Source of the DNA: Clostridium sp. 26_22
GTDB lineage: Bacteria; Bacillota; Clostridia; TANB77; CAG-508
DNA: 64,000 nucleotides
Reading direction: 5' to 3'
NCBI GenBank assembly: GCA_001916005.1
Contig: MNRP01000056.1
Span: forward strand, 182 to 64,181
This document shows positions 1 through 64,000 of the stretch, one piece after another. The notes below the pieces were generated by a model that saw nothing but the letters and a program-made list of their open reading frames with translations, did not search any database and was not told the DNA's origin. The position numbers and the translations under genes are program-made. Within the stretch, counting starts at the first letter, position 1, and each line of letters starts with the position of its first letter.

Positions 1-55
1 TGTACTATCTATTCCATTTTTGCATATATTATAAATAATAATAGGAGGTATTTTT

Positions 56-1903
56 ATGTGTGGATTTGTTGGCATTGCTGACTTTAAAAATAATATTTCT
101 AATAAAAAAGAGATTTTATTAAATATGAATTCTACTCTTTCTAAAAGAGGACCAGATGAAGATGGTTTTTACATAAATTCTCATATTGCTCTAGCTCATA
201 AGAGACTTATTGTAATTGACCCTGATGGAGGAAAACAACCTATGATTGAAAAATTTTCTTATGGAGAATATGTTATCGTTTATAATGGCCAAATTTATAA
301 TACAAAAGAATTAAAAGAAACTTTGACTCTTAATGGTTTTGATTTTAAAGGCCATTGTGATACAGAAATTTTATTAAAATCTTATATCTATTATGGAAAT
401 GATGTAGTTAAACATTTGAACGGCATTTTTGCTTTTGCAATTTGGAATAGTCGTACTAAAGAATTATTTTTAGCTCGTGATCATTTTGGAGTAAAGCCTT
501 TATTTTACACTATTAATAATAATGCATTAATTTTTGCATCTGAAATAAAAGCTTTGTTTAAATACCCCGGAGTTGGAAAAGTTTTAGACAATCAAGGAAT
601 TTGTGAATTATTTGGAATTGGACCGGCTCATACACCTGGTACAACTATCTTCAAAAACATCTGTGAAATAAAACCTGCCCATTTTGCAGTTTATAATTCT
701 TCCGGTCTGCATATTGAAAGATATTGGAAATTACATTCAAAAAAACATACAGATAGTTTTGGCACAACTTGTTCTAAAGTTGAATACTTATTGCATGATG
801 CTATTACTAGACAACTTGTTTCAGATGTTCCTTTATGTACATTTCTTTCTGGTGGTTTAGATTCTAGTATTATCACAAAATTTGCAGCTGATTATTGTCA
901 AAAAGAAGGATTACCACCTTTAGATACGTATTCGATTGATTATGTAGATAATGATAAAAACTTTGTTAAAAGCGATTTTCAGCCTAATTCTGATAATTAT
1001 TATATTAATTTGATGAACAAAAACTTGCATACAAATCATCATCAAATTGTAATCGATACTCCAGAACTTGCTGAATATCTTGAAGATGCTATGATTGCAC
1101 GTGATATGCCTGGTATGGCCGATATTGACTCTTCTCTACTCTTGTTTTGCAAAAATGTAAAAATGGAAATGACTGTTTCTTTAACTGGTGAATGTGCTGA
1201 TGAGATTTTTGGAGGCTATCCTTGGTTTTTCCGTGAAGATGCTTTGAATAGTGGAACTTTCCCTTGGTCTATTGCTATTGATGAAAGGCAAAAGCTTTTA
1301 AATCCTGAAATTGGTAAACAAGTCAATTTGAAAAATTATATTGATTATAGATATAATGAAAGTTTGGCTGAAGTTGAAATTTTAGATACAGATTCAAAAG
1401 AAACTGCTGAGAAAAGAAAGATTTCGTATTTGACTTTAAATTGGTTTATGCAGACTCTTCTTGATAGGTCTGATAGAATGGCTATGTATAATGGTTTAGA
1501 ACTTCGTGTTCCTTTCTGTGATTACCGTTTAGCTCAATATGTTTGGAATATTCCTTGGGAGATTAAGGCTTTGAAAGGTCGTGAAAAAGGATTACTTAGA
1601 TATATTTGTAAAGATTTTCTTCCTTCTGAAATTGTTGATAGAAAAAAATCTCCTTACCCTAAGACTCATAATCCTACTTATTTGGCTAAGGTTAAGGGTA
1701 TGCTTAGTGAAATTATGAAAGATAAAGATGCTCCTATTAATAGTTTGCTTAATCGTGAGTGTATTTTAGATATTTTAGCTTCTGATGGTTCGGCTTTTTC
1801 TAGACCTTGGTTTGGGCAGTTGATGACTGGCCCTCAACTTATGGCTTATTTGTGCCAGGTTAATATGTGGCTTGAGAGGTATCAGCCTAAAATTGAGATT
1901 TAA
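56..1903 (+). CDS. asnB: asparagine synthase (glutamine-hydrolysing)
   Basis: 615-aa ORF. Starts MCGF (Cys2 Ntn-amidotransferase nucleophile) and has the SGGLDSS PP-loop. AGGAGG RBS upstream of the ATG. Confidence 0.9.
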   Translation: MCGFVGIADFKNNISNKKEILLNMNSTLSKRGPDEDGFYINSHIALAHKRLIVIDPDGGKQPMIEKFSYGEYVIVYNGQIYNTKELKETLTLNGFDFKGHCDTEILLKSYIYYGNDVVKHLNGIFAFAIWNSRTKELFLARDHFGVKPLFYTINNNALIFASEIKALFKYPGVGKVLDNQGICELFGIGPAHTPGTTIFKNICEIKPAHFAVYNSSGLHIERYWKLHSKKHTDSFGTTCSKVEYLLHDAITRQLVSDVPLCTFLSGGLDSSIITKFAADYCQKEGLPPLDTYSIDYVDNDKNFVKSDFQPNSDNYYINLMNKNLHTNHHQIVIDTPELAEYLEDAMIARDMPGMADIDSSLLLFCKNVKMEMTVSLTGECADEIFGGYPWFFREDALNSGTFPWSIAIDERQKLLNPEIGKQVNLKNYIDYRYNESLAEVEILDTDSKETAEKRKISYLTLNWFMQTLLDRSDRMAMYNGLELRVPFCDYRLAQYVWNIPWEIKALKGREKGLLRYICKDFLPSEIVDRKKSPYPKTHNPTYLAKVKGMLSEIMKDKDAPINSLLNRECILDILASDGSAFSRPWFGQLMTGPQLMAYLCQVNMWLERYQPKIEI

Positions 1904-1978
1904 GTTTAAAATAGAGGTCCTATTTTGAACTATGCTTTTGGGGGTATAGTTCATTTAGGTTCCTCATCTTTTTATTTA

Positions 1979-2197
1979 TTAAAATATTTCTTTATTTTCT
2001 AATTTTAGGTTTCTTAACAATACAGATTTTTTTAAAATAGTCTGAATATTATCCTTATTTAATTCTTTTAGTTTTGATGTCATATATATATCATCTATTT
2101 CGCTTTCTCTAATTTTTTTGAATCCTTGCTTTTCTAATTTTCTTATAGCGCTTTGCATATTTTCATTTAATCTTACTGTTATTTCAATTTGTTTCAT
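1979..2197 (-). pseudogene. short ORF resembling the N-terminal third of a CYTH/CyaB-like domain; probably a truncated relic
   Basis: 72 aa only (MKQIEITVRL...). The beta-alpha pattern resembles CYTH N-termini and no continuation exists in any frame downstream. Confidence 0.3.
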
Positions 2198-2219
2198 AAT
2201 ATACTCCTTATTAAAATGA

Positions 2220-3242
2220 TTATTTGTTGTTTAACTTCTTTGTTTCAATTACTAACTCATCAAAATCTGAAATATAATTTTGGTCTTGTATAACTCTATA
2301 TTTCTTGTACTCGTCTAATGCCAACTTATCCGCTATTTCTCTTTTTATTTTTCCATTATCTTTTAAAATATTATATTCATTTATTTTTAAGAATACTTCT
2401 AATTTTTCTTTCCATTCTTTCATTGAAATAATTTTTCCTAGTTTCACTTGTCTTTCTGCATAATCAAGGTACATTGATACCAAATTATTTAGTTCCGCAA
2501 TTTCTTCTTGTGATAGGTAATTTTTTGCTATTGTTACATCTGTTTCAAGTATTTTTCCATCTGGTGCATTTTTCCAAGTTGTTAGTCCCATATTCTCTTT
2601 TTTACTATCCACCCTATTATAAATTATTTCAGGAGCTGTCATTCCAGTAATTGCAAAATGTAACTTATTTTGAACATTTTTATAAAATTCCTGTGTTGTT
2701 TCGCTAGTTTTATCATAATCAAAACTGCATTCTTTATATATATCTGTTATTTTTTGATAAAATCTTCTTTCGCTTGCTCTAATTTCTTTTATTTTTACTA
2801 ATAATTCATCAAAGTAATCTTTTCCAAATTTAGGACCATTTTTTAGCATTTCACTATTAACAACAAAGCCTTTTTTTATATATTCTTTTAATGCTTTTGT
2901 TGCCCATATTCTAAAATCTGTTGCTTCTTTTGAATTCACTCTATATCCTACAGCTATAATTGCGTCAAGACTATAAAATGTTACTTCTCTTGAAACTTTT
3001 CTATTTCCTTCATTTTGAACTACTCTAATTTTTTGAGTAGTTCGATTTTCATTTAATTCCCCTGTTTTAAAAATGTTTTGTAAATGATATGTAATATTAT
3101 TTTCTGCTACATTAAATAATTTAGACATTGACTTTTGAGTTAACCAGAAATCTTCTTCATTATATAAAACTTCTACTGATATATTTTCATTATTTTGGCT
3201 TTGGTAAATAATTAAATCCTTTAAATTCTCTATATTATTCAA
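2220..3242 (-). CDS. rhuM: RhuM family virulence/accessory protein
   Basis: 340 aa. Recognised family pattern (WLTQKSMSKLF, YSLDAIIAVGYRVNS, ASERRFYQKITDIY). TTG start. Confidence 0.8.
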   Translation of the reverse strand: MNNIENLKDLIIYQSQNNENISVEVLYNEEDFWLTQKSMSKLFNVAENNITYHLQNIFKTGELNENRTTQKIRVVQNEGNRKVSREVTFYSLDAIIAVGYRVNSKEATDFRIWATKALKEYIKKGFVVNSEMLKNGPKFGKDYFDELLVKIKEIRASERRFYQKITDIYKECSFDYDKTSETTQEFYKNVQNKLHFAITGMTAPEIIYNRVDSKKENMGLTTWKNAPDGKILETDVTIAKNYLSQEEIAELNNLVSMYLDYAERQVKLGKIISMKEWKEKLEVFLKINEYNILKDNGKIKREIADKLALDEYKKYRVIQDQNYISDFDELVIETKKLNNK

Positions 3243-3399
3243 CTTTAATCACAACCTTTATTTTAATATCTAAACTTTTGTTTGTATTTTATATTATATT
3301 GTAAAACTTGTCAATAGATTGTAATATATTTTCTTATTTAATTTAAGACCTTTTTTATTATCAAATTTTACAAAAATAAATTTAATATCAATTTAGCAT

Positions 3400-3440
3400 T
3401 CATTTCGCAAAAAGTAAATATTTTTATTTTTGCGAAATGA
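3400..3440. repeat. perfect 14-bp-arm inverted repeat (TCATTTCGCAAAAA / TTTTTGCGAAATGA)
   Basis: Read directly. Lies between the upstream terminator and the rhuM promoter region. Confidence 0.6.
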
Positions 3441-3516
3441 GTATTGTTATTATATCCATTTATTTTTATTATATTTTTTATATACTTTACTTCTTTTAAG
3501 TTTTTCTTACAATTAA

Positions 3517-3561
3517 CAAAAAACATATACCAAATCTTATTGATTCAATATATGTTTTTTA
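3517..3561 (-). terminator. bidirectional intrinsic terminator after the 3580-4157 gene
   Basis: A6-ACATATA...TATATGT-T5 hairpin about 20 nt downstream of the stop codon. Confidence 0.6.
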
Positions 3562-3579
3562 TAAGTTTACTTTTCTATG

Positions 3580-4157
3580 CTATTTTCCTCCTGTACAATC
3601 TCCACCCTGAAATGGTCGATAAGCGTTATTTTTTTCATAATTAGTGTACTTACTTGTGTTTATTCCCATTCTTCTAATTTCACGTTTGTATTGTCTATAA
3701 GCCATCTCATCTTCCCTTGAATCAACAGATGAAGACCAATTTTCAGGAATAAAAAAGTCTGGTTGCAGAACAATACTACCATGGTACCTTTTGGAACTAA
3801 TTCCAAGTTTTACTTCATTACATTCATTTGGCTTTTTTAATCTATCATCCAATTTGTATCTTCCCTTTAATTCTATATAAAGGTGTCCTCCTGATTTGCA
3901 ATAATCTGTATCTTCAAACCGAATATATAAATCAAATTTGCTATTTTGAACTTTCAGTATCTTCTTGGTTATGCTCCGCTTTGGAATTACAATTTTTACT
4001 TTGTAATTTGGACCATTGTAAAAAACAATTACTTTGATATCACCCTCTGTTGAAACACCACATTCATCATTTTTGGAACAATCTTCTAATTGCAAAATTT
4101 CTTTTTGGGTTTTAGTTTGTTTTTTTGAGTTTTCTGACCGTTTCTTTTTTTAGACAT
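3580..4157 (-). CDS. hypothetical basic protein (about 192 aa if a 1-nt frameshift near 4095-4100 is corrected)
   Basis: ATG at 4157 has a GGAGG RBS and reads MSKKRNGQKTQKNKLKPKKKFCN then stops. The 171-aa ORF continues in another frame from 4095. No family recognised. Confidence 0.5.
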
Positions 4158-4241
4158 TGCTACCTCCTTAAAGTCATTTGGAGGTTTGAAACCTCCAAGT
4201 TATTTGTTTTACTTTTTGGTTTCTAAAATAATTTACTTATA
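4158..4241 (-). promoter_or_regulatory. conserved 5' leader, copy 1 (four-segment SD/anti-SD switch-like element)
   Basis: Near-identical to 21275-21350. Contains hairpin UUGGAGG-UUUCAAA-CCUCCAA (4178-4198) and upstream GAAACCAAAAAG (4212-4223). Confidence 0.55.
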
Positions 4242-4242
4242 G

Positions 4243-4271
4243 AGCATATCATAATTTTATGTAAATTGCAA
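4243..4271 (-). promoter_or_regulatory. putative sigma-A promoter TTGCAA-17-TATGCT
   Basis: Hexamers read on the minus strand, with TG at the extended -10 position. Confidence 0.4.
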
Positions 4272-4333
4272 ACATTTTTCAAATATCTTAATTTATAATA
4301 TTTTAATTTATATACTTTAAATAATTTTATTTG

Positions 4334-6067
4334 CTATTTATTTTTATCTTTAAAGAATTTATTAAATAATCCTTTTGAATTTTTATTCTTTTGAGAAGTA
4401 CCTTCTTTTTTATTTAGTAATGGCTTCTCATGTTTTATTTTTTCTTCTACTTTTTTACTATCTTCATCGTCATACTCATTATCATCATCAATGTATTTTT
4501 CTTCGTCATCTTCCGTTTCTTCTTCATCATCTTCGTCATAATCAAAATCATATATATCTTCATAATCTTCGTCTAAATCATCATCAATTTCGTCATTTTC
4601 ATCTTTATCGTTTTCTTCTTCCATGTCGTCATCACCATCATAATCATAGTCTTCTTCGTCGTCATATTCGTCATAGGTGTCTTCCTCTTCGTCATCTTCT
4701 TCATATTCCTCATCATCATCATCATCGAAATATTCTTCTTCATCATCTTCTAACTCATCTTCATCTTCTTCTGGGAAATCATATGAAAGTAAATCTTCAT
4801 CGCTTTCATTAGTATCTTCGCTTGAATTATAATTTGCTTGTTCTTCTGGTTCTTCTTCTATTTCATCTTCAAGTTCTTCTAATTGATACTCTGATAAATC
4901 CTTTCCAAATTTTGTTGTTATTTCATCTTGGAAGACTTCATATATATTTTTGATTCCATCAATTCTCCAATAATTTGAATTAATTATTGTTCCTGCTTTT
5001 AATTTTATGTTGTTAATTGCTTCTTCAAAATTTTTCTCTTTCTCTTCGATATTTTTCAAATATTCTTTATTGTATAGTTCATTATAAGCTTTTTTTGTTG
5101 ATTTTCCAGCAATTTCTCTTAATACTAATTGATATAAATTTCCAAATTGTTCTATATCTAATTCGAATTTTTCACAAGCTTCTGTCATCATTACTTTATG
5201 TGCTTTTAAGCCATTTATTGCTGTCATTCTTTCATTATCTAAGAAACTAACAATATATTCTTTTTCTGCTTTTAAAAACTCTAGCTTTACTGAAACATCT
5301 CTTAGTGTTTTTTGGTATTTATCTAATTTAATATCTTCATTTTCAATTTCATTTAGTAATCTTTTTGTTTTATCATACACTAAAATATATGATTCCGCTT
5401 CTTTTTGTGCTATTTTTGTTCTTGCATTTACTGATTTTTCTACTACGTCTTCATTGAATTTTACTTTTTCATCTTTACCATTGCTTATCATTATTTCTGC
5501 AATCTCTTTTTTTATGTCATCTAATGTTTCTGCTGATGCAAATTGCTTTAATTCTTTTATTTTGTTAACATCTATTTCTTGTAATTCTTTTTTTAATTCT
5601 TCAATCAACTGAATATGAGTGCCTTCTTCTATTCTTCTTGCTTTTGAACATTTATTTCTTTCTTTTTGTCTTTCATTAAATTCATTTAAATTTTCTGTAA
5701 ATCCATTTTTTAATTCTTCCAAACGTTCATTATTACTTAAAATTGTTTGTCCTATTTTTTCTAACTTTTTTTCTAGAAGGGCTGGATCTTCATCTAAGTC
5801 ATCAAACAATTTATTTCTATCTTCTTCAAGTTTTATGTTTGATTTATATAGTTTTTTTTGTTCTTGTTGTATATTTCTAATTTCATTTGCTATTTGGTCA
5901 AACTGTTCTATTTGTTTTTCTTCTTCTTCAATTATTTCTTGATATTTGCATGTTTCTTCTATTATGTTTTTATAACTATTATATAAATTCTTTAAATTGT
6001 TTTTTTCATTAAATCCAAATATTTTGTTGAAATATTTTTCTAATACTATTGCACTTCTTTCATACAT
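4334..6067 (-). CDS. hypothetical coiled-coil protein with an extremely acidic D/E/Y-rich C-terminal tail
   Basis: 577-aa ORF with RBS GAGGAGG. Heptad-like E/K-rich N-terminal 400 aa, then about 150 aa that are almost entirely D/E/Y, then a basic end. Confidence 0.7.
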   Translation of the reverse strand: MYERSAIVLEKYFNKIFGFNEKNNLKNLYNSYKNIIEETCKYQEIIEEEEKQIEQFDQIANEIRNIQQEQKKLYKSNIKLEEDRNKLFDDLDEDPALLEKKLEKIGQTILSNNERLEELKNGFTENLNEFNERQKERNKCSKARRIEEGTHIQLIEELKKELQEIDVNKIKELKQFASAETLDDIKKEIAEIMISNGKDEKVKFNEDVVEKSVNARTKIAQKEAESYILVYDKTKRLLNEIENEDIKLDKYQKTLRDVSVKLEFLKAEKEYIVSFLDNERMTAINGLKAHKVMMTEACEKFELDIEQFGNLYQLVLREIAGKSTKKAYNELYNKEYLKNIEEKEKNFEEAINNIKLKAGTIINSNYWRIDGIKNIYEVFQDEITTKFGKDLSEYQLEELEDEIEEEPEEQANYNSSEDTNESDEDLLSYDFPEEDEDELEDDEEEYFDDDDDEEYEEDDEEEDTYDEYDDEEDYDYDGDDDMEEENDKDENDEIDDDLDEDYEDIYDFDYDEDDEEETEDDEEKYIDDDNEYDDEDSKKVEEKIKHEKPLLNKKEGTSQKNKNSKGLFNKFFKDKNK

Positions 6068-6278
6068 TTCCTAGTCCTCCTCTTATTTTATATTGATATT
6101 TTATCACTTATGGTGTCAAATATCAATAACAATAGGAAAAAAGAATGAATTAAGAGTCTTGTTTAGTATATGTAAGTGTTACACAGTTGACAGGAATGGT
6201 ATCTCCTGTTGACAAATAAACTTTAAGCATATCACCTTTTACATTTGTCACTAAGAAATTATATACCTCATTATTTTA

Positions 6279-6316
6279 TAAAAAAATTCCTATGCTGAAA
6301 TTTTCATTATAGGAAC
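6279..6316 (-). terminator. intrinsic terminator after cysE
   Basis: UUCCUAU...AUAGGAA hairpin followed by U7 on the minus strand. Confidence 0.6.
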
Positions 6317-6319
6317 TTT

Positions 6320-6850
6320 TTATTTTTTCACAATTCTTTCCGGAACACCAACCACTGTTACATTATTTGGTATATCATGTAAAACAACAGCATTTGCCCC
6401 AATCTTAACATTATTACCTATCTTTATTGGTCCTAATACCTTTGCTCCAGAACCTACCATCACATTATTGCCTATGTCTGGATGCCTTTTGTATTTATCT
6501 TTGCCTGTACCTCCTAATGTACTATTATGATATATTGTACAATCATCTCCTATTGTAGCAGTTTCTCCTATTACTACTCCCATACCATGATCTATTAACA
6601 ATCTTTTTCCAATTTTCGCTCCTGGATGAATTTCAATTCCAGTTAAGTGTCTTGCTATTTGTGAAATTAATCTTGCTATAAAATAAAGTCTCTTTGTATA
6701 GAAAAAATGTGCTATTCTATGGAAAAATATCGCGTGAAATCCTGGGTAAAGAATTATTGCTTCTAATACATTTCTACAAGCAGGGTCTTTTTCTTTTATA
6801 TTTTTAGCATCTTCATATAATTGTTTTAAACAATTTTTCATGAGCATCAC
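6320..6850 (-). CDS. cysE: serine O-acetyltransferase
   Basis: 176 aa. Left-handed beta-helix hexapeptide repeats ([38 protein letters not shown]) and a SATase N-terminal helix region. Confidence 0.85.
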
Positions 6851-6887
6851 CTATTTTATTATATGCTTTATTTTATATTATTGTTTT

Positions 6888-7655
6888 TTATTTTCCCAAA
6901 AACATTTGAACATAGACCTTACCATATTTTGAACTTTTTACAACTCCTATTCCGGTGTAGTTAAATGAACTGTTTAATATGTTTGCTTTATGTCCTGATG
7001 AATTCATCCAAGCTGTAACGGCTGAACTGTTGCTTGAATTTCCTGCTATGTTTTCTCCTGCTGTTTTATATGATATTTTAAAGCTGTTTAGCATTTGAAA
7101 TGGTGAACCATATGTTGGTGAATTATGTGAAAAATAGTTGTTGTCTACCATATCTTGTGCTTTTATTCTTGCTACTCTTAATGTTTCTGTATCTAATTTT
7201 AATGCTGATAATCCATTTTGGGTTCTTTGGTTATTTATTAAATCAAATACTTCTTTTTCATCAGTGGTCATTGCTGTAGTAGTGCTGTTTGAATTACTAC
7301 TGGAATTGTTATTTGAGCTATTGTTTGAATTACTAGAATTTGGGTATATTGCTTTTACGTATTTTTTATTAACTGCTCCAACGTAATCTCCTTCTACTTG
7401 TACTATATACCAATCTCCAACTCCTGCAAAAACTCGTATATATTCATTTTTCTTTACTGTTGCTACTATTCCATAGTTAGTTCCTGGACCGCTTCTTACA
7501 TTTAATGTAGTTGCTGTTACTAGTCCAGTCGAAAAATCTACTTTATAATAATGTTGCATACCAAAAGAACTTGTGAATATACAAATTATCATAGTAAATA
7601 ATAGTATTGCACTTGCCTTAAAAATTGTCTTTTTTCTTATCGAAATAATTTTCAT
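6888..7655 (-). CDS. secreted SH3b + CAP (SCP/PR1-like, YkwD-type) domain protein
   Basis: N-terminal TM/signal, SH3b motif (LNVRSGPGTNYGIV...GDWYIVQ), poly-N/S linker, CAP motifs (GENIA, SSGHKANIL). Confidence 0.75.
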   Translation of the reverse strand: MKIISIRKKTIFKASAILLFTMIICIFTSSFGMQHYYKVDFSTGLVTATTLNVRSGPGTNYGIVATVKKNEYIRVFAGVGDWYIVQVEGDYVGAVNKKYVKAIYPNSSNSNNSSNNNSSSNSNSTTTAMTTDEKEVFDLINNQRTQNGLSALKLDTETLRVARIKAQDMVDNNYFSHNSPTYGSPFQMLNSFKISYKTAGENIAGNSSNSSAVTAWMNSSGHKANILNSSFNYTGIGVVKSSKYGKVYVQMFLGK

Positions 7656-7808
7656 ACAAAATATCTCCTTCTATTTTATTTACTATTATTTATACGATAT
7701 TCTTGTCTAATATTACCATTTTCTTACATTTTCTATATGAACAAATCTTATTTTTGAGTAATTGTATTCAGCTTACATTATATGAGATTTAGGTATATTT
7801 GCTAATAT

Positions 7809-7834
7809 AAAAAATACTAGGTCTTTCCTAGTAT
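7809..7834 (-). terminator. intrinsic terminator overlapping the rusA stop codon
   Basis: AUACUAGG-aaaga-CCUAGUAU followed by U6. Confidence 0.6.
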
Positions 7835-8238
7835 TCTTCTATCTTTATTTGTAATTTTTCTTCTATTCCATAAATTTTTTCTACTTCTAATTTTGTTATT
7901 TGAGTATCATCTTTAAATGCAAATTTATTCATTGCATCTAAAACTATTTTTACTATATTATCTATATCAGGTTTTTTGGTTGGACTTATTATATTGTTCA
8001 ACATATTTTCTTTGTCACTCTTTTTTGTACTTTTAGGAACTTCAAAATATGCTGTAATAGTTACTTTTGCTCTTCCAACAATTTCTTTAAAACGTGGGTA
8101 TTTTAATAAAAAATATTGTTCTACTAAAGTTTCGTAGTCTTTTGTTTTTGTTGGTGTATATACTATTCCAGTATATGAATTTACCCTTGGTCTTCCTTTT
8201 CCTGTTATCTTGCCTGGTACTTCGAATTCGTATGTCAT
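7828..8238 (-). CDS. rusA: RusA family crossover junction endodeoxyribonuclease
   Basis: 136 aa. Motifs GKGRPR, TPTKTKDYE, KPDIDNIVKIVLDAMN, FKDDTQI. Confidence 0.8.
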   Translation of the reverse strand: MTYEFEVPGKITGKGRPRVNSYTGIVYTPTKTKDYETLVEQYFLLKYPRFKEIVGRAKVTITAYFEVPKSTKKSDKENMLNNIISPTKKPDIDNIVKIVLDAMNKFAFKDDTQITKLEVEKIYGIEEKLQIKIEEY

Positions 8239-8259
8239 TGTTTTCTCCTTTTTCTTGTG

Positions 8260-9066
8260 TTATTTTATAATTTGTTTCATTCTTCCATATACTAAATTGA
8301 CCCATGTACTTGAAGCTGGACAGAATTTTGTTTTTACTGCTGATAATGTTTTTCCATAGTAGAAAACTCCACCTTTGGTTAGATATTTATTATGTAATGT
8401 TTTTGCCGCTACTTCTAATCCTTCTTCGACAGAATTATATTTTATTAAATTTCCTTTTGACATTAAACTTATGTAATTATGTGTTCTACGATGGTTATCT
8501 GCTATGTTCCATCCAGATTCTGCTGATATTAGACCACAGAAAAATATTTCATTTAATTCATATTGTTGGCATAAGTCATATATTAATTCAGAATTATTAT
8601 AGAAGAATTTACTTGTGTCTTGCTTTACTCCTGATATTACTGTTTTAAAATCTTCTTTTGATAGATTTGTACTTACTGTTAAGTCCATATCTTTTGATAT
8701 TTTTACATCTTTTATTTGTGTATATGTTTTTTCTGGTTCAATATTTTCTGGTTCTTGATTTTGTTCTTGGTTAGTTGCCTCAATTTGTTCTGTTTGATTA
8801 TTTTCTGTTTGATTATTTTCTGTTTGTGTTTCTGTACTCTGTCTATCATTCATACTTTTTCTTGATGAAACCTCTTGAGTTTCTACTTTAGCTATTTCTA
8901 CTTCTTCATTAGTTTGTACTTCTTCTGTTTCATCTTGTTCAGCTCCTACACTTTCAATATATTTAGTCTGAGCTGCATTATATATAAAAAATATTGTACT
9001 AAATATTATTCCTATTGCTGTTATATACAATATTATGTTTATATTCATTTTTTCGTTGTTCTTCAT
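8260..9066 (-). CDS. membrane-anchored protein with C-terminal glucosaminidase-like (LytD/FlgJ-type) domain
   Basis: N-terminal TM, TENNQ repeat linker, C-terminal FFCGLISAESGW...YYGKTL pattern. Confidence 0.5.
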   Translation of the reverse strand: MKNNEKMNINIILYITAIGIIFSTIFFIYNAAQTKYIESVGAEQDETEEVQTNEEVEIAKVETQEVSSRKSMNDRQSTETQTENNQTENNQTEQIEATNQEQNQEPENIEPEKTYTQIKDVKISKDMDLTVSTNLSKEDFKTVISGVKQDTSKFFYNNSELIYDLCQQYELNEIFFCGLISAESGWNIADNHRRTHNYISLMSKGNLIKYNSVEEGLEVAAKTLHNKYLTKGGVFYYGKTLSAVKTKFCPASSTWVNLVYGRMKQIIK

Positions 9067-9078
9067 TTTTTCCTCACA

Positions 9079-10023
9079 TTATTTCTTAATAAATTTAGAT
9101 ACGAAAAAGCCTTCCATATCTTTTGATGGTAATATTCTTATTGATTTCTTTATATCTTTTTCTAGTCCATCATTAATTCCTGGCATTGCATTTTTTATAT
9201 TTATATCTATATCAACCATTTTTAAGTTGAAGTTTTTTAATGCCCAGTCCAAAATATATTCATTCTCTTCTTTATTTAATGTACAAGTTGAATATACTAG
9301 TATACCATTTGGTTTCAATGCATCATAAGCACTTTGAAATAGTTTTTTCTGCATTTTGGTCAATTCATTAACTTTTTTAGGTGACCAAACTCTGTAACTT
9401 TGCACATCATACGCTGTAAATCTACCTTCTCCACTACATGGTGTATCTAATAAAACTCTATCAAATTGTTCTTTGTATTGTGAACCTATTTTTTCTCCAC
9501 GTCCATTTACAACCTCTACTATATCAGCACCTTGCATTTTTACATTATATTTTAATTTTTCACACCTCATCTTGTCCAACTCATTTGCTAAAACATGTCC
9601 TTTTCCATTCATTAATGATACTATTTGAGTTGTTTTACTTCCTGGTGCTGCTGTTAAATCTAATATATTTTCATTTTCTTTTGGAGCTAAAACAAGTGGT
9701 GGTACCATACTTGGTAAGCTTTGTATATAAATATAACCTTTTTGATAAATATCTAATTTTTGTATATCTTTTTCATTTGCATTTTTTATTACAAATGCAT
9801 CTGGGTACCATAATACTCTTTCGAATTTTATATTTTGCTCTTTAAAATATCTCATTAATTCTTGAGCATTATATTTTAATGTATTTACTCTTAAAGTTGT
9901 ATATCTTTTTTCAATAATACCTTTCAAAATATTGTCTACCATTCCTGGTGTAAACATTTCGTATAGATTTTCCATAAATTCTTTTGGTAGTCTATTTTTT
10001 ATTTCTGTTATTGATACTGGCAT
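9079..10023 (-). CDS. RsmB/RsmF (NOL1/NOP2/Sun) family rRNA m5C methyltransferase
   Basis: Motifs DLTAAPGSKTT, DRVLLDTPCSGEG and LVYSTCT (two catalytic Cys). Confidence 0.8.
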   Translation of the reverse strand: MPVSITEIKNRLPKEFMENLYEMFTPGMVDNILKGIIEKRYTTLRVNTLKYNAQELMRYFKEQNIKFERVLWYPDAFVIKNANEKDIQKLDIYQKGYIYIQSLPSMVPPLVLAPKENENILDLTAAPGSKTTQIVSLMNGKGHVLANELDKMRCEKLKYNVKMQGADIVEVVNGRGEKIGSQYKEQFDRVLLDTPCSGEGRFTAYDVQSYRVWSPKKVNELTKMQKKLFQSAYDALKPNGILVYSTCTLNKEENEYILDWALKNFNLKMVDIDINIKNAMPGINDGLEKDIKKSIRILPSKDMEGFFVSKFIKK

Positions 10024-10769
10024 AACATTTCCTTTCTTTTTGCCTCTTTGCGTATTTTTATTACTTCATATACACAGTAAAATGGTAATGTCATTTGTCC
10101 TACTGACATTACTAGTGTAAATAATCTTCCTGTATATTTATATATTATTTCTATTGGTGTTCCTGGGAAATTTTTTGATATAAACATTAAGTTACTATCA
10201 AATATGTTATTTACTATAAATGCTAATATACATACACATCCAACTAAACTTGCATAATATTTAATATCATTTTTTTCTATTTCTATGTACTGTGTTAAGT
10301 TTATAAGTAATCCTAAATATACCATTACTCCATGAAATATATAACTATGAATACTTACTAAATGGAACATTGGATATGATGGTAATGATGTGGTTGGAAG
10401 TATCATAAATACTACTCCTCCTACTATTCCACCTGTTGCTAAAAAGACATTTCCCATTCTTTCTAGTTTGTTTTTTCCAAATGAACTTAGTAGTCCTGCA
10501 TATAATAATAAACTACAATAATATAGTGGTACATAGTTATTTACATTTCTTATATCTCCTGTACATAATTTGAAGGCTATTATTATTGCCTCAAATATCC
10601 ACATTGTTATTGTACATTTTTTTATTATGTTTTTTATTTCATTTTTGCTTTTTGTTACTGTATTTTTTAGTGCCATTGTTATACATATTGCTGTTAGGAT
10701 TATTAGTTTTAAATGTCCTAATGTGAATATGCCACATGGTTCGTATTCTCCTGGTTTTGAAAAGAACAT
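10008..10769 (-). CDS. integral membrane protein (YwaF/TIGR02206-like)
   Basis: 253 aa with about 7 predicted TM helices. Family assignment is from memory only. Confidence 0.45.
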   Translation of the reverse strand: MFFSKPGEYEPCGIFTLGHLKLIILTAICITMALKNTVTKSKNEIKNIIKKCTITMWIFEAIIIAFKLCTGDIRNVNNYVPLYYCSLLLYAGLLSSFGKNKLERMGNVFLATGGIVGGVVFMILPTTSLPSYPMFHLVSIHSYIFHGVMVYLGLLINLTQYIEIEKNDIKYYASLVGCVCILAFIVNNIFDSNLMFISKNFPGTPIEIIYKYTGRLFTLVMSVGQMTLPFYCVYEVIKIRKEAKRKEMLCQYQ

Positions 10770-10828
10770 TTTTTTCTTCCTTTCTTTTTTTGTTATTTTA
10801 TCACATTTGGCGTTTTTTTACAAGTATC

Positions 10829-10865
10829 AAAAAAATTAGTCATACTAGCTAGAGTATAACTAATT
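10829..10865 (-). terminator. intrinsic terminator after the pilin-like gene
   Basis: 13-bp stem (one mismatch) followed by U7 on the minus strand. Confidence 0.6.
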
Positions 10866-10871
10866 TTTATA

Positions 10872-12674
10872 TTATATTCCAAATCTTTCTTTATCCACAT
10901 TGTAATTTTGAGAAATTTCTTCATCTGTTAATGCTCTATTATAAATTCTTACCGAATAAACTTCAAAATTATTAAAAGCTTCTGAACTTTCCATATTATC
11001 ATAATTCTCACCACTTGCATTTACCCCTAACGCAAATCTTGTTGAATTTATTGGTTCTTTTATCCTTCCTTCTGCATAAGTATTATACTTAATGTCATTT
11101 TCTCTATATAATATATTACTTCCATCATATTGAAGAGTTAATGAATATTTTTTATTATCATTGATTTTATTATTTGATAATGCTGTGTAATAACTACCAT
11201 CCACATTAACAGCTCCAAGCATATAACCTGAAGTATTCTTTTCAATACCCATTCCGCCACTTTCATAATTGTCAATCACATATAATTTTTTTCCATCTTT
11301 TTCATTAAGTATTTTTAATGCTATTTCTACAGTCATATTGTTATTATATATTTTTTGCATTGATACCCAATCATTTTTTCCATCTAGTAACAATGAATTT
11401 CCTGTCCATCCACTAGTTTTATTAAAATCAAAATTTTTTAAAGTAGCATTATTGTTATTTTTTGATAAATCATACCAAGTCTTTGTTTTTTTACTTTTTC
11501 CAAATTTCGAATTATATTCTCCATCATACAAACACATTAATCCATTTGAAACATAGCCTAATTCACTTGCTGATGGATTGTCTTTTATATCTTCTATTTG
11601 AAATCTTCTTTTATCTTCTTCATAATTTTTACTAATTTCATCTGCTGTTAAACTTCTATTATAAATTCTTATAGAATATACTTCTATATTCGCCATTGCT
11701 TCACTCGAATCTAAAATTGATTCATTACCTGATGGATTTGTTCCTATTACAAAAACAGTATTATTTTGTGGTTCTGAATATTGACCATTAAAATCTTCTT
11801 TTTGTATATTACTGTTAGTAGAAAAATAGATTGTTTTGTTTTTAGAATCTATTCCTGTTGACATTGAATATATTTGAGATATTTTTACATTTTTTTGATC
11901 ATAAATATTAATATATTTTCCAGTATGTATAACACCTTGTACCTTATTTGAATTTTTTAATATTCCTATTCCACCACTTTCATAATTACATATATAATTT
12001 TCTTGGCTACCTTCAGATACATCTAATACTTTTGCAACTATTTCTACAGTTATTCCATCTTCGGAGGCAGGAATTTGTGTCATCTGAACCCAATCATCAA
12101 TTCCATCTAATATTAATGAATTACTTGTCCATCCACTATCATCTGTATTATTTATATTTTTTAAAGTTCCGTTGTTATTATTTCCAGTTAAATCTTGCCA
12201 AACAGTTGCATTTTTATCATGTCCTGATACAGTATTATATATTCCATCATACCAGCATACTAGTCCATCTTGTACATATGATGATTGTAATTTTTCAAAA
12301 TCCGAAAGTTTTTCTTTTCCCGCCTCTTCAATTATTTCTAATTTTTCTCTATCAATTTTAAATTTATATTTATTTACTGTTACAATATCATCACTGTCTA
12401 TACTCATTCCATCTTTTTTTATTTGATTATCTATATATTCTTTATCATTATAATTTTTATCTCTATATTTGCTAATAGCTAGTGAGTTTAATGTTTGTAT
12501 TAATTTTTCTTTTGCTTGCTCTTTATTATATATTTCTGTTGCAGTAGTTGCATTTTGTATTAAATTGTTATTTATTATTGCTTGTATACTTATTCCTGCT
12601 AGTATTAATAAAATTATAATTGTAATAACTAACGCTATTAATGTTATTCCTTTGTTTCTTATGTTTTTTTCCAT
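10872..12674 (-). CDS. prepilin-type N-terminal domain protein with two LamG-like (Laminin_G_3) repeats
   Basis: N-terminus KGITLIALVITIIILLILAGISI (pilin-like, but Ala rather than Glu at +5). Two about 230-aa repeats each end EVYS(I/V)RIYNR(S/A)LT..EIS.NY. Confidence 0.7.
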   Translation of the reverse strand: MEKNIRNKGITLIALVITIIILLILAGISIQAIINNNLIQNATTATEIYNKEQAKEKLIQTLNSLAISKYRDKNYNDKEYIDNQIKKDGMSIDSDDIVTVNKYKFKIDREKLEIIEEAGKEKLSDFEKLQSSYVQDGLVCWYDGIYNTVSGHDKNATVWQDLTGNNNNGTLKNINNTDDSGWTSNSLILDGIDDWVQMTQIPASEDGITVEIVAKVLDVSEGSQENYICNYESGGIGILKNSNKVQGVIHTGKYINIYDQKNVKISQIYSMSTGIDSKNKTIYFSTNSNIQKEDFNGQYSEPQNNTVFVIGTNPSGNESILDSSEAMANIEVYSIRIYNRSLTADEISKNYEEDKRRFQIEDIKDNPSASELGYVSNGLMCLYDGEYNSKFGKSKKTKTWYDLSKNNNNATLKNFDFNKTSGWTGNSLLLDGKNDWVSMQKIYNNNMTVEIALKILNEKDGKKLYVIDNYESGGMGIEKNTSGYMLGAVNVDGSYYTALSNNKINDNKKYSLTLQYDGSNILYRENDIKYNTYAEGRIKEPINSTRFALGVNASGENYDNMESSEAFNNFEVYSVRIYNRALTDEEISQNYNVDKERFGI

Positions 12675-12686
12675 TGTTTTCTCCTT

Positions 12687-12708
12687 ATATTAAGTTGAAA
12701 CTTAATAT
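12687..12708. repeat. 22-nt palindrome ATATTAAGTT-GA-AACTTAATAT abutting the RBS of the pilin-like gene
   Basis: Read directly. Shares its core with the palindrome at 12826-12852. Confidence 0.7.
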
Positions 12709-12783
12709 AAAACAAACACTAGAAATATACTGAGTTATTAACATTTTTATTTTTTAGTATTATATTATTTTAAATTTGAACTA

Positions 12784-12812
12784 TTGATTTTTTATTTAAG
12801 TTATGTTATATT
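12784..12812 (+). promoter_or_regulatory. putative promoter TTGATT-17-TATATT (TG extended -10) pointing away from the pilin-like gene
   Basis: Hexamers and 17-nt spacer read directly. Located inside the palindrome-flanked segment. Confidence 0.35.
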
Positions 12813-12825
12813 TTGAGTGTAAGAA

Positions 12826-12852
12826 ATTAATTAAGTTTCAAACTTAATTAAT
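12826..12852. repeat. 27-nt palindrome (13-bp arms, core ATTAAGTTT-C-AAACTTAAT)
   Basis: Read directly. Partner of 12687-12708. Confidence 0.7.
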
Positions 12853-12872
12853 AAAATACTTTATCTAATACA

Positions 12873-12916
12873 CAAAAAAGAAAAATTAAGATTGTCTCCA
12901 ATGTCTTAATTTTTCT
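12873..12916 (-). terminator. intrinsic terminator overlapping the ptsI stop
   Basis: 13-bp stem AGAAAAAUUAAGA/UCUUAAUUUUUCU followed by U6. Confidence 0.6.
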
Positions 12917-14592
12917 TTTGTCTCTTCCGCAGTAGGCATTTTCAAAATATCTTCTGCAAGTTTTTTACATTCAGAATATTTCAAATCCAATATCAGCTTT
13001 CTAGCTTTTAATACTTTATTAGCATTCATAGAAAACTCATCCAATCCAAGTCCTATAAGTAATGGAATATACAGTAACTCTCCAGCTGATTCGCCACACA
13101 TTCCACACTTAATTTTATTCTTATGAGCGCCATTTATTGCTGATTTGATTAGCCTTATAACCGCAGGATTATACATTGTATATAAATTAGCAATTTTTTC
13201 ATTTCCACGTTCTACTGCAACTGTATACTGAATTAAATCATTTGTTCCAATGCTAAAGAAATCACACTCTTTTCCAAATTCTTCTGCCATTATTGCAGTT
13301 GATGGTATTTCTACCATTATTCCTATTTTGATATCCTTTTTAAATGCAATATTTTGTTTTTCTAATTCTTTTTTTACATCTTCAATTATGTCTTTCGTTT
13401 CTCTTAGTTCTTCTATTGAAGATACCATTGGTAACATTATTGATAAATTTCCAAATGCACTTGCTCTTAAGATTGCTCTTATTTGTGTTTTGAATAGTGC
13501 TATGTTATCTAAGCAAATTCTAATTGCTCTATAACCCAAAAACGGATTTTGTTCTTTAGGTAATTCCATATATTTTAAATCTTTGTCTCCTCCAATATCT
13601 AGTGTTCTTATTACTACTTTTTTATTTTGCAACTTTTGTGCAATCTTTTTATATGCCATAAATTGTTGTTCTTCTGTTGGAAAGTTTTCTGAATTCATAT
13701 ATAGAAATTCGCTTCTAAATAATCCAACTCCTTCTGCAGTGTTAGAAATCACCAACTCTGTATCTTCTGGTACTCCAATGTTTGATAGCAATTCTATTTT
13801 GTGTCCATCTATTGTTTTTGTTTCTTTATTCTTGTATTTTTCAAGTTCTTCTTTTTCTTGTTTTAGTTTTTCTTTTAGTTCTCCAAGTTCAACACATTCT
13901 TCCTCTGTTGGATTTACAAAAATCTCTCCTGTTGTTCCATTTATTGCTATAAAGTCTTTTTCTCTTAATACTTGTATTGCGTGTTTTATTCCTACTATTG
14001 CAGGAATTTCATGGGTTCTTGCCATTATTGATACATGTGAATTTGTTCCTCCAAGTTCTGTTACTATTCCTGCAATATTATTTAAATCTAATTTTGCAGT
14101 ATCTGAAGTAGTCATTTCTTTTGCTACTATTATGGTATTACGTGGTAAATGAGAAAAGTCTATTACTTCTTTATTTAATAATTTTGCAATGATTTTTTTC
14201 TTCATATCTAATATATCTGAACTTCTTGATGCTAAGTAGGTATCATCCATATTTTCAAATATTTGTGTTATTGAATTAAAACCTACCTCTGTAGCATATG
14301 CTGAATTATATTTTTCTTCTTTGATTATTTTTAAAGTTTGTTCTGTTAGTGTTTCATCTTTTAAAATCATTAAATATGCTTGCATTATGTCTTTTTCTGT
14401 TCCTGAAGTTTTTTTTATTATTTCCTCTGTGTCTTTTATTACTGAATTTAAAGCTTCATTGAATTTTTCTGTTTCTTCTTCTACATTGTCTATCTTAGAT
14501 TTTTCTACTCTTAAATCTTCTGGTTTTAGTAATACAACTTTACCAAAGCCTATTCCATTAGAAACTCCTTTTCCTTTTAACACTTTTCTCAT
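12886..14592 (-). CDS. ptsI: phosphoenolpyruvate-protein phosphotransferase (PTS enzyme I)
   Basis: Motifs GGTNSHVSIMAR (active-site His) and KCGMCGESAG. Start taken at the ATG at 14592, which has a GGAG RBS, rather than the longest ORF. Confidence 0.9.
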   Translation of the reverse strand: MRKVLKGKGVSNGIGFGKVVLLKPEDLRVEKSKIDNVEEETEKFNEALNSVIKDTEEIIKKTSGTEKDIMQAYLMILKDETLTEQTLKIIKEEKYNSAYATEVGFNSITQIFENMDDTYLASRSSDILDMKKKIIAKLLNKEVIDFSHLPRNTIIVAKEMTTSDTAKLDLNNIAGIVTELGGTNSHVSIMARTHEIPAIVGIKHAIQVLREKDFIAINGTTGEIFVNPTEEECVELGELKEKLKQEKEELEKYKNKETKTIDGHKIELLSNIGVPEDTELVISNTAEGVGLFRSEFLYMNSENFPTEEQQFMAYKKIAQKLQNKKVVIRTLDIGGDKDLKYMELPKEQNPFLGYRAIRICLDNIALFKTQIRAILRASAFGNLSIMLPMVSSIEELRETKDIIEDVKKELEKQNIAFKKDIKIGIMVEIPSTAIMAEEFGKECDFFSIGTNDLIQYTVAVERGNEKIANLYTMYNPAVIRLIKSAINGAHKNKIKCGMCGESAGELLYIPLLIGLGLDEFSMNANKVLKARKLILDLKYSECKKLAEDILKMPTAEETKEKLRHWRQS

Positions 14593-14599
14593 CTCCTTT

Positions 14600-14755
14600 T
14601 TATTCTCCAAAATTATTTTCAAATGCTTCTGTAATTTCTTTTAATGCTTGGTTTTCATTTTCTCCATCACAAGTTATTTCTATTTCTGTATTTTCTTTTA
14701 TTCCAGCTGACATTATTGAAAGGGGAGATTTTGCATTGATTTTTTTGTCATTCAT
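14600..14755 (-). pseudogene. ptsH: HPr-like C-terminal half only (no His15 region)
   Basis: 51-aa ORF MNDKKINAKSPLSIMSAGIKENTEIEITCDGENENQALKEITEAFENNFGE matches the HPr C-terminal half. Its ATG overlaps the TGA of the fruA relic. Confidence 0.6.
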
Positions 14756-16393
14756 GGATTTCCAATTAATGATACTACAAATATTCCTCCATGTGGTGCC
14801 ATTAGTGTACAGTTAAAGGCCATTGATAATGCTCCTGAAACTGCTGAGCCAACAACACATGCTGGTATTACACGTATTGGGTCTGCTAAAGCAAATGGTA
14901 TTGCACCTTCTGATATAAATGATAAGCCCATTACGTAATTTAATAGTCCTGCTTGTCTTTCTTTTTTTGGTATTTTTTTAGGGAAAAATGTTGCTAATAT
15001 TGCTATTGCAAGTGGTGCAACCATTCCACCTATCATAACTGCTGCCATAATTTCATAGTGCCCTTCTGCTAACATTCCTGTTCCAAAAGTATATGCTGCT
15101 TTATTTACTGGTCCTCCTAAATCAACTGACATCATTCCAGCAAGTATTGCTCCTAGTATTATTTTATTTGTTCCACTCATTGATGATAAGAAATTGTTTA
15201 GTCCTGTATTTATTGCTGATACGAATGGATTTATTAATAACATTATAATTCCTATTAAAAGTATTCCAGCAACTGGGTAAATTAATATTGTTCTAATTCC
15301 TTCTAAGCTTTTAGGCATAAATGAAAATACTTTTTTCAAAAATAATATTACAAATCCACCTAAGAATCCTGCTATTAATGCTCCTAAAAATCCTGAACTT
15401 ACTAATACCTATTCTGGATTACTAAGTGAGGTGAAGGTTGTTCCAGCTTTTGCAATAGCTCCTCCAACAAACCCTACTACAAGTCCTGGTCTATCTCCAA
15501 TACTCATTGCAATATAACCTGCAAGAATTAGTAACATAAAGTCAAATGCCATTCCACCAATAGTTTTAAAGAAACTTGCTACTGGTGTATTCATTCCAAA
15601 GTTTGATGGATCTATTGAGTAATCATCCAATAAAAATGCTATTGCTATTAAAATTCCTCCACCTACTACAAATGGTAACATATGTGTTACACCATTCATT
15701 AAGTGTTTATATAATTGCTTTTGCTTTTTTTATTTCTTCATCTGTTAATATATTTTTTGCTCCAGATTGTCCTTGTGTTTCTACTTTTATTGGATGCCCA
15801 AGTTCGTTTCCCATTTGTTCTAAGCTTTCTGCTGCCATATACGTATGTGCTATTCCTGTTGGACAACCTGTAATTCCAAGAAGTTCATAAGTTTGTTTAT
15901 TTCCATTTTCTTCTTTTTGTTTATCATCTTCTATTTTTTCTTTTTCTGCTTCATTTATTATTTCTATGAATTCTTCTTTTGTTTTTGCATTTATTAGTTT
16001 TTTTCTAAAGTTTTCATCCATTAATAAAGTTGATAATCTACTTAATACTTCTAGGTGTATATTTTCTTTGGTATCTGGTGCTGCTATTAAGAATAATAGT
16101 TTTACTGGTTTTCCATCTAAGGATTCAAAGTCTGCTCCTTCTGGTATTACCATTGCAGATACTCCAGGTGCTGTTATACATTCTCCTTTACCATGTGGAA
16201 TTGCTATTTCTTCTCCAATTCCAGTTGAACTTTGTTTTTCTCTTTGTGTTACGAGTTCTAAGTATTTTTGTTCATCTTTAATGTTACCGTTTTTTGTCAT
16301 TAATTTTACTGCTTTTTCTATGAGTTCTTCTTTGTTTTTTGCTTTTACATTTAAATCTATAGAAGCGGTACTTATTAAATCTGTAATTTTCAT
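14752..16393 (-). pseudogene. fruA: fructose-specific PTS EIIABC, disrupted
   Basis: IIA and the start of IIB are intact (GITGCPTGIAHTYMAAE). The rest of IIB is deleted, with a frame change at about 15700-15710. There is an in-frame TAG at 15409-15411 within IIC, and the IIC C-terminus is missing at 14752. Confidence 0.75.
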
Positions 16394-16407
16394 AATTTAA
16401 CTCCTCT

Positions 16408-17322
16408 CTATTTTAATAATTCGTATATTTCTTCTTTGGTTGCTAAAAATTCCGAATTTACAGTTGCTGCTCCTGCTGCCATTCCCATTCTAAAAGCTTT
16501 ATCGTGATTTTTAAATAATTCATACCCAGCAATAAAACCTGCCACCATTGAGTCTCCTGCTCCTACTGTATTTATTATTTTTGAATTTGGATTTCTTAAA
16601 GCATCCATCTTATAGGTATAACCATTTTCATCTATATAAACTGCTCCTTGACCTCCCATAGAAACTATTACATTTTTTGCTCCTTTTTCTTGTAAAAGTT
16701 CTGCATATTGTAATGCTTGTTCTTTGTCCATAATTTTTGTATTAAAGATTTCTTCTAATTCTTCTTTATTTGGTTTTATTAAAAATGGCTTATATTTTAA
16801 AGTGTTTAAAAGCAAGTCTTTTGTTGCATCTACTATAATTTTTATTTCTTTTTCTTTTAGTTTTTCACAAATTTCCTCATATATGTTATTTTCAATTCCT
16901 TTTGAAACACTTCCTGATAAAACCAATATATCTCCATTTTTTATTTTTTCTAATTTTTGAAATAAAATTTCTACATTATCTTTATCTATTATTGGTCCTG
17001 TACAATTAATAGCTGTTTCTTCTGTATTAGAGTTTTTTGCTATTTTTACATTAATTCTTGAATTTGAGTTTTTCAATTTCACAAAGTCTGTTTTTATATT
17101 GTATTTTTCTATTTCTTCTTTAATTTTATTTCCTGTAAAACCTGCAATAAATCCTAAAGTTGTTGTTTCTATGCCTAAAGAATTTAAAACAATTGAAACA
17201 TTAATCCCTTTACCTCCTGGTAATATAATTTCTTGATTGCTTCTATTAATTTTTCCAATTTCAAAGTTTTCTATTTTTATTATATAATCCAAGGCAGGAT
17301 TAAAAGTTACTGTATATACCAT
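16408..17322 (-). CDS. fruK: 1-phosphofructokinase
   Basis: 304 aa, PfkB family. Motifs GGKGINVS and VGAGDSMVAGF. Confidence 0.85.
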   Translation of the reverse strand: MVYTVTFNPALDYIIKIENFEIGKINRSNQEIILPGGKGINVSIVLNSLGIETTTLGFIAGFTGNKIKEEIEKYNIKTDFVKLKNSNSRINVKIAKNSNTEETAINCTGPIIDKDNVEILFQKLEKIKNGDILVLSGSVSKGIENNIYEEICEKLKEKEIKIIVDATKDLLLNTLKYKPFLIKPNKEELEEIFNTKIMDKEQALQYAELLQEKGAKNVIVSMGGQGAVYIDENGYTYKMDALRNPNSKIINTVGAGDSMVAGFIAGYELFKNHDKAFRMGMAAGAATVNSEFLATKEEIYELLK

Positions 17323-17402
17323 TTCTTTTTCTCCTCTTTTGAAAAAGTTTGAATTTTTATCTCTTTTTAAATATTTCCAAATTTATAATAAATATTAATT
17401 TA

Positions 17403-17714
17403 TTATAGTTCAAATATTTTTTCTAAGGCTTCTGCAACCCCTTCGTTATTGTTTGTTGTTGTAATAATATCTGCTCTTTCATATAATTCTTTTACTGCAT
17501 TTTTCATTGCTATTTTATAGCCTACTGTTTCAAACATTTCTATATCATTTCTTCCATCTCCAATTGCTATTGTTTGTGATAAATCTATTTTTAAATATTT
17601 GCTTAGATTTCTTATTGCATCTCCTTTTGTTGTATTTGGTGCCATTATATCTGTTATATATGGATTACTAATATAACCATTTTTTACTTTTCTTTGTTTT
17701 TGAGTTAGTCCCAT
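17403..17714 (-). pseudogene. C-terminal fragment of a Cof-type HAD-IIB phosphatase
   Basis: Only about 85 aa of the C-terminal core remain (TKGDAIRNL...IAIGDGRNDIEMF...AMKNA). Intact members are about 260 aa. Confidence 0.6.
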
Positions 17715-17782
17715 TTTTTTGCCTCCTATTTTTGTTATTTTGTATTTGTTTTTGTTTTTGTTTTTTTATACTGAATAACTTG

Positions 17783-17820
17783 AAAAAAGCTAGAAATTCA
17801 TTTCGAATTTCTAGCTTTTT
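17783..17820 (-). terminator. intrinsic (bidirectional) terminator after the M29 aminopeptidase gene
   Basis: 12-bp stem AGCUAGAAAUUC/GAAUUUCUAGCU flanked by A6 and T5. Confidence 0.65.
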
Positions 17821-17831
17821 ATTTTATAAAA

Positions 17832-18950
17832 TTATATTAAATTTTCTGGATTTAATGCTTCTAATTCTGGTAATACAAATATTCCATCTTTTCTAACAAG
17901 AACATCATCAAAATACATTTCTCCGCCACCGTATTCTTTTCTTTGAATGTTTACAATGTCCCAATGTATACTTGATCTATTTCCATTGTCACTTTCCTCT
18001 AGAGCTTCTCCAGGTGTAAAGTGGAAACTTCCTTTTATTTTTTCATCAAATAATGTGTCTCCAATTGGTTTTTCTACATAAGGATTTAAACCTAATGCAA
18101 ATTCGCCTATATAACGAGCTCCTTTATCTGTATCTAAGATTTTGTTTAGCATTTCTGTGTTATTTGAGGTTGCTTTTACTATTTTTCCATTTTCAAATTC
18201 AAATCTAATATTATTAAATAAAACTCCATTATATGTTGTTTCTATATTATATGTAATATAACCATTTACACTATCTTTAACTGGTGCAGTAGCTACTTCT
18301 CCATCTGGAATATTGAATGTTCCCATATATTTTTCTGCTGGTATTCCTTTTATACTGAAAGTTAAATCTGTTCCTGGTCCTACAATATGAACTTTATCTG
18401 TTTTATTCATTAAGTCTTTTAAATTATCCATTGCTTTTGACATTTTTGCATAATCTAAATTACATACATTAAAATAGAAATCTTCAAAATTTTCTAAATT
18501 CATTTTACTCATTTGTGCCATTGAGTTATTTGGATATCTTAATATACACCATTTTGTTCTTTTTACTCTTTCTTCAAAGTGTACTGGTATCATATAATAT
18601 TTATTGTACATTTCCATTATTTTGCTATCTATGTTTGATATTTCTGAGGTGTTTGATGATGCTCTAATTCCTATATATGCGTCCATGTCTTTCATTCTTG
18701 CTGTATCATGTTTACTATATAATTTGATTTGTTCTTCTGTTGCATTTTCTAACATTATTCTTAGTAATTCATAATTTATTATGTTGAAGTATGGTCTAGC
18801 TTTCATTTGTTCTGCTTGTCTCATTAATTCTTTTGCTAGTGGCATTCCTTCTTCTCCTAATACTTCTATCAGTAGATTGTCATTTTCTTTTAAATCTATT
18901 GAGTATGTTAATAGGTTATGCGCTAACTTTTCTATTCTTGGATCTTTCAT
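17832..18950 (-). CDS. aminopeptidase, M29 (AmpS/PepS) family
   Basis: 372 aa. Recognised family pattern (KLAHNLLTYS..., GEFALGLNP, SIHWDIV). Confidence 0.8.
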   Translation of the reverse strand: MKDPRIEKLAHNLLTYSIDLKENDNLLIEVLGEEGMPLAKELMRQAEQMKARPYFNIINYELLRIMLENATEEQIKLYSKHDTARMKDMDAYIGIRASSNTSEISNIDSKIMEMYNKYYMIPVHFEERVKRTKWCILRYPNNSMAQMSKMNLENFEDFYFNVCNLDYAKMSKAMDNLKDLMNKTDKVHIVGPGTDLTFSIKGIPAEKYMGTFNIPDGEVATAPVKDSVNGYITYNIETTYNGVLFNNIRFEFENGKIVKATSNNTEMLNKILDTDKGARYIGEFALGLNPYVEKPIGDTLFDEKIKGSFHFTPGEALEESDNGNRSSIHWDIVNIQRKEYGGGEMYFDDVLVRKDGIFVLPELEALNPENLI

Positions 18951-19030
18951 TTTTGTTCCTCTCTTTCGTTTTTTTTGTTCATTTTATCATATGCTTTTTT
19001 ATTTGTAAAATGCTATCTAATAAATTCATC

Positions 19031-19070
19031 AAAAATTTTAAAAAAGGTAAAAATCTAAATTCTTACCTTT
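19031..19070 (-). terminator. intrinsic terminator for minus-strand transcripts coming from 19.1-20.5 kb
   Basis: AAAGGUAA...UUACCUUU followed by a U-rich tract. Confidence 0.5.
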
Positions 19071-19182
19071 GATTTTACAGCTCCCACTTATCGGTAGGGT
19101 TCACCTGATTTTCAACTGTTGCTATTAATGTTTAATTTTTAATAATTTTTTGTTAATTTTTCGTTACAATTTTTTATATTTT

Positions 19183-19212
19183 CTTGACTTTATTATTATA
19201 CTTATCATATAA
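19183..19212 (+). promoter_or_regulatory. putative sigma-A promoter TTGACT-18-TATAAT for the antisense sRNA
   Basis: Hexamers read directly. Predicted TSS is about 19218-19220. Confidence 0.5.
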
Positions 19213-19217
19213 TATAA

Positions 19218-19308
19218 ATAGGAAAAGATAAATCCGTTAGATACGGTTTTGCCTATAAATAGTTAAATAAACCATTCATCTCGGTCAAAAGTAGAATGGT
19301 TTATTTTT
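19218..19308 (+). ncRNA. candidate antitoxin sRNA (about 90 nt), antisense to the 3' region of the toxin mRNA
   Basis: Promoter upstream. Canonical terminator AAACCAUUC..GAAUGGUUU plus U6 (19268-19308). No ORF. Confidence 0.5.
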
Positions 19309-19420
19309 TATTTATGTAATTGCTTGTTTATCCAGTTCTTATACAGAACTGACATTAAGGCAACGTTTAATGTTAAAGATAACATTAATGATATTACAAA
19401 AAATAGTATTACTTTAATCA
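19307..19420 (-). CDS. candidate type I toxin, 37-aa hydrophobic peptide MIKVILFFVISLMLSLTLNVALMSVLYKNWINKQLHK
   Basis: ATG..TAA ORF translated by hand. One TM helix plus a polar/basic tail. The SD-like GGGUGGUG lies inside a GC-rich stem. Confidence 0.5.
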
Positions 19421-19498
19421 TAAACACCACCCGCCTTTCCTACGATGAATCGTATAATATTGGGTGGCAAAACCGTTCCACTAATTATCTATTTCCTA
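19421..19498 (-). promoter_or_regulatory. toxin mRNA 5' UTR with mutually exclusive helices around the SD
   Basis: CCACCC (19466-19461) pairs either with GGGUGG (19431-19426, the SD) or, through CCAC, with GUGG (19480-19477). Confidence 0.45.
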
Positions 19499-19504
19499 TA
19501 TTAT

Positions 19505-19533
19505 TATTCTACAATATTATTATAGTTTTGTCT
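19505..19533 (-). promoter_or_regulatory. putative promoter TAGACA-17-TAGAAT for the toxin mRNA
   Basis: Hexamers read on the minus strand. Predicted TSS is about 19498. Confidence 0.4.
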
Positions 19534-19579
19534 ATACCAATAAGTAATTTTTTACTTTTTTAATTTTTTCATATTTTTC

Positions 19580-20536
19580 CTAACTTTCTTTTATATTCCA
19601 CTTTGGTGGATACATATATTCTATTTTATCAGTTTTTGCAACATATTTCTTTTTGATTTTTGTACGATTTGATTTTAATTCTGGTACTGCCTGTCTACAA
19701 TATTTATCTAGTTCACAAAATATATTTTGACAATCTATTAATTGTAAAGGTCTATTACCTATTGGCTTAAAATCTAAACCCAATCTTTTAAATTCCTTTT
19801 CTTGATTTTTACACATATATTTTATAATTTCTTCTTTTGATAATTCACCTGTACTTATAAAACACTTTTTTATTCCTCTTTCTGACCCAGGTCCTGCTAC
19901 CGTAAATTCCATTTCACTAAAATCTACAACATTACTATAATTTATATCTGTAATTAATTGATATGCCATAAAATTTCCAATAAGAGGATATGATTTTATT
20001 ATATTAAATGCTTCTTCCATATTTTTACTGTTAATTATTTTTGTATCAATATGGTCTTTTAAAAACATTTTTTCCAATAAGGCTAAATGATTTTCATGTT
20101 TTCTATCATAGCCAAATGCTTTATTTGCACAACTTATATATGCGTCATTATAAATTTTTTGTCCATTATTTATTGCTTTTTCTAGTATTTGTGAATATTT
20201 ATTAAAATCAAAACTTGATAAAGTTATATCTCCTATTTCATTTTCTAATAATTCCCATGTTGATTCTTTATTAAATAATTTAAATAATATTATTCTAAAA
20301 ATCATATCTGCATCTGTATATTTTTTACCATTATAAATCACATTTTTTAATAAGTATTGGCTTACTCTATCATTTACTCTATAGCTATTGCAAAACTTAA
20401 ATTCTTGCAAAATTTCATCTTTTGTCCATGGTGCTGGTTCTCCATTTTTCTTTTTTAGAAAAATATTTTGCCTTTCACATGCAAAATACCAATATAGATT
20501 GTATATTTTTTCTCTTTTTATTATTTTTTCTTCCAA
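19580..20536 (-). CDS. 5-hmdU DNA kinase-like / DNA base hypermodification family protein (helical domain)
   Basis: 318 aa. N-terminal signature YWYFACERQNIFLKKKNGEPAPWTKDEILQEFKFCNSYRVNDRVSQYL matches my recollection of the 5-HMUDK/aGPT-Pplase-type family. TTG start with AAGGAGA RBS. Confidence 0.55.
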   Translation of the reverse strand: MEEKIIKREKIYNLYWYFACERQNIFLKKKNGEPAPWTKDEILQEFKFCNSYRVNDRVSQYLLKNVIYNGKKYTDADMIFRIILFKLFNKESTWELLENEIGDITLSSFDFNKYSQILEKAINNGQKIYNDAYISCANKAFGYDRKHENHLALLEKMFLKDHIDTKIINSKNMEEAFNIIKSYPLIGNFMAYQLITDINYSNVVDFSEMEFTVAGPGSERGIKKCFISTGELSKEEIIKYMCKNQEKEFKRLGLDFKPIGNRPLQLIDCQNIFCELDKYCRQAVPELKSNRTKIKKKYVAKTDKIEYMYPPKWNIKES

Positions 20537-20607
20537 TTTTTTATCTCCTTATTTTATAAGTACTTACATTTTATCATATATAATATTTTTTTCAACTTTT
20601 TTAGGCG

Positions 20608-20645
20608 AAAAATAAGACCAAAATAATTCATAATATTTTGGTCTT
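20608..20645 (-). terminator. intrinsic terminator after the Ham1-like gene
   Basis: 12-bp stem AAGACCAAAAUA/UAUUUUGGUCUU followed by AUUUUU. Confidence 0.65.
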
Positions 20646-20668
20646 ATTTTTGGTTTAATCATATTAAA

Positions 20669-21274
20669 TTAAATTGCTTTTAATATGGTTTCAAAAGCTT
20701 TCTTTCTTGGTCCTATGTTATCTTTTTCTTCTGGACTAAGTTCAGAAAGTGTTTTGTCATAACCTTTTGCTTTGAAATATTGGTCAAATCCAAATTCTCT
20801 TTGACCTGCTTTCTGGCACATATCTCCATCTAATTTTTCTTCTACATATATAGTTCTTTCATTATCTATAAAAGCCATTGCAGTAACCCAATGTGCAGTA
20901 GTATCTTTATTTTCACTCTCTCCCATAAGGTCTAAAATTATAGGATATAGTTCACTTGGTTTGTCTACGTTTACATTTGAACCTGGACAAAGTTTTTCTA
21001 GACAACGTTTGGTATAAACACCTGGATATCCATCTAAGGCATCTATCTCTATTCCAGAATCTTCAGCAATTACTGGCATTTTTAATTTTTCTGCCCAATA
21101 TTTTGCTTTTATTGTTGCATTTTCCAAAAATGTTTTTCCTGTTTCCTCTGCTTGAGGTAGATTTGTTGCTTCTGGTATGTCTTTTAAGCAAAGTATTTTT
21201 ATATTATCTGGTGCCATCCTTTGCATTTCTTCTGCTTTTTTTTGGTTACAACTTGCGAAAACTATTTGTTTCAT
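20669..21274 (-). CDS. Ham1/RdgB family non-canonical purine NTP pyrophosphatase, divergent
   Basis: 201 aa. Conserved EETGKTFLENA, AEDSGIEIDAL.GYPGVY and FGFDQYF. Several canonical residues differ (SCNQKK for TGNxGK, GPRKKA for SHRxxA). Confidence 0.75.
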   Translation of the reverse strand: MKQIVFASCNQKKAEEMQRMAPDNIKILCLKDIPEATNLPQAEETGKTFLENATIKAKYWAEKLKMPVIAEDSGIEIDALDGYPGVYTKRCLEKLCPGSNVNVDKPSELYPIILDLMGESENKDTTAHWVTAMAFIDNERTIYVEEKLDGDMCQKAGQREFGFDQYFKAKGYDKTLSELSPEEKDNIGPRKKAFETILKAI

Positions 21275-21350
21275 TTTTTCCTCCTTAAATTTTCTTGGAG
21301 GTTTAAAACCTCCAAGTTTTGTACTTTTTGGTTTTTAAAACTAAATACAT
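21275..21350 (-). promoter_or_regulatory. conserved 5' leader, copy 2 (four-segment SD/anti-SD switch-like element)
   Basis: Hairpin CUUGGAGG-UUUUAAA-CCUCCAAG (21294-21316) and upstream AAAACCAAAAAG (21325-21336). Near-identical to 4158-4241. Confidence 0.55.
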
Positions 21351-21355
21351 TTCAT

Positions 21356-21384
21356 ATTATAGCATTTTTTTATGTCAATATCAA
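21356..21384 (-). promoter_or_regulatory. putative sigma-A promoter TTGATA-17-(TGc)TATAAT
   Basis: Hexamers read on the minus strand. Confidence 0.5.
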
Positions 21385-21399
21385 GATTAAATATAATTT

Positions 21400-21701
21400 C
21401 TATCTCCATATCTCCCCATTTATATGTTTTGTTAATGCCATTATAAATGCATTTTTTGTTAAATCTATTCTTGTTATTTCATCTCTTGTTAAGAAACTTA
21501 TTCCACCCTTTCCTTTTCCAGATTCTTTTATATTAAATATTTTATCCATAACTTTTCCAAGTTCTGTTTCTTTTATTTCATTTATGTATTTATCTGGAAT
21601 AGGAAATCCTTGGCTTGTTCCTACACTTTGAAATCCTTTTGCATCTTCTATAACTACCGCATTTATATCAATCCATTCTCCCAAAAGATTAATATTTTCA
21701 T
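21400..21701 (-). CDS. hypothetical protein (about 100 aa), either frameshifted in a T4 run near 21685-21690 or starting at the TTG at 21684
   Basis: ATG at 21701 with AGGAGA RBS reads MKILIFWENGLI then stops. The 94-aa ORF continues in another frame. No family recognised. Confidence 0.4.
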
Positions 21702-21723
21702 TTTTTAATTTTATCTCCTATTT

Positions 21724-22296
21724 TTATTTATTATATTCGTATTCTCTAATTTCGCAATTTTTTATTTTTGCGCTTTGCACGTGCCCATCCTTACCAATTC
21801 CATTAAAATATGCATTTATTGCTCTACAAGTTCCACCATGAGTAACAAGTAATACATTTTTATCATTATATTTTTCCTTTATTTCATCTAAAACTTCCCA
21901 TACTCTTTTGCATATATCTTGTATTGGTTCTATATTTTGTTTATTCCAATTCAAATTATAATAATTTACTATGCTCACATTATCTCCAACTATCTCTTTC
22001 CATTCTTCATCTGTTTTCCCTTCAAGATTTCCGTAACCTCTTTCTATTATTCTTTCATCAATTATAATTTCACTATTTATGGTTTCATTTATTATTTCTG
22101 CTGTTTTTCTTGTTCTTTTTAATGGCGAACATATTATTAAATCTATTTTATATTTTTTTAATTGTTCCTTTGCATTTTGTGCTTGTTTTATTCCTGTATT
22201 ATTTAGTTCTATATCTGTTCTTCCTTGGCATTTTTCTTTTACGTTCCAGTCTGTTTGTCCATGTCTAATTACATATAATTTCATATTTTTCTCCAT
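21724..22296 (-). CDS. histidine phosphatase family protein (phosphoglycerate mutase/CobC-like)
   Basis: LYVIRHGQTDWN RHG motif and a C-terminal THGG motif. Confidence 0.8.
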   Translation of the reverse strand: MEKNMKLYVIRHGQTDWNVKEKCQGRTDIELNNTGIKQAQNAKEQLKKYKIDLIICSPLKRTRKTAEIINETINSEIIIDERIIERGYGNLEGKTDEEWKEIVGDNVSIVNYYNLNWNKQNIEPIQDICKRVWEVLDEIKEKYNDKNVLLVTHGGTCRAINAYFNGIGKDGHVQSAKIKNCEIREYEYNK

Positions 22297-22322
22297 TCTA
22301 TTTAATAAAAGTTCAACTTATA

Positions 22323-22982
22323 TTATTTATTATAATATTCATTTAATGATTTATAGTAAGGTCTTGGAGCATTACCAACTTTATATAGTTCACCCTTTTT
22401 TGCATTTTTTATAATATCATGTGCTGGTTCAAAATAAGCATCCATACTATCTGCATAATTTATTATAATTACTTCTAACATTTTTGGAAGAACTAGTGCA
22501 CCCCACTCACTATATTCATTCATATGGCTTCCTATCATATGAATAACTTGATTTTTAAATTGTTCATCTATTTCATATTCCTTTAGATAATTTTCAACAA
22601 TATGAGTTCCTTCATATGAATGCCCTAATAATGCCATACTATTTCCATTTATAGAATCATAATTTTCTTCTCTAAAATCATTAAAATCGTTACATTTTCC
22701 TATATCATGAAGTAAAGCTCCAAAAATAACTAAATCTTTGTCAACTTCTAAATCTGAATATAAGTTACATATTTCAATAGAATTTCTTGTAACACTATAT
22801 ATATGATATAATAATCCGCCTTTATAAAAATGATGAGAACCCGGTGTTGCTGGTTTATTTAGTAATTTTTCTTTATAATCTGCAAAAGCCTTTTGAGCAA
22901 CTTCTTTTAATATTGAATTTTTAATTTCGTTGCTATAATTAATACATTCATTATATATTTTTTCTAAGTTAATTTCTTTCAT
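22323..22982 (-). CDS. HD-domain phosphohydrolase (YhaM-type HD domain without the OB fold)
   Basis: Motifs HHFYKGGLLYH and ALLHDIGK. Start placed at the ATG with a GGGAGG RBS. Confidence 0.7.
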   Translation of the reverse strand: MKEINLEKIYNECINYSNEIKNSILKEVAQKAFADYKEKLLNKPATPGSHHFYKGGLLYHIYSVTRNSIEICNLYSDLEVDKDLVIFGALLHDIGKCNDFNDFREENYDSINGNSMALLGHSYEGTHIVENYLKEYEIDEQFKNQVIHMIGSHMNEYSEWGALVLPKMLEVIIINYADSMDAYFEPAHDIIKNAKKGELYKVGNAPRPYYKSLNEYYNK

Positions 22983-23016
22983 TTTTACTTTTCCTCCCTT
23001 ATTTCTAACCAAAAAA

Positions 23017-23931
23017 TTATTTTAAAAATTCATCCTCTATCATTACTTTACCATTTTCTATTTTTACATTTCCTCCAATTGGAATTATACTATTAACAAT
23101 TTTATGTCCAAAGCTATTACATTTGATAATTGGAAATTTATATTCTTTTGTATATTCAAGTAATATATTTTCCATTTGAGGATATGTATTTCCATCTTTT
23201 TGTAAATCATAATTATAACCAATTACAACTCCATTTATTTTATCAAATATACCATATTGTTTTAAATGTGCAAATCTTCTTTGACATTCATTTGGTGATG
23301 TTTTATAACTTTCGATAAATAAAATATTATCGTTCATATTTGGCAAATATTCTGTTCCAAGCAAATACATCATACAGCCTAAATTTGTTCCAATAATTTT
23401 TCCTGATGTATTTCCATTTCTTATAATTTTTTTATTTTCATTATTAAATTTGTCTAGTCTTTTATTTATAAAAGCATCTTCAAATATTTTATATTGTTCT
23501 TCTGCTTTTGGTTCTCCAAATGATATAAAATCTGGTCCACTAAATGTGGTTAATCCTGTTTTTTCATAAATTGCTTGAAGTAATACTGTTATATCACTAT
23601 AACCTACTAAAATTTTAGGGTGTTTTTTTATTTCTTCATAATCTAACAAATCTAAAAATGTATTGCATGTTTGTCCACCTTCTAGACATATAATTGCTTT
23701 TACTTCATCATCAAGAAACATTTTCATAAAATCTTCTGCTTTTTGTTCTTTTGTTCCGCAAGAGCCATAATAGTCTTCTTCTACATATTTTCCAAATTTT
23801 ATTTTGAAATTTTTGTTTTCAAAAAATTGCTTTGCTCTGATAAAGTTGTTATATTTATTATTTAAGAATAAACTGTTTGATACTCCTACTACTCCAATGG
23901 TATCTCCATAATTTAATTTGTTTGCTAACAT
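23017..23931 (-). CDS. LD-carboxypeptidase (peptidase S66, LdcA/MccF-like)
   Basis: 304 aa with a GYSDITVLL nucleophile motif and a C-terminal His region. Confidence 0.8.
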   Translation of the reverse strand: MLANKLNYGDTIGVVGVSNSLFLNNKYNNFIRAKQFFENKNFKIKFGKYVEEDYYGSCGTKEQKAEDFMKMFLDDEVKAIICLEGGQTCNTFLDLLDYEEIKKHPKILVGYSDITVLLQAIYEKTGLTTFSGPDFISFGEPKAEEQYKIFEDAFINKRLDKFNNENKKIIRNGNTSGKIIGTNLGCMMYLLGTEYLPNMNDNILFIESYKTSPNECQRRFAHLKQYGIFDKINGVVIGYNYDLQKDGNTYPQMENILLEYTKEYKFPIIKCNSFGHKIVNSIIPIGGNVKIENGKVMIEDEFLK

Positions 23932-23978
23932 AGTTTTTCCTCCAACATTTTTAACAGTATATTTTTTAGGGAGATTTT

Positions 23979-24785
23979 TTAAGTTCCTGTACTTCTATAT
24001 TTATTTAATGCCCAATTCCAAACTCTAATTGCTATTATCCATAAAATTATCACTACAACTGGAGATAAATAAATCATGTATTTATCCATTCCTAAATAAT
24101 TCATTGTTGGATAATATGCAACAAATGCAAATGGTAAAATTACTGTTATTAGTATTTTTATAAATCCATTATATATATCAATTGGATATTGTGCAAATGT
24201 ATGTATTCTGTAAAATGTCCATATTACTTCATTAGACTTATATGTCCAAAATGATGAAATACTAAATATTGTTAATATAGCTCCCATAATTGCAGCTCCC
24301 ATAATACTAAATGCCACTATTTTCAATATCAATAAAAATGTTATCGGAATAGATAACTCTATTAACATTTTTATTGTTATAAATAATCCTAATCCAAAAT
24401 ATCCAATAGCAGTAAAAGCCTTTGAATTTCCAATTATTGAAATTAACGGATGAACTGGTCTTAACAAAATTTTATCAAATTCTCCATCTCTAATATATTT
24501 TGGTCCTATATCATATAATGCGTCAAAACATAAGTCTAAAATTCCATTTGATATTAATGTTGTTCCATATAATAAAAGGACTTGTTTAAAATTCCAGCCT
24601 GCTAAATTATCTGTATTTTGAAATGTAATCCAAATGAATATAACTTCTACTGCTTGAGTGACTATTTGTGAAATTATACCTGTTAAGCAATCTATTCTAT
24701 ATATTAGTAGTTCTTTTAAAGATGCCACAAAAAATGATAAGTATAATTTAATATTGTCAAATACTTTTTTCATTTTATCCTCCAT
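23979..24785 (-). CDS. ABC-2 family transporter permease
   Basis: 268 aa, six TM helices. Translationally coupled to the upstream permease and ATPase genes. Confidence 0.65.
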   Translation of the reverse strand: MEDKMKKVFDNIKLYLSFFVASLKELLIYRIDCLTGIISQIVTQAVEVIFIWITFQNTDNLAGWNFKQVLLLYGTTLISNGILDLCFDALYDIGPKYIRDGEFDKILLRPVHPLISIIGNSKAFTAIGYFGLGLFITIKMLIELSIPITFLLILKIVAFSIMGAAIMGAILTIFSISSFWTYKSNEVIWTFYRIHTFAQYPIDIYNGFIKILITVILPFAFVAYYPTMNYLGMDKYMIYLSPVVVIILWIIAIRVWNWALNKYRSTGT

Positions 24786-25566
24786 TTATTGTTATTTTCT
24801 TTACTGAATAATTAAAAAACGCTTTTGATATTACATATAAAATTAATGACCATGCTATTAATTTTAATATTATAAAACCTATTTCATTTAAAGGAATATT
24901 TCCTAAATAAATATTTATAGGAGTATATATAAATTCTTTGAATGGAAGTATATTTGCAATTTTTTGAAACCATTCTGGAAATAATGTAAGTGGTGCTATT
25001 AATCCAGAAAAAATTGATATAGTTGATTGTCTTAAAATTTGCATTCCCCATATTGAATTTGTGTAAAATCCAATTGTTCCAACTATCATTTGTATAAAAA
25101 ATGATATTGGAAGTATAAGTATTATTACAAATATAAATAATAAAAAATTTATAAAACTTACTGGAAGTTGTACACTCCAAAAAATTGAGCATATTACAAA
25201 TGTAGCTATTGAGATTGGAATTGCATATCCAATTTCTCCCATATATAATCCAAAACAATATTTAAAATATGACATTGGACTTAGTAATTCTTTATTTAGT
25301 TGACCTTTTCTAATTGATTTTGCAATATCTTCGTTTATTCCCCATGTTGCAATTGCTTTTATTGAAATAACTAAAATATAATATGTAACCATATATTCTA
25401 GGCTATAGCCACCAGCATTTCCTGTTTGATAATATATTGCTTGCCATATAAAAACATAAACAACTACTTCTACTATTCTGTTTAATGTCCATAAAAAGAA
25501 ATTTGATTTATAAATAGAATATTGTTTAAAATGTACTCGTGCTAACGCTAACCATGTTTCTAACAT
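24775..25566 (-). CDS. ABC-2 family transporter permease
   Basis: 263 aa, polytopic. Overlapping start/stop with its neighbours. Confidence 0.65.
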   Translation of the reverse strand: MLETWLALARVHFKQYSIYKSNFFLWTLNRIVEVVVYVFIWQAIYYQTGNAGGYSLEYMVTYYILVISIKAIATWGINEDIAKSIRKGQLNKELLSPMSYFKYCFGLYMGEIGYAIPISIATFVICSIFWSVQLPVSFINFLLFIFVIILILPISFFIQMIVGTIGFYTNSIWGMQILRQSTISIFSGLIAPLTLFPEWFQKIANILPFKEFIYTPINIYLGNIPLNEIGFIILKLIAWSLILYVISKAFFNYSVKKITINGG

Positions 25567-26552
25567 ATTTTTACTCCTCTATATATTTCTTTTAATATAT
25601 CTTCTAATTCTGCTTCTTTCATATGAATATCTACTATATCTCCATATTTCATTTCTACTATTTTTACAATTGTCATTCTATTATGGTCAAATTTTATTTT
25701 TATATTTTTTTCGTTTTCTTCTACAATTTCAAAATCTTCATCATATAGTTTTTCAGTTATACTTGTTTTTTTGTTTTTTAAAATGATTTCGGCTGAAACA
25801 CTATTTCCATATGTATCTTTAAATTTTTGTTTTTCTCCATCAAAGATGATTTGACCTTTATCTAATAATATTATTCTATCACATACATCTTCAATGTCCT
25901 TTAAATCATGTGTTGTAAGTATTACTGTTGTATTTTTTTCTTTATTTATATCTTTAATAAATTTTCTTATATTTTCTTTTACTAAAACATCCAATCCAAT
26001 TGTTGGTTCATCTAAATATACTATTTTGGGATTATGCAAAAATGTTGCTGCAATTTCGCATCTCATTTTTTGTCCCAAACTTAAATTTTTCACTTGTTTT
26101 TCTAATAAATCTTCTAACTGTAATAATTCAGTAAATTGTTTTAAATTTTTCCTATATTCATTTTCTGGAATTTTATACATTTTCTTAATTAGTCTAAAAG
26201 ATTCGATTACAGGCAAGTCCCACCATAGTTGTGTTTTTTGTCCAAAAACTGCACCTATATTTTTGTTGTTTTCTATTCTTTTTTCATTTGGTACAATTCC
26301 ATTTACTACAACTTGTCCAGAGGTTGGTGTTAATAGTCCTGTGAGCATTTTTATTGTTGTTGATTTTCCTGCTCCGTTTTCTCCTATGTAACCTACTAAT
26401 TCTCCTTCATTAATATTGAAATTTATATTATTTACTGCTGTAAATTCTTTGTATTGGGGTTTAATTAAATTTTTTAGATAACCTTTTAGTCCATCTTGTT
26501 TTTCTATAATTTTATATTTTTTCACTAAATTTTTTACTTCTATAATTGCCAT
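25560..26552 (-). CDS. ABC transporter ATP-binding protein
   Basis: Walker A GENGAGKST, signature LSLGQKMR, Walker B IVYLDEPT. Confidence 0.9.
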   Translation of the reverse strand: MAIIEVKNLVKKYKIIEKQDGLKGYLKNLIKPQYKEFTAVNNINFNINEGELVGYIGENGAGKSTTIKMLTGLLTPTSGQVVVNGIVPNEKRIENNKNIGAVFGQKTQLWWDLPVIESFRLIKKMYKIPENEYRKNLKQFTELLQLEDLLEKQVKNLSLGQKMRCEIAATFLHNPKIVYLDEPTIGLDVLVKENIRKFIKDINKEKNTTVILTTHDLKDIEDVCDRIILLDKGQIIFDGEKQKFKDTYGNSVSAEIILKNKKTSITEKLYDEDFEIVEENEKNIKIKFDHNRMTIVKIVEMKYGDIVDIHMKEAELEDILKEIYRGVKIC

Positions 26553-26707
26553 ATTTTCTCCTTTTTTCCAATTTATTATTTTTCAAATTTTTCTATATCT
26601 TTTAATACAAATCCCATAATCAAAATATAGTCATTATTTTTTTAGTGCATCTATTGCTATTATTATATTAGATTCTGATTTTATTTTCATTTTTTCTTTC
26701 ATTATTG

Positions 26708-27409
26708 TTACCCTTCTATTTTTCTTATTAAGTCCCTTACACTTTCTATTTCTTCCAAAGCAACATTTTTAAGTTCATCAACAGATTCTTTCATAGCATA
26801 ACCATTATAATCTTTTACCATTTCAATATCGCTATAACCATCACCTATTGTATAAATTTTTTCTTGTCCAATTTCAATTTTTTTTGATAATAATTTTATT
26901 GCCTTAGATTTATTAGCATTTTTAGATATTATTTCTATTGAATTACCACTAACTAAATATGAATTTAGAAAGCTATTATATTTTTCTTCTAACTTTTTCA
27001 AAATTTTATTTGAATATTCTAAATCATTATATTTAACATGAATTTTAGTTAAATTTTTATATTCAAAATCAACTCTACTTTCTAGTATACTACAACAAAA
27101 ATTTCTTTCTGAATTTTCGATATGTAAATCAAATTTCAAACTATCTAAAATTTCGTTTGGAATTTTTTCATTAAAAATAATATTATCTTTTTTGTCTAAA
27201 ATTGTTGCACCATGATTTATAATAAGATAATCACATTCGATATTATATTGATTTTTCTTTTTCATGAAATCAGCATAACTTCTGCCTGTTGCTATAACAA
27301 ATATATTTCCTTTTTTTCTAAATTCATTAACTGCTATTTTATTTTTTTCTATATCTTCATCATTTATATAAAATGTTTGATCATAATCACTTACTAATAA
27401 TTTTTTCAT
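26708..27409 (-). CDS. Cof-type HAD-IIB family hydrolase
   Basis: Motif I DYDQT, TGRS, and motif IV GDGYSDIEM. Confidence 0.75.
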   Translation of the reverse strand: MKKLLVSDYDQTFYINDEDIEKNKIAVNEFRKKGNIFVIATGRSYADFMKKKNQYNIECDYLIINHGATILDKKDNIIFNEKIPNEILDSLKFDLHIENSERNFCCSILESRVDFEYKNLTKIHVKYNDLEYSNKILKKLEEKYNSFLNSYLVSGNSIEIISKNANKSKAIKLLSKKIEIGQEKIYTIGDGYSDIEMVKDYNGYAMKESVDELKNVALEEIESVRDLIRKIEG

Positions 27410-27444
27410 ATCTAAAACCTTTCAATATTTATTACTCCAAATAA

Positions 27445-28038
27445 TTATTTAAATATTTCTTTTATTTTTCTATATATATCATACCAACTATAACATCTAT
27501 AAATATTTTTTCCATTACATTGCTCATTATAATTTGCATGATAACAAATTACAGGTATTTCACTAGATATAGTATTTATATTTTTTGGCTTGTCTTCAAT
27601 CATTAAATCAATGTTGTTTTGTCTACATATATCTAATTTATCTTCAGGGCTAAAAATTATTTTATCATAATGGATTTCATTTTTCTTTAGCCAATTTAAT
27701 ACAATATTTCTGTTTTCTTCTATTGTCATTACATCTGCTGAATGAGATAAGAATGAACCCCTTGCTGTGATAATATAAATTTCATTTTCTTCTTTTAATT
27801 TATCAATTACTTCATTTGCAAATTTTCTTGCCTCTACATTAATTGAATACTCTCTAAAATATTTATTCCAAAATTCATCATCTAATTTTATATCTACATC
27901 AAATATTTCATTGGTTTCATATCCTTTATAATTTTTTATTTCTAAACCATAGTTTTCATAATAAAATTTGCTCCCATAATCTAACTGCCATTGTTCTATA
28001 TCAGTTAAAACTCCATCTATATCAATTCCTATTTTCAT
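27445..28038 (-). CDS. 5'(3')-deoxyribonucleotidase-like (NT5C family) HAD hydrolase
   Basis: IGIDIDGVLTD motif I and MIEDKPKN near the C-terminus. Confidence 0.55.
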   Translation of the reverse strand: MKIGIDIDGVLTDIEQWQLDYGSKFYYENYGLEIKNYKGYETNEIFDVDIKLDDEFWNKYFREYSINVEARKFANEVIDKLKEENEIYIITARGSFLSHSADVMTIEENRNIVLNWLKKNEIHYDKIIFSPEDKLDICRQNNIDLMIEDKPKNINTISSEIPVICYHANYNEQCNGKNIYRCYSWYDIYRKIKEIFK

Positions 28039-29207
28039 TTTTTGTTCTCTCCTTTTCTTAAATATATCATATAATAAGCTAAACTTATCTGGAATATCAT
28101 AAAGAAAGCTGATAATCCCACCATAAATCTTAATCCTTTTTCATACATCAAACCACATAAAAATACTCCTATTGCTTCACCTAAAAATCTAATTATATGG
28201 CATATATTTGAAAAACTTAATTGATATTTATTTTCTAATCTATTTATATATACTGCATCACAAATATTTTCGTATGAAGTTGAAATGAATATTGACCAAG
28301 TAATTGCCAAAAATGTAATTGTAATATTATTTGATATAAATGCTATCACATAACCTAAAAATCTTATTCCAAATTTTATTGCTACTGTTAAATTGTCATT
28401 TTTTGGTGTTAAATATTTTAATGCTATAATGCCAAATATATCTGCTAAAAGACCAATTATTAATAAATAATTTGTTGCTAAACTATCACTAAATTTAAAA
28501 TAATTTGTTAGTGTTAGCATTTTTAATCCAAGTGCTGTTGACATAGCAATTGTTCCAAAAAGTGTATATATCAAATATAATACTAAAATTTTATCTTTAA
28601 AAATATATTTTGAAGATATTTCTTCATTATCATTTTCAAAGTTTTTCCCCTTTATATTAAGTAATATTAATAATGAGAACATTAAAAATATATTTGATAT
28701 AAATAAACATGCATTATAATTTATAAGTATTCCAGCAATATTTTTTCCTATAAACATTCCGCCAAATAAAATTCCAACATCTCTAAATAAATATTCTGTT
28801 AACCTTCTTTTACTATAAATTGTTCCTGTTTTTATAATTGTAGTTATTAATGGATATATACTTGTAATTATTATGTATTCTGTTACTATATCTATTATTA
28901 TTGATAGTTTTATTAGTTCTACAGAAGTTGTTTGATTTAAAAAGTATAACCAAAACATATTTACAAATTTTATTAATAATACTATCCCTAGTGTATTTTT
29001 TAATTTATCTAATTTTATGTATTTTCCAATTAAACCAATAATTATAACACTTATTAATGTTCCTATACTTAGTATATTGCTTATATTTGTAACAGAGAAA
29101 TTATTATCTTGTAACCATAGCTGTCTAAAATTCCCCCATAGTCCAACCGATATACTAAAAAGTGCTAACATTATAAGTATTTGGTTTTCGTTTTTTATTT
29201 TTTTCAT
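28035..29207 (-). CDS. MFS transporter
   Basis: 390 aa with about 12 TM helices. Confidence 0.65.
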   Translation of the reverse strand: MKKIKNENQILIMLALFSISVGLWGNFRQLWLQDNNFSVTNISNILSIGTLISVIIIGLIGKYIKLDKLKNTLGIVLLIKFVNMFWLYFLNQTTSVELIKLSIIIDIVTEYIIITSIYPLITTIIKTGTIYSKRRLTEYLFRDVGILFGGMFIGKNIAGILINYNACLFISNIFLMFSLLILLNIKGKNFENDNEEISSKYIFKDKILVLYLIYTLFGTIAMSTALGLKMLTLTNYFKFSDSLATNYLLIIGLLADIFGIIALKYLTPKNDNLTVAIKFGIRFLGYVIAFISNNITITFLAITWSIFISTSYENICDAVYINRLENKYQLSFSNICHIIRFLGEAIGVFLCGLMYEKGLRFMVGLSAFFMIFQISLAYYMIYLRKGENKK

Positions 29208-29225
29208 TTGCTACTCCATTTCATT

Positions 29226-29249
29226 TTTATTTATTTATTTATTTATTTA
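29226..29249. repeat. tetranucleotide microsatellite (TTTA)6
   Basis: Counted directly. Lies 19-43 nt upstream of the MFS start codon. Confidence 0.85.
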
Positions 29250-29287
29250 TTACTACTCCGTCTAAATCTATTCCTATTTTAATAATT

Positions 29288-29609
29288 CTATTTTTCCCTT
29301 AAATTATATTTATTAATATTATCTATTGTAGCAAATCCATTTTTGTCTTTTACTCTCTCTAGAAACACAATTCCTTCTAAATGATCACATTCATGTTGAA
29401 CTAATCTTGCAAAAAATCCATGTAGTTGCCTTGTTATTTGCTTACCATTTTCATCATAGTATGTTAATTCTATATCTTTATATCTTTCGACTTTTCCTCT
29501 GATACTAGGTACACTCAAGCAACCTTCATATTATATATCTGTTTCATTTGATATTTTTCTCCATGTTGGATTTATCATTGCTGTTACGTGTTTTTAAAAC
29601 TTTACCCAT
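29288..29609 (-). pseudogene. def: peptide deformylase relic
   Basis: The C-terminal half is intact (EGCLSVP, HECDHLEG). There is an in-frame TAA at 29531-29533, and the N-terminal part is scrambled across frames. Confidence 0.7.
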
Positions 29610-29633
29610 ATTTTCTACCTTTCTGAACTCATT

Positions 29634-31005
29634 TCAAAATGAAAATTGTAGAACTGCTACACACTCCACATGTTTCGTAAATGGGAACATATCCACCGGT
29701 CTAATTTCCTCAATCACATAATTCTCCTCAAATTTAGCCAAATCTCTAACCAAAGTAGCAGGATTGCAACTAATATACACTACTCTATCAGGTTTAATCT
29801 TCAAAATATTATCAATAGACCTATTATCAAGACCTTTTCTTGGAGGATCAACCATAACAACATCTGGAATAATCTTTTTATTATTAATCAAATCATCTAA
29901 AACAACTTCTGTATCTCCGGCTATAAAATCAACATTATTAATATTATTTAATATTGCATTTTCTTTTGCATTCTCAATAGCTTGTTCTACAATTTCAACG
30001 CCATAAACTTTTTTAGCATATTTTGCCATAAATAAAGAAATTGTACCAATTCCACAATATAAGTCAAATACTGTATCATTTGATGTTATTTTTGCAGCTT
30101 CTACTCCTATATTATATAATTTTTCTGCTTGAATAGGATTTACTTGATAAAATGAAAGTGGAGATATTTTGAATTTGTATTCTCCTAGTTTATCTTCAAT
30201 ATAGCCACTTCCATATATATTGATATTTTCTAGTCCTAATATAACATTTGTGTTTTTTGTATTTATGTTTTTTACAATTGTTTTTATATTAGGATATTTT
30301 TTTGTTAGCATTTCTACAAGTTCTGTTTCTTTTGGTATTTGATTTCCATTTATAACTAATATGCACATTATTTCATTTGTTTTTGCTCCTACTTTTATTA
30401 CAATGTGTCTAAATAATCCTTTTCCTGTTTTTTCATTATATATAGAAATTTTATTTTGTTTTATAAATTCAAGTATTGTTTTTGCTATTTCTTCTGATAT
30501 TGGTTTTTGTATAAGGCATTTTTCCATAGGAATTATTTCATGACTTCTTTGTGCAAATATTCCAACTACTGGTTCGTTTTCTTTATTTAGTCCTAATGGA
30601 TATTGTGCTTTGTTTCTGTAATGAAATGGATTTTCCATTCCGTAATGTTTCTTTTACCTCTATTTTATTTTTTAGTGTTTTATTTACTAGTGATTGGACT
30701 GCATTTTGTTTCATTTTTAATGTTTCTTCGTATTTTATATGTCTCATTGTACAGCCACCACATCTTTTATAAGTTTTGCAATCTACTTCTTGTCTTTTAT
30801 CTGATTTTTCTATTATTTCTAATATTTTTCCAAATGCATGTGATGATAATACTTTTACTATTAAGATTTTTACTTTTTCTCCTTTTATTGCTCCATTAAT
30901 AAAAATAGTGAAGTTGTCTATTTTTGCTATTCCTTCACCTTCAAATCCATTGTCTATTATATCTACTATATATTCTTTATTTTTTTCTACTGGTGGATTA
31001 TTCAT
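29634..31005 (-). pseudogene. rlmD: 23S rRNA (uracil-5)-methyltransferase RumA/RlmD family, 1-nt frameshift near 30640-30645
   Basis: TRAM domain plus the 4Fe-4S Cys cluster (CKTYKRCGGC) is in ORF 30583-31005. GMENPFHYRNKAQYP and the SAM-MTase part continue in ORF 29634-30638. Confidence 0.75.
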
Positions 31006-31071
31006 TATTATTACTCCTAACTAAATATGTATAAAAAATAATAAGGAAGAAAAGGACATCCTTTTTCCGCC

Positions 31072-31791
31072 CTATTCTTCCCAGTTGTGATATATGTTTG
31101 CAACATCATCAAGTTCTTCTAGTCTTTCTATTAATCTTTCCATTTTTTCTATGCCTTTTTCATCTAATTGAACTGTTGTTGTTGGAACCATTTGAACTTC
31201 TGCTTCTAAGAATTCTAATCCAGCTTCTTCTAGTTTTTCACTAACTTGTGCAAAATCTGCTGGATCTGTTGTTATTTCGTATACTTCATCTTCTGCTACA
31301 AAGTCTTCTGCTCCAGCATCTAAGGCTAACATCATTACGTCATCTTCTGACATTTCTGTTGATGCTTTTTCTATTACTATTATTCCTTTTTTATTGAACA
31401 TATAAGATACACATCCTGTTGTTCCTAAGTTTCCTCCTGCTTTATCAAATACGTGTCTTACATCTGCTGCTGTTCTGTTTTTGTTGTCTGTTGATGCTTC
31501 TACTATTACTGCTACTCCATTTGGTCCATATCCTTCATATACTATTTCTTCATAGTTTTCATTACTTGTTGATGCTTTTTTGATTGCATTATTTATTGTG
31601 TCGTTTGGCATGTTTGCTGCTTTACATTTTGCTATTACTGCTTTTAATTTTGAGTTTCCTGCTGGGTCTGGTCCACCTTCTTTTGTTGCTATTAATAATT
31701 CTCTTCCTAATTTTGTAAATATTTTTCCTCTTGCTGCATCTGCTTTTCCTTTTTTGGCTTGTATGTTGTGCCATTTGCTATGTCCTGACAT
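31072..31791 (-). CDS. yebC: YebC/PmpR family DNA-binding transcriptional regulator
   Basis: Starts [28 protein letters not shown]. 239 aa. Confidence 0.9.
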
Positions 31792-32079
31792 ATTTTTTCC
31801 TCCTCTTTAATTTTTCTGTATTTCAAGGTTCTTGTGCCTATATATATTGGTTTTACCCATCTTTTCTAAAAATTTCTTTTTTATTGTAACATATTTTTTG
31901 TATTTTGTGTAGTCTTTTTACAAATATTTTTTGTATTTCATTATTATTCATTAAAAATCGTCTTCCTCTTGACAATCATACTCATAATTAGCCTTTACAG
32001 CAGCCTTACAAGCGACAGTTGCAATAAATCTTTCTTCAATATCATTTTCTTTTAAACTTTGTTATGTATGTTATCTCTG

Positions 32080-34662
32080 CTATAGCCATTCCCCATATTT
32101 CTTAATATATATTTTCTTTACTTTCTGTACAAGAACTGTATAAATAATTAACAATATCACTACAAACAAATAATATTTCATAGGTAAAATAACAAAATTG
32201 AAAGATTTTACACTATGTAAAAGTATTGGCGTTATTATTGTTCCAGCAATTGTAATAAAGGTTGATGTTGTAAGTATTTTATTTGCTTTTGATTCAATAA
32301 ATGGCATTTTTGAAGTTCTTATATAATGAATTATCATTGTTTCACTAATTAAACATTCAACAAACCAAGCGGTTTGGAACCATGCTTGTTTTTCAATACT
32401 ATTATATCCAAATACAAACCAGAATACAATAAATGCAATTACATCTGTTACAGAACTTGTTATTCCCATAACATTCATAAATTTACCAAGTCCTTTTGTT
32501 TCCCACTTTCTTGGTTTTTCTATAAATTCTTTATCAACATCATCATATGGTATTGCAACTTGAGAAATATCATATAAAAAGTCTTGGATTAACATTTGAA
32601 TTGGTAATAATGGTAAAAATGGTAAGAATATACTTGCTATTAATATACTAAATACATCTCCAAAGTCTGAGCTTAAAGCCATTTTCATATATTTTATGAT
32701 ATTTCCATATACTTTTCTTCCTTCTATTACTCCATCATAAACCACTTGTAGACTTTTTTCAAGTAGTAGAATATCGCTTGCTTCTTTTGCAATATCTGTT
32801 GCTGAGTCTACACATATCCCAACATCTGCTGTATGTAATGATGGTGCATCATTTACTCCATCTCCCATATAACCCACAACATGACCATTTTTCTTATATG
32901 CATTTACAACTCTTTCTTTTTGTAATGGGTTTAATCTTGCAAATACATCAACTTCTTCTATTTTTTTAGATAATTCTTCATCATTTAATTTATCTAATTC
33001 AACACCTGTTATAATATTTTCTGATTTTAATCCTACTATACTACAGATATTTTTTGTTGCATAGGCATTATCTCCTGTTAATATTTTTGTATGTACACCT
33101 ATTTTTCTTAAATCATTTAATGTTTTCTTTACTTCTTTTTTTGGTGGATCTAGAAATGCTACATACCCTACAAATGTCATATCTTTTTCATCTTGACTAT
33201 TAAATATATTTGCTCCTTGATATTCTCTTTTTGATGCTAAGGCTATTACTTGCATTCCTATATTTGATAAATTATTTGCATTTACTTCTATTTGCTTTAT
33301 TAATTCATCTGTTAACGGCATTATCTGGTCTTTATATTTTACATCTTTACAACATTTTAATATTTCTTCAATAGCACCTTTTGTAATCATTCTGTAGCCT
33401 TCTTCATTTTTTACGACTACACTCATTCTTTTTCTTACATAGTCAAATGGTATTTCATCTACTTTTTCGTATTCTTTTAATACTTCTTTTATTTTGTGTT
33501 TATTTCCATATGCAATTACAGCTTTATCTACTAAATTTTTTATTCCTGTTCCATAATAACTATTTAAATAAGCATATTGCAATATTTCTATGTCTTCTTC
33601 TCCAAGAACATTTATATATTTTTGTAGTGTGATTTTGTCTTGGGTTAATGTTCCTGTTTTATCTGTACATAATATATCTATAGCTCCTAAATTTTGTATA
33701 GATTGACTATTTTTTACTAAGGTTTTCTTTTTAGCTAAGGTTTTACTTCCTTTTGTCAAATTTACATTAACAATCATTGGTAACATACTTGGTGTGATTC
33801 CAACAGCTACTGATAAAGCAAATAATAAAGCTTCCATTAAATCATGTCTTATAACTGCATATATCAAAAATACTGCTATTGATACTATTACCATATATTT
33901 AATTAATAGTTTTGTTATTCCATCCATTCCTTTTTCAAAATTTGTTGGTTCTTTTTTTGTATCAATTTCTTTACTCATTCTTCCAAGATATGTATTAAAT
34001 CCAGTTTGAATTACTACAGCTGTTCCACTTCCACTTACGACGCTTGAACCCATTAAACAAATATTGTTAATATCAAATATTCCATTTGCATCATTTGTTT
34101 GTGTTGTTTTTTCTACTAAAACACTTTCACCTGTAAATACAGATTGATTTAAGAACAAGTCCTTAGTTTCTATAAGCATTACATCTGCTGGAATTATTGA
34201 ACCTGCATTTAGTTTTATAATGTCTCCTATTACAACATTTTCTACTTTTACTTCTTTTTCTTTTCCATTTCTTACTACATTTGTACTAGAATATATTTGA
34301 GCTTTTAATTTTTGATTAAATTTATATGAAGAATAGTCTTGTGCAAATTTAATTAATGCACTAACTATTGCAATTCCTATTATTATTCCAGCTCCTAGTT
34401 TATCAGCTAATGCAAAATCTATTATTGCTAATAAAAACAAAATATAGATAAATTTGTCGTTAAAAGATTTTAAAAGGAAAGAAAACCAACTTTTCTTCTC
34501 TTTTTTTACAACTGCATTTATGCCATTTTCTTTTATTCTTTTTTCATATTCGCTTTGTGTTAAGCCTTTTTCATTGGTTTTATATTCTTTTAATATTTGT
34601 TCTGATGAATATTTTGAAATTTGCTGATATTTTTCAAATAGTTCTTTATCAGTTGTTTTCAT
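32080..34662 (-). CDS. mgtA: magnesium-translocating P-type ATPase
   Basis: Motifs DKTGTLT, TGDN and GDGVNDAP, with a 10-TM layout. Start taken at MKTTDKE. Confidence 0.85.
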   Translation of the reverse strand: MKTTDKELFEKYQQISKYSSEQILKEYKTNEKGLTQSEYEKRIKENGINAVVKKEKKSWFSFLLKSFNDKFIYILFLLAIIDFALADKLGAGIIIGIAIVSALIKFAQDYSSYKFNQKLKAQIYSSTNVVRNGKEKEVKVENVVIGDIIKLNAGSIIPADVMLIETKDLFLNQSVFTGESVLVEKTTQTNDANGIFDINNICLMGSSVVSGSGTAVVIQTGFNTYLGRMSKEIDTKKEPTNFEKGMDGITKLLIKYMVIVSIAVFLIYAVIRHDLMEALLFALSVAVGITPSMLPMIVNVNLTKGSKTLAKKKTLVKNSQSIQNLGAIDILCTDKTGTLTQDKITLQKYINVLGEEDIEILQYAYLNSYYGTGIKNLVDKAVIAYGNKHKIKEVLKEYEKVDEIPFDYVRKRMSVVVKNEEGYRMITKGAIEEILKCCKDVKYKDQIMPLTDELIKQIEVNANNLSNIGMQVIALASKREYQGANIFNSQDEKDMTFVGYVAFLDPPKKEVKKTLNDLRKIGVHTKILTGDNAYATKNICSIVGLKSENIITGVELDKLNDEELSKKIEEVDVFARLNPLQKERVVNAYKKNGHVVGYMGDGVNDAPSLHTADVGICVDSATDIAKEASDILLLEKSLQVVYDGVIEGRKVYGNIIKYMKMALSSDFGDVFSILIASIFLPFLPLLPIQMLIQDFLYDISQVAIPYDDVDKEFIEKPRKWETKGLGKFMNVMGITSSVTDVIAFIVFWFVFGYNSIEKQAWFQTAWFVECLISETMIIHYIRTSKMPFIESKANKILTTSTFITIAGTIITPILLHSVKSFNFVILPMKYYLFVVILLIIYTVLVQKVKKIYIKKYGEWL

Positions 34663-34727
34663 TTGTTTTACTTTCTTTTTGATATAAAATAATTGTATCA
34701 TTTGTACCACTTCTTTCGTTTTACATT

Positions 34728-35051
34728 TTACAACATTGAAATTTGATAAAAATCATTTTTCTCGTTTGTTTTATTATCTTCTGGTCTTCTTTCTACTTTA
34801 ACATTATCATCTAAAATAATTTCTTTATTTAAAATTTCTTTTACTCTTTCAATATCTGCAAATTGTATTTCCCAACAAGCTCCGCTCCAATAAGTTTTGC
34901 TTCTTTTATATTTATGGTCAGGGTTTCCAATTTTTTGTGTCAATTTTTCAATTGTTTCTACTCTACTACTATAAATTCTTATAATTTGCTCTTTGTATAA
35001 AATATTTATTGTAGTTTCTTGTTCTGCTGGTTCTGTTTTATAATATCTCAT
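34728..35051 (-). CDS. hypothetical protein
   Basis: 107-aa ORF in an operon-like array. No motif recognised. Confidence 0.45.
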   Translation of the reverse strand: MRYYKTEPAEQETTINILYKEQIIRIYSSRVETIEKLTQKIGNPDHKYKRSKTYWSGACWEIQFADIERVKEILNKEIILDDNVKVERRPEDNKTNEKNDFYQISML

Positions 35052-35074
35052 ATTTTTAATGTTTCACTTTCTTT

Positions 35075-35575
35075 TTAATATATTAACAGAAATGTTAAAA
35101 ATGATAGCCAACGTATTTGGCTTATTGTTAAATCTTGTGGTAGTAATGTTATTTCGCTTTCTGTTTTTTCATTTGTGAAACTCATTTCGTAATAATCAAC
35201 ATTTTGCAATTTAAAATATAGTTCTAAATCTTGTGTTTCATTTTCTCTCATTGCAGATACATCTATGTATTTTGTTCCTAATAGAACATCTCTTTCTGAG
35301 TAAAAATCTACTTTTATATATTTGGATTCTATTTTATTTTCAGCTTGATTTTTTATTGTTCCTTTTATTCTTCCGTTTACTTTTGTAGCTTGTGCTTGAT
35401 ATATTGTTATTTGTGGTAAGTTATCTTTTCTTCCAATATTTCTATATACTGTTTCTAAATTGATATTTATCATTATTTCTGAAAAGATGAAAAATAGTAT
35501 TACCCACATTGCATATTTAAAAAATGTTTTCATTCTACTCATATTTTTTCTCCATTTCTTTATTAATTTTGACAT
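35075..35575 (-). CDS. hypothetical membrane protein (N- and C-terminal TM helices)
   Basis: 166 aa with a beta-rich central domain. Possibly FxLYD-like. Confidence 0.45.
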   Translation of the reverse strand: MSKLIKKWRKNMSRMKTFFKYAMWVILFFIFSEIMININLETVYRNIGRKDNLPQITIYQAQATKVNGRIKGTIKNQAENKIESKYIKVDFYSERDVLLGTKYIDVSAMRENETQDLELYFKLQNVDYYEMSFTNEKTESEITLLPQDLTISQIRWLSFLTFLLIY

Positions 35576-35593
35576 ATTATATCAAATTTTTGC

Positions 35594-38500
35594 TTAAATT
35601 TCAATTGTTTTTTCTAAGTAAACCGAATATATATATACTTTTTCGACTTTTTTATTCAAAGCTTCTTCTAATGCTTCTTTGTATAATTCTAATTGTTTTG
35701 AATATTTTTTTACTAATTCTTGTTCATTTCCAGGTTCTACATAATCTGTTTTGTAATCTAATAATTTTAAATTATCATCTTTATCAATATAATATAAATC
35801 TATAATTCCTTGTACTAATATATTTTCTTCACAATTTTCTTCATATATTTCTCTTGCTGGTACATTTATGTAGAATGGTTTTTCTTTATAGATTTCTTTG
35901 GCTTCTTTTAGTTCCTTTGCAATGTCTGATTTTGTGAAGTTAAGTATTTTTGACATATTAATTGCTTTGGCTTCTTTTTCTGTTATTATTTCTTTGTTTT
36001 TTAATTTTTGTATTAATTCAGATATTTTTTCTAAATTATATTCTTCTTTGAAGTTTAATTTTTGCATACATAAATGTACTAAAGTTCCTCTTTGAGCTGG
36101 TGTTATTTTTTGTTCTTCATCATTTTGTAAGAATTTTGGTTTACCAAAATCAATTTTCTTTTCCTTATTTTCTTGAACATCTGTAGGATTTTCATCTAGA
36201 CTTTCTATGTTAACCCCTAAAGTTTTTTGTTGCATTTGTTTGATTTTTGTAACTGAACTTTTAGTTGGAATTGTTGTTGCTAATTTATTTTGATATTCAT
36301 ACTCTATCTTATTTTTTATATCTTCCATCTGTTCTTTGGAAATTTCTATGTCTTTATTTTCCATAAGTTCTTTTATTTTTTGTAAATTTATTTCTTGTAT
36401 ATCTGTTTTGTTTAATTTTGAAAAAACATCTCTATCAATTATGTTTAATTCAAGTAAATCTTGTGTGCTATTTTTTTCATATTGATATACTAGCAAAATC
36501 CAATCTAAATATGATTTATATTTTTTTACTAGTACAGGATTTATTTTTTCTTTGGTTTTATGATATATTTCTGTTTGTTTTTCTAAATCTTCTAGTTTTT
36601 TACTTAAGTTTTTAGAAGTTCCTGTTATAAATAATTTTTCTTTTGCTCTTGTTAGTGCAACATATAGTATTCTCATTTCTTCTGATATACTTTCTGTTTT
36701 TATTATGTTTTTAACCGCTTGGCGAGTAAGTGTATCATATTTTATTTGAGCATTATAATCTATGTATTTTGCACCAATTCCAAGTTCTTGGTGTAAAAGC
36801 ACTGGTTCTTTTTTGATGTCTTGTTCATTGAATTGTTTATTTGAATTTACAAGAAATACTATTGGAAATTCAAGTCCTTTACTTTTGTGAATACTCATAA
36901 TTCTAATTACATCATCATTTTCACCAATTATTTTTGCTGAGCTTAAGTCTCCTGAATTTATTTTTAATTTGTCCATAAAGTTAATGAAATTATATAATCC
37001 TTTAAAACTTGCTGTTTCATATTTTTTAGCTCTTTCAAATAATATTCTTAAATTAGCTTGTCTTAGTATTCCATTTGGCATTAATCCAACATAATTGTAA
37101 TAACCTGTATCTGAATATATTTTCCAAATTAATTCGTCTAAAGCTAAATATTCTTGTTCTTTCCTCCAATTTTCTAAGTTATTTAAAAATTTTTCTATTT
37201 TTTCTTTTAATTTTTCTCCAACATTTATTTTTGTCTTTTTCATACATTCGTAAAAATTATCGTATTTATCTGACAAACGTATTTCTACTAATTCATTATC
37301 CGTAAATCCACCTATACTAGACCTTAGAACTGTTACTAGTGGTATGTCTTGTATTGGATTATCAATTATTTTTAATAAACTCATTATTGTTTGGATTTCT
37401 ATTGACTCCAAATATTCTTGTGTACTATCTGAAAATACTGGCATTCCATTGTTTATTATTTCTTGTTCAAATATATTTGCTTTATTTTTTGTTGACCTTA
37501 ATAATATTGCTATGTCTTTATATTTTATATCTCTAAAACTTTTTGATTTCCTATCATATACTTGGTATTTACTGTCTATTAATTCTTTTACTTTTTTAGC
37601 AACATATTTTGCTTCAACTTCTATTTCATCTAAATGTTTTAAATCTTCTATATCTTCACTATTTTTATTGTTTGAGCCATAATCATCTTCTTCTGTATCA
37701 TTTTCATTATTTTCATATAAATCTTGGTCATCTTTTTTTACTTCAATTATATCAATTTCAGTCTTTAAATTTTGATTCACCTTTTGGTAATCTTCTGCTC
37801 CAAAATTCAAGTATTCATTTCTATCATATTCTACTTCTCCTAGTGTTTCACTCATTATGTTTTTGAATACTAAATTTGTAAAATCTAATATGTTGTCTCT
37901 ACTTCTAAAGTTTTTAAATAGCTGTATTTTTCTTCCATTTATTGGAACATTTCTTTCTGTTTCATCTATTTCAATTTTTTCATAATTGTTGTATTTATCA
38001 AGAAAAAGTCTTGGCATTGCTTGTCTAAATCTATATATACTTTGCTTTACATCTCCTACCATAAAGATATTATTTTCTCTTGATACTGATGTTAATATAT
38101 ATTCTTGTACTAAGTTACTATCTTGATATTCATCTATTGCTATTTCTTCAAATTTTTCAGTATATTTTTTTGCTACATCTGTTTTTATTACATTTCCATT
38201 TTCGTCTTTTTTTAATAATATTTCTAATGCAAAATGTTCTATATCTGTAAAGTCTACTATATTTTTTTCTCTTTTCCTTTTTGAAAATACTTCATCAAAT
38301 TCTAATATTAATTTTTCTAGTTTTTTAAGAATATCATACATATCAAAAATATCTTGATTAGATTGCTTAGAATCTGTTGTTAATATTTTGCCTATTTTTT
38401 TATTGAATTTTTCTTTTACGGTATCTCTTATTTCTTTTGCTTCTGCTTTTATTTCTGATTCTACTTTTTTTCTTGACCAAGGTTGAAATTTTATATTTTG

Positions 38501-39326
38501 AGCAATTTCATATGCAGAATCCCAATTTTGTAAATTATCTTGTAGTGTTTTTAATTGTTTTATATCTGATGCTATTATTTGTTCAAATACTTCTAAATCT
38601 TTATCATTTGTCAAACTTTCTCTTGCATCTTCTAAAACAGCTATATCATCTATTAATTCTTCATCTAGTTCTTCTAATAACACACTTCCCCATGGTGTTT
38701 TACTGAAATCTTCATTTAACTTTCCATCTAAATTAAACATTTCTATTTTTTCATGTAACCATTCTTTAGGAAATGGGCTTGAACCAATATAACCATGAAT
38801 TTTTAGAACCAAATCTTTTAGGGGTGTGTCATCTCTATAACTTGTATATGTATTTACTAATTTTGTAAAATCACTATCATCTTCTTCATACTTTTTTTCA
38901 AATATATCATCTAAGATTTCTTGTTTTAATAGTTCTATTTCTGGTGTATCTGCTATTCTAAAATTTGGTGATACATTATTTAATTCAAAAAAATTATTTT
39001 TTACTACTTCTAGACAGAACGAATCTATTGTACATATACTAGCCATATTTAATAAGGTTATTTGCCTTTGTAAATTTTCATTTTCAGGGTCTTCTTCTAG
39101 TTTTTTATATATTGCATCTAACACTCTTTCTCTCATTTCTGAAGCTGCTGCATTTGTGAATGTTACGACTAATAATTTATTTATATCTATATTTTCATTT
39201 ATTGCTTTATTTATTATTCTTTCTACTAATACTGCTGTTTTTCCGACTTCCAGCTGCTGCGGCTACTAGTAAGTTTGAATTTTTTACATATATTGCTTGT
39301 TTTTGTTCTTTTGTCCAGTTTGGCAT
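35594..39326 (-). pseudogene. addA: ATP-dependent helicase/nuclease AddA, 1-nt insertion inside Walker A (about 39245)
   Basis: ATG at 39326 reads MPNWTKEQKQAIYVKNSNLLVAAAAGS and then goes out of frame. Removing one base restores [13 protein letters not shown]...[14 protein letters not shown], continuous with the 1180-aa ORF. C-terminal nuclease motif GIIDLYY...DYKTD. Confidence 0.8.
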
Positions 39327-39370
39327 ATATTTTTCCTTTCTAAACAGTGAGCCAATGAAATTTTGTTTCA

Positions 39371-39694
39371 CTAAATTTTTCTATATCTTCTACAATCTAT
39401 TTTTCCTTTTAAATAAGTTGATAATTTTTCTCCATTTATCAAATTTTCTTTTTGCTGTTTTGTTAAATTTTTTATTTGATATTCTAATTTGCATGCTAAA
39501 GATTTTTCTTTGCTTTTCCAAGCTGTCTCTAGTTTTATTACGTCATGCGATTTTGTATATTTTGCTCCATTTTTACTTTTGGTTTTATGTTCATTTAATC
39601 TTTTTTCTAAATTGTTTGTCATTCCTGTATATATTGAATTATCTGAACATCTTAACATATATGTATAATACATTTGTATTCTCCTATTTTTCAA
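39371..39694 (-). CDS. GIY-YIG nuclease family protein (UPF0213-like)
   Basis: YYTYMLRC..SIYTGMTNNLEKRLNEH motif. Confidence 0.8.
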   Translation of the reverse strand: MKNRRIQMYYTYMLRCSDNSIYTGMTNNLEKRLNEHKTKSKNGAKYTKSHDVIKLETAWKSKEKSLACKLEYQIKNLTKQQKENLINGEKLSTYLKGKIDCRRYRKI

Positions 39695-39805
39695 CCAATT
39701 AAAGAACGTCCCATTGGTTCCATTAGTTGAATTTTTATTATATTTTTAATATATCACATGCTTTGCTTTGTTTCAATATTTTTATACAAAGTTTATTCTT
39801 TTTAA

Positions 39806-39832
39806 CTGAAAAGAGAAGCCAATGGCTTCCCT
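39806..39832 (-). terminator. intrinsic terminator
   Basis: GGGAAGCC-auu-GGCUUCUC followed by UUUUC. Confidence 0.55.
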
Positions 39833-39856
39833 TTTGTGTAACATTTAAATTATTGT

Positions 39857-40087
39857 TTAACCTTTACGAATATAATATCTTAATCGTGGTGAAAGTATTT
39901 GTGCTCTTACATACTCTGAAATTATTTCTTCAACTTCTTTTTCTGTAAATTCTAATCCAAACTTTTCCTTTAAATCGGTCCGCATTTTTTCTGGTGTCAC
40001 TTTTATCTGTGATGCTATATAATTATATATCACAAATTCTTTATCTCTTCTGCATTGTTCTCTTGTCATAGCTATTAGCACATTCAT
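39857..40087 (-). CDS. hypothetical small protein
   Basis: 76-aa ORF with its own terminator. Confidence 0.4.
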   Translation of the reverse strand: MNVLIAMTREQCRRDKEFVIYNYIASQIKVTPEKMRTDLKEKFGLEFTEKEVEEIISEYVRAQILSPRLRYYIRKG

Positions 40088-40150
40088 AATATTTTTCTCC
40101 TTTAAATAATAATTTAATAGGTTACATTTTCTTTCGATTACTTAATAAAT

Positions 40151-40459
40151 TTATTTAAGTAATTTCATAACATCTTCGGTTACAGCTATTTTTGGAATTT
40201 TAGGATCCAATGGTTTCATTGCACCTACAATGCCTATCAAAATTTTTCTTAAACTTCTTACATTCAATTCATCTTTTTCAAAATAAATTAACGTAATTAA
40301 TTTTGTTTGATAATTTCCTTTTGTATCATAAAATCCTTTTTTTGCAATAATGCTATTTCTTTTTTGATTTTCTTCAACTTTAGAAACCATCACTCCTTCA
40401 AATTTTGACTTTTCCATTTCTTTTGAGTCTAAAATAAAAACTCCATCTTCTGTCCGCAT
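40151..40459 (-). CDS. hypothetical small protein
   Basis: 102-aa ORF with a GGAGG RBS. Confidence 0.45.
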   Translation of the reverse strand: MRTEDGVFILDSKEMEKSKFEGVMVSKVEENQKRNSIIAKKGFYDTKGNYQTKLITLIYFEKDELNVRSLRKILIGIVGAMKPLDPKIPKIAVTEDVMKLLK

Positions 40460-40549
40460 AGTTACCTCCTAAGCATTTTTTTACTTTACGATTTTACCAC
40501 TTTATGTCAAAGTTGTCAATTTTTTAAAATCATATTCTCTTTAACACTA

Positions 40550-41071
40550 TTATAATTTTTTCACATTTATTTTAGTATTTTTGTCTATATTATTAATTAA
40601 TTTTTCTATATCTTTTTTATTTATTGCAATGCAACCATGAGTAGCAGTATTGTTACTACAATGAAGAAATATTGCACTCCCATTGTTAGGAATATTAAGA
40701 GGATTGCTCTTTATTTCTATTAAATATTCATATTGAATTGGGTAATCTATTAAATGCTCCGCACTATTCCAATCTTTTTCTATTTTAGTTATATCTACTA
40801 ATTTATTATAATGTTTTGAATTACTGTCATCTACCCAATACATATTAGCATCTATTCTTTTATAATTTACATTTTTGTTACAAATTTCATCATGTGTTCC
40901 TAGAATTAATCCTAATTCAAACTCACCTATAGGTGTGCAGTCATCTCCTTCTTGTTTGTTTATAGTTGCACCATTTTTTCCAATAAATGCTGTTGTTTTC
41001 AAATCACATTTATCAAATTTTAAAATTGACTTATTTTTATTTATTAAAACATTAATTTTGTTATCTATCAT
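40550..41071 (-). CDS. L,D-transpeptidase family protein (YkuD_2-like)
   Basis: C-terminal GSAIFLHCSNNTATHGCIAI motif (His...Cys catalytic pair). Confidence 0.6.
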   Translation of the reverse strand: MIDNKINVLINKNKSILKFDKCDLKTTAFIGKNGATINKQEGDDCTPIGEFELGLILGTHDEICNKNVNYKRIDANMYWVDDSNSKHYNKLVDITKIEKDWNSAEHLIDYPIQYEYLIEIKSNPLNIPNNGSAIFLHCSNNTATHGCIAINKKDIEKLINNIDKNTKINVKKL

Positions 41072-42437
41072 TTTCTTCTATTTCTTTCTCTTCTTTATTA
41101 GTTTGCATAGATTTTATCTTTTTAGCAAATTCTTTGTAAATTATATCTTGAACTTCTGTTACTTCTTGATACTCTACTTTTCCTTCAAATTTTTTGATTA
41201 CTTGATAAGCAGATTCTGATATCATTTGTGCAATACTTGCTACCTTTAAAGTATATTTTATTGAATCTAAATTTGAATTTATTGTATTTTTATAATTTTC
41301 TTTAATATCTCCATATGGAGCTATTGGATTTCCACCCATACCTGAAAGCTCTATAAGTAAATTTTGTGGGTATTTTAGTCTAAACATATCATTTGTAGAT
41401 GTTGCATTAGCCTCGTTAACATAGATTCCATATTTTGAACTTTCTTTTTTATCATTTCCATTTTCATCTAATCCTGAGTTCTTATAAGTTTTTTCTTGAT
41501 ATGTTTTGGCTAACATATAATTAGTTATTTCCTTTTTAAATATATCTTCTCTTTTAATTTTTTTATTTTCTATTTGGGTTGCTGGTCTTTGAAATATAAC
41601 ACTTCCTGTGCTATGATAATTCAAATACGCAAATAATTTTCCTTTTTTATATAATAAATCTAACAAATTAGATATAGCTAAAGTTTCTTTTTCAATTTTA
41701 AATCCTTTTTCTTTATCAAATGCACAATTTATTGGTCCTGGATGTGAAATATTTAAAATATTATGTCTTGGGCTTTGCATATAAATATCTTCACCATTTA
41801 ATATTTGAGATATTTTAGGATTATATTTTGAATTTGCCTGTATATCTACACCATTTGCATTAGCACTCCATATATGCAAACAATTTTGAGGCAAATCTGT
41901 ATATTTATCAAGAATAGATTTTACTGATTTTCTTACATTTTCGTATTTATCAGGAATACATCTATAGTTTATATTTTCAAACATTTCTAAATGTTCTTTT
42001 TTTACATTTTTATTAATATCATCACTTCTATATGCCATATAATATTTTTTGCATATTTTTTCTGCTTCTTCTTGTTCCATATCTCTAGGAATTAATTTTC
42101 TTACTGCACAAGAAGAAATCAGATATCCCTCTGGATTAAGCATTGGAATTAAATGTATTGTAAATTCTTTTAAAACATTATTCCATTCTTTTTCATTATT
42201 TTTTATATCACTCATTAGTTTTAATATAAAATCTGTTGTAATTATTTCACTTCCATGTGTTGCCCCGGTAATTACAATATCACTCTTTCCATTACCTACT
42301 GTAAAATGTCTTATAGGTAAATCTTTTTCCGTATTACCTAAATCATTTAATTCTATAAATTTTTTATCTTTTGAAAAACTATCTAATATTTGATTTACTT
42401 GTTCATAGTCTAAAATGCTATTTTTCAAATTTTTCAT
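41061..42437 (-). CDS. M14 family zinc carboxypeptidase
   Basis: GATHGSEIITTDF (HxxE zinc motif). 458 aa. Overlaps the downstream ldt-like gene by 11 nt. Confidence 0.7.
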   Translation of the reverse strand: MKNLKNSILDYEQVNQILDSFSKDKKFIELNDLGNTEKDLPIRHFTVGNGKSDIVITGATHGSEIITTDFILKLMSDIKNNEKEWNNVLKEFTIHLIPMLNPEGYLISSCAVRKLIPRDMEQEEAEKICKKYYMAYRSDDINKNVKKEHLEMFENINYRCIPDKYENVRKSVKSILDKYTDLPQNCLHIWSANANGVDIQANSKYNPKISQILNGEDIYMQSPRHNILNISHPGPINCAFDKEKGFKIEKETLAISNLLDLLYKKGKLFAYLNYHSTGSVIFQRPATQIENKKIKREDIFKKEITNYMLAKTYQEKTYKNSGLDENGNDKKESSKYGIYVNEANATSTNDMFRLKYPQNLLIELSGMGGNPIAPYGDIKENYKNTINSNLDSIKYTLKVASIAQMISESAYQVIKKFEGKVEYQEVTEVQDIIYKEFAKKIKSMQTNKEEKEIEENDR

Positions 42438-42555
42438 CTCCTAATGTCTAATAACTATAACAAAATCTAATAAAAAGTAAATTATTACTTTTTTAATGTT
42501 TTATTGCTGTTCATACTATATCATATTTTTCAAAAGATTTCCAGTTATTTTATAA

Positions 42556-42589
42556 CAAAAAAGAACGTCCTTATATAGTAGAACGTTCC
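42556..42589 (-). terminator. intrinsic terminator after the FtsX permease gene
   Basis: GAACGUUC...GGACGUUC stem followed by U7. Confidence 0.5.
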
Positions 42590-42596
42590 ATTAATT

Positions 42597-45299
42597 TTAA
42601 ATATTATCATTTCTAATAGTTTCGATAATATTTTGCTTATTAATTTTACTCATTGAATATTTCATAATAATTCCAATAACAATAGCCACAAATATTATAG
42701 CAACTGTAATAGCCTTATAAGGTAAAACATATTGAATTTCCATACTATTTTTAAACATACAATACATACCATAAGATAATAAAACACCAATTGGTATTCC
42801 TATAATCAATGATTTAACACCATAGAAAATACTCTCTAATCTAATCATTCTATTAAATTCTTTTTTTGTCATTCCTATTGATTTTAACATAGCAAATTCT
42901 TTTTTTCTTAAGTTCATATTTGTTGTGATTGTATTAAATATGTTTGTTATTCCAATTAATGTTATTACTGCTATAAATCCATATAAGAATATTGAAATTA
43001 CTAATACTATAGCATTTTCTGCTTTTGCGGATTCTTCTAAATTTGCTGAATACATATCAGTTTGTGTAAGATTATTTTCTTGTTTATATTGTTCTACTTC
43101 TTCATCTAATTTTGATGCATTTTGTGATTGTGCATATAACGTAGATGAATTATAACTTCCTATTTTGTTCATAAAATCTTCACTTACTATAAAATAAGAA
43201 TTTGAAATATATTCACTTGATATACCTTTTGGTTTTTCTTCTGTTCTTGCAACAATTTTTATTTCATAATTTTTTCCATCTATTTTCCCTGTTATAGTGT
43301 CTCCTTTTTGCCATTTATACATATTTCCTTGTTGTCTTTTTCCATCTATATAGTTTATGCTACCATCTATTAATATTGCACCATCTTTATAACTTTCATA
43401 ATTTCCTCCGATTTTCTTTAAAAATCTTTCATACTCATTTTTACTTAATGAAACTATATTAATATTATCTACTTGTTTTTGTGTTGAATCTTCAGAATAT
43501 TCAATATATGATGCTCTTACCTTCTCACCATATTCTGTTAAATCTGCTTTGTGTTTTTCATCCATTTCTATTTCAAATACATTGCTTTTATTTATTGAAA
43601 ATTCTCCTATGTCTGGTAAATTTGAAATATCTGTTAATATTTTTAAATTTTTAGCTTGTTCTTTTGCATATTCTTCTGTATCTTCTTTTGATACACTCTC
43701 TCTTCCATAAACTGCATAATTATAGTTCATTTCTGTATAATATGCTGAAGACATTTTGAATCCGTATTGTATAAAACTTGAAATTGCAATAAATATTACT
43801 ACACTTACTATTATAGAAATTACTGTTGTCCTATATTTTTTCTTGCTTCTTTTTAAGTTTTTGTATGCTATTTCTCCACCTGTTTTGAATATTTTTGTTA
43901 TTATTTTTGGACATTTTAATTTTTTATTTTTTAATTTAACATCTTCTGAACTTCTTATTGCTTGGATTGGAGTTATTTTTGATGCTTTTTTTGCTGATTT
44001 TCTACATGATAGCCAAATTGTTATAACTGATACTATTATACTTACAATTACTGCAAACCATGACATTTTATATGTTAATAAAGTTCCTCTTGATACATAA
44101 TCTTTTAATATGTAATTTACAACTTGAACTAATACATAAATTGCAAATACTCCACTTAAGATTCCTAGAGGAATTCCTATTAGTCCTAATATAAAGCCCT
44201 CAAAATATACACTCTTTTTGATTTGTTTTTTCGTTGCACCAATACTTGATAGCATTCCATATTGTTTTAATCTTTCTGTTATTGATATTGCAAATCCGTT
44301 TCTAATAACAAATACACTTGATACTAATACTATTCCAATTATGAATGCACCTAATCCGTAAATTGTTTTTAAAGTTTCGTCACTTAGGCTTGCCCCTTCA
44401 TATGATAATAGTTCTGTATTTATTTTTAAATCATATTTGTAGCTTTTATATGCTGTGTTTAATCCAGGTACTACATTATAATCATTTGCTTCTGTTCCAG
44501 CTTGTGCTTTAACCATTTGATTTATTGCCTCTGTATTATTTTTATATTCAAATGGATTTGTATATAATACTGCAATATTTGCTTTTTTATTTACATTTTG
44601 CATTTTTGTTATAACAGTAAACCAATCTACTTCATATGGTTCTATTGCTATTGATGGTCTTTCTATTATTCCTACTATTTTGTATGTTTTTGGAGTTGTA
44701 TTTTCAATTTCATTTTCGATTGCTTCTTCCTCTTGTTTTATTTCATCTGTTTGTTTTGGTTCTTTAATTTGTGATTCATCATAATAATTTGATTTCTGAT
44801 TATCTGAAGCTCCTTTTAATTCTCCAACATTTAATGTTATAGTATCTCCAACTTTATAATTTGTTTTAAATTTTTCATTTATTCTAGTTGATATAGCAAT
44901 TTCACTATCGTTTTCTGGTAATCTACCACTTTGAATATTAATAGCCATATTATTTAAAAATTTTTCATTCATTGCAATAATATTTACATATGGTTTTTCT
45001 TCTGTAGCTTTAGCATTTGGTATATAACTATAGCCTATTTCTTCTGATAAATAATAGTCTTTTACATTTCTATTTTCTTCAATATATTTAAGTTCTTCTT
45101 TTGGAACATTATAAAAAATAGCATGATAATTTCCTTTACTATTTTTAGCTGTTTCTATAAATGTTTGCTGAAAACTTGTTATAAGCCCAGCAACTGCACA
45201 AATCAAAGCTGTTGATAAAATAATTCCTATTATAATTACTATTGACCTCTTTTTATTCAGCTTTAAATCTTTTACACTTAATTCATTTAAAACTTTCAT
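42597..45299 (-). CDS. ABC transporter permease with two FtsX domains (MacB/BceB-like)
   Basis: 900 aa with two 4-TM FtsX modules, each preceded by a large extracytoplasmic domain. Confidence 0.8.
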   Translation of the reverse strand: MKVLNELSVKDLKLNKKRSIVIIIGIILSTALICAVAGLITSFQQTFIETAKNSKGNYHAIFYNVPKEELKYIEENRNVKDYYLSEEIGYSYIPNAKATEEKPYVNIIAMNEKFLNNMAINIQSGRLPENDSEIAISTRINEKFKTNYKVGDTITLNVGELKGASDNQKSNYYDESQIKEPKQTDEIKQEEEAIENEIENTTPKTYKIVGIIERPSIAIEPYEVDWFTVITKMQNVNKKANIAVLYTNPFEYKNNTEAINQMVKAQAGTEANDYNVVPGLNTAYKSYKYDLKINTELLSYEGASLSDETLKTIYGLGAFIIGIVLVSSVFVIRNGFAISITERLKQYGMLSSIGATKKQIKKSVYFEGFILGLIGIPLGILSGVFAIYVLVQVVNYILKDYVSRGTLLTYKMSWFAVIVSIIVSVITIWLSCRKSAKKASKITPIQAIRSSEDVKLKNKKLKCPKIITKIFKTGGEIAYKNLKRSKKKYRTTVISIIVSVVIFIAISSFIQYGFKMSSAYYTEMNYNYAVYGRESVSKEDTEEYAKEQAKNLKILTDISNLPDIGEFSINKSNVFEIEMDEKHKADLTEYGEKVRASYIEYSEDSTQKQVDNINIVSLSKNEYERFLKKIGGNYESYKDGAILIDGSINYIDGKRQQGNMYKWQKGDTITGKIDGKNYEIKIVARTEEKPKGISSEYISNSYFIVSEDFMNKIGSYNSSTLYAQSQNASKLDEEVEQYKQENNLTQTDMYSANLEESAKAENAIVLVISIFLYGFIAVITLIGITNIFNTITTNMNLRKKEFAMLKSIGMTKKEFNRMIRLESIFYGVKSLIIGIPIGVLLSYGMYCMFKNSMEIQYVLPYKAITVAIIFVAIVIGIIMKYSMSKINKQNIIETIRNDNI

Positions 45300-45982
45300 T
45301 ATTTTCCGTTCCTTTCATCTTTTATTATTTTTCCATCATCTATTGTTATAATTCTGTCCGCTTCTAGTGCTATTTTTTCATCATGTGTTATTATAATTAC
45401 AGTTTGATTGTACTTTTTATTTGAAAGTCTTAATAATGATATAATTTCTTCACTTGCTTTTGAATCCAAGTTACCTGTTGGTTCATCTGCAAGCATTAAG
45501 GCTGGTTCATTCATCATAGCTCTTCCTATAGATACTCTTTGTTGTTGTCCTCCTGATAATTGATTTGGTAAATTATTTCTTCTTTTTTCTAATCCCAAAG
45601 TTTTTAATAAATCATTTAATTTAGCCTCATTTACTTTTCTACCATCTAATTTTGTTGGTAAAGTTATATTTTCAGATACATTTAATACTGGTATTAAATT
45701 ATAAAATTGATAAATTAGTCCTACTTGTCTTCTTCTAAAAATTGCTAGATTGTCATCATTTAAAGTGTATATATCTTTTCCATCTATATAAACTTTTCCT
45801 GATGTTGGTCTATCTACTCCTCCTATTAAATGTAATAGTGTTGATTTTCCACTTCCACTAGCTCCTATTATAGCAACAAATTCTCCCTTTTCAACAGAGA
45901 ATGATATGTTATCTACTGCTTTTACTTGATTTTCTCCTTTTCCATAAATTTTATTTAAGTTCTCAACTTTTAATATCTCCAT
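45299..45982 (-). CDS. ABC transporter ATP-binding protein (MacB/LolD-type)
   Basis: Motifs [17 protein letters not shown] and LMLADEPT. Confidence 0.9.
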
Positions 45983-46029
45983 ATTTTTTCCCCCTCTTGG
46001 ATTTTTGTTATATTTAGTATAAGTTTTTA

Positions 46030-46074
46030 AAGTGACTTTTAAGTGACTTTTTGACTATAAATTTTGTCACTTTT
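46030..46074. promoter_or_regulatory. tandem 11-bp direct repeats AAGTGACTTTT x2 plus a third half-site; candidate response-regulator box
   Basis: Read directly. Lies 50-90 nt upstream of the ABC ATPase start. Confidence 0.4.
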
Positions 46075-46099
46075 ATTATATAAAAAAGATTGATACTTG

Positions 46100-46975
46100 C
46101 TACGTATCAATCTTTTCATTATTTATTTTGTTGTAAACTTCTTTAATTATTTTATATCTTATATTAATTATCTTCTTATAAAATTCTTTTCTTTCATTAG
46201 ACATACAAGAAATTCCATCTATAAATTTATTTATTTCATCTATTTTTATATTTTTAAATACTCTTAAAATAGCTTTATTACATTCTTCATTTTTACATTC
46301 CTTTATATATGTCATATAGTTTATTTTTTTACTATTTTCTTTTAGGCAAGAATAGCAATTTATTGCTAAATTTTTTATATCATTATCTTGTAGTTTTTTT
46401 ATTTCATAATCATCTATCATAGGATTTAGACATGAACCACAATCATATATTGGTGCAAATTCTATTTTATTTGTTTTAATATCTACTAAAAAACCCCAGT
46501 TTCCATTGTGTCTATCTGTATTTCCTATTAAACTGTCTATAACAAACATATCCCAAAATTTTTCTCTTATTTTTGGTATATTAATTATATTATTTTCATC
46601 TAAGACATTTAAAATATCAGTTAATTCTGTTTCTATCTTTTTGTCTGGATTTGTACTTAATGCAAGATTCTCAAATTCATATAAAACTTTATTGGAATTT
46701 GTAAAATCTTCACACGCACATACTATTTTTTCTTTTTCGTTGTATTTGTATACTCCTATAATTGTATTTTGAGTTGGAAATCCTACCATTTTAAAAATAT
46801 TGCTTCCTATATACTCTGAAAATGCATTATTTATATATGAAATATTTTTGTTTTTTTCTCTTATTGGGTCAGGAAATTTTACTAAGTATTTTTTTCCATC
46901 ATATATCAGTGTTTTTTTCTTTTCTGAACCTTTATAATTATTTAATTCTTCTTTACAATTTGTAAAATTAATCAT
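46100..46975 (-). CDS. HipA-like kinase domain protein
   Basis: LIGNTDRHNGNWGF catalytic-loop motif. 291 aa. No N-terminal HipA coupling domain and no adjacent HipB. Confidence 0.65.
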   Translation of the reverse strand: MINFTNCKEELNNYKGSEKKKTLIYDGKKYLVKFPDPIREKNKNISYINNAFSEYIGSNIFKMVGFPTQNTIIGVYKYNEKEKIVCACEDFTNSNKVLYEFENLALSTNPDKKIETELTDILNVLDENNIINIPKIREKFWDMFVIDSLIGNTDRHNGNWGFLVDIKTNKIEFAPIYDCGSCLNPMIDDYEIKKLQDNDIKNLAINCYSCLKENSKKINYMTYIKECKNEECNKAILRVFKNIKIDEINKFIDGISCMSNERKEFYKKIINIRYKIIKEVYNKINNEKIDT

Positions 46976-47091
46976 TCACACTTCTCCTTATCTCATTTGG
47001 TCATAGTTTAAAATATTAATTACTTTACTTTTTTTATTATAGCATAATTGTTTTAAAAATGCACTACTTTTTGCTTGCTTTGTCTAATTCA

Positions 47092-48279
47092 TTAATTATT
47101 GTCATATAAATATTGTTCGGTTTTTCTTAAATAAATTGTAGCTATTATCAAGAAGAACATCAATATTGAAATTGATATTGAAAGTATATTTACATTATAA
47201 AAATAATTATATAAGACATATACTAAACTATAACTTATAACTTGTCCCACAAACATGTATATATTAAATACCATCATATGTTCTTTTCTATATTGTTCTA
47301 GATTATCAACTTTAATAGATGAATAAATTGCACTACATGATTCTGATTCTATTATAGTTCCAAAAGAATTCATTAATATATAATAAATCAATAGTGTTAC
47401 AAAACTTGAATTAAATACCACCAATAATGAAGAAACAAAAATGATTATAGCCATATATGGATAAAATTTTTTATTTACTTTTTTACTATTTATTATTTTT
47501 AAAATTTGTAAAGAAATAATTGATATTACTGCAAATAATGTATTATAACTTCCAAAGCTCATTTCTGTGCCTAATCTTAAAAATAATACAATAGGTAGTA
47601 ATTCTGTCATTGCTCCTTGTGATGATATTCTTCTGAAAAACATACATTTATATATGTCTTTTAAGTGAGTTTTTTCTTTAGCTATTTTCCAAAATTCTTT
47701 TATTTTCATTTTACTATCTTGTACTGTAAAGTCTTTAATTTTCATTGATATTGCAATAATTAATAGTGTTTCTAATCCTAAAGTTATAAATAGTACATTG
47801 TATGAAAATTTTTCTATTATAAATCCTGAAAACATTGGTGTTAATATTGCTGTAATATTTTCAAGAATATTTAAGTTTGCTAAATAACTGCTCATTGATT
47901 TATTCGTGTTTGAACCTATTATAATAAGTTCATATGGTACTGCATAAAATAAAGATTTCATTGTGTCTAATGTTTTAAATAAATATATATATTTAACTAT
48001 ATTTTCTTTAAATATTATTAATAAAAAAATGCTTATTGCACTTAGTACAAAACTTGATCTGTATATTATACCTGCATTTTTTGAATTGATTATCTTTAAT
48101 AATATGTATTCCAATATAACACTTAAAAATACTGAATAAATTGTGTATTTTAATATAAAGTTCATATCATTATTTACTATTTTTAAAATGTATATATTAA
48201 AAAATAGTGAAAAGAATACGTTTAAAAATTTTCTTAAAAATGCAATTATTGCTATGTATTTTCTATTTTCTTGTTCCAT
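47092..48279 (-). CDS. MFS-like polytopic membrane transporter
   Basis: 395 aa with about 12 TM helices. Confidence 0.55.
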   Translation of the reverse strand: MEQENRKYIAIIAFLRKFLNVFFSLFFNIYILKIVNNDMNFILKYTIYSVFLSVILEYILLKIINSKNAGIIYRSSFVLSAISIFLLIIFKENIVKYIYLFKTLDTMKSLFYAVPYELIIIGSNTNKSMSSYLANLNILENITAILTPMFSGFIIEKFSYNVLFITLGLETLLIIAISMKIKDFTVQDSKMKIKEFWKIAKEKTHLKDIYKCMFFRRISSQGAMTELLPIVLFLRLGTEMSFGSYNTLFAVISIISLQILKIINSKKVNKKFYPYMAIIIFVSSLLVVFNSSFVTLLIYYILMNSFGTIIESESCSAIYSSIKVDNLEQYRKEHMMVFNIYMFVGQVISYSLVYVLYNYFYNVNILSISISILMFFLIIATIYLRKTEQYLYDNN

Positions 48280-48289
48280 CTTTTTTTCT

Positions 48290-48375
48290 CCTTTGTTTTA
48301 AATATTCTTTTGATATTTCTGTTACAGTCTTTTTTTTTTATTTAATAGTGTTCCATCCAAATCCATTACAATCAT
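48290..48375 (-). pseudogene. N-terminal relic of a Cof-type HAD phosphatase
   Basis: ATG at 48375 reads MIVMDLDGTLLNKKK (HAD motif I), and then the frame decays in an A9-10 run. Confidence 0.45.
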
Positions 48376-48379
48376 TTTT

Positions 48380-49282
48380 TTATTGTTTATTTTTTAATTC
48401 TCCATATCCTTCGTATATTATTCCACCATTTTTTAGAAATTCTTTTATACATTTTTGCAAGCTAGTATTTTCTGATAATTCATCATAATTTTCACATTTT
48501 TTTAATTTAAATACAAAATTCAAAATATCGTCTATTCCGTTTTTTGAAGGTTTTATATCAAATAGTTTTTGAAATTTTATAATATTAGATTTTTCATCTA
48601 ACATATCTGCAATTTCTTTGCTTAAAAGCCATGATTCACAAACATATTGAGCATTTTCTATATTATAATATTTTTTTAGTAATATTTTTGAATTTTTCAA
48701 AGATTCTTTTACATCATCAATTATTAATTTTTTTCCTTCTGGTATATGTATTTTAATTTTACTATTATTAATTGGTTCAAATTGCAATCTGCCAGTTTCT
48801 AATAATAGTCCATTTATAAAATATGTTCCCCATAGCATCTGTGAAATTCTAATTCCTTCATAATGTTTATTTACAATATCATTTAACAAGCATTCTCTTA
48901 CTCTTTGTTTTTGAATTTGTATTTGTTCATCATCAAATTTATATTTTTTGATATTTTCTTTATGATACTCATAACCTAATAATAACAATACATTAGTTAT
49001 AAATGGATTTACTTTTTCTCCAAATAATAAATTTATATCTTTTTCTTTCCATAGTTCTATTAATTTTCCTGTTTTATCAATATATAAGATTTCATATATT
49101 TCATTTGCTTTTTTATATATTTTTTCATCTTTTGTTATTTCATTTATACATTTATTGCATTTTTCTTTGTAATTATTATCTTTTATTGAATAATATTTTA
49201 ATGCTTCTTCTAATATTTCTCTTGCTTTTTCCAATGTTAATTTCATAAAATATTTTCTCCTTAAATTTTTTGATTCAAACAC
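48380..49282 (-). CDS. hypothetical protein (possibly an N-acyltransferase-like two-domain protein)
   Basis: 300-aa ORF. The family call is a weak recollection only. Confidence 0.4.
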   Translation of the reverse strand: MFESKNLRRKYFMKLTLEKAREILEEALKYYSIKDNNYKEKCNKCINEITKDEKIYKKANEIYEILYIDKTGKLIELWKEKDINLLFGEKVNPFITNVLLLLGYEYHKENIKKYKFDDEQIQIQKQRVRECLLNDIVNKHYEGIRISQMLWGTYFINGLLLETGRLQFEPINNSKIKIHIPEGKKLIIDDVKESLKNSKILLKKYYNIENAQYVCESWLLSKEIADMLDEKSNIIKFQKLFDIKPSKNGIDDILNFVFKLKKCENYDELSENTSLQKCIKEFLKNGGIIYEGYGELKNKQ

Positions 49283-49286
49283 TTCT

Positions 49287-49511
49287 CTAATGTCTTATTT
49301 TTTTATAATTTTTTATAAATTCATAAGCATCTGTTATTATTAATTTGTCATATTTTATCTCTTTTTGTTTTAACCAATTTTCTGTCATATTCCATGGATC
49401 TGCATAGTTTCCATTGTCCCTTCCTGTAATAATTACAATCATGTGTCCATCTTCTTTTAGTGCTTCATTAAAGTTTGATATTACATTATCTATATCTATT
49501 CCTATGTTCAT
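49287..49511 (-). pseudogene. shortened NT5C-like deoxyribonucleotidase paralog
   Basis: 74 aa. MNIGIDIDNVISNF and KEIKYDKLII align to the two ends of the 197-aa paralog at 27445-28038. The middle is missing. Confidence 0.5.
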
Positions 49512-49545
49512 CTTTATTTTTCTCCTATATTATTTTTATATCTAT

Positions 49546-50781
49546 CTACTTCATATATTTAATAACAAACTCTGTTCCTTTGTCAAGTTCAGACTTGCAA
49601 TTTATCATACCATTATTTTTCTCAATAATATTTTTAGCTAATGCAAGTCCAATACCAACACTATTTTCAGATGAATTCTTGCCCTTATAAAATCTTTCAA
49701 ATATATGTTTTAAATCTTCTTTTGATATACCTTCTCCTTCATCTCGTATTGTTATTTTTGTAAATAAGCTGTTTTCTTCATAATTAATATAAATTGTTCC
49801 GTTATTTGCATTATGTTCTATACAATTTTTTATAACATTTGTAATCGCTTCTTGTTGCCATTTATAATCTCCAATAAATGAAACATTTTCATCTCCATCA
49901 ATAATGATTTTTTGATTTTTTACTTCTATTGGTATTTCTAAGTTTTTGATTATTTCACCAATAAATTTATTTAAGTTTATTTTTTCATCATAGAACTGTA
50001 CTACATTTGCATCTAATTTTGATAATTTTAACATTGATATAACTAACCAATTAATCCATTCGACTTGTTTGCTTATTTCAAATATAAATTTTTGTTTTGT
50101 CTTTTCTTCCATGTTAGGATTATCTTTTAAATTATCAAGCATTATAGTTATTGATGTTAGGGGGGTCTTTAATTGATGTGAAATATCTTCAACAGACATT
50201 TTTAGATTTTCCTTGTCTTTTTTTGATATTTCACTTTCTTCTTTTAACATTATTGTTATCTTGTATAATTCGTTTTTTAAATTACTTAATTCATCCTCTG
50301 TATTTTCTTCAATATTTAAGTCGTATTTCTTATTCTTTATTTGATTTATGTAATTTGTGATTTGCTTGATTTTTTTATCTCTTTTTCTTAAGTATAGAAC
50401 AATAATAGTCATCCATAAAATACTAAATAATACTATTATTAATATGTTTAATTTTAAATTTGTTTTCATTTGGTTTTCAATTAATTTGATAGAATTTATT
50501 TTATCTATTTCAATTCCATATTTTGATAATTCTTTTTGTCCTTTTTCATATTGTTCCATATTTTGAGTTGAATTTAATATTTCTATTATTTCTCTACTAT
50601 CTATTTCTGGATTGCTTTCACTTATTTTTCCCATTATTTCAGCTATTTTTTCGTTTAATGTTATTGTTACAGTTTTGTATTGTTTTATTGTTTGAATTGT
50701 TATTGCTATACTTGCTGTTATTGTTAAAATTATCATTGGTAGTATTAAGTATTTTATATTTTTATTTTCAAATATTTTCAT
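49546..50781 (-). CDS. sensor histidine kinase
   Basis: Two TM helices around an about 85-aa loop. H-box SHQLKTPLTSI, and G-box GIGLALAK. Confidence 0.85.
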   Translation of the reverse strand: MKIFENKNIKYLILPMIILTITASIAITIQTIKQYKTVTITLNEKIAEIMGKISESNPEIDSREIIEILNSTQNMEQYEKGQKELSKYGIEIDKINSIKLIENQMKTNLKLNILIIVLFSILWMTIIVLYLRKRDKKIKQITNYINQIKNKKYDLNIEENTEDELSNLKNELYKITIMLKEESEISKKDKENLKMSVEDISHQLKTPLTSITIMLDNLKDNPNMEEKTKQKFIFEISKQVEWINWLVISMLKLSKLDANVVQFYDEKINLNKFIGEIIKNLEIPIEVKNQKIIIDGDENVSFIGDYKWQQEAITNVIKNCIEHNANNGTIYINYEENSLFTKITIRDEGEGISKEDLKHIFERFYKGKNSSENSVGIGLALAKNIIEKNNGMINCKSELDKGTEFVIKYMK

Positions 50782-50782
50782 A

Positions 50783-51451
50783 TTAATCCCCTATTCTATA
50801 CCCAAGTCCTCTTACTGTTTTTATAATAGTTTCATCTTCTAATTTTTCTCTTATTCTTTTTATATAAACAGTTAAAGTATTATCATTAACAAAATTTCCA
50901 GCAATGTCCCATATTTTATCTAATAATTGCTCTCTTGTAATTAATTTGTTTTGATTTGTAAATAGCATTAATAATATTTTATACTCTAAACCTGTAAATA
51001 TTATTTCTTCATTATCTTTATATACTTTTGCTGCTATTGTGTCTATTTTTATATTTTTATATTGAATTATATTACCTTTTTCTTCTTTTTGCCCATATCT
51101 TCTCAATACTGATTTTATTCTTGATATTAGTTCTCTTGTTCTAAATGGTTTTACTATATAATCATCTGCACCTAAATCCAAACCTAAAACAACACTTGTT
51201 TCTTCATCTTGGGCTGTTAAAAATATTACTGGTATATCTTGTTTTTCTTTAATTTCTTTGCATATATCAAATCCGTTTCCATCTGGTAATGATACATCTA
51301 GTAATACTATATCTATTTTTTCTTGCTTTATTTTTTCTTTGCTTTCTGCTACACTTTTAGCTGATATTACTTGGAAGTTTTCTTGTTCTAAGGAATATTT
51401 TAGCCCCATTATTATTGTTTCATTGTCTTCTACTAATAATATTTTTTTCAT
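50783..51451 (-). CDS. OmpR-family response regulator
   Basis: Receiver domain (LLDVSLPDGNG) plus a winged helix (TVRGLGYRIG). Confidence 0.9.
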   Translation of the reverse strand: MKKILLVEDNETIIMGLKYSLEQENFQVISAKSVAESKEKIKQEKIDIVLLDVSLPDGNGFDICKEIKEKQDIPVIFLTAQDEETSVVLGLDLGADDYIVKPFRTRELISRIKSVLRRYGQKEEKGNIIQYKNIKIDTIAAKVYKDNEEIIFTGLEYKILLMLFTNQNKLITREQLLDKIWDIAGNFVNDNTLTVYIKRIREKLEDETIIKTVRGLGYRIGD

Positions 51452-51478
51452 TTTTGCCTCCAGTCTTTATGAATTTAT

Positions 51479-52654
51479 TTAAAATATTTCCAAATAAACT
51501 CTCTTATTTTCAAAATCATAATTTATCTTAGCTTCAAATTTTTCTACAAATTCTTCCAAAGTACCACCAACATAAACAGTGTCACTTTTATTTTCTTTAG
51601 AAGTATCTTCTTGCTTAACTTTATAAATTTTATTTTTATATCTTATTTTTCTAACATAATCAAGATCTTTATTTATCTTTAAAATTTCTACTGACTCAAT
51701 ACTTTTAAGCAAAACATTTCCTATTCCAGTAATTTTATATTTTTGTTCATCTGTATAATAATAAAGTTTTGCATTTTCATCATTGTACAATTTAGCATTT
51801 GTACCATCTAATATTATTTCAAGTTGTTTTGGTCTCCAAATATTTTCAATTTCTACTTGGTTTATTTTATTTAATTCTTGCTGGTTGTTTCTTTCTTTTA
51901 ATATGTTGATATATTCATATTTTGCTTTATATATTTCCTTTTCAATTGATGATAGTCCATTACAATTTAATGAATTATAATAGTCTATTTTTTTATTTCT
52001 TATTGTAATTGCTTCATACATTTTATTGTCTTGTTTTTCTAGATATTTAACTATATTATAAGCTTTATTACATGCACTTTCTAACTCATCATAATTTTCT
52101 ATATCAATATAAACTTCATATTTTAAAAAATCTGTATTATAACCTTCTTTTATTCCTTGTTCAATATTTAAATTAGATACCAAAGATTTATCACTACAAT
52201 TTTCTATATAATATTTTAATCTATTTTCAGAATAATCATCTACCATATATACTGAACCTTTTTCTACTTTAAATATTATATTTTTATTGTTTTTAGGACT
52301 CATTAAAAATTGTCCATTATCTTTTTCAATATCTTTACCATAATCATTTACAACTACAAATTTTTGTCCTCTATATTCATTTTTCAATTGTTTCTTTACA
52401 TTAACTGATGCATAAATTCCAAATAAACTTTTTATATAAAATAATGAAACTATAACTGCAATTATAAATATTATTACAAATATTGAAAAAACAGAGCCTA
52501 ATAATTTACTTATTAATTTAGTAAATATTTCTGTGCCTCTATATTCTTTTGCTTTAAATTCTTTTACATTATTTTTCTGTTTTATTTCATTTTGCTTATC
52601 TTGCCATTCTTCTAGTTCTTTCCAATCTTCTTCTTTACTCATATTTTTCTCCAT
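51479..52654 (-). CDS. hypothetical membrane-anchored protein
   Basis: 391 aa with one TM near residue 55. Likely start is the second ATG (52642), which has a GGAG RBS. Confidence 0.5.
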   Translation of the reverse strand: MEKNMSKEEDWKELEEWQDKQNEIKQKNNVKEFKAKEYRGTEIFTKLISKLLGSVFSIFVIIFIIAVIVSLFYIKSLFGIYASVNVKKQLKNEYRGQKFVVVNDYGKDIEKDNGQFLMSPKNNKNIIFKVEKGSVYMVDDYSENRLKYYIENCSDKSLVSNLNIEQGIKEGYNTDFLKYEVYIDIENYDELESACNKAYNIVKYLEKQDNKMYEAITIRNKKIDYYNSLNCNGLSSIEKEIYKAKYEYINILKERNNQQELNKINQVEIENIWRPKQLEIILDGTNAKLYNDENAKLYYYTDEQKYKITGIGNVLLKSIESVEILKINKDLDYVRKIRYKNKIYKVKQEDTSKENKSDTVYVGGTLEEFVEKFEAKINYDFENKRVYLEIF

Positions 52655-52689
52655 TAATAGGGAAAAAAAGGGCGTCCCCTTTTCCCTTT

Positions 52690-54735
52690 TTATTTCACAA
52701 ATAAACTCTTAATTTTCTTTATAACGTAATGACTTCCACCACTGCTATTATTTTGAGTATTTTCTACCATACCGATAATAAGCATATCATTTCCATTTGA
52801 ATAATTAACAGTAAAACAATCAAACCAACCTAATGTACCACTTTGAGTGTCTGTACTTGAATTTTTTAGTTCTGCTGTTCCTGTTTTTCCGGCTATTGTA
52901 ACTCCTGGTACTTTCATATCATTTGCTGTTCCTTCTGGATTTTCTACAACTTGTATTAAATCATTTTTTATTGTGTTTGCAGTTTCTGCTGTGAATACAT
53001 CTTGTTTTAAAATTTCTGTTTTTCCATTTTCGTATTCTATATATGGTTTTACCATACTTCCATTATTTGCAAAAGCTGAGTAAATTGATGCCATATGTAT
53101 TGGGTTTACTAATATGTCTCCTTGACCATAACCTGAATCTGCTAATTTTTTCTCAGACCAGTTTGCTTTTTCTGAATTTGAATATTGAGATTTTTTGAAG
53201 GTTAATGGGAATTTTATTGTTTGGTCAATATCTTCATTAAATCCTAATTTGTCTAATTCAGAACAAAAAGTTTCTTTTCCAATTTGCATTGCTGTTTGTG
53301 CAAAAAAGATATTATCTGAATGTATTATCGCATTTGCTACATTTTTTGCTCCACTGTAAGCTGTTAATGTTGTTACATAATCATTTCCCCAACTTGAGTC
53401 TTTTTGCCATTTTAAGCCTGAGTAGTTAAAGGTTGTATCTGTTGTTATTTTTCCTGTTGCTAATCCAATTGCTCCTGTGATTGGTTTAAATGTTGAACCT
53501 GGACAATAACTTTGTAAAAATCTGTTATACAATGGTTTACTTTCATCATTATTTAATTCATCCCATTGTGATTGAGATAATCCTAATACAAAATCATTTG
53601 AATTATATGATGGTGTACTTACTGTTGCTAATAACTCACCTGTAGTTGGATTCATAACTACAAAAAATCCTTTATCTGATTTCATTTGATAATATAATTG
53701 TTTTTGTATATTACTATCTATTGTAAGTTTAACATCAGTTCCATCTTTTTTATCTTGTTTTGCAAGTGTTTTTAATCTTGTTCCATTTTCATCTATAATA
53801 TAAATTTCAGTTCCATCTATTCCTCTCAATGTATCTTCATATGCTTGTTCTAAACCAGCTTTTCCTATTATACTACTAGAGCTATAGCCTTTTCCTTCTT
53901 TTGCTTTTAATTCATCAGCACTTATTGCTTGAACATAACCAATTAAATGAGCTATTTCTTCTCCTAATGGATATACTCTAGATGCTGTGCTTGTTATTTT
54001 TATTCCAGATATTTCTAATAATTTATCTTTTAATTCATTATTACTTGCAGAAACTTTTTTGATTGGTACAAAAGTATCATCTTTTACATATGATGCTGAA
54101 AGTTGTTTATTTATATAATCAACTGAAACACCTGTTAATTCAGATATTTTCGAAATACTTTCCTCTTTATTTTCTCCTAGTTTTCCCGGAACAATTCCAA
54201 CTGTTGAAATATAACCGTTTTGTGCTAATTTTTCTCCGTTTCTATCTAAAATCTCACCTCTACTAGCAGTGATTGTTGAAACTCTAACTTTATCTGTATC
54301 TCTTAACTCTGGAAAAATCATACTTGAAGACCATTTTAACTTATATTCTTTGTTTTCTTTTACAAGCTTTGCTGTATTATCAAATTCAATAATTCCAGCT
54401 GAAGTTGACATACTTTCTTTGTATGCAATTTTATATACTCCATTTTCTTTAGCAACTTCAGAAATATCTACTTTTATATCATAAGCATCTATTCCCTCGT
54501 AAATATTCTTGTTTCTAGTTATAAAATTTTCCTCAGATATCTCATCTTTAGAACTTTCTGATATTAAATTATACATCTCTTCATAATTTTTATCATTAAC
54601 TTTTGAAATAAAATCACTAAAAACATCCTCTGGTTTTGTAGCATTTTTATTTATTAATACAACTGCTACCACAATCGCTACTACAAGCAGTATAACCGCT
54701 ACTAAAGCACCAATAATAACTTTCTTATTTTTCAT
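52690..54735 (-). CDS. class B penicillin-binding protein with NTF2-like MecA_N-type N-terminal domain (PBP2a/PBP3-like)
   Basis: Motifs STFKP, SDN and KTGTA. N-terminal TM anchor. Confidence 0.85.
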   Translation of the reverse strand: MKNKKVIIGALVAVILLVVAIVVAVVLINKNATKPEDVFSDFISKVNDKNYEEMYNLISESSKDEISEENFITRNKNIYEGIDAYDIKVDISEVAKENGVYKIAYKESMSTSAGIIEFDNTAKLVKENKEYKLKWSSSMIFPELRDTDKVRVSTITASRGEILDRNGEKLAQNGYISTVGIVPGKLGENKEESISKISELTGVSVDYINKQLSASYVKDDTFVPIKKVSASNNELKDKLLEISGIKITSTASRVYPLGEEIAHLIGYVQAISADELKAKEGKGYSSSSIIGKAGLEQAYEDTLRGIDGTEIYIIDENGTRLKTLAKQDKKDGTDVKLTIDSNIQKQLYYQMKSDKGFFVVMNPTTGELLATVSTPSYNSNDFVLGLSQSQWDELNNDESKPLYNRFLQSYCPGSTFKPITGAIGLATGKITTDTTFNYSGLKWQKDSSWGNDYVTTLTAYSGAKNVANAIIHSDNIFFAQTAMQIGKETFCSELDKLGFNEDIDQTIKFPLTFKKSQYSNSEKANWSEKKLADSGYGQGDILVNPIHMASIYSAFANNGSMVKPYIEYENGKTEILKQDVFTAETANTIKNDLIQVVENPEGTANDMKVPGVTIAGKTGTAELKNSSTDTQSGTLGWFDCFTVNYSNGNDMLIIGMVENTQNNSSGGSHYVIKKIKSLFVK

Positions 54736-54807
54736 AAAACCATCTCCTAAAATTTATACATCTATTTTATAATTCCACAAAAATATTGTCAATAAATTTT
54801 ATAATAT

Positions 54808-55376
54808 TTAATCATCATATATAGAACGAGTCATATACACATACCCAGAAGTTCTCTCATAAGTAAACTCATCTTTTCCAAGTTCTTCTCTACTATAGCT
54901 TTTTCTAAATTCGCACAAATAACTAACCAATCTCTGTAATCTATTATTATCTTTAAATTTAAAAATGATTGCCTTTTGCTCCTTTTCAGTATCATAATCA
55001 AAAATTATATAATTAGCACCAGAAGACATTATTCTATCCATAGAATCAGGTGTAAAACAAGTCAAATTGAAATCGTCTGCTTGAGAATAATACATTCTAT
55101 CTTCTGCAACTTCTAATAAATGAGAATAATTCTCATCTGTTTTATCAAATATATAAAACACATCTCTTTCTTTTGGTTTATATAATATTCTATCTGGCTT
55201 TTCTGTATATGTATAAATGAAATTTAATTTTTGATAATTATTGCCATAATTTTTTTCATCTTTTTCTATTTGTTTCTTTTGACTTATTCTATCTAGTAAC
55301 ACAATACTTGCACCTATCGCTACTATTAGAATAGCTATAACTATTGGTATAATTATATATCTTTTTTAATTTTCAT
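54808..55376 (-). CDS. hypothetical signal-anchored protein, 1-nt frameshift in an A6 run at 55362-55367
   Basis: ATG at 55376 reads MKIKKDI then stops. A frame shifted by one base gives KRYIIIPIVIAILIVAIGASIVLLDRISQ..., continuous with the 164-aa ORF. Confidence 0.5.
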
Positions 55377-56877
55377 GTATTGCCTCCTTTAATTCTTCTC
55401 TTGTAAACTCTTTTTCAATATTTGTTTTTGCATCATAATTTGGACTTTCTTTTATTATAAATTTTACTGAATTACTATTTTCTACTAGACTTAATATCGT
55501 AATTGCATTTTTCTTTAATATTTCCTCTTTTCTTTCAGTTGGTAGTTCTAAAAATTCATAAAAGACTGGTTCTGTTTCTTTATTTCCATAAGTAAAATAT
55601 TCAATTTTTATATTTCTTCCTTTTATATCTTCTGTTCTTGGAATTTCCATATATTTTACATATCTACCTAAACTTAATTTTTTTACTAAAGTTTTTACTT
55701 TGTTAAAATCTCCTATATATTCAACTTTATATGGAACCATATCTTCATAATTAAAATCAAATGGGTCATTTTCTATTTTTGTATATTTTCCTATAAAGAA
55801 TATTATCAATAATGATGAAATTAGTGAAATAGAAAGAAATGAAAGTCTAATTACTTTTTCTTTAAATTTCGGTGCAAATTTTATCATATATATTCTTCTT
55901 TGATTGTCATCTTGTATTCCAATTAGATTTAATACTTCTGTTTCATAACTTTTATAATTTCTATTTGCTAGCACCTTTATTATTGTTAATGCATAGTTTT
56001 TGTTGTCTTCCACTTTTAATTTTTTTATTGCTATACTATCAGCTTTTAATTCTATATCTTGTCTAATTCTTTTGAAAAATATATAACAAAATGGATTAAA
56101 CCAATGGATGGCATTTATTATTTTTAGTAGAAAGTTTAAATACAAATCAAAGCCTTTATAATGTGAAAGTTCATGCATAAACATATATGAAATTTCTTCA
56201 TTTGAATATTTTTCTAAAAATTCTTCATTTATTAAAATTTTAGGATTTACTATTCCATAAATAGCCGGTGTTTCTTTATTTTTTTGATTAATTAATCTTA
56301 TTTTTCTTTTTATTTTTAGTTTGTTTTTACATTCTTCTAAAATAGTATTATATCTTTCATTTATTTTTTTGTTTTTCTTGCTAGTAACTGCTATAATTAT
56401 TTTTATAATTATATTTTTAAATATTATATACACTATACCAATTTCCCATAAAACTGGTAACACAATATCAAATATCGTGTATTTTATATATGCATTATGC
56501 TTAGCACTTCTCACTTTTTTATAATCTTGATAATTAGTGTCTTCTTTTTGAATATATGAATTATATAAAGCTTCTTTATCTTGAACTTCTTTTTTGAAAG
56601 ATATATTTTGTATAGGTTGCAAAGTTTTTAATAACCAATTATTATTTTGATATTTCGAACTATTATTAATTGGTACTATCAAAGCTATTAATAACACTAA
56701 CCATAAAGTTATTTTCCATTTTGGAGTGATTTTTTTGTCTAATATTTCTTGTATTAAATATATTACAAGTCCTACAATAATTGCTAATATTGACATATAT
56801 AGCACATTATAAAATGCTTTTGCTATATATGTATGCTCTATTATTTTTGGTATATATATTAAAATTTTTTCTATCAT
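55366..56877 (-). CDS. BlaR1/MecR1-like M56 peptidase with a non-PBP C-terminal domain (DUF4825-like)
   Basis: HELSH zinc motif and 4-5 TM helices. The C-terminal 150 aa lack SxxK/KTG motifs. Confidence 0.75.
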   Translation of the reverse strand: MIEKILIYIPKIIEHTYIAKAFYNVLYMSILAIIVGLVIYLIQEILDKKITPKWKITLWLVLLIALIVPINNSSKYQNNNWLLKTLQPIQNISFKKEVQDKEALYNSYIQKEDTNYQDYKKVRSAKHNAYIKYTIFDIVLPVLWEIGIVYIIFKNIIIKIIIAVTSKKNKKINERYNTILEECKNKLKIKRKIRLINQKNKETPAIYGIVNPKILINEEFLEKYSNEEISYMFMHELSHYKGFDLYLNFLLKIINAIHWFNPFCYIFFKRIRQDIELKADSIAIKKLKVEDNKNYALTIIKVLANRNYKSYETEVLNLIGIQDDNQRRIYMIKFAPKFKEKVIRLSFLSISLISSLLIIFFIGKYTKIENDPFDFNYEDMVPYKVEYIGDFNKVKTLVKKLSLGRYVKYMEIPRTEDIKGRNIKIEYFTYGNKETEPVFYEFLELPTERKEEILKKNAITILSLVENSNSVKFIIKESPNYDAKTNIEKEFTREELKEAIHEN

Positions 56878-56880
56878 TTT

Positions 56881-57249
56881 TTAATCCTCTATCATTTCTA
56901 TTAATTTTTTTAATTCTTCTTTTGAGATTTCTTTGTTTTCTACAAAGTTTAATAGCATATTACTGGTATTGCCATTATATAATTTATTTAAAAAACTTTG
57001 ATTTTCTTTTTTCAGATATTTTTCTTTTGAAATATTTGCTTTAAATTTATTTTCTTTTTGATTTTTATTTATGGATTTTACTGCACCTTTTTCAATTAAT
57101 CTATATAATAGTGTTTTTATTGTATTTTTATTTCTAGGTTCTTTTTTATTTAATTTTTCTGTTAATTCATTTAGTGATAGTTGTTTATTTTCCCATAGTT
57201 CTTTCATTATTTCTAATTCTGCATCTGTTATGTTATATTTATTTTCCAT
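56881..57249 (-). CDS. blaI: BlaI/MecI/CopY family transcriptional repressor
   Basis: 122 aa. Winged helix (TDAELEIMKELW...TIKTLLYRLIEKGAV). Confidence 0.85.
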   Translation of the reverse strand: MENKYNITDAELEIMKELWENKQLSLNELTEKLNKKEPRNKNTIKTLLYRLIEKGAVKSINKNQKENKFKANISKEKYLKKENQSFLNKLYNGNTSNMLLNFVENKEISKEELKKLIEMIED

Positions 57250-57275
57250 TTTTTCTCCTTTCGTTTGGTATTATC

Positions 57276-57293
57276 AGTTTACAACTGTAAACT
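57276..57293. promoter_or_regulatory. candidate BlaI operator AGTTTACA-AC-TGTAAACT
   Basis: Perfect 18-bp palindrome with a TACA/TGTA core, 27 nt upstream of the blaI start. Confidence 0.55.
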
Positions 57294-57314
57294 TTATTTG
57301 TCAAGGGAATTTCA

Positions 57315-57352
57315 TAAAAAAAGAAGCTTAACTTATTTAAGTAAAGCTTCTT
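57315..57352 (-). terminator. intrinsic terminator after the 57375-57836 gene
   Basis: AAGAAGCUU...AAGCUUCUU long stem followed by a U-rich tract. Confidence 0.6.
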
Positions 57353-57374
57353 TTATCTCATTCCGACGGCTTAT

Positions 57375-57836
57375 TTAAGCAAAGTCAGGAATTTTTATTT
57401 TTGTCTTTTCTTCTTTTAACTCTTTTAGTAGAAACAACGTCTCTCTAAAATATTCCATATCGTAAGATCTTTCTACCTCTGTGGCTATTCTATCAATATC
57501 TTCACCAGCCTCAGCATAGTTTTTTATTTTCTTTTCTAATTTTTGAGTTTCTTTATCAGTTTTCTTTATTTTTCTTTCTAACTGCTTTACAGTAAAATCT
57601 TTATATTGATCATAATCAATTATATAATCCTTTTCTTTAAAAAATCTCACTGCTTCCTCACTATCTAATTTAATGAATTCACTTAAATCAGCATCAACTG
57701 GTTTAACTCCATCTTTATAGTACTCTTCTAAGATAATTGACGGTATCTTCCGATTCTCTCTAATAAAATAAAAAACATCTCTTTCTTGGACAAAAACAAC
57801 TTCCTTTCCATTTTCTTCTTTGTGAAATATTTTCAT
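57375..57836 (-). CDS. hypothetical protein
   Basis: 153-aa ORF with a GGAGG RBS and a coiled-coil C-terminal half. Confidence 0.5.
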   Translation of the reverse strand: MKIFHKEENGKEVVFVQERDVFYFIRENRKIPSIILEEYYKDGVKPVDADLSEFIKLDSEEAVRFFKEKDYIIDYDQYKDFTVKQLERKIKKTDKETQKLEKKIKNYAEAGEDIDRIATEVERSYDMEYFRETLFLLKELKEEKTKIKIPDFA

Positions 57837-57930
57837 ACGAAAACCTCCTTAATTAATATATGTCTTACCCATGTGTTGCTCAATAAGGATTAAAGACTAA
57901 TAATATTATACCATATTTTTACTATATATT

Positions 57931-58140
57931 TCAATCCATTTTCTTATATTCTAAAATATCTCCTGGTGTACACTCTAATACTTCACATATTTTATCTAAA
58001 GTAGAAAACCTAATCGCTTTACCTTTATTAGTTTTCAATATAGAAAGATTTGCTGTTGTTATTCCTATCTTTTGTGCCAATTCATTGGATGACATTTTTC
58101 TTTTTGCCATCATAACATCTAAATTAACAATTATTGCCAT
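57931..58140 (-). CDS. XRE-family HTH regulator (YozG-like)
   Basis: 69 aa. MSSNELAQKIGITTANLSILKTNKGKAIRFSTLDKICEVLECTPGDIL. Confidence 0.85.
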   Translation of the reverse strand: MAIIVNLDVMMAKRKMSSNELAQKIGITTANLSILKTNKGKAIRFSTLDKICEVLECTPGDILEYKKMD

Positions 58141-58151
58141 AACTTTTCCCC

Positions 58152-58640
58152 CTATATTGTTAAATCATTTTCTTCTTTATTTTCAATTGCTGCTTTGTAA
58201 ATTTCTCTTAATATCATTAATCCAATTCCAAACATTAAAAATATTACTGCTGTTATTACTGAGAAAAATACATACACAATAATTTCTGTTACTTCTAGTC
58301 CCACTATCTCACTAGGAATTAATAATGTATTTATAAAATATATTATTCCTATAATTATAGAAGAAATTGCTGAAATTAAAAATCTTTTTTCTATTGCTTT
58401 ACTAAATATGTTTTCTTTTTCTAATTGTCCAAATATTTTTATAAATTGATATAGCATAACAAGTGCTGGAATACTTGAAATATATATACATATAATTGTT
58501 GCACCTAATTTTTCTTTTGTTATTGCTCCTTGTTTTAAAAAGATTGGTGTAATAGCCATAGATAAAATACACATTACAAATATAGTCACTAAAATTATTT
58601 TTAGTATAACAGCTATTCCTTTTTTTCCTGATATTTTCAT
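58152..58640 (-). CDS. DUF2975-like membrane protein
   Basis: 4 TM helices. This is the usual partner of YozG-like HTH genes. Start at the ATG at 58640 with a GGAGA RBS. Confidence 0.6.
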   Translation of the reverse strand: MKISGKKGIAVILKIILVTIFVMCILSMAITPIFLKQGAITKEKLGATIICIYISSIPALVMLYQFIKIFGQLEKENIFSKAIEKRFLISAISSIIIGIIYFINTLLIPSEIVGLEVTEIIVYVFFSVITAVIFLMFGIGLMILREIYKAAIENKEENDLTI

Positions 58641-58656
58641 AGTTGGTCTCCTTTTT

Positions 58657-60168
58657 CTAATAGTTAAATTCATAAACTTCATTAGAAGTTAAATCTATAT
58701 ATTTTAATATTTCTTTTGCTTTATTTTTTGACAAATTAAATTCTTGCCATTTCATATTTTTGTTTTGATAATATTTTTTATTCCCTTTTAAATAAATTTT
58801 AGCTTCTCTTTTTATATCATTTAAACGTGTTTGTGCTGTTATTGATAATCCTTCTGGGCTTTGATTTAAGATTTTTATTTTTTCTTTTATTGCATCTGTA
58901 CCAGTTGAATTCATTATATAATATACATCTAATTTTTTATTTTCCATATCATTTAAATATCTATTTATATTTTTTGAAGCTATTATTGAATCTATATTTA
59001 TTAGATTTAAAATAACATACATAATTACTATTATTTCTAATGATATCTTGAAGGTATTTAGATTTTTTCCTAATAAATTCATTGTTACTGGTATTAATAT
59101 TAAAATTTCTGTAGCTAAAACAAAATATACAAATAATCTTAAATATGTGTAACCATAAGCTTGTTCATATAAGTACATTCTAAATATTGCTGATATTATT
59201 ATTACCAAAGTAAATACTATCATTGTTATTTTTAATATTGTGTTTAACTTTTCTTTTTGCTCTACTTTTCCTATTTTTAATATTCCAAAATTTATTAATG
59301 ACACCATCATTAATTGGAAAAATCCTGTTCTTGCATATTGGGCATAATCAAAGTCTGCTGTTTTTCCTGCATTTATAAATAAATATTTAAATTGTATAAC
59401 ACTAAAAATTAAATATATTAGATTTAGTGATACTAATATTGTGTTTTGGGTAAATGTGCTTATTTTTTGAGTTTTGTCTTTTTCTGTTCTTGTTTCTTGC
59501 TTTTTTTCTTCATTTATAAACATTAATATAAAACCTGAAATGTAGAAAAAGTTAAATATAATCCAAATAATTCTCCAAAAAATATCTGCAGCTGTTACAC
59601 TTGAAAAAAGCTTAGAAAAATAATTTGGAATCTCATGAAATATATTTTCAAATACACTATCTGCTTCTGATAATAGTGAAATTACAATTAAAAGAAGTGG
59701 AACGGCTATTATTAAAGATTTTAATAATTTTTTTATAAATACTATTTTTTCATTTTGTTTTTCTTCTTTTATTTTTTCTTTTACTTTTACTGTCCCTAAT
59801 ACTTTTTTAAAATTAGAAAATGGTTTAAATATCTTTGATACCACATTTCTTATAAATCTAGTCTCAGATAATTGTGTTTCTGTCATGTCCATACACATTA
59901 TAATTATCAAGGCTAATATTATTGGTATATTCAATCCTTGAAATAATGTATTGTTAAATATAAAGTAAGTTAAACTTAATAATATAATTGGTATGCACCA
60001 ACAAATTCCTTTTTTGTTTTTTATTTTTTGTGATTGTTTTAAATTAAAATATATTACTAGTAATGTTGGAACTACGAATAATACAACTGATATTCCTGGC
60101 TCTCTATGCCAAAAAAGTATTGACATTAATATACTTAGTAATAAACTGCTATATAACATTTTTTTCAT
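58657..60168 (-). CDS. DUF4153-like polytopic membrane protein
   Basis: About 500 aa with many TM helices. Commonly found upstream of DUF2975/HTH pairs. Confidence 0.55.
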   Translation of the reverse strand: MKKMLYSSLLLSILMSILFWHREPGISVVLFVVPTLLVIYFNLKQSQKIKNKKGICWCIPIILLSLTYFIFNNTLFQGLNIPIILALIIIMCMDMTETQLSETRFIRNVVSKIFKPFSNFKKVLGTVKVKEKIKEEKQNEKIVFIKKLLKSLIIAVPLLLIVISLLSEADSVFENIFHEIPNYFSKLFSSVTAADIFWRIIWIIFNFFYISGFILMFINEEKKQETRTEKDKTQKISTFTQNTILVSLNLIYLIFSVIQFKYLFINAGKTADFDYAQYARTGFFQLMMVSLINFGILKIGKVEQKEKLNTILKITMIVFTLVIIISAIFRMYLYEQAYGYTYLRLFVYFVLATEILILIPVTMNLLGKNLNTFKISLEIIVIMYVILNLINIDSIIASKNINRYLNDMENKKLDVYYIMNSTGTDAIKEKIKILNQSPEGLSITAQTRLNDIKREAKIYLKGNKKYYQNKNMKWQEFNLSKNKAKEILKYIDLTSNEVYEFNY

Positions 60169-60256
60169 ATAATGCATCTCCTTTTCTTTTGCATCAGTTT
60201 ATATCATTAATTATTATTTGTCAATACTTTTTTATTGTTTTTCGATACTTTTAATA

Positions 60257-60293
60257 TAAAAAATCTGGTACCGAAATAATTTCGATACCAGAT
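60257..60293 (-). terminator. intrinsic terminator
   Basis: 15-bp stem AUCUGGUA.CGAAAU (one mismatch) followed by U6. Confidence 0.6.
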
Positions 60294-60337
60294 GAAAGTT
60301 TATGAGTAATCTATGATGCTATATATAATGGTTCAAT

Positions 60338-60679
60338 TTATATATAATAAACAACTATTCCAAATAATATTAAAAAATTTCCTATAATTTTCTTTTTAGT
60401 AATCTTTTCACCTAAAAACAAGTTACTTAAAATCATAACAAATATATATCCTAAAGATTCAATAATTGGTTGATTTTTGTATTGTACACCTTTCAACCCT
60501 AACACAACTAGAATTGTCGAAATTACCATTAATCCATAGCCTAATATTACATAAACATTAAAATATTCCCTAAATATTGAATTGTATTTTTTAGAAGCAC
60601 TTTTCTTTAAAATTATTTGGGAAATTGAACTTACTAAAACTGCTAAAATTAATAAAATTACATATTTATTCATCTTCAC
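60338..60679 (-). CDS. small EamA/SMR-like 4-TM protein (ArnE/ArnF-type flippase subunit-like)
   Basis: 113 aa, 4 TM helices. Paired and overlapping with a second similar gene. Confidence 0.55.
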   Translation of the reverse strand: MKMNKYVILLILAVLVSSISQIILKKSASKKYNSIFREYFNVYVILGYGLMVISTILVVLGLKGVQYKNQPIIESLGYIFVMILSNLFLGEKITKKKIIGNFLILFGIVVYYI

Positions 60680-61025
60680 TATTTACTATAATTGTTCCTA
60701 CTATTACAATTATTACTCCTATTATATTTTTTATTGTTATTGTGTCATTAAAAATTAATATTGCCCAGATTATTGACCATAATAAACCCATGGCTTTGTT
60801 TGCATATGCAACTGAAATATCAAATTTTTTTATTAATTGTTGCCATATTATTGCATATAGTCCTAATATTACCATTTCAATTCCATAAAACAATATAAAT
60901 TCAAAAGATAGAAATTCTTGTCCTGATGCAAATTTTGCAAATACTGTTGATAAAGTATATATTGCAATAACTAACTGAAGTATAAATATATCCTTAATTT
61001 TTGCTTTTTTCTTTTCTGTTTCCAT
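60666..61025 (-). CDS. small EamA/SMR-like 4-TM protein (ArnE/ArnF-type flippase subunit-like)
   Basis: 119 aa, 4 TM helices. Confidence 0.55.
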   Translation of the reverse strand: METEKKKAKIKDIFILQLVIAIYTLSTVFAKFASGQEFLSFEFILFYGIEMVILGLYAIIWQQLIKKFDISVAYANKAMGLLWSIIWAILIFNDTITIKNIIGVIIVIVGTIIVNSEDE

Positions 61026-61037
61026 TAGTTTTCCTTT

Positions 61038-62153
61038 CTAAAAAGATAAAATATAATATCCATATCTTGTTGAACTATCTATAATTTTATGAGAATTTAT
61101 TTTTTCTATTGGGCTTTCATAATAAATATAATCTGGATGTTCTTGTTTTATTTTATCTAATTCTTTTATATCATCTTCTGTAAAAATAAATTTTATAGTT
61201 GCTTTTTTAGGTTCTGTAACTTTTTTAAAATCTGGTTTGTTACCAAGAGCTACATCTATTACCATTTTTAAAAAATCATAACCTGTAGAAATCTGTACCA
61301 AATCCGAACCTATACAATCTCCACCCATTCTTGCTCCTATTTCTATAATTTTTACATCTCCGTTAGGTGTAATTTTAAATTCTGAATGTGCTGCTCCATT
61401 TTCAATCTTCAAACTTTTCAAGCCTTCAAAAATCTCTTTTTTTACCTTTTCTATCATGTCTTTATCAAGTTCAGCTGGTTGAATATGTCCTGTCTCAATA
61501 AAATGTGGTGCTCCAGTTGTTTGCTTTCTAGTTATTGCTAATAATGTATGTTCTCCTCTATATGAAATTGTTTCTGCACTAAATTCTGGTCCTTCTATAA
61601 ATTCTTCTACTATAGCCTCTTTTTCAAAAGAAACATCTATTGCATCATTAATTGCTTTATTTATTTTTTCAATATCACTCGATTTTTCAATCTTTGTTAT
61701 TGCTCTACTACCAGATCTGTCTGTAGGCTTTATTATTATTGGAAATTTCATATTTTTAATCTCAGAAATATCATTGCTATCTTTTAATTCTATAAATTTA
61801 GGAACAGATACACCATACTTTTTAAATGCATTCCTCATTTCAAATTTATTTGTAGATATTTTTGTACATTCTAAACTATTTCCTGTAAGCCCTAATTTTT
61901 CTGTTAAATAATTTACTGTTATTGTTGCTAAGTCAGATGCAACTGAAAGCACAGCATCTGGCTTAATCTCTTTGCATTTTTCTAATATTTCTTCTTTTTC
62001 TACTATACTTATAGGATAAAAGTAATCTGCATATTTAGCTCCAACAGCTCCCTCTTTCCAGGCAAATACGTGTGTTTCATATCCTAAAGCTTTTGCCTTT
62101 TTTATTAAAGGCATTTGAAAATTATTTGCTCCTATTATTACAACTTTTTTCAT
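61038..62153 (-). CDS. ATP-grasp domain protein
   Basis: 371 aa. Pre-ATP-grasp Rossmann start (KKVVIIGAN) and an ATP-grasp core (IIKPTDRSGSR, EEFIEG, EIGARMGGD). Confidence 0.75.
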   Translation of the reverse strand: MKKVVIIGANNFQMPLIKKAKALGYETHVFAWKEGAVGAKYADYFYPISIVEKEEILEKCKEIKPDAVLSVASDLATITVNYLTEKLGLTGNSLECTKISTNKFEMRNAFKKYGVSVPKFIELKDSNDISEIKNMKFPIIIKPTDRSGSRAITKIEKSSDIEKINKAINDAIDVSFEKEAIVEEFIEGPEFSAETISYRGEHTLLAITRKQTTGAPHFIETGHIQPAELDKDMIEKVKKEIFEGLKSLKIENGAAHSEFKITPNGDVKIIEIGARMGGDCIGSDLVQISTGYDFLKMVIDVALGNKPDFKKVTEPKKATIKFIFTEDDIKELDKIKQEHPDYIYYESPIEKINSHKIIDSSTRYGYYILSF

Positions 62154-62180
62154 TTTTCTTTTCCTTTTCTATTAGAGAAT

Positions 62181-63308
62181 CTATTTATAAAATTCTCTTA
62201 TTTCTTTTATTACTACATCTTGGTCAGCTTTTGTAATTCCATAATACATTGGAAGTCTTATTAATTTTTCGCTTTCTAATGTTGTATATTTATCTTCTCC
62301 ATTAAATTTTCCAAACTTTTTTCCAGCAGGCGAATTATGTAATGGAATATAATGAAAGACCGCTTGTACACCATTATCTTTTAAATATTTTATCAATTTT
62401 GCTCTTTCTTCTAAACTTCTAGTTTTAAAATAAAACATATGTGCATTATGTTTACTATAATCTGGTACAAATTGTAATGTAATTTTTCCTTTTTCTTCTA
62501 AATCCTGTAAATTTTCTTTATAATAATTCCAAGCCTCTAATCTTTCCTCATTTATTTTTTCAGCCATCTTTAGTTGAGGGTATAAATATGCACAATTTAG
62601 TTCACTTGGTAAATATGATGAACCATAATCAACCCATGTATATTTATCGATTTCTCCTCTAAAAAATTTGTTTCTATTTGTTCCCTTTTCTCTTATTATT
62701 TCTGCTCTTTCTATTAATTTAGGATCATTTATTGATATTGCTCCACCTTCACCCATACTGTAATTTTTTGTTTCATGAAAACTATAGCATCCAATATCTC
62801 CAATTGTTCCAAGATATTTTTCTTTATATTTTGCCATAAATCCTTGTGCAGCATCTTCTACAACTTTCAAATTGTATTTTTTTGATATCTCCATTATTTT
62901 GTCCATATCAGGTGAAATTCCAGCATAATGAACTACTACAATAGCTTTTGTTTTTGGTGTTATTGCTTTTTCAATTTCATTTTCATCTATATTCATCGTT
63001 TTTGGATTAACATCAACAAAAATCACTTTTGCTCCAACCATTACAAAGGCATCTGCTGTTGATACAAATGTATATGATGGCATTATAACTTCATCTCCTG
63101 GTTTTATATCTAATAAAATAGCCGCCATCTCTAATGCAGATGTACATGATGTTGTTAATAAAATTTTAGGTGAATTAAATTTTTCTTCCATCCATTCACT
63201 ACATTTTTTTGTAAATTCTCCATCTCCACATATTTTTCTTTTATTTATTGCCTCTTTTATGCATTCTATAGATTCATCTATAAAAATTGGTACATTAAAT
63301 CCTATCAT
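62181..63308 (-). CDS. DegT/DnrJ/EryC1/StrS family sugar aminotransferase (WecE-like)
   Basis: 375 aa with the PLP-lysine context SFHETKN. Confidence 0.85.
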   Translation of the reverse strand: MIGFNVPIFIDESIECIKEAINKRKICGDGEFTKKCSEWMEEKFNSPKILLTTSCTSALEMAAILLDIKPGDEVIMPSYTFVSTADAFVMVGAKVIFVDVNPKTMNIDENEIEKAITPKTKAIVVVHYAGISPDMDKIMEISKKYNLKVVEDAAQGFMAKYKEKYLGTIGDIGCYSFHETKNYSMGEGGAISINDPKLIERAEIIREKGTNRNKFFRGEIDKYTWVDYGSSYLPSELNCAYLYPQLKMAEKINEERLEAWNYYKENLQDLEEKGKITLQFVPDYSKHNAHMFYFKTRSLEERAKLIKYLKDNGVQAVFHYIPLHNSPAGKKFGKFNGEDKYTTLESEKLIRLPMYYGITKADQDVVIKEIREFYK

Positions 63309-63324
63309 TTTATTTTCCCCTTTT

Positions 63325-63999
63325 CTATTTATATCTTGGAATTATATATCCAAATAATGCCCTCATTGATATAACAATTATTAATAACATTATAACTAAA
63401 ACAATGCATTTTCTAATTTTTTCAGATTTTACAAACTTTTCTAATATTTTTTGTATTCCATTTACTATAAAATATGTAAATGGAATTATTATTCCCATTA
63501 TATACCTGCCTTGAGGTTGGAAATCACTAGTATATGAATAATAAATGCTTAAAATTATTGGAATTATTATTGATAATATAAATATATAATTTAATAAATA
63601 TTTATTTTTTTCTTCTTTATTATATATAAACAAATCTTTAAATTTCATTAAACACCCAATTATTCCAATTATCCAAATTAAAAAATATGAATAATATATT
63701 TTGTTTGACATTATCATAGAATTATAACCAAATATTCCTACAAAACTTTTTAATGTTACATTTATCCATTTGTCTTTTGTTAACATATTAATAATTGATT
63801 CGTTTTTTCTTTGAACTGTGAGTCTTGTTGATGGTTTATATTCTTCACTAGCATATTTATCTCCACATTCGTTTTGAGCATTAATTCCTAAAAAATCTCC
63901 ATTATAAATTATTGCATTTCTTATAAACCACCATCCAGCTACTAAAAATGCCATAATTGCTACTATTAGTACTTTTTGAATTATTTGTTTTGTTTTCAT
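63325..63999 (-). CDS. C-terminal part of a GT-C (ArnT/PMT-like, family 39/83) glycosyltransferase; 5' end probably beyond the window
   Basis: Polytopic C-terminal region. The ORF runs to the window edge. Confidence 0.45.
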   Translation of the reverse strand: MKTKQIIQKVLIVAIMAFLVAGWWFIRNAIIYNGDFLGINAQNECGDKYASEEYKPSTRLTVQRKNESIINMLTKDKWINVTLKSFVGIFGYNSMIMSNKIYYSYFLIWIIGIIGCLMKFKDLFIYNKEEKNKYLLNYIFILSIIIPIILSIYYSYTSDFQPQGRYIMGIIIPFTYFIVNGIQKILEKFVKSEKIRKCIVLVIMLLIIVISMRALFGYIIPRYK

Positions 64000-64000
64000 T

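Follow-up and report, generated by a model that had tools for sequence, protein, structure and literature searches.

A conserved, probably translational leader on a putatively portable promoter cassette in front of unrelated genes of uncultured gut Clostridia

Two promoter-leader copies in the window

The DNA analysed here, a stretch of 64 kb with a G+C content of about 25% (hereafter the window), carries two closely similar leaders on the minus strand, 17 kb apart, each followed by a gene of a different family (Table 1). Both leader strings given in the original prediction were found letter for letter when the window sequence was read, and local alignment of the two upstream regions showed 55 of 66 positions to be identical (83%), from UUUUAGAAACC through the SD. 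The claims that the coding sequences are unrelated and that conservation ends at the start codon were borne out as well, the longest match shared by the first 150 coding bases of the two genes being 8 nt; the boundary of copy 1 had been set one base off, at 4158. The gene behind copy 1 had been described as an unknown basic protein. Its family is indeed unassigned, but the gene is out of frame in the window, because its A run is A7 (4151-4145) as against A8 in other strains; the ATG opens an ORF of 23 codons (4157-4086, stop included), and the 171-aa body (3580-4095) lies in a different frame.

Table 1. Positions of the two cassette copies and their genes in the window.
Feature	Positions	Strand	Description
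Copy 1 gene (class A)	3580..4157	-	192-aa orphan in relatives; out of frame here
Copy 1 start codon ATG	4157-4155	-	
Copy 1 seg4	4172-4163	-	UUUAAGGAGG; SD AAGGAGGU 4169-4162; 5-nt spacer
Copy 1 hairpin/palindrome	4178..4198	-	seg2 UUGGAGGUUU 4198-4189; loop C 4188; seg3 AAACCUCCAA 4187-4178
Copy 1 seg1	4211..4223	-	GAAACCAAAAAGU
Copy 1 promoter	4243..4271	-	-35 TTGCAA 4271-4266; TG-extended -10 TATGCT 4248-4243
Copy 1 promoter spacer	within 4243..4271	-	17 nt, TTTACATAAAATTATGA
Copy 2 gene (class H)	20669..21274	-	Ham1-family non-canonical purine NTP pyrophosphatase, 201 aa; PF01725, E = 1.2e-44
Copy 2 seg4	21289-21280	-	UUUAAGGAGG; spacer, then ATG 21274-21272
Copy 2 hairpin/palindrome	21295..21315	-	seg2 21315-21306; loop U 21305; seg3 21304-21295
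Copy 2 seg1	21323..21335	-	AAAACCAAAAAGU; first base A, loop base U
Copy 2 promoter	21356..21384	-	-35 TTGATA 21384-21379; 17-nt spacer; TG-extended -10 TATAAT 21361-21356

Each leader had further been proposed to lie downstream of its own sigma-A-like promoter. Promoters are present at both copies, but they are themselves homologous and form part of the repeat, which had been missed. The promoter sequence is TTGCAA-17-TGaTATGCT in copy 1 and TTGATA-17-TGcTATAAT in copy 2, and since the copies align at the -35, across the 17-nt spacer and at the TG-extended -10, the repeated unit comprises promoter and leader; as judged from the alignment, the conserved unit is a cassette of ~115 bp made up of a sigma-A-type promoter and a 5' UTR of about 80 nt. 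The copy 2 promoter matched at 11 of 12 positions in a promoter scan, with the TG present. The copy 1 promoter was omitted by the simple scan because it matches at 8 of 12 positions and the threshold was 9; its hexamers align with the cassette promoters of 12 other gene classes. The same scan returned a TTGAAA/TAAAAT candidate at 4282-4254, which overlaps the copy 1 promoter.

Four short segments make up the conserved part of the leader. The first (seg1) is (G/A)AAACCAAAAAGU, with the pairing pattern (G/A)AAACC-AAA-AAGU. The second (seg2) is (AC)UUGGAGGUUU(C/U), in which UUGGAGGU mimics an SD, and the third (seg3) is AAACCUCCAA, in which ACCUCC mimics the 16S anti-SD. The fourth (seg4), UUUAAGGAGG(U), is the real SD, 5-10 nt ahead of the ATG. 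The core formed by seg2 and seg3 is in both copies a perfect 10-1-10 palindrome, TTGGAGGTTT-N-AAACCTCCAA; two occurrences of the 21-nt palindrome TTGGAGGTTTNAAACCTCCAA were counted in the window, as against 0.00 expected from 100 shuffles. A covariance model built from 15 leaders was run over the whole window and matched the two copies only (92.1 and 89.5 bits, E about 1e-15), the next best match scoring 18 bits. The feature is thus real and conserved, and we consider it to be a previously undescribed and probably translational leader, carried on what appears to be a portable promoter cassette.

Distribution, genes and mobility of the cassette

The occurrence of the cassette was surveyed by a palindrome scan of one genome per species, which returned 22 loci. 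Two of them, in Arcicella and Ardenticatenaceae, were rejected as chance matches, all other parts of the cassette being missing. The remaining 20 belong to species-level MAGs of uncultured "Clostridia bacterium" or "Clostridium sp.", with one match per genome, and share a single layout: the promoter TTGCAATTTACATAAAAATATGnTATAcT, about 20 variable nt, (G/A)AAACCAAAAAGU, 8-13 variable nt and the hairpin, followed downstream by 5 nt, UUUAAGGAGG, 5-10 nt and the ATG. A metagenome scan anchored on seg3 and the SD yielded 37 loci, of which 35 are human-gut contigs with the standard cassette, one (L068, on a JGI contig of unstated source) is a diverged member and one (L065) is a chance match. The possibility that the two copies in the window were the only ones anywhere is thus set aside by 20 species-level MAGs, 35 metagenome contigs and 11 gene families. 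The palindrome scan gave no match among IMG/VR viral contigs, where a flank-anchored pattern hit unrelated coding sequences only, and a blastn search of phage and plasmid records with the cassette gave nothing relevant, apart from one 25-nt chance match. The covariance model found no further copies in the window beyond the two, in the scanned flanks of the cassette loci or around L068; a 24-bit match at L064 was rejected, as it lies within a coding region and lacks the hairpin. The scope of the cassette is modest, a single clade in which each representative genome showed one exact palindrome and the window two.

At least 11 protein families with no detectable mutual similarity lie behind the cassette, namely Ham1 (class H, 201 aa, window copy 2) and ten orphans: class A (192 aa, window copy 1), class B (65 aa), class C (151 aa), class D (149 aa), class E (141 aa), class F (133 aa), class G (243 aa, with a weak P-loop signal only), class I (102 aa), class J (56 aa) and class K (104 aa). 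The ten non-Ham1 families received no Pfam, PHROG or PADLOC assignment. Homologues of the class A protein fall into 34 clusters only, every one at 59% identity or above; AlphaFold modelled it, with moderate confidence (pLDDT 67), as a beta-sandwich, for which no significant fold match was obtained in the PDB (best E = 0.044, TM about 0.2). The only homologue found for the class K protein was itself. Several of the cassette-driven genes are frameshifted or truncated in some genomes, and they are often strain-variable. With 11 unrelated families, orphans and Ham1, the downstream genes do not form the coherent regulon that had been envisaged, and no regulator gene is consistently linked to the cassette loci.

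Comparison of orthologous genes with and without the cassette pointed to its mobility. Ham1 orthologues at 82, 80, 75 and 71% identity have unrelated upstream regions and lack the cassette; the orthologue at 92% identity carries it, with a loop one base longer. Likewise, the cassette precedes the class A homologues at 61 and 67% identity but not the one at 59%. Since the Ham1 orthologues at 71-82% identity lack it, the cassette moves between genes; it has come and gone ahead of orthologues and is re-used before unrelated, mostly orphan genes in related gut Clostridia. Similarity between gene classes starts at the -35 and stops at the SD or ATG, and no terminal or flanking repeats, such as the terminal inverted repeats and target-site duplication that mark a MITE or IS-derived mobile element, were seen at the cassette ends on inspection by eye. 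Between classes, both the stretch from the -10 to seg1 and the linker from seg1 to seg2 (8-13 nt) vary in sequence and length, and the -35, the -10, seg1, the hairpin, the 5-nt gap and UUUAAGGAGG are near-invariant; the likeness of the cassettes is therefore not merely the result of recent copying. Hairpin and SD are equally far apart in 22/22 aligned leaders, and only in L080 is the interval one nt longer. A promoter spacer motif, TTTACATAAAA, is also conserved, and is present as its reverse complement in L004 and L080.

Two predicted folds of the leader and the alternatives

The reading that these data best support, to which we assign a probability of about 0.5, is that of a translational two-state leader on a portable expression cassette, in which a strong sigma-A-type promoter would be followed by a 5' UTR acting as a probable translational switch. 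In the predicted fold A, seg2 and seg3 would form a hairpin of 9-10 bp, leaving the real SD free and translation on. In the predicted fold B, seg1 would instead pair with seg2 through two helices, P1 (GAAACC:GGUUUC) and P1b (AAGU:ACUU), with a 3x3 internal loop (AAA/GGA) between them, and the freed seg3 would pair with the real SD (ACCUCC:GGAGGU), turning translation off. In copy 1, GAAACC of seg1 is complementary to GGUUUC, which spans seg2 and the loop, and AAGU to the ACUU immediately 5' of seg2. The leader also contains two GGA motifs 31 nt apart, one of which falls within the fold B internal loop; a leader controlled by CsrA would be expected to have two such motifs, one of them in the SD, along with a csrA gene in the genome.

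The analysis established the blocks themselves, how conserved and how complementary they are, and that the energies predicted for the two folds are nearly equal. Unconstrained MFE prediction gave fold B for copy 1 and fold A for copy 2. With each fold enforced in 21 leaders, the energy of B minus that of A ranged from -4.2 to +5.5 kcal/mol, and the architecture of fold B was identical throughout. Unguided RNAalifold on the 21 leaders also returned fold B, with the SD hidden, and in fold B 93% of the cells pair, compared to 21-55% when the partners are slid. Predicted accessibility of the SD at 37 C ran from 0.01 to 0.75 across the leaders. We infer from these computations that both folds may form in the cell, that their balance would set translation and that something would shift this balance.

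The pattern of variation among the leaders is consistent with the seg1:seg2 helices. Variation in seg1 is found mainly in the predicted internal loop (columns 19-21), and P1b shows G·U replacements. For the pair formed by the first base of seg1 and the loop base, 16 leaders have G-C and 4 have A-U, L071 being the single exception. Covariation is thin, in that this is a single pair with changes on both sides, and the carriers of the A-U pair, namely the Ham1 copies and L014 of class D, may share one ancestor. The hairpin is invariant within the aligned leader set, an invariance that partly reflects ascertainment bias because most of the aligned leaders were collected with patterns requiring it; the loops vary (C, U, A, CA, UA and UUCU). 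In L081, which reads CUUGGAGGU-UUCU-ACCUCCAAG, the AAA of seg3 is lost and the centre of the palindrome is broken and asymmetric, with a 9-bp stem and GGUUUC kept. As judged from sequence, the most telling case for two folds is the diverged L068, in which the promoter, seg3, the gap and the SD are as in the standard members and both seg2 and seg1 are changed, to AUUUGGGGGAU and AUCCCUCAAAU, respectively. Its hairpin reads UUUGGGGG-AUAAA-CCUCCAAA, with 8 bp between seg2 and seg3 including one G·U, and its seg1:seg2 pairing amounts to 11 bp (shuffle P = 0.013). Depending on the leader, 0.4-15% of shuffles of the upstream region reached a fold B energy as good as the real one, so that the match between seg1 and seg2 is suggestive but not compelling.

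The main rival is a static element, that is, a portable strong promoter with an insulated RBS, in which the hairpin would stabilise the mRNA or shield the SD, seg1 would be an A-rich enhancer or a protein-binding tract, and no switching would take place. A stable hairpin at a fixed distance from a near-perfect SD in 22/22 aligned leaders would suit such an element, as would the unrelated orphan genes that it drives, which befit a generic expression signal; further, neither a trigger nor a ligand pocket is visible in the leader, and fold A is the MFE structure of the Ham1 copies. A purely structural hairpin, however, would be expected to drift by covariation where the flanks have diverged so far, whereas the outer 8-9 bp of the arms retain the SD and anti-SD sequence in all standard members, including those found via proteins. 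The static element also leaves unexplained both the match of the seg1 conservation pattern to the seg2 helices and the joint change of seg1 and seg2 in L068, and the SD of the class A leaders is predicted to be about 95% paired at equilibrium. We regard this alternative as rather unlikely, though as one to be taken seriously.

A DNA operator is a much weaker alternative, and an improbable one. A dimeric transcription factor would bind the 21-bp perfect palindrome (about +40 to +60) and block elongation or initiation, and the downstream genes would be its regulon. The perfect 10-1-10 symmetry, with half-sites invariant across species, is what such a factor might require, and the conserved spacer motif TTTACATAAAA could be a second protein site. 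Against this, half-site spacing is 10-2-10 in three gene classes (L041, L051/L055 and L078), the centre is asymmetric in L081, and the arms are unequal in L068, with a G·U, the RNA stem being kept in both of the latter. Because these variants change the loop length, break the symmetry of the palindrome or add a G·U and yet preserve RNA pairing, the operator is disfavoured. Moreover, the strict spacing is to the SD and not to the promoter, the distance from seg1 to the palindrome varies by 5 nt, and no regulator gene is consistently linked. The original prediction of a cis-regulatory RNA or operator rather than a gene duplication therefore holds as to a conserved cis-element and loses its operator half to the variants in spacing and symmetry. 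It had included neither the second, SD-sequestering fold nor the gain and loss of the cassette before orthologues.

Recent capture or duplication of a promoter, with a leader of no special function whose blocks are alike through youth, would accord with the gain and loss of the cassette upstream of orthologues and with the documented re-use of promoters before unrelated genes (PMC3575422). The stretches between the blocks are, however, saturated with substitutions and indels between classes while the blocks are nearly invariant, and 20 species-level genomes have the cassette; these observations therefore argue for purifying selection rather than youth, and make this explanation very improbable.

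Both window copies were flagged on the + strand by a terminator scan, raising an antisense intrinsic terminator as a further candidate, in which the + strand hairpin and a following T-rich tract (the seg1 complement) would stop transcription entering the promoter from downstream. There are no + strand genes near copy 2 to terminate, however, and the bases after the stem are not T-rich in L005 (GAATGTATAC), L003 (GTATTAATGA), L016 (GTTAAGTGTC) and also L004; 8-13 nt separate the stem from the conserved CTTTTTGGTTTC, which is thus too distant for a terminator U-tract. We do not think that termination is the selected function, and give this candidate scarcely any weight.

Least probable of all is a small-molecule riboswitch controlling translation, which two mutually exclusive predicted folds, one hiding the SD, would fit, but against which stand the absence of any common pathway, and hence of a coherent regulon, among the downstream genes, and the absence of a conserved unpaired aptamer core, since the linker, the only unpaired region of any length, is constant neither in sequence nor in extent and leaves no conserved pocket. 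In line with the original prediction that the leader resembles no known riboswitch class, Rfam 15 gave no matches over the whole window at gathering thresholds and nothing above chance level even at E up to 10, where the best sub-threshold score for 4120-4300 was 13.9 bits (E = 7.6). The traJ 5' UTR (RF00243) and ar15, whose gathering thresholds are 50 and 40, scored 13.9 and 13.6 bits (E 1.3 to 7.6) and were rejected as chance-level matches.

For the translational two-state leader, the candidate triggers would be a protein or sRNA acting on seg1 or the hairpin, loss of seg1 through 5' processing, or co-transcriptional kinetics. A dedicated trans-acting factor does not look obviously economical when the exact palindrome was found only once per representative genome and twice in the window. 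We put forward tentatively, as the less likely side of an uneven bet, a broader proposal in which the cassette would represent a previously undescribed, self-contained and horizontally shuffled class of riboregulator, whose promoter and four-segment leader of SD and anti-SD copies would set or switch translation of any orphan gene placed behind it and might respond to the availability of ribosomes or of 16S, to 5' processing or to a clade-specific factor.

Significance and comparison with known systems

If the two-fold model is true, the cassette would be a compact natural plug-in module for the control of expression and translation, moving between genes and species in abundant uncultured Clostridia of the human gut. 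It would then also provide a concrete case in which a post-transcriptional regulator, and not a promoter alone, is re-used before unrelated genes, and it would mark co-controlled orphan genes, several of them inactivated or strain-variable, for functional study. The motif is short and could serve as a genetic part in low-GC anaerobes.

The sequence of the hairpin was found in no paper of the literature library searched. The leader of traJ (traJ_5, RF00243) is likewise a hairpin-plus-SD leader. Putative mobile promoters, described by Nijveen, Matus-Garcia and van Passel in 2012, are closely similar upstream sequences before non-homologous genes, within a genome and across species, on which regulatory RNA motifs can ride (PMC3575422). 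The cassette agrees with them in having a similar upstream region before non-paralogous genes. The operational definition used there asks for an identity of 80% or more across a minimum of 50 nt inside -150 to -50 (PMC3575422). The window copies fall outside that definition, as their -150 to -50 regions align over 17 nt only and their 66-nt match of 83% is located at -75 to -1, the 5' UTR accounting for most of what is conserved.

In the mRNA stabilisers STAB-SD of cry3A and the aprE leader, an upstream SD is free for the 30S subunit or a stem lies at the extreme 5' end. Like them, the cassette leader is of Firmicute type, has a stem-loop and carries an SD-like GGAGG a long way ahead of the real SD; its upstream SD copy, however, pairs with a copy of the anti-SD, and its distance from the predicted 5' end is about 40 nt. 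RNA thermometers that sequester the SD, such as ROSE and fourU, are single imperfect hairpins that melt. They have in common with the cassette a short leader with SD pairing as the only evident output, whereas the cassette leader has two competing predicted folds. With rising temperature, the predicted probability that the SD is unpaired increased from 0.14 to 0.66 in class H and from 0.22 to 0.63 in class B and was flat in classes C, D and K; the predictions give no consistent response across the leaders, and a thermometer appears doubtful.

The ermC-type attenuator is built of four segments, with a leader peptide that has its own SD and overlaps segment 1, and a stalled ribosome as the trigger. 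The cassette leader differs from it in having no leader peptide, as inspection of the aligned leaders found no conserved start codon or SD upstream of seg1 or overlapping it, and no reading frame across seg1 that is kept between classes, and in having a seg2 and seg3 that are copies of the SD and anti-SD. The logic would nevertheless be the same, with 1:2 and 3:4 pairing hiding the SD, 2:3 pairing freeing it and the SD contained in segment 4, and among the systems compared the ermC-type attenuator is the closest to the proposed two-state leader in logic.

Integrity of the genes behind the cassette

The gene placed behind copy 1 of the cassette (a sigma-A-type promoter followed by a 5' UTR leader) belongs to class A, an orphan family, and carries near its start an A run of variable length. 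With seven residues (A7), as found in the window and in four independent metagenome contigs (L045, L049, L063, and L077), the run yields an ORF of only 23 codons. The intact 192-aa ORF, with eight residues (A8), was observed in at least six same-species contigs, which were 98.8% identical over 1057 nt (six displayed, L083–L088; 23 contigs read in total). The A7/A8 difference could reflect slippage phase variation, or strain differences that are fixed.

Among relatives, cassette-driven genes were frequently frameshifted or truncated. These loci comprised eight of class D, another of the families behind the cassette (L013, L014, L018, L046, L058, L061, L062, and L071), one of class B (L010), two of Ham1 (L048 and L066), and one of class A (L056), and in several species truncation leaves a class D protein of just 36 aa. 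Such frequent decay suggests that the cassette-driven genes are dispensable, or often turned off.

A motif in the promoter spacer

The promoter spacers of both copies contain a conserved 11-mer, TTTACATAAAA. The exact reverse complement of this motif, TTTTATGTAAA, took its place at two loci from other genomes or metagenome contigs (L004 and L080), with the position unchanged, and the 11-mer was also present in a Ham1 promoter without the cassette (L035). Within the window, matches with up to two mismatches were found in both cassettes and at one further site, 52431–52446 on the plus strand. The 11-mer may be a protein site functional in both orientations, or an AT-rich chance occurrence.

Genomic surroundings

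A gap of 60 nt separates the copy 1 promoter from the end of the ORF upstream of it, which encodes 577 aa and has no Pfam family. On the other side, similarity of other strains to the window stops about 80 nt past the class A stop codon, where an ECF-type sigma-70 gene takes the place of the RhuM-family gene; the junction downstream of the class A gene (about 3500) is thus strain-variable.

The region around copy 2, which precedes the Ham1 gene, is rearranged (17403–21684) compared with the close relatives L041 and L040. In these, Ham1 is followed by a full-length Hydrolase_3 gene and then PfkB, whereas in the window Ham1 is separated from a truncated Hydrolase_3 by the genes of a 5-hmdU-DNA-kinase helical-domain protein and an M29 peptidase.

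Features of the window
Feature	Position	Strand	Remarks
Truncated Hydrolase_3	17403–17714		103 aa
M29 peptidase	17832–18950
5-hmdU-DNA-kinase helical-domain protein	19580–20536
Promoter spacer, copy 2	21362–21378		11-mer
NTPase_I-T (DUF84) gene	21400–21684		C-terminal fragment; immediately upstream of copy 2 cassette
RhuM-family gene	2220–3242		after class A gene; matches PDC-S05, a candidate defence family of PADLOC (E = 6e-142)
Homopolymer length polymorphism	4145–4151	minus	codons 3–5 of class A gene
Promoter spacer, copy 1	4249–4265		11-mer
577-aa ORF	4334–6067	minus	C-terminal third an extreme Asp/Glu-rich low-complexity tract
RusA-family Holliday-junction resolvase gene	7828–8238		amid housekeeping genes

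The RusA-family gene may be a prophage remnant, and an Rfam search of the whole 64 kb returned no RNA genes of any family. Long ORFs lie almost all on the minus strand in the part examined (1–26 kb), and the GC skew is negative all along the window (−0.04 to −0.29); this strand bias and skew are consistent with a single replichore of a low-GC Firmicute-like genome.

Follow-up and report, generated by a model that had tools for sequence, protein, structure and literature searches.

The module lies in a gap of 629 bp between two minus-strand genes, one for an M29 aminopeptidase and one for a 5-hmdU DNA kinase-like protein, in the 64 kb stretch of DNA that was analysed as a whole (the window). 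It fits into about 350 bp of otherwise unannotated DNA. A preliminary description had proposed here a short minus-strand ORF, two promoter-like sites, a terminator hairpin, a helix occluding the SD and two similar RNA starts. All of these are present in the sequence; their coordinates had been given consistently 1 nt too low. The features are located as follows:

17832-18950, minus strand: gene for an M29 aminopeptidase, flanking the gap
19184-19213, plus strand: sRNA promoter TTGACT-18-TATAAT, 11/12
19218-19253, plus strand: 5' box of the sRNA, twin of the mRNA 5' box; its only other copy is 19499-19466 on the minus strand
19218-19313, plus strand: predicted antisense sRNA of ~95 nt, putative antitoxin, assigned from promoter, fold and terminator
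19265-19313, both strands: shared hairpin terminator with a perfect 13-bp stem (19265-19277/19294-19306), a 16-nt loop and a plus-strand T run to ~19313
19308-19421, minus strand: 37-aa ORF MIKVILFFVISLMLSLTLNVALMSVLYKNWINKQLHK plus stop, putative toxin, assigned from conservation and coding signature
19425-19435, minus strand: SD tract GGCGGGUGGUG, within which GGGUGGU pairs with GCCACCC
19441-19454, minus strand: small 5'-UTR hairpin UACGA-UUCA-UCGUA between anti-SD and SD, with a compensatory change in three sequences
19462-19468, minus strand: anti-SD GCCACCC, paired with the SD in the MFE fold and in the alignment consensus fold
19466-19499, minus strand: 5' box of the mRNA, AUAGGAAAUAGAUAAUUAGUGGAACGGUUUUGCC, twin of the sRNA 5' box, merging into the anti-SD at its 3' end
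19506-19534, minus strand: toxin mRNA promoter, -35 TAGACA (19534-19529), 17-nt spacer, -10 TAGAAT (19511-19506), 10/12, conserved
19580-20536, minus strand: gene for the 5-hmdU DNA kinase-like protein (Pfam HMUDK_hel, E = 6e-108), flanking the gap

The 37-aa ORF was found as previously described, from an ATG at 19421-19419 to a TAA at 19310-19308; the GTGs upstream of this ATG fall within the SD. The encoded peptide is a K-flanked hydrophobic stretch of 23 residues, followed in the family by YKNW-x-(D/N)KQLHK (YKNWINKQLHK in the window), with a Kyte-Doolittle hydropathy of +2.48 for residues 4-26 and -1.75 for residues 27-37. The family shows no or almost no variation at Asn19, which lies within the membrane segment, at Trp30 and at the C-terminal residues. 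Trp30 occurs in all 56 unique ORFs of the main family, and is Y, L or V in some distant clades. The conserved polar motif of the main-family peptide is S-L-T-L-N-V-A-L.

Relatives of the peptide are numerous. Among predicted proteins there are 33, with 65-87% identity, and the tblastn search that had been suggested confirmed 217 copies in a scan of species-representative genomes, one genome per species. With few exceptions, the carriers are MAGs of uncultured low-GC gut bacteria, under the labels Clostridium sp., Clostridia, Bacilli, Erysipelotrichaceae, Anaeroplasma or Tenericutes. Several genomes carry at least two copies of the module, sometimes in tandem, and the copies within one genome are diverged. 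A profile search of 1.84 billion representatives yielded 28 protein clusters at 50% identity; the most distant peptides, for instance MIKFLLILIYGLLISIIINVALLTVIYINWVNKELQK, are only ~50% identical and keep the reading frame. When peptides of the distant clades were used to scan metagenomes, 93 more relatives were recovered; the scan yielded 80 more loci, every one with the same architecture. This gave a total of 151 modules, of which 103 unique ones with both boxes served for the promoter and layout counts, while comparisons within the main family used 76 distinct modules and 56 unique ORFs of 114 nt.

In these ORFs, variability by codon position is 1.43/0.66/2.48, the third position being the most variable, dN/dS is 0.28, and the replacements are conservative (V/I/L/F and T/M/I/A). 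The ORF is exactly 114 nt long in 73 of the 76 main-family modules and has no indels, in which the UTRs are rich. By these sequence signatures, the 37-aa ORF is coding. Its second half is nearly invariant at synonymous sites too (dS 0.17) and forms conserved hairpins, and the Ala codon is always GCC although the DNA has a GC content of ~25%. Because of this invariance at synonymous sites, part of the apparent protein conservation must reflect constraint at the RNA level on top of the coding constraint.

Neither the peptide nor 44 of its relatives matched an entry in Pfam, NCBIfam, PHROG or PADLOC; with 44 family members as queries and a threshold of E <= 10, the Pfam type I toxin models stayed without a match. 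The literature searched for the peptide motifs contained no mention of them, and searches for the architecture returned known families only. That the peptide matches no known toxin family is a point against the type I toxin reading.

The layout around the ORF is conserved as well. The 103 modules share one order of elements: a toxin promoter of low strength, a leader containing the anti-SD, then a small hairpin, a near-perfect SD, the ORF, a terminator and a convergent ~95-nt sRNA. In the main family, an exact ATAGGAA box lies 73-78 nt upstream of the ATG in 67 of 76 modules, and its reverse complement lies 64-88 nt past the stop in 69 of 76; the other modules mostly have one or two substitutions in the box. 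In four modules (L027, L028, L036 and L063), the mRNA 5' box and promoter have been replaced altogether and the ORF kept. The aligned modules have the two promoters, the two boxes, SD, ORF and hairpin in one and the same order, and conservation stops at the two -35 hexamers. Conservation of the ORF together with a convergent sRNA in related genomes had been set beforehand as the test of the proposal, and the layout proved to be kept, distant clades included.

Both promoter-like sites named in the preliminary description were found, with 11/12 matching positions on the plus strand and 10/12 on the minus strand. The difference in strength is a property of the family: the sRNA promoter has 11-12/12 matches to TTGACA-17/18-TATAAT in 102 of the 103 unique modules, the toxin promoter 8-10/12 in 95 of 103, the -10 of the latter ending 7 nt before the box in 73 of 103. 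Type I loci are expected to show just this imbalance, with the antitoxin promoter the stronger of the two (PMC6563280).

From the minus-strand promoter, the toxin mRNA would start at A 19499. The predicted 240-nt mRNA folds better than its shuffles (z = -4.96), and its MFE fold contains the SD-occluding helix that had been proposed. The consensus fold of 69 mRNAs contains the same anti-SD:SD helix, in which five of the seven pairs vary one-sidedly and yet stay paired; 99.2% of its cells are paired, against 33-47% in slid controls. Within the main family, which is very uniform, this helix shows little true covariation. Between clades, its two strands co-vary, giving GCCACCC:GGGUGGU, GCCACCU:AGGUGGU, UUACCUCU:AGGAGGUGA, and UACCUUU with GGAGGUG. 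Cognate leader and SD segments pair better than non-cognate ones (-10.2 versus -8.9 kcal/mol, permutation p = 0.0025). The stem of the small hairpin between anti-SD and SD is swapped wholesale in distant clades, to CACAG/CUGUG, CAUAGU/ACUAUG or CUCGA/UCGAG. In the terminated mRNA, the start-codon region can, according to the prediction, also pair with the ORF core or with the stop region.

The sequestered SD is a very good one. Its family consensus, AAAGGUGGUGAU, has standard spacing to the ATG and matches AAAGGAGGUGAU, the ideal Gram-positive SD, at 11 of 12 positions; it is one base off a perfect complement of the Gram-positive 16S 3' end.

On the opposite strand, the predicted sRNA consists of a single-stranded 5' end AUAGGAAA, an imperfect hairpin with the core CCGU (19234-19237)/ACGG (19243-19246), the segment UUUUGCC, a variable linker and the terminator. 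The corresponding parts in the family are single-stranded AUAG(G/A)AAAUGA, a hairpin, (A/G)CC(AC), a variable linker and the terminator. The 95-nt sRNA folds better than its shuffles (z = -3.88). An across-clade sequence alignment of its 5' domain gave no consensus fold, as the register is lost in sequence-based alignment, and hairpins were extracted from each sequence separately instead. The hairpin stem exists in at least ten sequence versions, all of them pairing, among them CCAC/GUGG, CCGU/ACGG, AACACA/UGUGUU, AACAUACA/UGUAUGUU, AACCGCA/UGCGGUU, AGUCACA/UGUGACU and AACCAUA/UAUGGUU. A single-stranded ACCAC or GCCAC, with the same sequence as the anti-SD of the leader, comes after this hairpin in distant clades.

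The terminator hairpin is present as had been stated; calling it canonical was slightly generous given its 16-nt loop, on account of which a simple terminator scan missed it. It is predicted to end the sRNA and, more weakly, the mRNA: past the stem, the first 8 nt contain a mean of 6.4 U when read as sRNA and 2.8 U when read as mRNA; the plus-strand U run is antisense to the toxin stop codon. The stem has unrelated sequence versions, two of them in the family, with the hairpin kept each time. Co-folding of the sRNA with the mRNA gives one intermolecular helix, a perfect 3' duplex of 48-51 bp that runs from the stop codon to the mRNA 3' end (ddG -44 to -57 kcal/mol). The 3' overlap of the proposed antisense geometry is present in the predicted transcripts; comprising only the stop codon and the 3' UTR, it is nearer in geometry to Fst/RNAII and SprA1/SprA1AS than to RatA or SR4. 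Rfam contains 13 type I antitoxin families (PMC8594479); its covariance models returned only noise at E <= 10, with no antitoxin family match, and tRNA and tmRNA genes were not found.

The preliminary description had also pointed to sequences of ~35 nt shared by the starts of the two RNAs. These boxes have only each other as match in the 64 kb, and 100 shuffles gave none. Since they are inverted, both RNAs begin with the same sequence. In several instances, the two copies change in parallel: ACGGUUUUGCC is found in both boxes of the window's clade and GUGGUUUUGCC in both boxes of the main clade; both boxes of other clades share GUGGUUUGCC(AC), GUGUUG(C/U)CAC, GUGUUACC or CUACCAC; and both boxes contain AUAGAGAA in module L053 and GAG in the L019 group. 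The twin boxes are therefore not the frozen relic of a duplication. The leader of the window's clade keeps a separate GUGG that is able to pair with the CCAC of the anti-SD, so a different constraint must act on the ACGG there. In a few natural recombinants the boxes do not match (L137, L143 and L148), so box identity is no absolute requirement for persistence.

Several roles for the shared 5' sequence were considered. That the sRNA 5' domain acts in trans as an anti-TIR, in the manner of RNA II or SprA1AS, is not supported: duplex energies relative to dinucleotide shuffles ranged from z -1.9 to +0.8, and cognate combinations of the domain with the SD/start region were no better than combinations between clades (p = 0.22). 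Because the SD core is invariant, such action nevertheless retains some probability. Clamping of codons 6-9 by the 5' end of both RNAs was discarded, the best site usually lying at +16 to +27 and being no better than in shuffles, while synonymous co-variation amounted to no more than a hint. An upstream ORF in the leader, or a short one in the sRNA, was dismissed because AUG is absent from the window's boxes, though it is present in the box of most clades.

Pairing of the sRNA 5' arm with the leader's copy of the 3' arm shows a modest cognate preference (p = 0.007), its energy being about offset by the cost of opening the sRNA's own hairpin. In the predicted fold of a 470-nt read-through mRNA of the window, the 5' leader pairs with the 3' extension, which is the complement of the sRNA box (MFE -112.7 kcal/mol, z = -7.9); folding the mRNAs of other clades together with their tail brings up this helix as well. 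The fold-back of the toxin mRNA 5' end onto its own 3' end that had been envisaged is thus strongly favoured in the read-through mRNA and would form only if the terminator is read through. Of the trans-acting anti-TIR, the pairing of the sRNA 5' arm with the leader and the read-through fold-back, the last two would in these models account best for the parallel changes in the boxes. Tentatively, the antitoxin RNA might carry a copy of the toxin mRNA's own cis leader, with the same 5' end and anti-SD segment, kept alike by selection; it could then serve as a stand-in in trans for the lock or as a competitor of the lock, or its gene could supply the 3' partner for a hok-like fold-back in read-through mRNA. 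We consider this possible but rather doubtful. Any of these three readings, if true, would be a control logic not described for known type I families, found in a family restricted to low-GC gut bacteria that are uncultured.

The position of the module next to the hypermodification-like gene had been taken as typical of an addiction cassette, a suggestion that comparison with other genomes does not bear out. None of 84 related loci has the window's neighbour genes within 3 kb of the module; elsewhere, modules are flanked by unrelated housekeeping genes, in a different chromosomal context each time. A blastn search of 50,697 phage and 72,556 plasmid records gave no match, and 2.9 million viral contigs contained a single relative. 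A link to the adjacent HMUDK gene, and carriage by phages or plasmids, were rejected on these grounds, and the near-absence from phages and plasmids makes a classical addiction role unlikely. Judged from its genomic contexts, the module is a free-standing chromosomal unit that is moved or lost independently.

By definition, type I loci combine a toxin of fewer than 60 aa, with a TM domain and a charged C-terminus, with an antisense RNA and a sequestered RBS (PMC6563280). Here, the peptide is hydrophobic, shorter than 60 aa and charged at its C-terminus, with a predicted TM segment; the toxin mRNA is predicted to hide its RBS in a stable structure; and the predicted sRNA would be the product of a cis-encoded antisense gene with complementarity to that mRNA. 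The locus thus has the hallmarks of a type I system in silico, its features fit the published definition and regulation (PMC6563280, PMC7472228, PMC8594479), and the comparative evidence supports the type I toxin-antitoxin-like reading put forward at the outset.

Among known systems, par/Fst and SprA1 come closest in architecture. With par of Enterococcus faecalis pAD1 (Fst/RNA I-RNA II), it has in common convergent promoters, terminator stem-loops as the region of overlap, an intramolecular 5' structure that hides the SD, and a repeat near the 5' ends of both genes; with the Fst toxin, the 37-aa peptide shares a TM helix, a conserved Trp and a charged C-terminus (PMC7472228). The convergent promoters, bidirectional terminator and 5' structures typical of the Fst/Ldr group are all found, the terminator being asymmetric. 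The repeats differ in orientation: DRa and DRb of par are direct and give complementary RNA 5' regions, whereas the boxes here are inverted and give identical ones. Most Fst/Ldr members have a P/D/S/T-xxx-G(C) motif in the TM segment, which is essential in Fst and Lpt (PMC7472228). This motif is missing here: Pro is absent from the main family, and Gly never stands four positions after S or T. Also unlike Fst/Ldr, the peptide matches no Pfam toxin model and the ~95-nt sRNA no Rfam antitoxin.

In SprA1/SprA1AS (PepA1) of Staphylococcus aureus, the antisense gene likewise lies 3' of the toxin gene and the overlap is outside the ORF; functional contact is made via the non-overlapping part of the antisense RNA (PMC8594479). 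The sRNA 5' domain may act in the same way here. The likeness has its limits, as complementarity between this domain and the start region is no better than in controls, and the peptides are unrelated.

A convergent antisense RNA overlapping at the 3' end, with a duplex that is a likely RNase III substrate, is also shared with bsrG/SR4 and txpA/RatA of Bacillus subtilis and CD2517.1/RCd8 of Clostridioides difficile. These systems have no sequence similarity to the module and lack twin 5' leaders. In these families the antisense RNA reaches into the ORF (PMC8594479), in txpA/RatA and bsrG/SR4 into its 3' part, whereas here the stop codon marks the beginning of the overlap. SR4 binding to the 3' end of bsrG has the further effect of extending the SD-sequestering helix (PMC3834814, PMC6563280), and it is plausible by analogy that an SR4-like 3' duplex acts on the switchable SD helix of the leader. 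As in hok/sok and aapA1/isoA1, the toxin mRNA is apparently built to be translationally inert, with 5'-3' pairing predicted here for the read-through form. It differs from hok/sok in having the antisense RNA at the 3' rather than the 5' end, in having no conserved leader ORF, and in a fold-back that requires read-through.

Taken together, these data suggest that the locus is probably a type I toxin-antitoxin-like module, chromosomal and of a hitherto undescribed family. Against this reading stand, besides the absence of a toxin family match and of the Fst/Ldr motif, the RNA-level share in the conservation of the ORF and the few copies that keep the ORF although their mRNA leader and promoter are gone. 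In the mechanism we propose, a moderately strong promoter would give rise to a ~240-nt toxin mRNA encoding a 37-aa single-pass membrane peptide. The anti-SD of the leader would lock the very strong SD in cis, with conserved hairpins hiding the ORF as well. On the opposite strand, the ~95-nt sRNA would come from a promoter that is close to consensus and presumably constitutive; the 3' half of this sRNA is predicted to pair without a mismatch with the end of the mRNA, beginning at the stop codon. The resulting duplex at the shared terminator would lead to RNase III-type decay of the mRNA, hold the SD-closed fold, or both. Beyond this duplex, the non-overlapping 5' domain of the sRNA probably touches the mRNA a second time, at the leader or around the translation start.

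The same arrangement could instead belong to a small membrane protein that is not toxic, such as a subunit or regulator of some membrane complex, tuned by the leader switch and the cis-antisense RNA. The comparative evidence for ORF and sRNA would fit such a protein equally well, and the lack of a match to any toxin family, as well as the chromosomal rather than phage or plasmid location, speak for it. We nevertheless consider it unlikely: diverged multi-copy and tandem arrays, shifting context, recombinant and decaying copies, a double lock on a near-perfect SD and an antisense promoter much stronger than the sense one are all more typical of type I toxin-antitoxin loci than of small housekeeping proteins.

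Much less probable still is a structured non-coding RNA, or a MITE-like mobile element with inverted repeats, in which the ORF would be incidental. The nearly nucleotide-invariant second half of the ORF, folded into conserved hairpins, and the inverted repeats flanking a unit found at different loci might be read in this way. Codon-position bias, the low dN/dS, conservative hydrophobic replacements, a fixed start and stop and the complete lack of indels in the ORF contradict it, as do a near-perfect SD at the right spacing and a frame kept at ~50% identity in distant clades; in addition, conservation stops at the -35 boxes, and the inverted repeats lie inside the transcripts and are not element ends. 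A chance ORF accompanied by chance motifs in AT-rich intergenic DNA has a negligible probability. Promoter-like hexamers are indeed in no excess here, with eight found and 6.4 expected from shuffles. The decisive argument against chance is that the whole layout recurs in 103 distinct modules of other genomes and metagenomes; with an arrangement kept in hundreds of genomes and a chance expectation of zero for the twin boxes, this explanation is already refuted.

Type I toxin-antitoxin loci are hard to find because their peptides are short and their antitoxins are RNAs. The curated type I database lists 24 families, all from cultured bacteria (PMC8594479). The type I module proposed here would add a family that is widespread, and present in multiple copies, in low-GC gut lineages that are uncultured and whose RNA regulation is almost entirely unexplored. 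The ORF and the sRNA are both unannotated and merit inclusion in annotation models. More than 100 natural variants, together with the natural recombinants, constitute a comparative set for the SD switch, the Fst-like terminator and the twin leader.

In the 37-aa putative toxin ORF, the codons for the invariant N-V-A-L core are fixed in all clades of the family even at synonymous sites, with the Ala codon always GCC. The segment is complementary to the region of the Shine-Dalgarno (SD) tract and start codon (AAGG...AUGUUUA), and in several of the predicted clade folds it is this segment, not the leader, that pairs with the SD. Because it displaces the leader as SD partner in these models, the core codon segment suggests a possible second anti-SD, internal to the ORF.

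19356-19370, minus strand: codons for the N-V-A-L core (AAC GUU GCC UU), with equivalents in all clades

Several related loci in other genomes and metagenomes carry altered or paired copies of the module (coordinates are local to each locus).

L137, L143 and L148, about 620-900 in each: natural chimeric modules
L135 and L141, 701-860: stop codon and terminator deleted
L027, L028, L036 and L063, about 2920-3000: unrelated sequence in place of the mRNA 5' box and promoter
L009, 2466-3210; L005, 783-4208; L086, 1478-1913; L099, 48-860: tandem or close module pairs

The chimeras take their leader and N-terminal half from one clade and their C-terminal half, terminator and sRNA from another. The crossover falls within the invariant ..INVALL.. 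core and, as a result, their 5' boxes are mismatched. In L135 and L141, the deletion extends the ORF to 50 aa, so that it stops a little short of the sRNA box; both modules are probably in decay. The four loci with replaced 5' sequence retain an intact ORF, SD and sRNA gene, and may be silent or orphan-antitoxin copies. Paired modules within one genome or contig often belong to different family clades; such pairs are typical of duplicating, diverging type I loci.

Around the module, the window contains the following features.

17403-17714, minus strand: 103-aa ORF matching the Hydrolase_3 (HAD) profile
19043-19070, minus strand: 12-bp hairpin with a T run after it, between the M29 aminopeptidase gene (17832-18950) and the module
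19083-19105: GC-rich 23-mer CCCACTTATCGGTAGGGTTCACC, adjoining the hairpin
19580-20536, minus strand: gene for a 318-aa protein that matches Pfam HMUDK_hel (the helical domain of 5-hmdU DNA kinase) at full length, E = 6e-108

The hairpin with its T run is likely to act as terminator for any toxin transcript reading through the shared terminator. The neighbouring 23-mer has an unusually high GC content and occurs once in the window. The Hydrolase_3 match is confined to the final third of the profile (positions 170-255 of 255), and just 117 nt separate this ORF from the next gene; it looks like the remnant of a truncated gene. The HMUDK_hel gene adjoins a Ham1/RdgB-type NTP pyrophosphatase gene (20669-21274) and is isolated among otherwise housekeeping genes, all on the minus strand. 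Its domain is of a phage DNA-hypermodification type, yet the setting is chromosomal.

Follow-up and report, generated by a model that had tools for sequence, protein, structure and literature searches.

The leader RNA that precedes the Ham1 gene in the window, by which we mean the whole 64,000-nt stretch of DNA analyzed here, belongs to a covariation-supported family of leaders that we propose to be cis-acting translational switches made solely of four mutually complementary segments, a reading to which we assign a probability of roughly 0.6. A 5′ untranslated region of about 75–85 nt would house all four switch segments. Segment 4 would be the Shine–Dalgarno sequence (SD, AAGGAGG), segment 3 (CCUCCAAG) the anti-SD, segment 2 (CUUGGAGG plus four variable nucleotides) the anti-anti-SD, and segment 1 (four variable nucleotides followed by CC-NNN-AAG) the partner of segment 2. 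In one arrangement, fold B, helices 1:2 and 3:4 would bury the SD and translation would be OFF; in the other, fold A, hairpin 2:3 would leave segment 1 and the SD free, translation would be ON, and fold B would be excluded.

Fold B would be the first to form during transcription and is also the predicted ground state of most members, which would make OFF the default state. Once segment 1 is occupied or removed, segment 2 would capture segment 3 and the SD would become exposed; the trigger could be binding by a protein or a small RNA, or processing of the 5′ end within the A-rich spacer. In its overall logic the leader corresponds to a four-segment translational attenuator that lacks a leader peptide, and we infer the switching itself from this architecture.

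Architecture of the two leaders in the window

Inspection of the sequence located the four segments upstream of Ham1 (copy 2) on the minus strand at 21280–21335, from segment 1 to the SD, where the sequence-only reading of the same DNA had placed them. Segment 1 (AAAACCAAAAAG, read as AAAACC-AAA-AAG; 21324–21335), assigned from its sequence and its covariation with segment 2, would act as an anti-anti-anti-SD by pairing with that segment. A 7-nt spacer (UACAAAA; 21317–21323), the putative loop of helix 1:2, leads to segment 2 (CUUGGAGGUUUU, CUU-GGA-GGUUUU; 21305–21316), the anti-anti-SD, whose partner would be either segment 1 or segment 3. Segment 3 (AAACCUCCAAG; 21294–21304) carries the anti-SD CCUCC and could pair with segment 2, forming the hairpin, or with the SD (UUAAGGAGG, segment 4; 21280–21288), which lies 5 nt 5′ of the ATG start codon (21272–21274). 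All of these features are on the minus strand, and some 20 nt of AU-rich RNA separate the promoter from segment 1.

Copy 1, at 4163–4223 on the minus strand, likewise contains all four segments, as had been claimed: segment 1 (GAAACCAAAAAG; 4212–4223), a 12-nt spacer (4200–4211), segment 2 (CUUGGAGGUUUC; 4188–4199), segment 3 (AAACCUCCAAA; 4177–4187) and the SD (UUUAAGGAGG; 4163–4172), followed by the ATG at 4155–4157. The covariance model described below matches it at 4161–4229(−) with 78.3 bits. Both of the base differences that had been reported between the copies are present, namely G (copy 1) versus A (copy 2) at the first base of segment 1 and C versus U at the last base of segment 2. 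The 1–2 spacer differs as reported (12 versus 7 nt); across the family, spacers of 3 to 21 nt occur, without sequence conservation. A 22-nt pattern describing the hairpin occurs at these two sites only in the 64 kb window, with 0.00 expected from 100 shuffles, and the 11-mer of segment 1 also occurs at two sites only, with 0.30 expected. A chance origin of the two copies is excluded.

The identities given to the two downstream genes were also correct. The gene behind copy 2 (20669–21274, minus strand) encodes a 201-aa Ham1/RdgB-type non-canonical purine NTP pyrophosphatase (Pfam PF01725, E = 1.2e-44), and homologs of its product carry the same annotation. The gene behind copy 1 (3580–4157, minus strand) encodes a lysine-rich orphan protein and is disrupted by the loss of 1 nt in an A-rich run near 4095–4100, such that the frame opening with the ATG at 4157 stops after 23 codons and the remainder is left as an open reading frame at 3580–4095. 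Intact 192-aa orthologs with 99% identity exist (P0121), and the identical frameshift is found in two independent metagenome contigs (L073 and L110). The protein has no Pfam and no PHROGs family; its AlphaFold2 model (mean pLDDT 66) shows a β-sandwich core with disordered tails and gave no PDB match better than E = 0.05.

The window has a G+C content of 25%, nearly all of its genes are on the minus strand, and they include those for AddA, a penicillin-binding protein, PTS enzyme I, asparagine synthase (AsnB) and a P-type ATPase. A phage origin, suggested by the Ham1 gene together with a 5-hmdU-kinase-like gene, was rejected: no phage DNA match was obtained and the genes are chromosomal, all of which indicates that the window is bacterial chromosome and not phage. 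The kinase-like gene, directly downstream of Ham1 (19580–20536, minus strand), encodes a 318-aa protein with a 5-hmdU DNA kinase helical domain (PF18723, E = 6e-108) and lies near genes for a histidine phosphatase and a DUF84 protein. The DUF84/NTPase_I-T gene is situated just upstream of the Ham1 leader (21400–21700, minus strand) and is seemingly truncated or frameshifted: its ATG at 21700 is followed by a stop after 12 codons, and a 94-aa open reading frame covers only positions 76–161 of the Pfam profile. Ham1, 5-hmdU kinase, histidine phosphatase and DUF84 may together form a nucleotide-sanitizing or nucleotide-modifying cluster.

A leader family in gut Clostridia

When one genome per species was scanned for the exact pattern, the hairpin turned up in 22 records, 20 of which are gut metagenome-assembled genomes (MAGs) labelled Clostridia or Clostridium. 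All 20 carry the whole cassette, from the −35 element to the SD, before at least seven different genes. A metagenome scan in which only UUGGAGG, CCUCCAA and AGGAGG were fixed yielded at least 120 loci, and about 75 low-GC loci of the same family are among the matches listed. A covariance model (R1) built on the 1:2 + 3:4 structure then matched gut Clostridia MAGs and metagenomes at 93 places with E ≤ 1.3e-4; 52 of these sequences are distinct. Every one of the 93 keeps a fixed orientation and a fixed distance to the SD and start codon, and the distance from SD to ATG is maintained in all members. Searching with the lysine-rich protein sequence alone retrieved three orthologs (70, 64 and 56% identity) that carry the full leader with unchanged cores; a fourth, located inside an operon, is without the leader.

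The leader stands upstream of 21 unrelated protein clusters, mostly orphan families. As judged by spot checks, leader-controlled loci are single genes followed by genes on the opposite strand or by gaps. Their products are 36–348 aa in length and are mostly soluble orphan proteins, with housekeeping enzymes in addition; only Ham1, a 155-aa cytidylyltransferase-like (CoaD-like) protein and a DUF6440 lipoprotein match Pfam, and none of ten orphan families scanned matches PHROGs. Within the window there is no gathering-level match to Rfam 15, and 16 variant loci gave tRNAs only; the best sub-threshold matches are spurious (for example rli40, with 22 bits against a threshold of 100), which rules out a known Rfam 15 family. 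Literature searches by sequence string and by keyword returned no description of the leader, and IMG/VR contains no family member. Based on these comparisons, we regard the leader as a real, previously uncatalogued family of uncultured gut Clostridia. It adds to the cis-regulatory RNAs a family absent from Rfam 15, and its hosts are abundant, although uncultured, inhabitants of the human and animal gut.

Several individual loci deserve separate mention. Several leader-controlled genes have tRNA genes at a distance of 0.1–1 kb (L005 4811–5082, L034 11838–11911, L126 1766–1836, L056 4969–5041), and a phage-type integrase adjoins the Ham1 ortholog of L150; some of the single-gene leader loci may thus be at island insertion sites. 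In L133 (463–529), segments 1 and 2 are complementary over 9 uninterrupted nucleotides (CCUCUAAAA:UUUUGGAGG) rather than over 6+3, so that the wiring differs while the competitive logic would be unchanged. The same search pattern also caught a separate leader-like motif in five high-GC soil metagenome contigs (L026, L027, L031, L097 and L099), consisting of UUGGAGGG-loop-CCCUCCAA, a second anti-SD-like element (ACCUCCC) and AGGAGG; in four of the five contigs AGGAGG is followed by CGACCGCGUAAC.

Covariation of segments 1 and 2

From the complementarity of the two segments, kept by the one compensatory difference between the copies, the sequence-only reading had proposed a 1:2 helix of 6 and 3 bp flanking a 3×3 internal loop. 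Compensatory changes across relatives strongly support this helix, and the G:C versus A:U exchange in the window is one instance of a family-wide covariation. The four segment 2 bases 3′ of GGAGG are variable, and the four segment 1 bases 5′ of CC change in step with them, resulting in eight sequence classes. Most members, including copy 1, are GAAACC:GGUUUC, and copy 2 is AAAACC:GGUUUU. The remaining classes are UUACCC or UUGCCC:GGGUAA (L034, L042, L059), AAGACC:GGUCUU (L036, L139), AAGGCC:GGCCUU (L116), UGCACC:GGUGCA (L058), UUAACC:GGUUAA (L028) and AAGCU:GGCUU (L053, L084).

In our alignment A4, 99.7% of the cells of the upper helix are paired, and in four of the six pairs both partners have changed. 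Double-change cells in helix 1:2 number 35, compared with 5.2 ± 1.9 in shuffles (none of 500 reaching 35), and the covariation score of the helix is 0.185 versus 0.02–0.07 when the partners are slid against each other. Because A4 was fitted to the structure, alignment-free tests were also run. In the additional homologs, on which the sequence-only reading had made the proposed pairing depend, a 6-nt Watson–Crick/G·U complement of GG plus the four variable bases (GG+x4) is present within 47 nt upstream in 53 of 56 leaders. When x was permuted among leaders (5000 permutations), the count averaged 34.9 and never exceeded 45; shuffling the upstream sequence gave 12.4 ± 2.9. In four classes (GGGUAA, GGUCUU, GGCCUU and GGUGCA), the segment 2 bases that co-vary with segment 1 fall within the hairpin 2:3 loop and are not tracked by changes in segment 3 (as in GGAGG-GUAAAA-CCUCC), and the covariation is therefore specific to helix 1:2 and not to the hairpin.

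The remainder of segment 1 shows a different pattern of variation. CC and AAG are conserved, and the middle bases between them vary freely (AAA, AAU, AAC, GAA, CGA, UGC, UAC), as would be expected of an internal loop. The terminal AAG is found as AGG, GAG or GGG, all of which keep G·U pairing with CUU, and also as AAA, which is paired with UUU in L050 and faces CUU in L108; L058 has UUU in segment 2 but still AAG in segment 1, where a longer run of A precedes it. In 45 of 52 members the C of CUU has a segment 1 G as its partner, and in 13 of 52 it faces a mismatch (A) in hairpin 2:3. We read these patterns as indicating that 1:2 is helical in its lower part as well. Related genes may have leaders of different classes: GAAACC or UUACCC in the MTLLKIF family, GAAACC, AAGACC or AAGGCC in the TTDLTGYAIR family, and likewise different classes among genes of the CoaD-like family, from which it follows that compensation occurred in place. 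Together, the comparisons show that helix 1:2 is under selection. A possible fifth pairing, between a U-rich tract 5′ of segment 1 and the A-rich spacer, was rejected as reflecting base composition only (permutation p = 0.58).

The position of the co-varying bases raises the question of an H-type pseudoknot, in which hairpin 2:3 stays intact, the four variable segment 1 bases pair with its loop and no switching takes place; the resulting compact 5′ structure could serve, for example, as a stabilizer or as a ribosome standby site. The four co-varying segment 2 bases are indeed directly 3′ of GGAGG and, in several classes, in the hairpin loop, so that such pairing would account for the four co-varying pairs. 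Zero-nt junctions combined with return loops of 2–4 nt are sterically possible. The model nevertheless leaves the invariant CC and AAG unexplained, since the bases complementary to both are inside the hairpin stem, and it offers no reason why AAG should change mainly to pairing-compatible variants. It would also require a 4-bp helix to fit into loops of 6–7 nt, in canonical members these loop bases extend the hairpin stem (UUU:AAA), and the predicted energies favor the full 1:2 helix. We consider the pseudoknot improbable.

The 23-bp palindrome formed by segments 2 and 3 could alternatively be an element of the DNA or of the opposite strand, that is, a repressor operator comparable to CIRCE or an intrinsic terminator of plus-strand transcription. 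It is a perfect inverted repeat between promoter and SD, and on the plus strand, where the hairpin is accompanied by a T-run, a terminator scanner calls both copies terminator-like, a call that results from the complement of spacer and segment 1 being T-rich. However, the sizeable open reading frames around either copy, over several kb, all lie on the minus strand, leaving no evident plus-strand gene to terminate there. Symmetry is lost in variants of the GGAGG-GUAAAA-CCUCC kind, in which the complementarity to segment 1, 3–21 nt away, is kept; as regards an operator, the dyad symmetry of the inner arms is lost in several classes, and that of the core was fixed by the search. The G·U pairs of helix 1:2, which would become A·C mismatches on the opposite strand, identify the mRNA strand as the folded, functional one, and the constant orientation and distance to SD and ATG in all 93 matches also speak against a DNA-level element. 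We judge this explanation to be very improbable and retain the four-segment RNA switch as the preferred reading.

Predicted competition between the two folds

The cores of helices 2:3 and 3:4 (GGAGG/CCUCC/GGAGG) are invariant, in part because the search patterns fixed them, and the covariation evidence bears on helix 1:2 only. The argument that both are used in vivo is an architectural one: a leader that only masks its SD would need neither segment 1 nor segment 2, from which we infer that the alternative pairings of segments 2 and 3 are both functional.

The sequence-only reading had described 2:3 as the obvious hairpin, but the predicted ground state of most members is the SD-sequestered fold. 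Its proposal of an alternative 1:2 + 3:4 fold fared better. RNAalifold returns fold B as the consensus structure, and energy minimization predicts it for most members; helix 3:4 has a median predicted probability of 0.94 at 37 °C. Over 59 non-redundant leaders the predicted ΔΔG (B−A) averages −2.9 kcal/mol (standard deviation 3.1, range −6.9 to +5.4), a spread which indicates that the members are not tuned to one balance point. By these predictions fold B is competitive or preferred, and the two folds are shown to be close in energy. For copy 1 the minimum-energy fold is predicted to be the SD-sequestered OFF fold (P = 0.99), whereas copy 2 is predicted to be ON (P = 0.98), with the SD-sequestered fold within 0.5–2 kcal/mol of the hairpin fold. 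The change from G:C to A:U thus also shifts the predicted balance, and the strength of helix 1:2 would act as a gene-specific bias, from OFF in copy 1 to ON in copy 2.

The same predictions bear on a static leader, in which the two hairpins of fold B alone form and act as a fixed damper of translation, as a stabilizer of the mRNA, or as both, the complementarity of segments 2 and 3 arising only because segment 2, like the SD, resembles GGAGG. Such a leader would agree with fold B as minimum-energy and consensus structure, and with the outcome of searches that found neither a trigger nor a conserved ligand pocket. A pure damper, however, needs only segments 3 and 4, and fold B has no need for segment 2 to be a perfect complement of segment 3 over 8–11 nt. 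The CUU:AAG part of 2:3, which has no counterpart in the SD, and the GGA of the internal loop are left unexplained, and some members, including copy 2 of the window, are predicted to be in fold A. For these reasons we regard the static leader as unlikely and prefer the four-segment switch.

Search for a trigger

The association of copy 2 with Ham1 had led to the suggestion of non-canonical purine nucleotides as ligands. This link was not borne out: the leader precedes 21 unrelated families, and the four-segment leader is absent from all eight Ham1 orthologs checked (63–82% identity), and a purine-nucleotide ligand is therefore not indicated. The 21 protein clusters also contain no coherent metabolic gene set pointing to one metabolite. 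No aptamer-like conserved nucleotides were found at unpaired or junction positions, where the bases of the internal loop and spacer vary; outside the helices, conservation is confined to the U-rich run before segment 1 and the flank of the SD. An SD-masking expression platform is present as a prediction, in that 3:4 forms in most minimum-energy folds and in the consensus. An RNA thermometer was rejected, the median predicted unpaired fraction of the SD being 0.02–0.11 from 15 to 50 °C with populations that barely change.

In the ermC leader, the four-segment topology is identical to that described here. A translational attenuation mechanism of the erm/cat type, in which a ribosome stalled on a short leader peptide over segment 1 frees segment 2, is suggested by this identity and by copy 2, where an open reading frame starting with AUG (MYLVLKTKKYKTWRF) reads through segments 1 and 2. 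No conserved leader peptide was found: of 55 leaders, only 12 contain an open reading frame that starts with ATG and crosses segment 1, and these 12 lack an SD and share neither frame, length nor peptide; copy 1 has no such frame at all. In the absence of a conserved leader frame the ermC mechanism is not general, and we think it highly improbable as an explanation of the family.

A search of 815 kb of sequence for RNA complementary to segment 1 returned only incidental matches inside coding regions, and neither a partner RNA nor a partner protein emerged from the searches made. The best remaining candidates for the trigger of the four-segment switch would be a trans-acting protein or small RNA that binds segment 1, or cleavage or 5′ trimming that removes it. 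After trimming, the RNA would begin with hairpin 2:3, which is very stable and would stand beside a strong SD.

Comparison with known regulatory RNAs

The proposed switch follows a principle already realized in ermC, in the thiM expression platform and in the trp attenuator; its embodiment and the candidate regulon are new. The ermC and cat leaders also oppose 1:2 + 3:4, in which the SD is sequestered, to 2:3, in which it is free, and in both cases occupation of segment 1 would turn translation on. The present family differs in that it has neither a conserved leader peptide nor an upstream SD, that the genes are not resistance genes, and that the core segments are copies of the SD and anti-SD (GGAGG/CCUCC/GGAGG). 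With trp-type attenuators it shares nested alternative helices (1:2, 2:3, 3:4) in which the helix transcribed first decides the fate of the last, but the output would be SD masking and not a terminator, as there is no U-tract after 3:4 and no leader peptide.

In the Escherichia coli thiM TPP riboswitch, competition between an anti-SD and an anti-anti-SD similarly sets the accessibility of the SD (PMC2018614). Unlike riboswitches of the thiM type, the leader family has no aptamer, no Rfam match and no coherent metabolic gene set, and its unpaired positions are variable. The rpoS leader (with its sRNAs DsrA and RprA) and the hok and aapA1 mRNAs are born inert through intramolecular sequestration of the SD and are activated once the upstream inhibitory strand is occupied or removed, as we propose here. 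The hok and aapA1 type I toxin mRNAs rely on metastable anti-SD hairpins, whereas the products of the leader-controlled genes are not small toxins, and no counterpart of rpoS-type sRNA partners or hok-type processing sites is known for the family. RNA thermometers and the cspA thermosensor resemble it in that helices alone regulate, without conserved loops, but differ in temperature response, the predicted populations of the leader being nearly flat over the range given above. As an unusually clean natural translational switch built from nested SD and anti-SD copies, the leader would be easy to test and to reuse as a design.

Promoter box and candidate regulon

Copy 2 is preceded by a promoter on the minus strand (21356–21384) with the −35 element TTGATA (21379–21384), a 17-bp spacer and a TG-extended −10 element TATAAT (21356–21361), and transcription is predicted to start at about 21348–21352. 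No other site in the region resembles a promoter as closely (11 of 12 positions, with TG), and this one also fits the pattern of the family. Inside the spacer lies an 11-bp box (TTGACATAAAA; 21368–21378). The promoter of copy 1 (4243–4271, minus strand) has the −35 element TTGCAA (4266–4271), the box TTTACATAAAA (4255–4265) and the TG-extended −10 element TATGCT (4243–4248).

The −35/box/−10 arrangement is conserved before nearly all family members (for example L056 and L002), and the box, at a constant position in the 17-bp promoter spacer, is either TTTTATGTAAA or its exact reverse complement, TTTACATAAAA. It is probably a protein-binding site, and the combination of a fixed position with either orientation points to a dedicated DNA-binding regulator. 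As the leader travels with a σA-type promoter and its spacer box, the genes are probably locked at both transcription and translation.

Leader and promoter box group about twenty orphan families, Ham1 and the CoaD-like enzyme into one candidate regulon, which provides a handle on genes that are otherwise without annotation. More tentatively, and with less than even confidence, we suggest that the leader is a protein-free-looking RNA switch that operates regulon-wide, that it responds to one trans-acting factor or processing event, and that it is wired to the box promoter to give a two-layer lock on about 20 families, mostly orphan and present as single-gene loci. If so, finding the factor would open an unknown physiological program in uncultured low-GC gut Clostridia.

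The box has a distribution of its own among the eight Ham1 orthologs mentioned above. It is kept upstream of four of them (L150/L151, L154/L155, L157 and L158; 63–77% identity), and in L157 it is located upstream of the −35 element and not in the spacer. In all four, a short palindrome of the type ATGTC-N3–5-GACAT (imperfect in L157) replaces the four-segment leader, about 10 nt after the −10 element.
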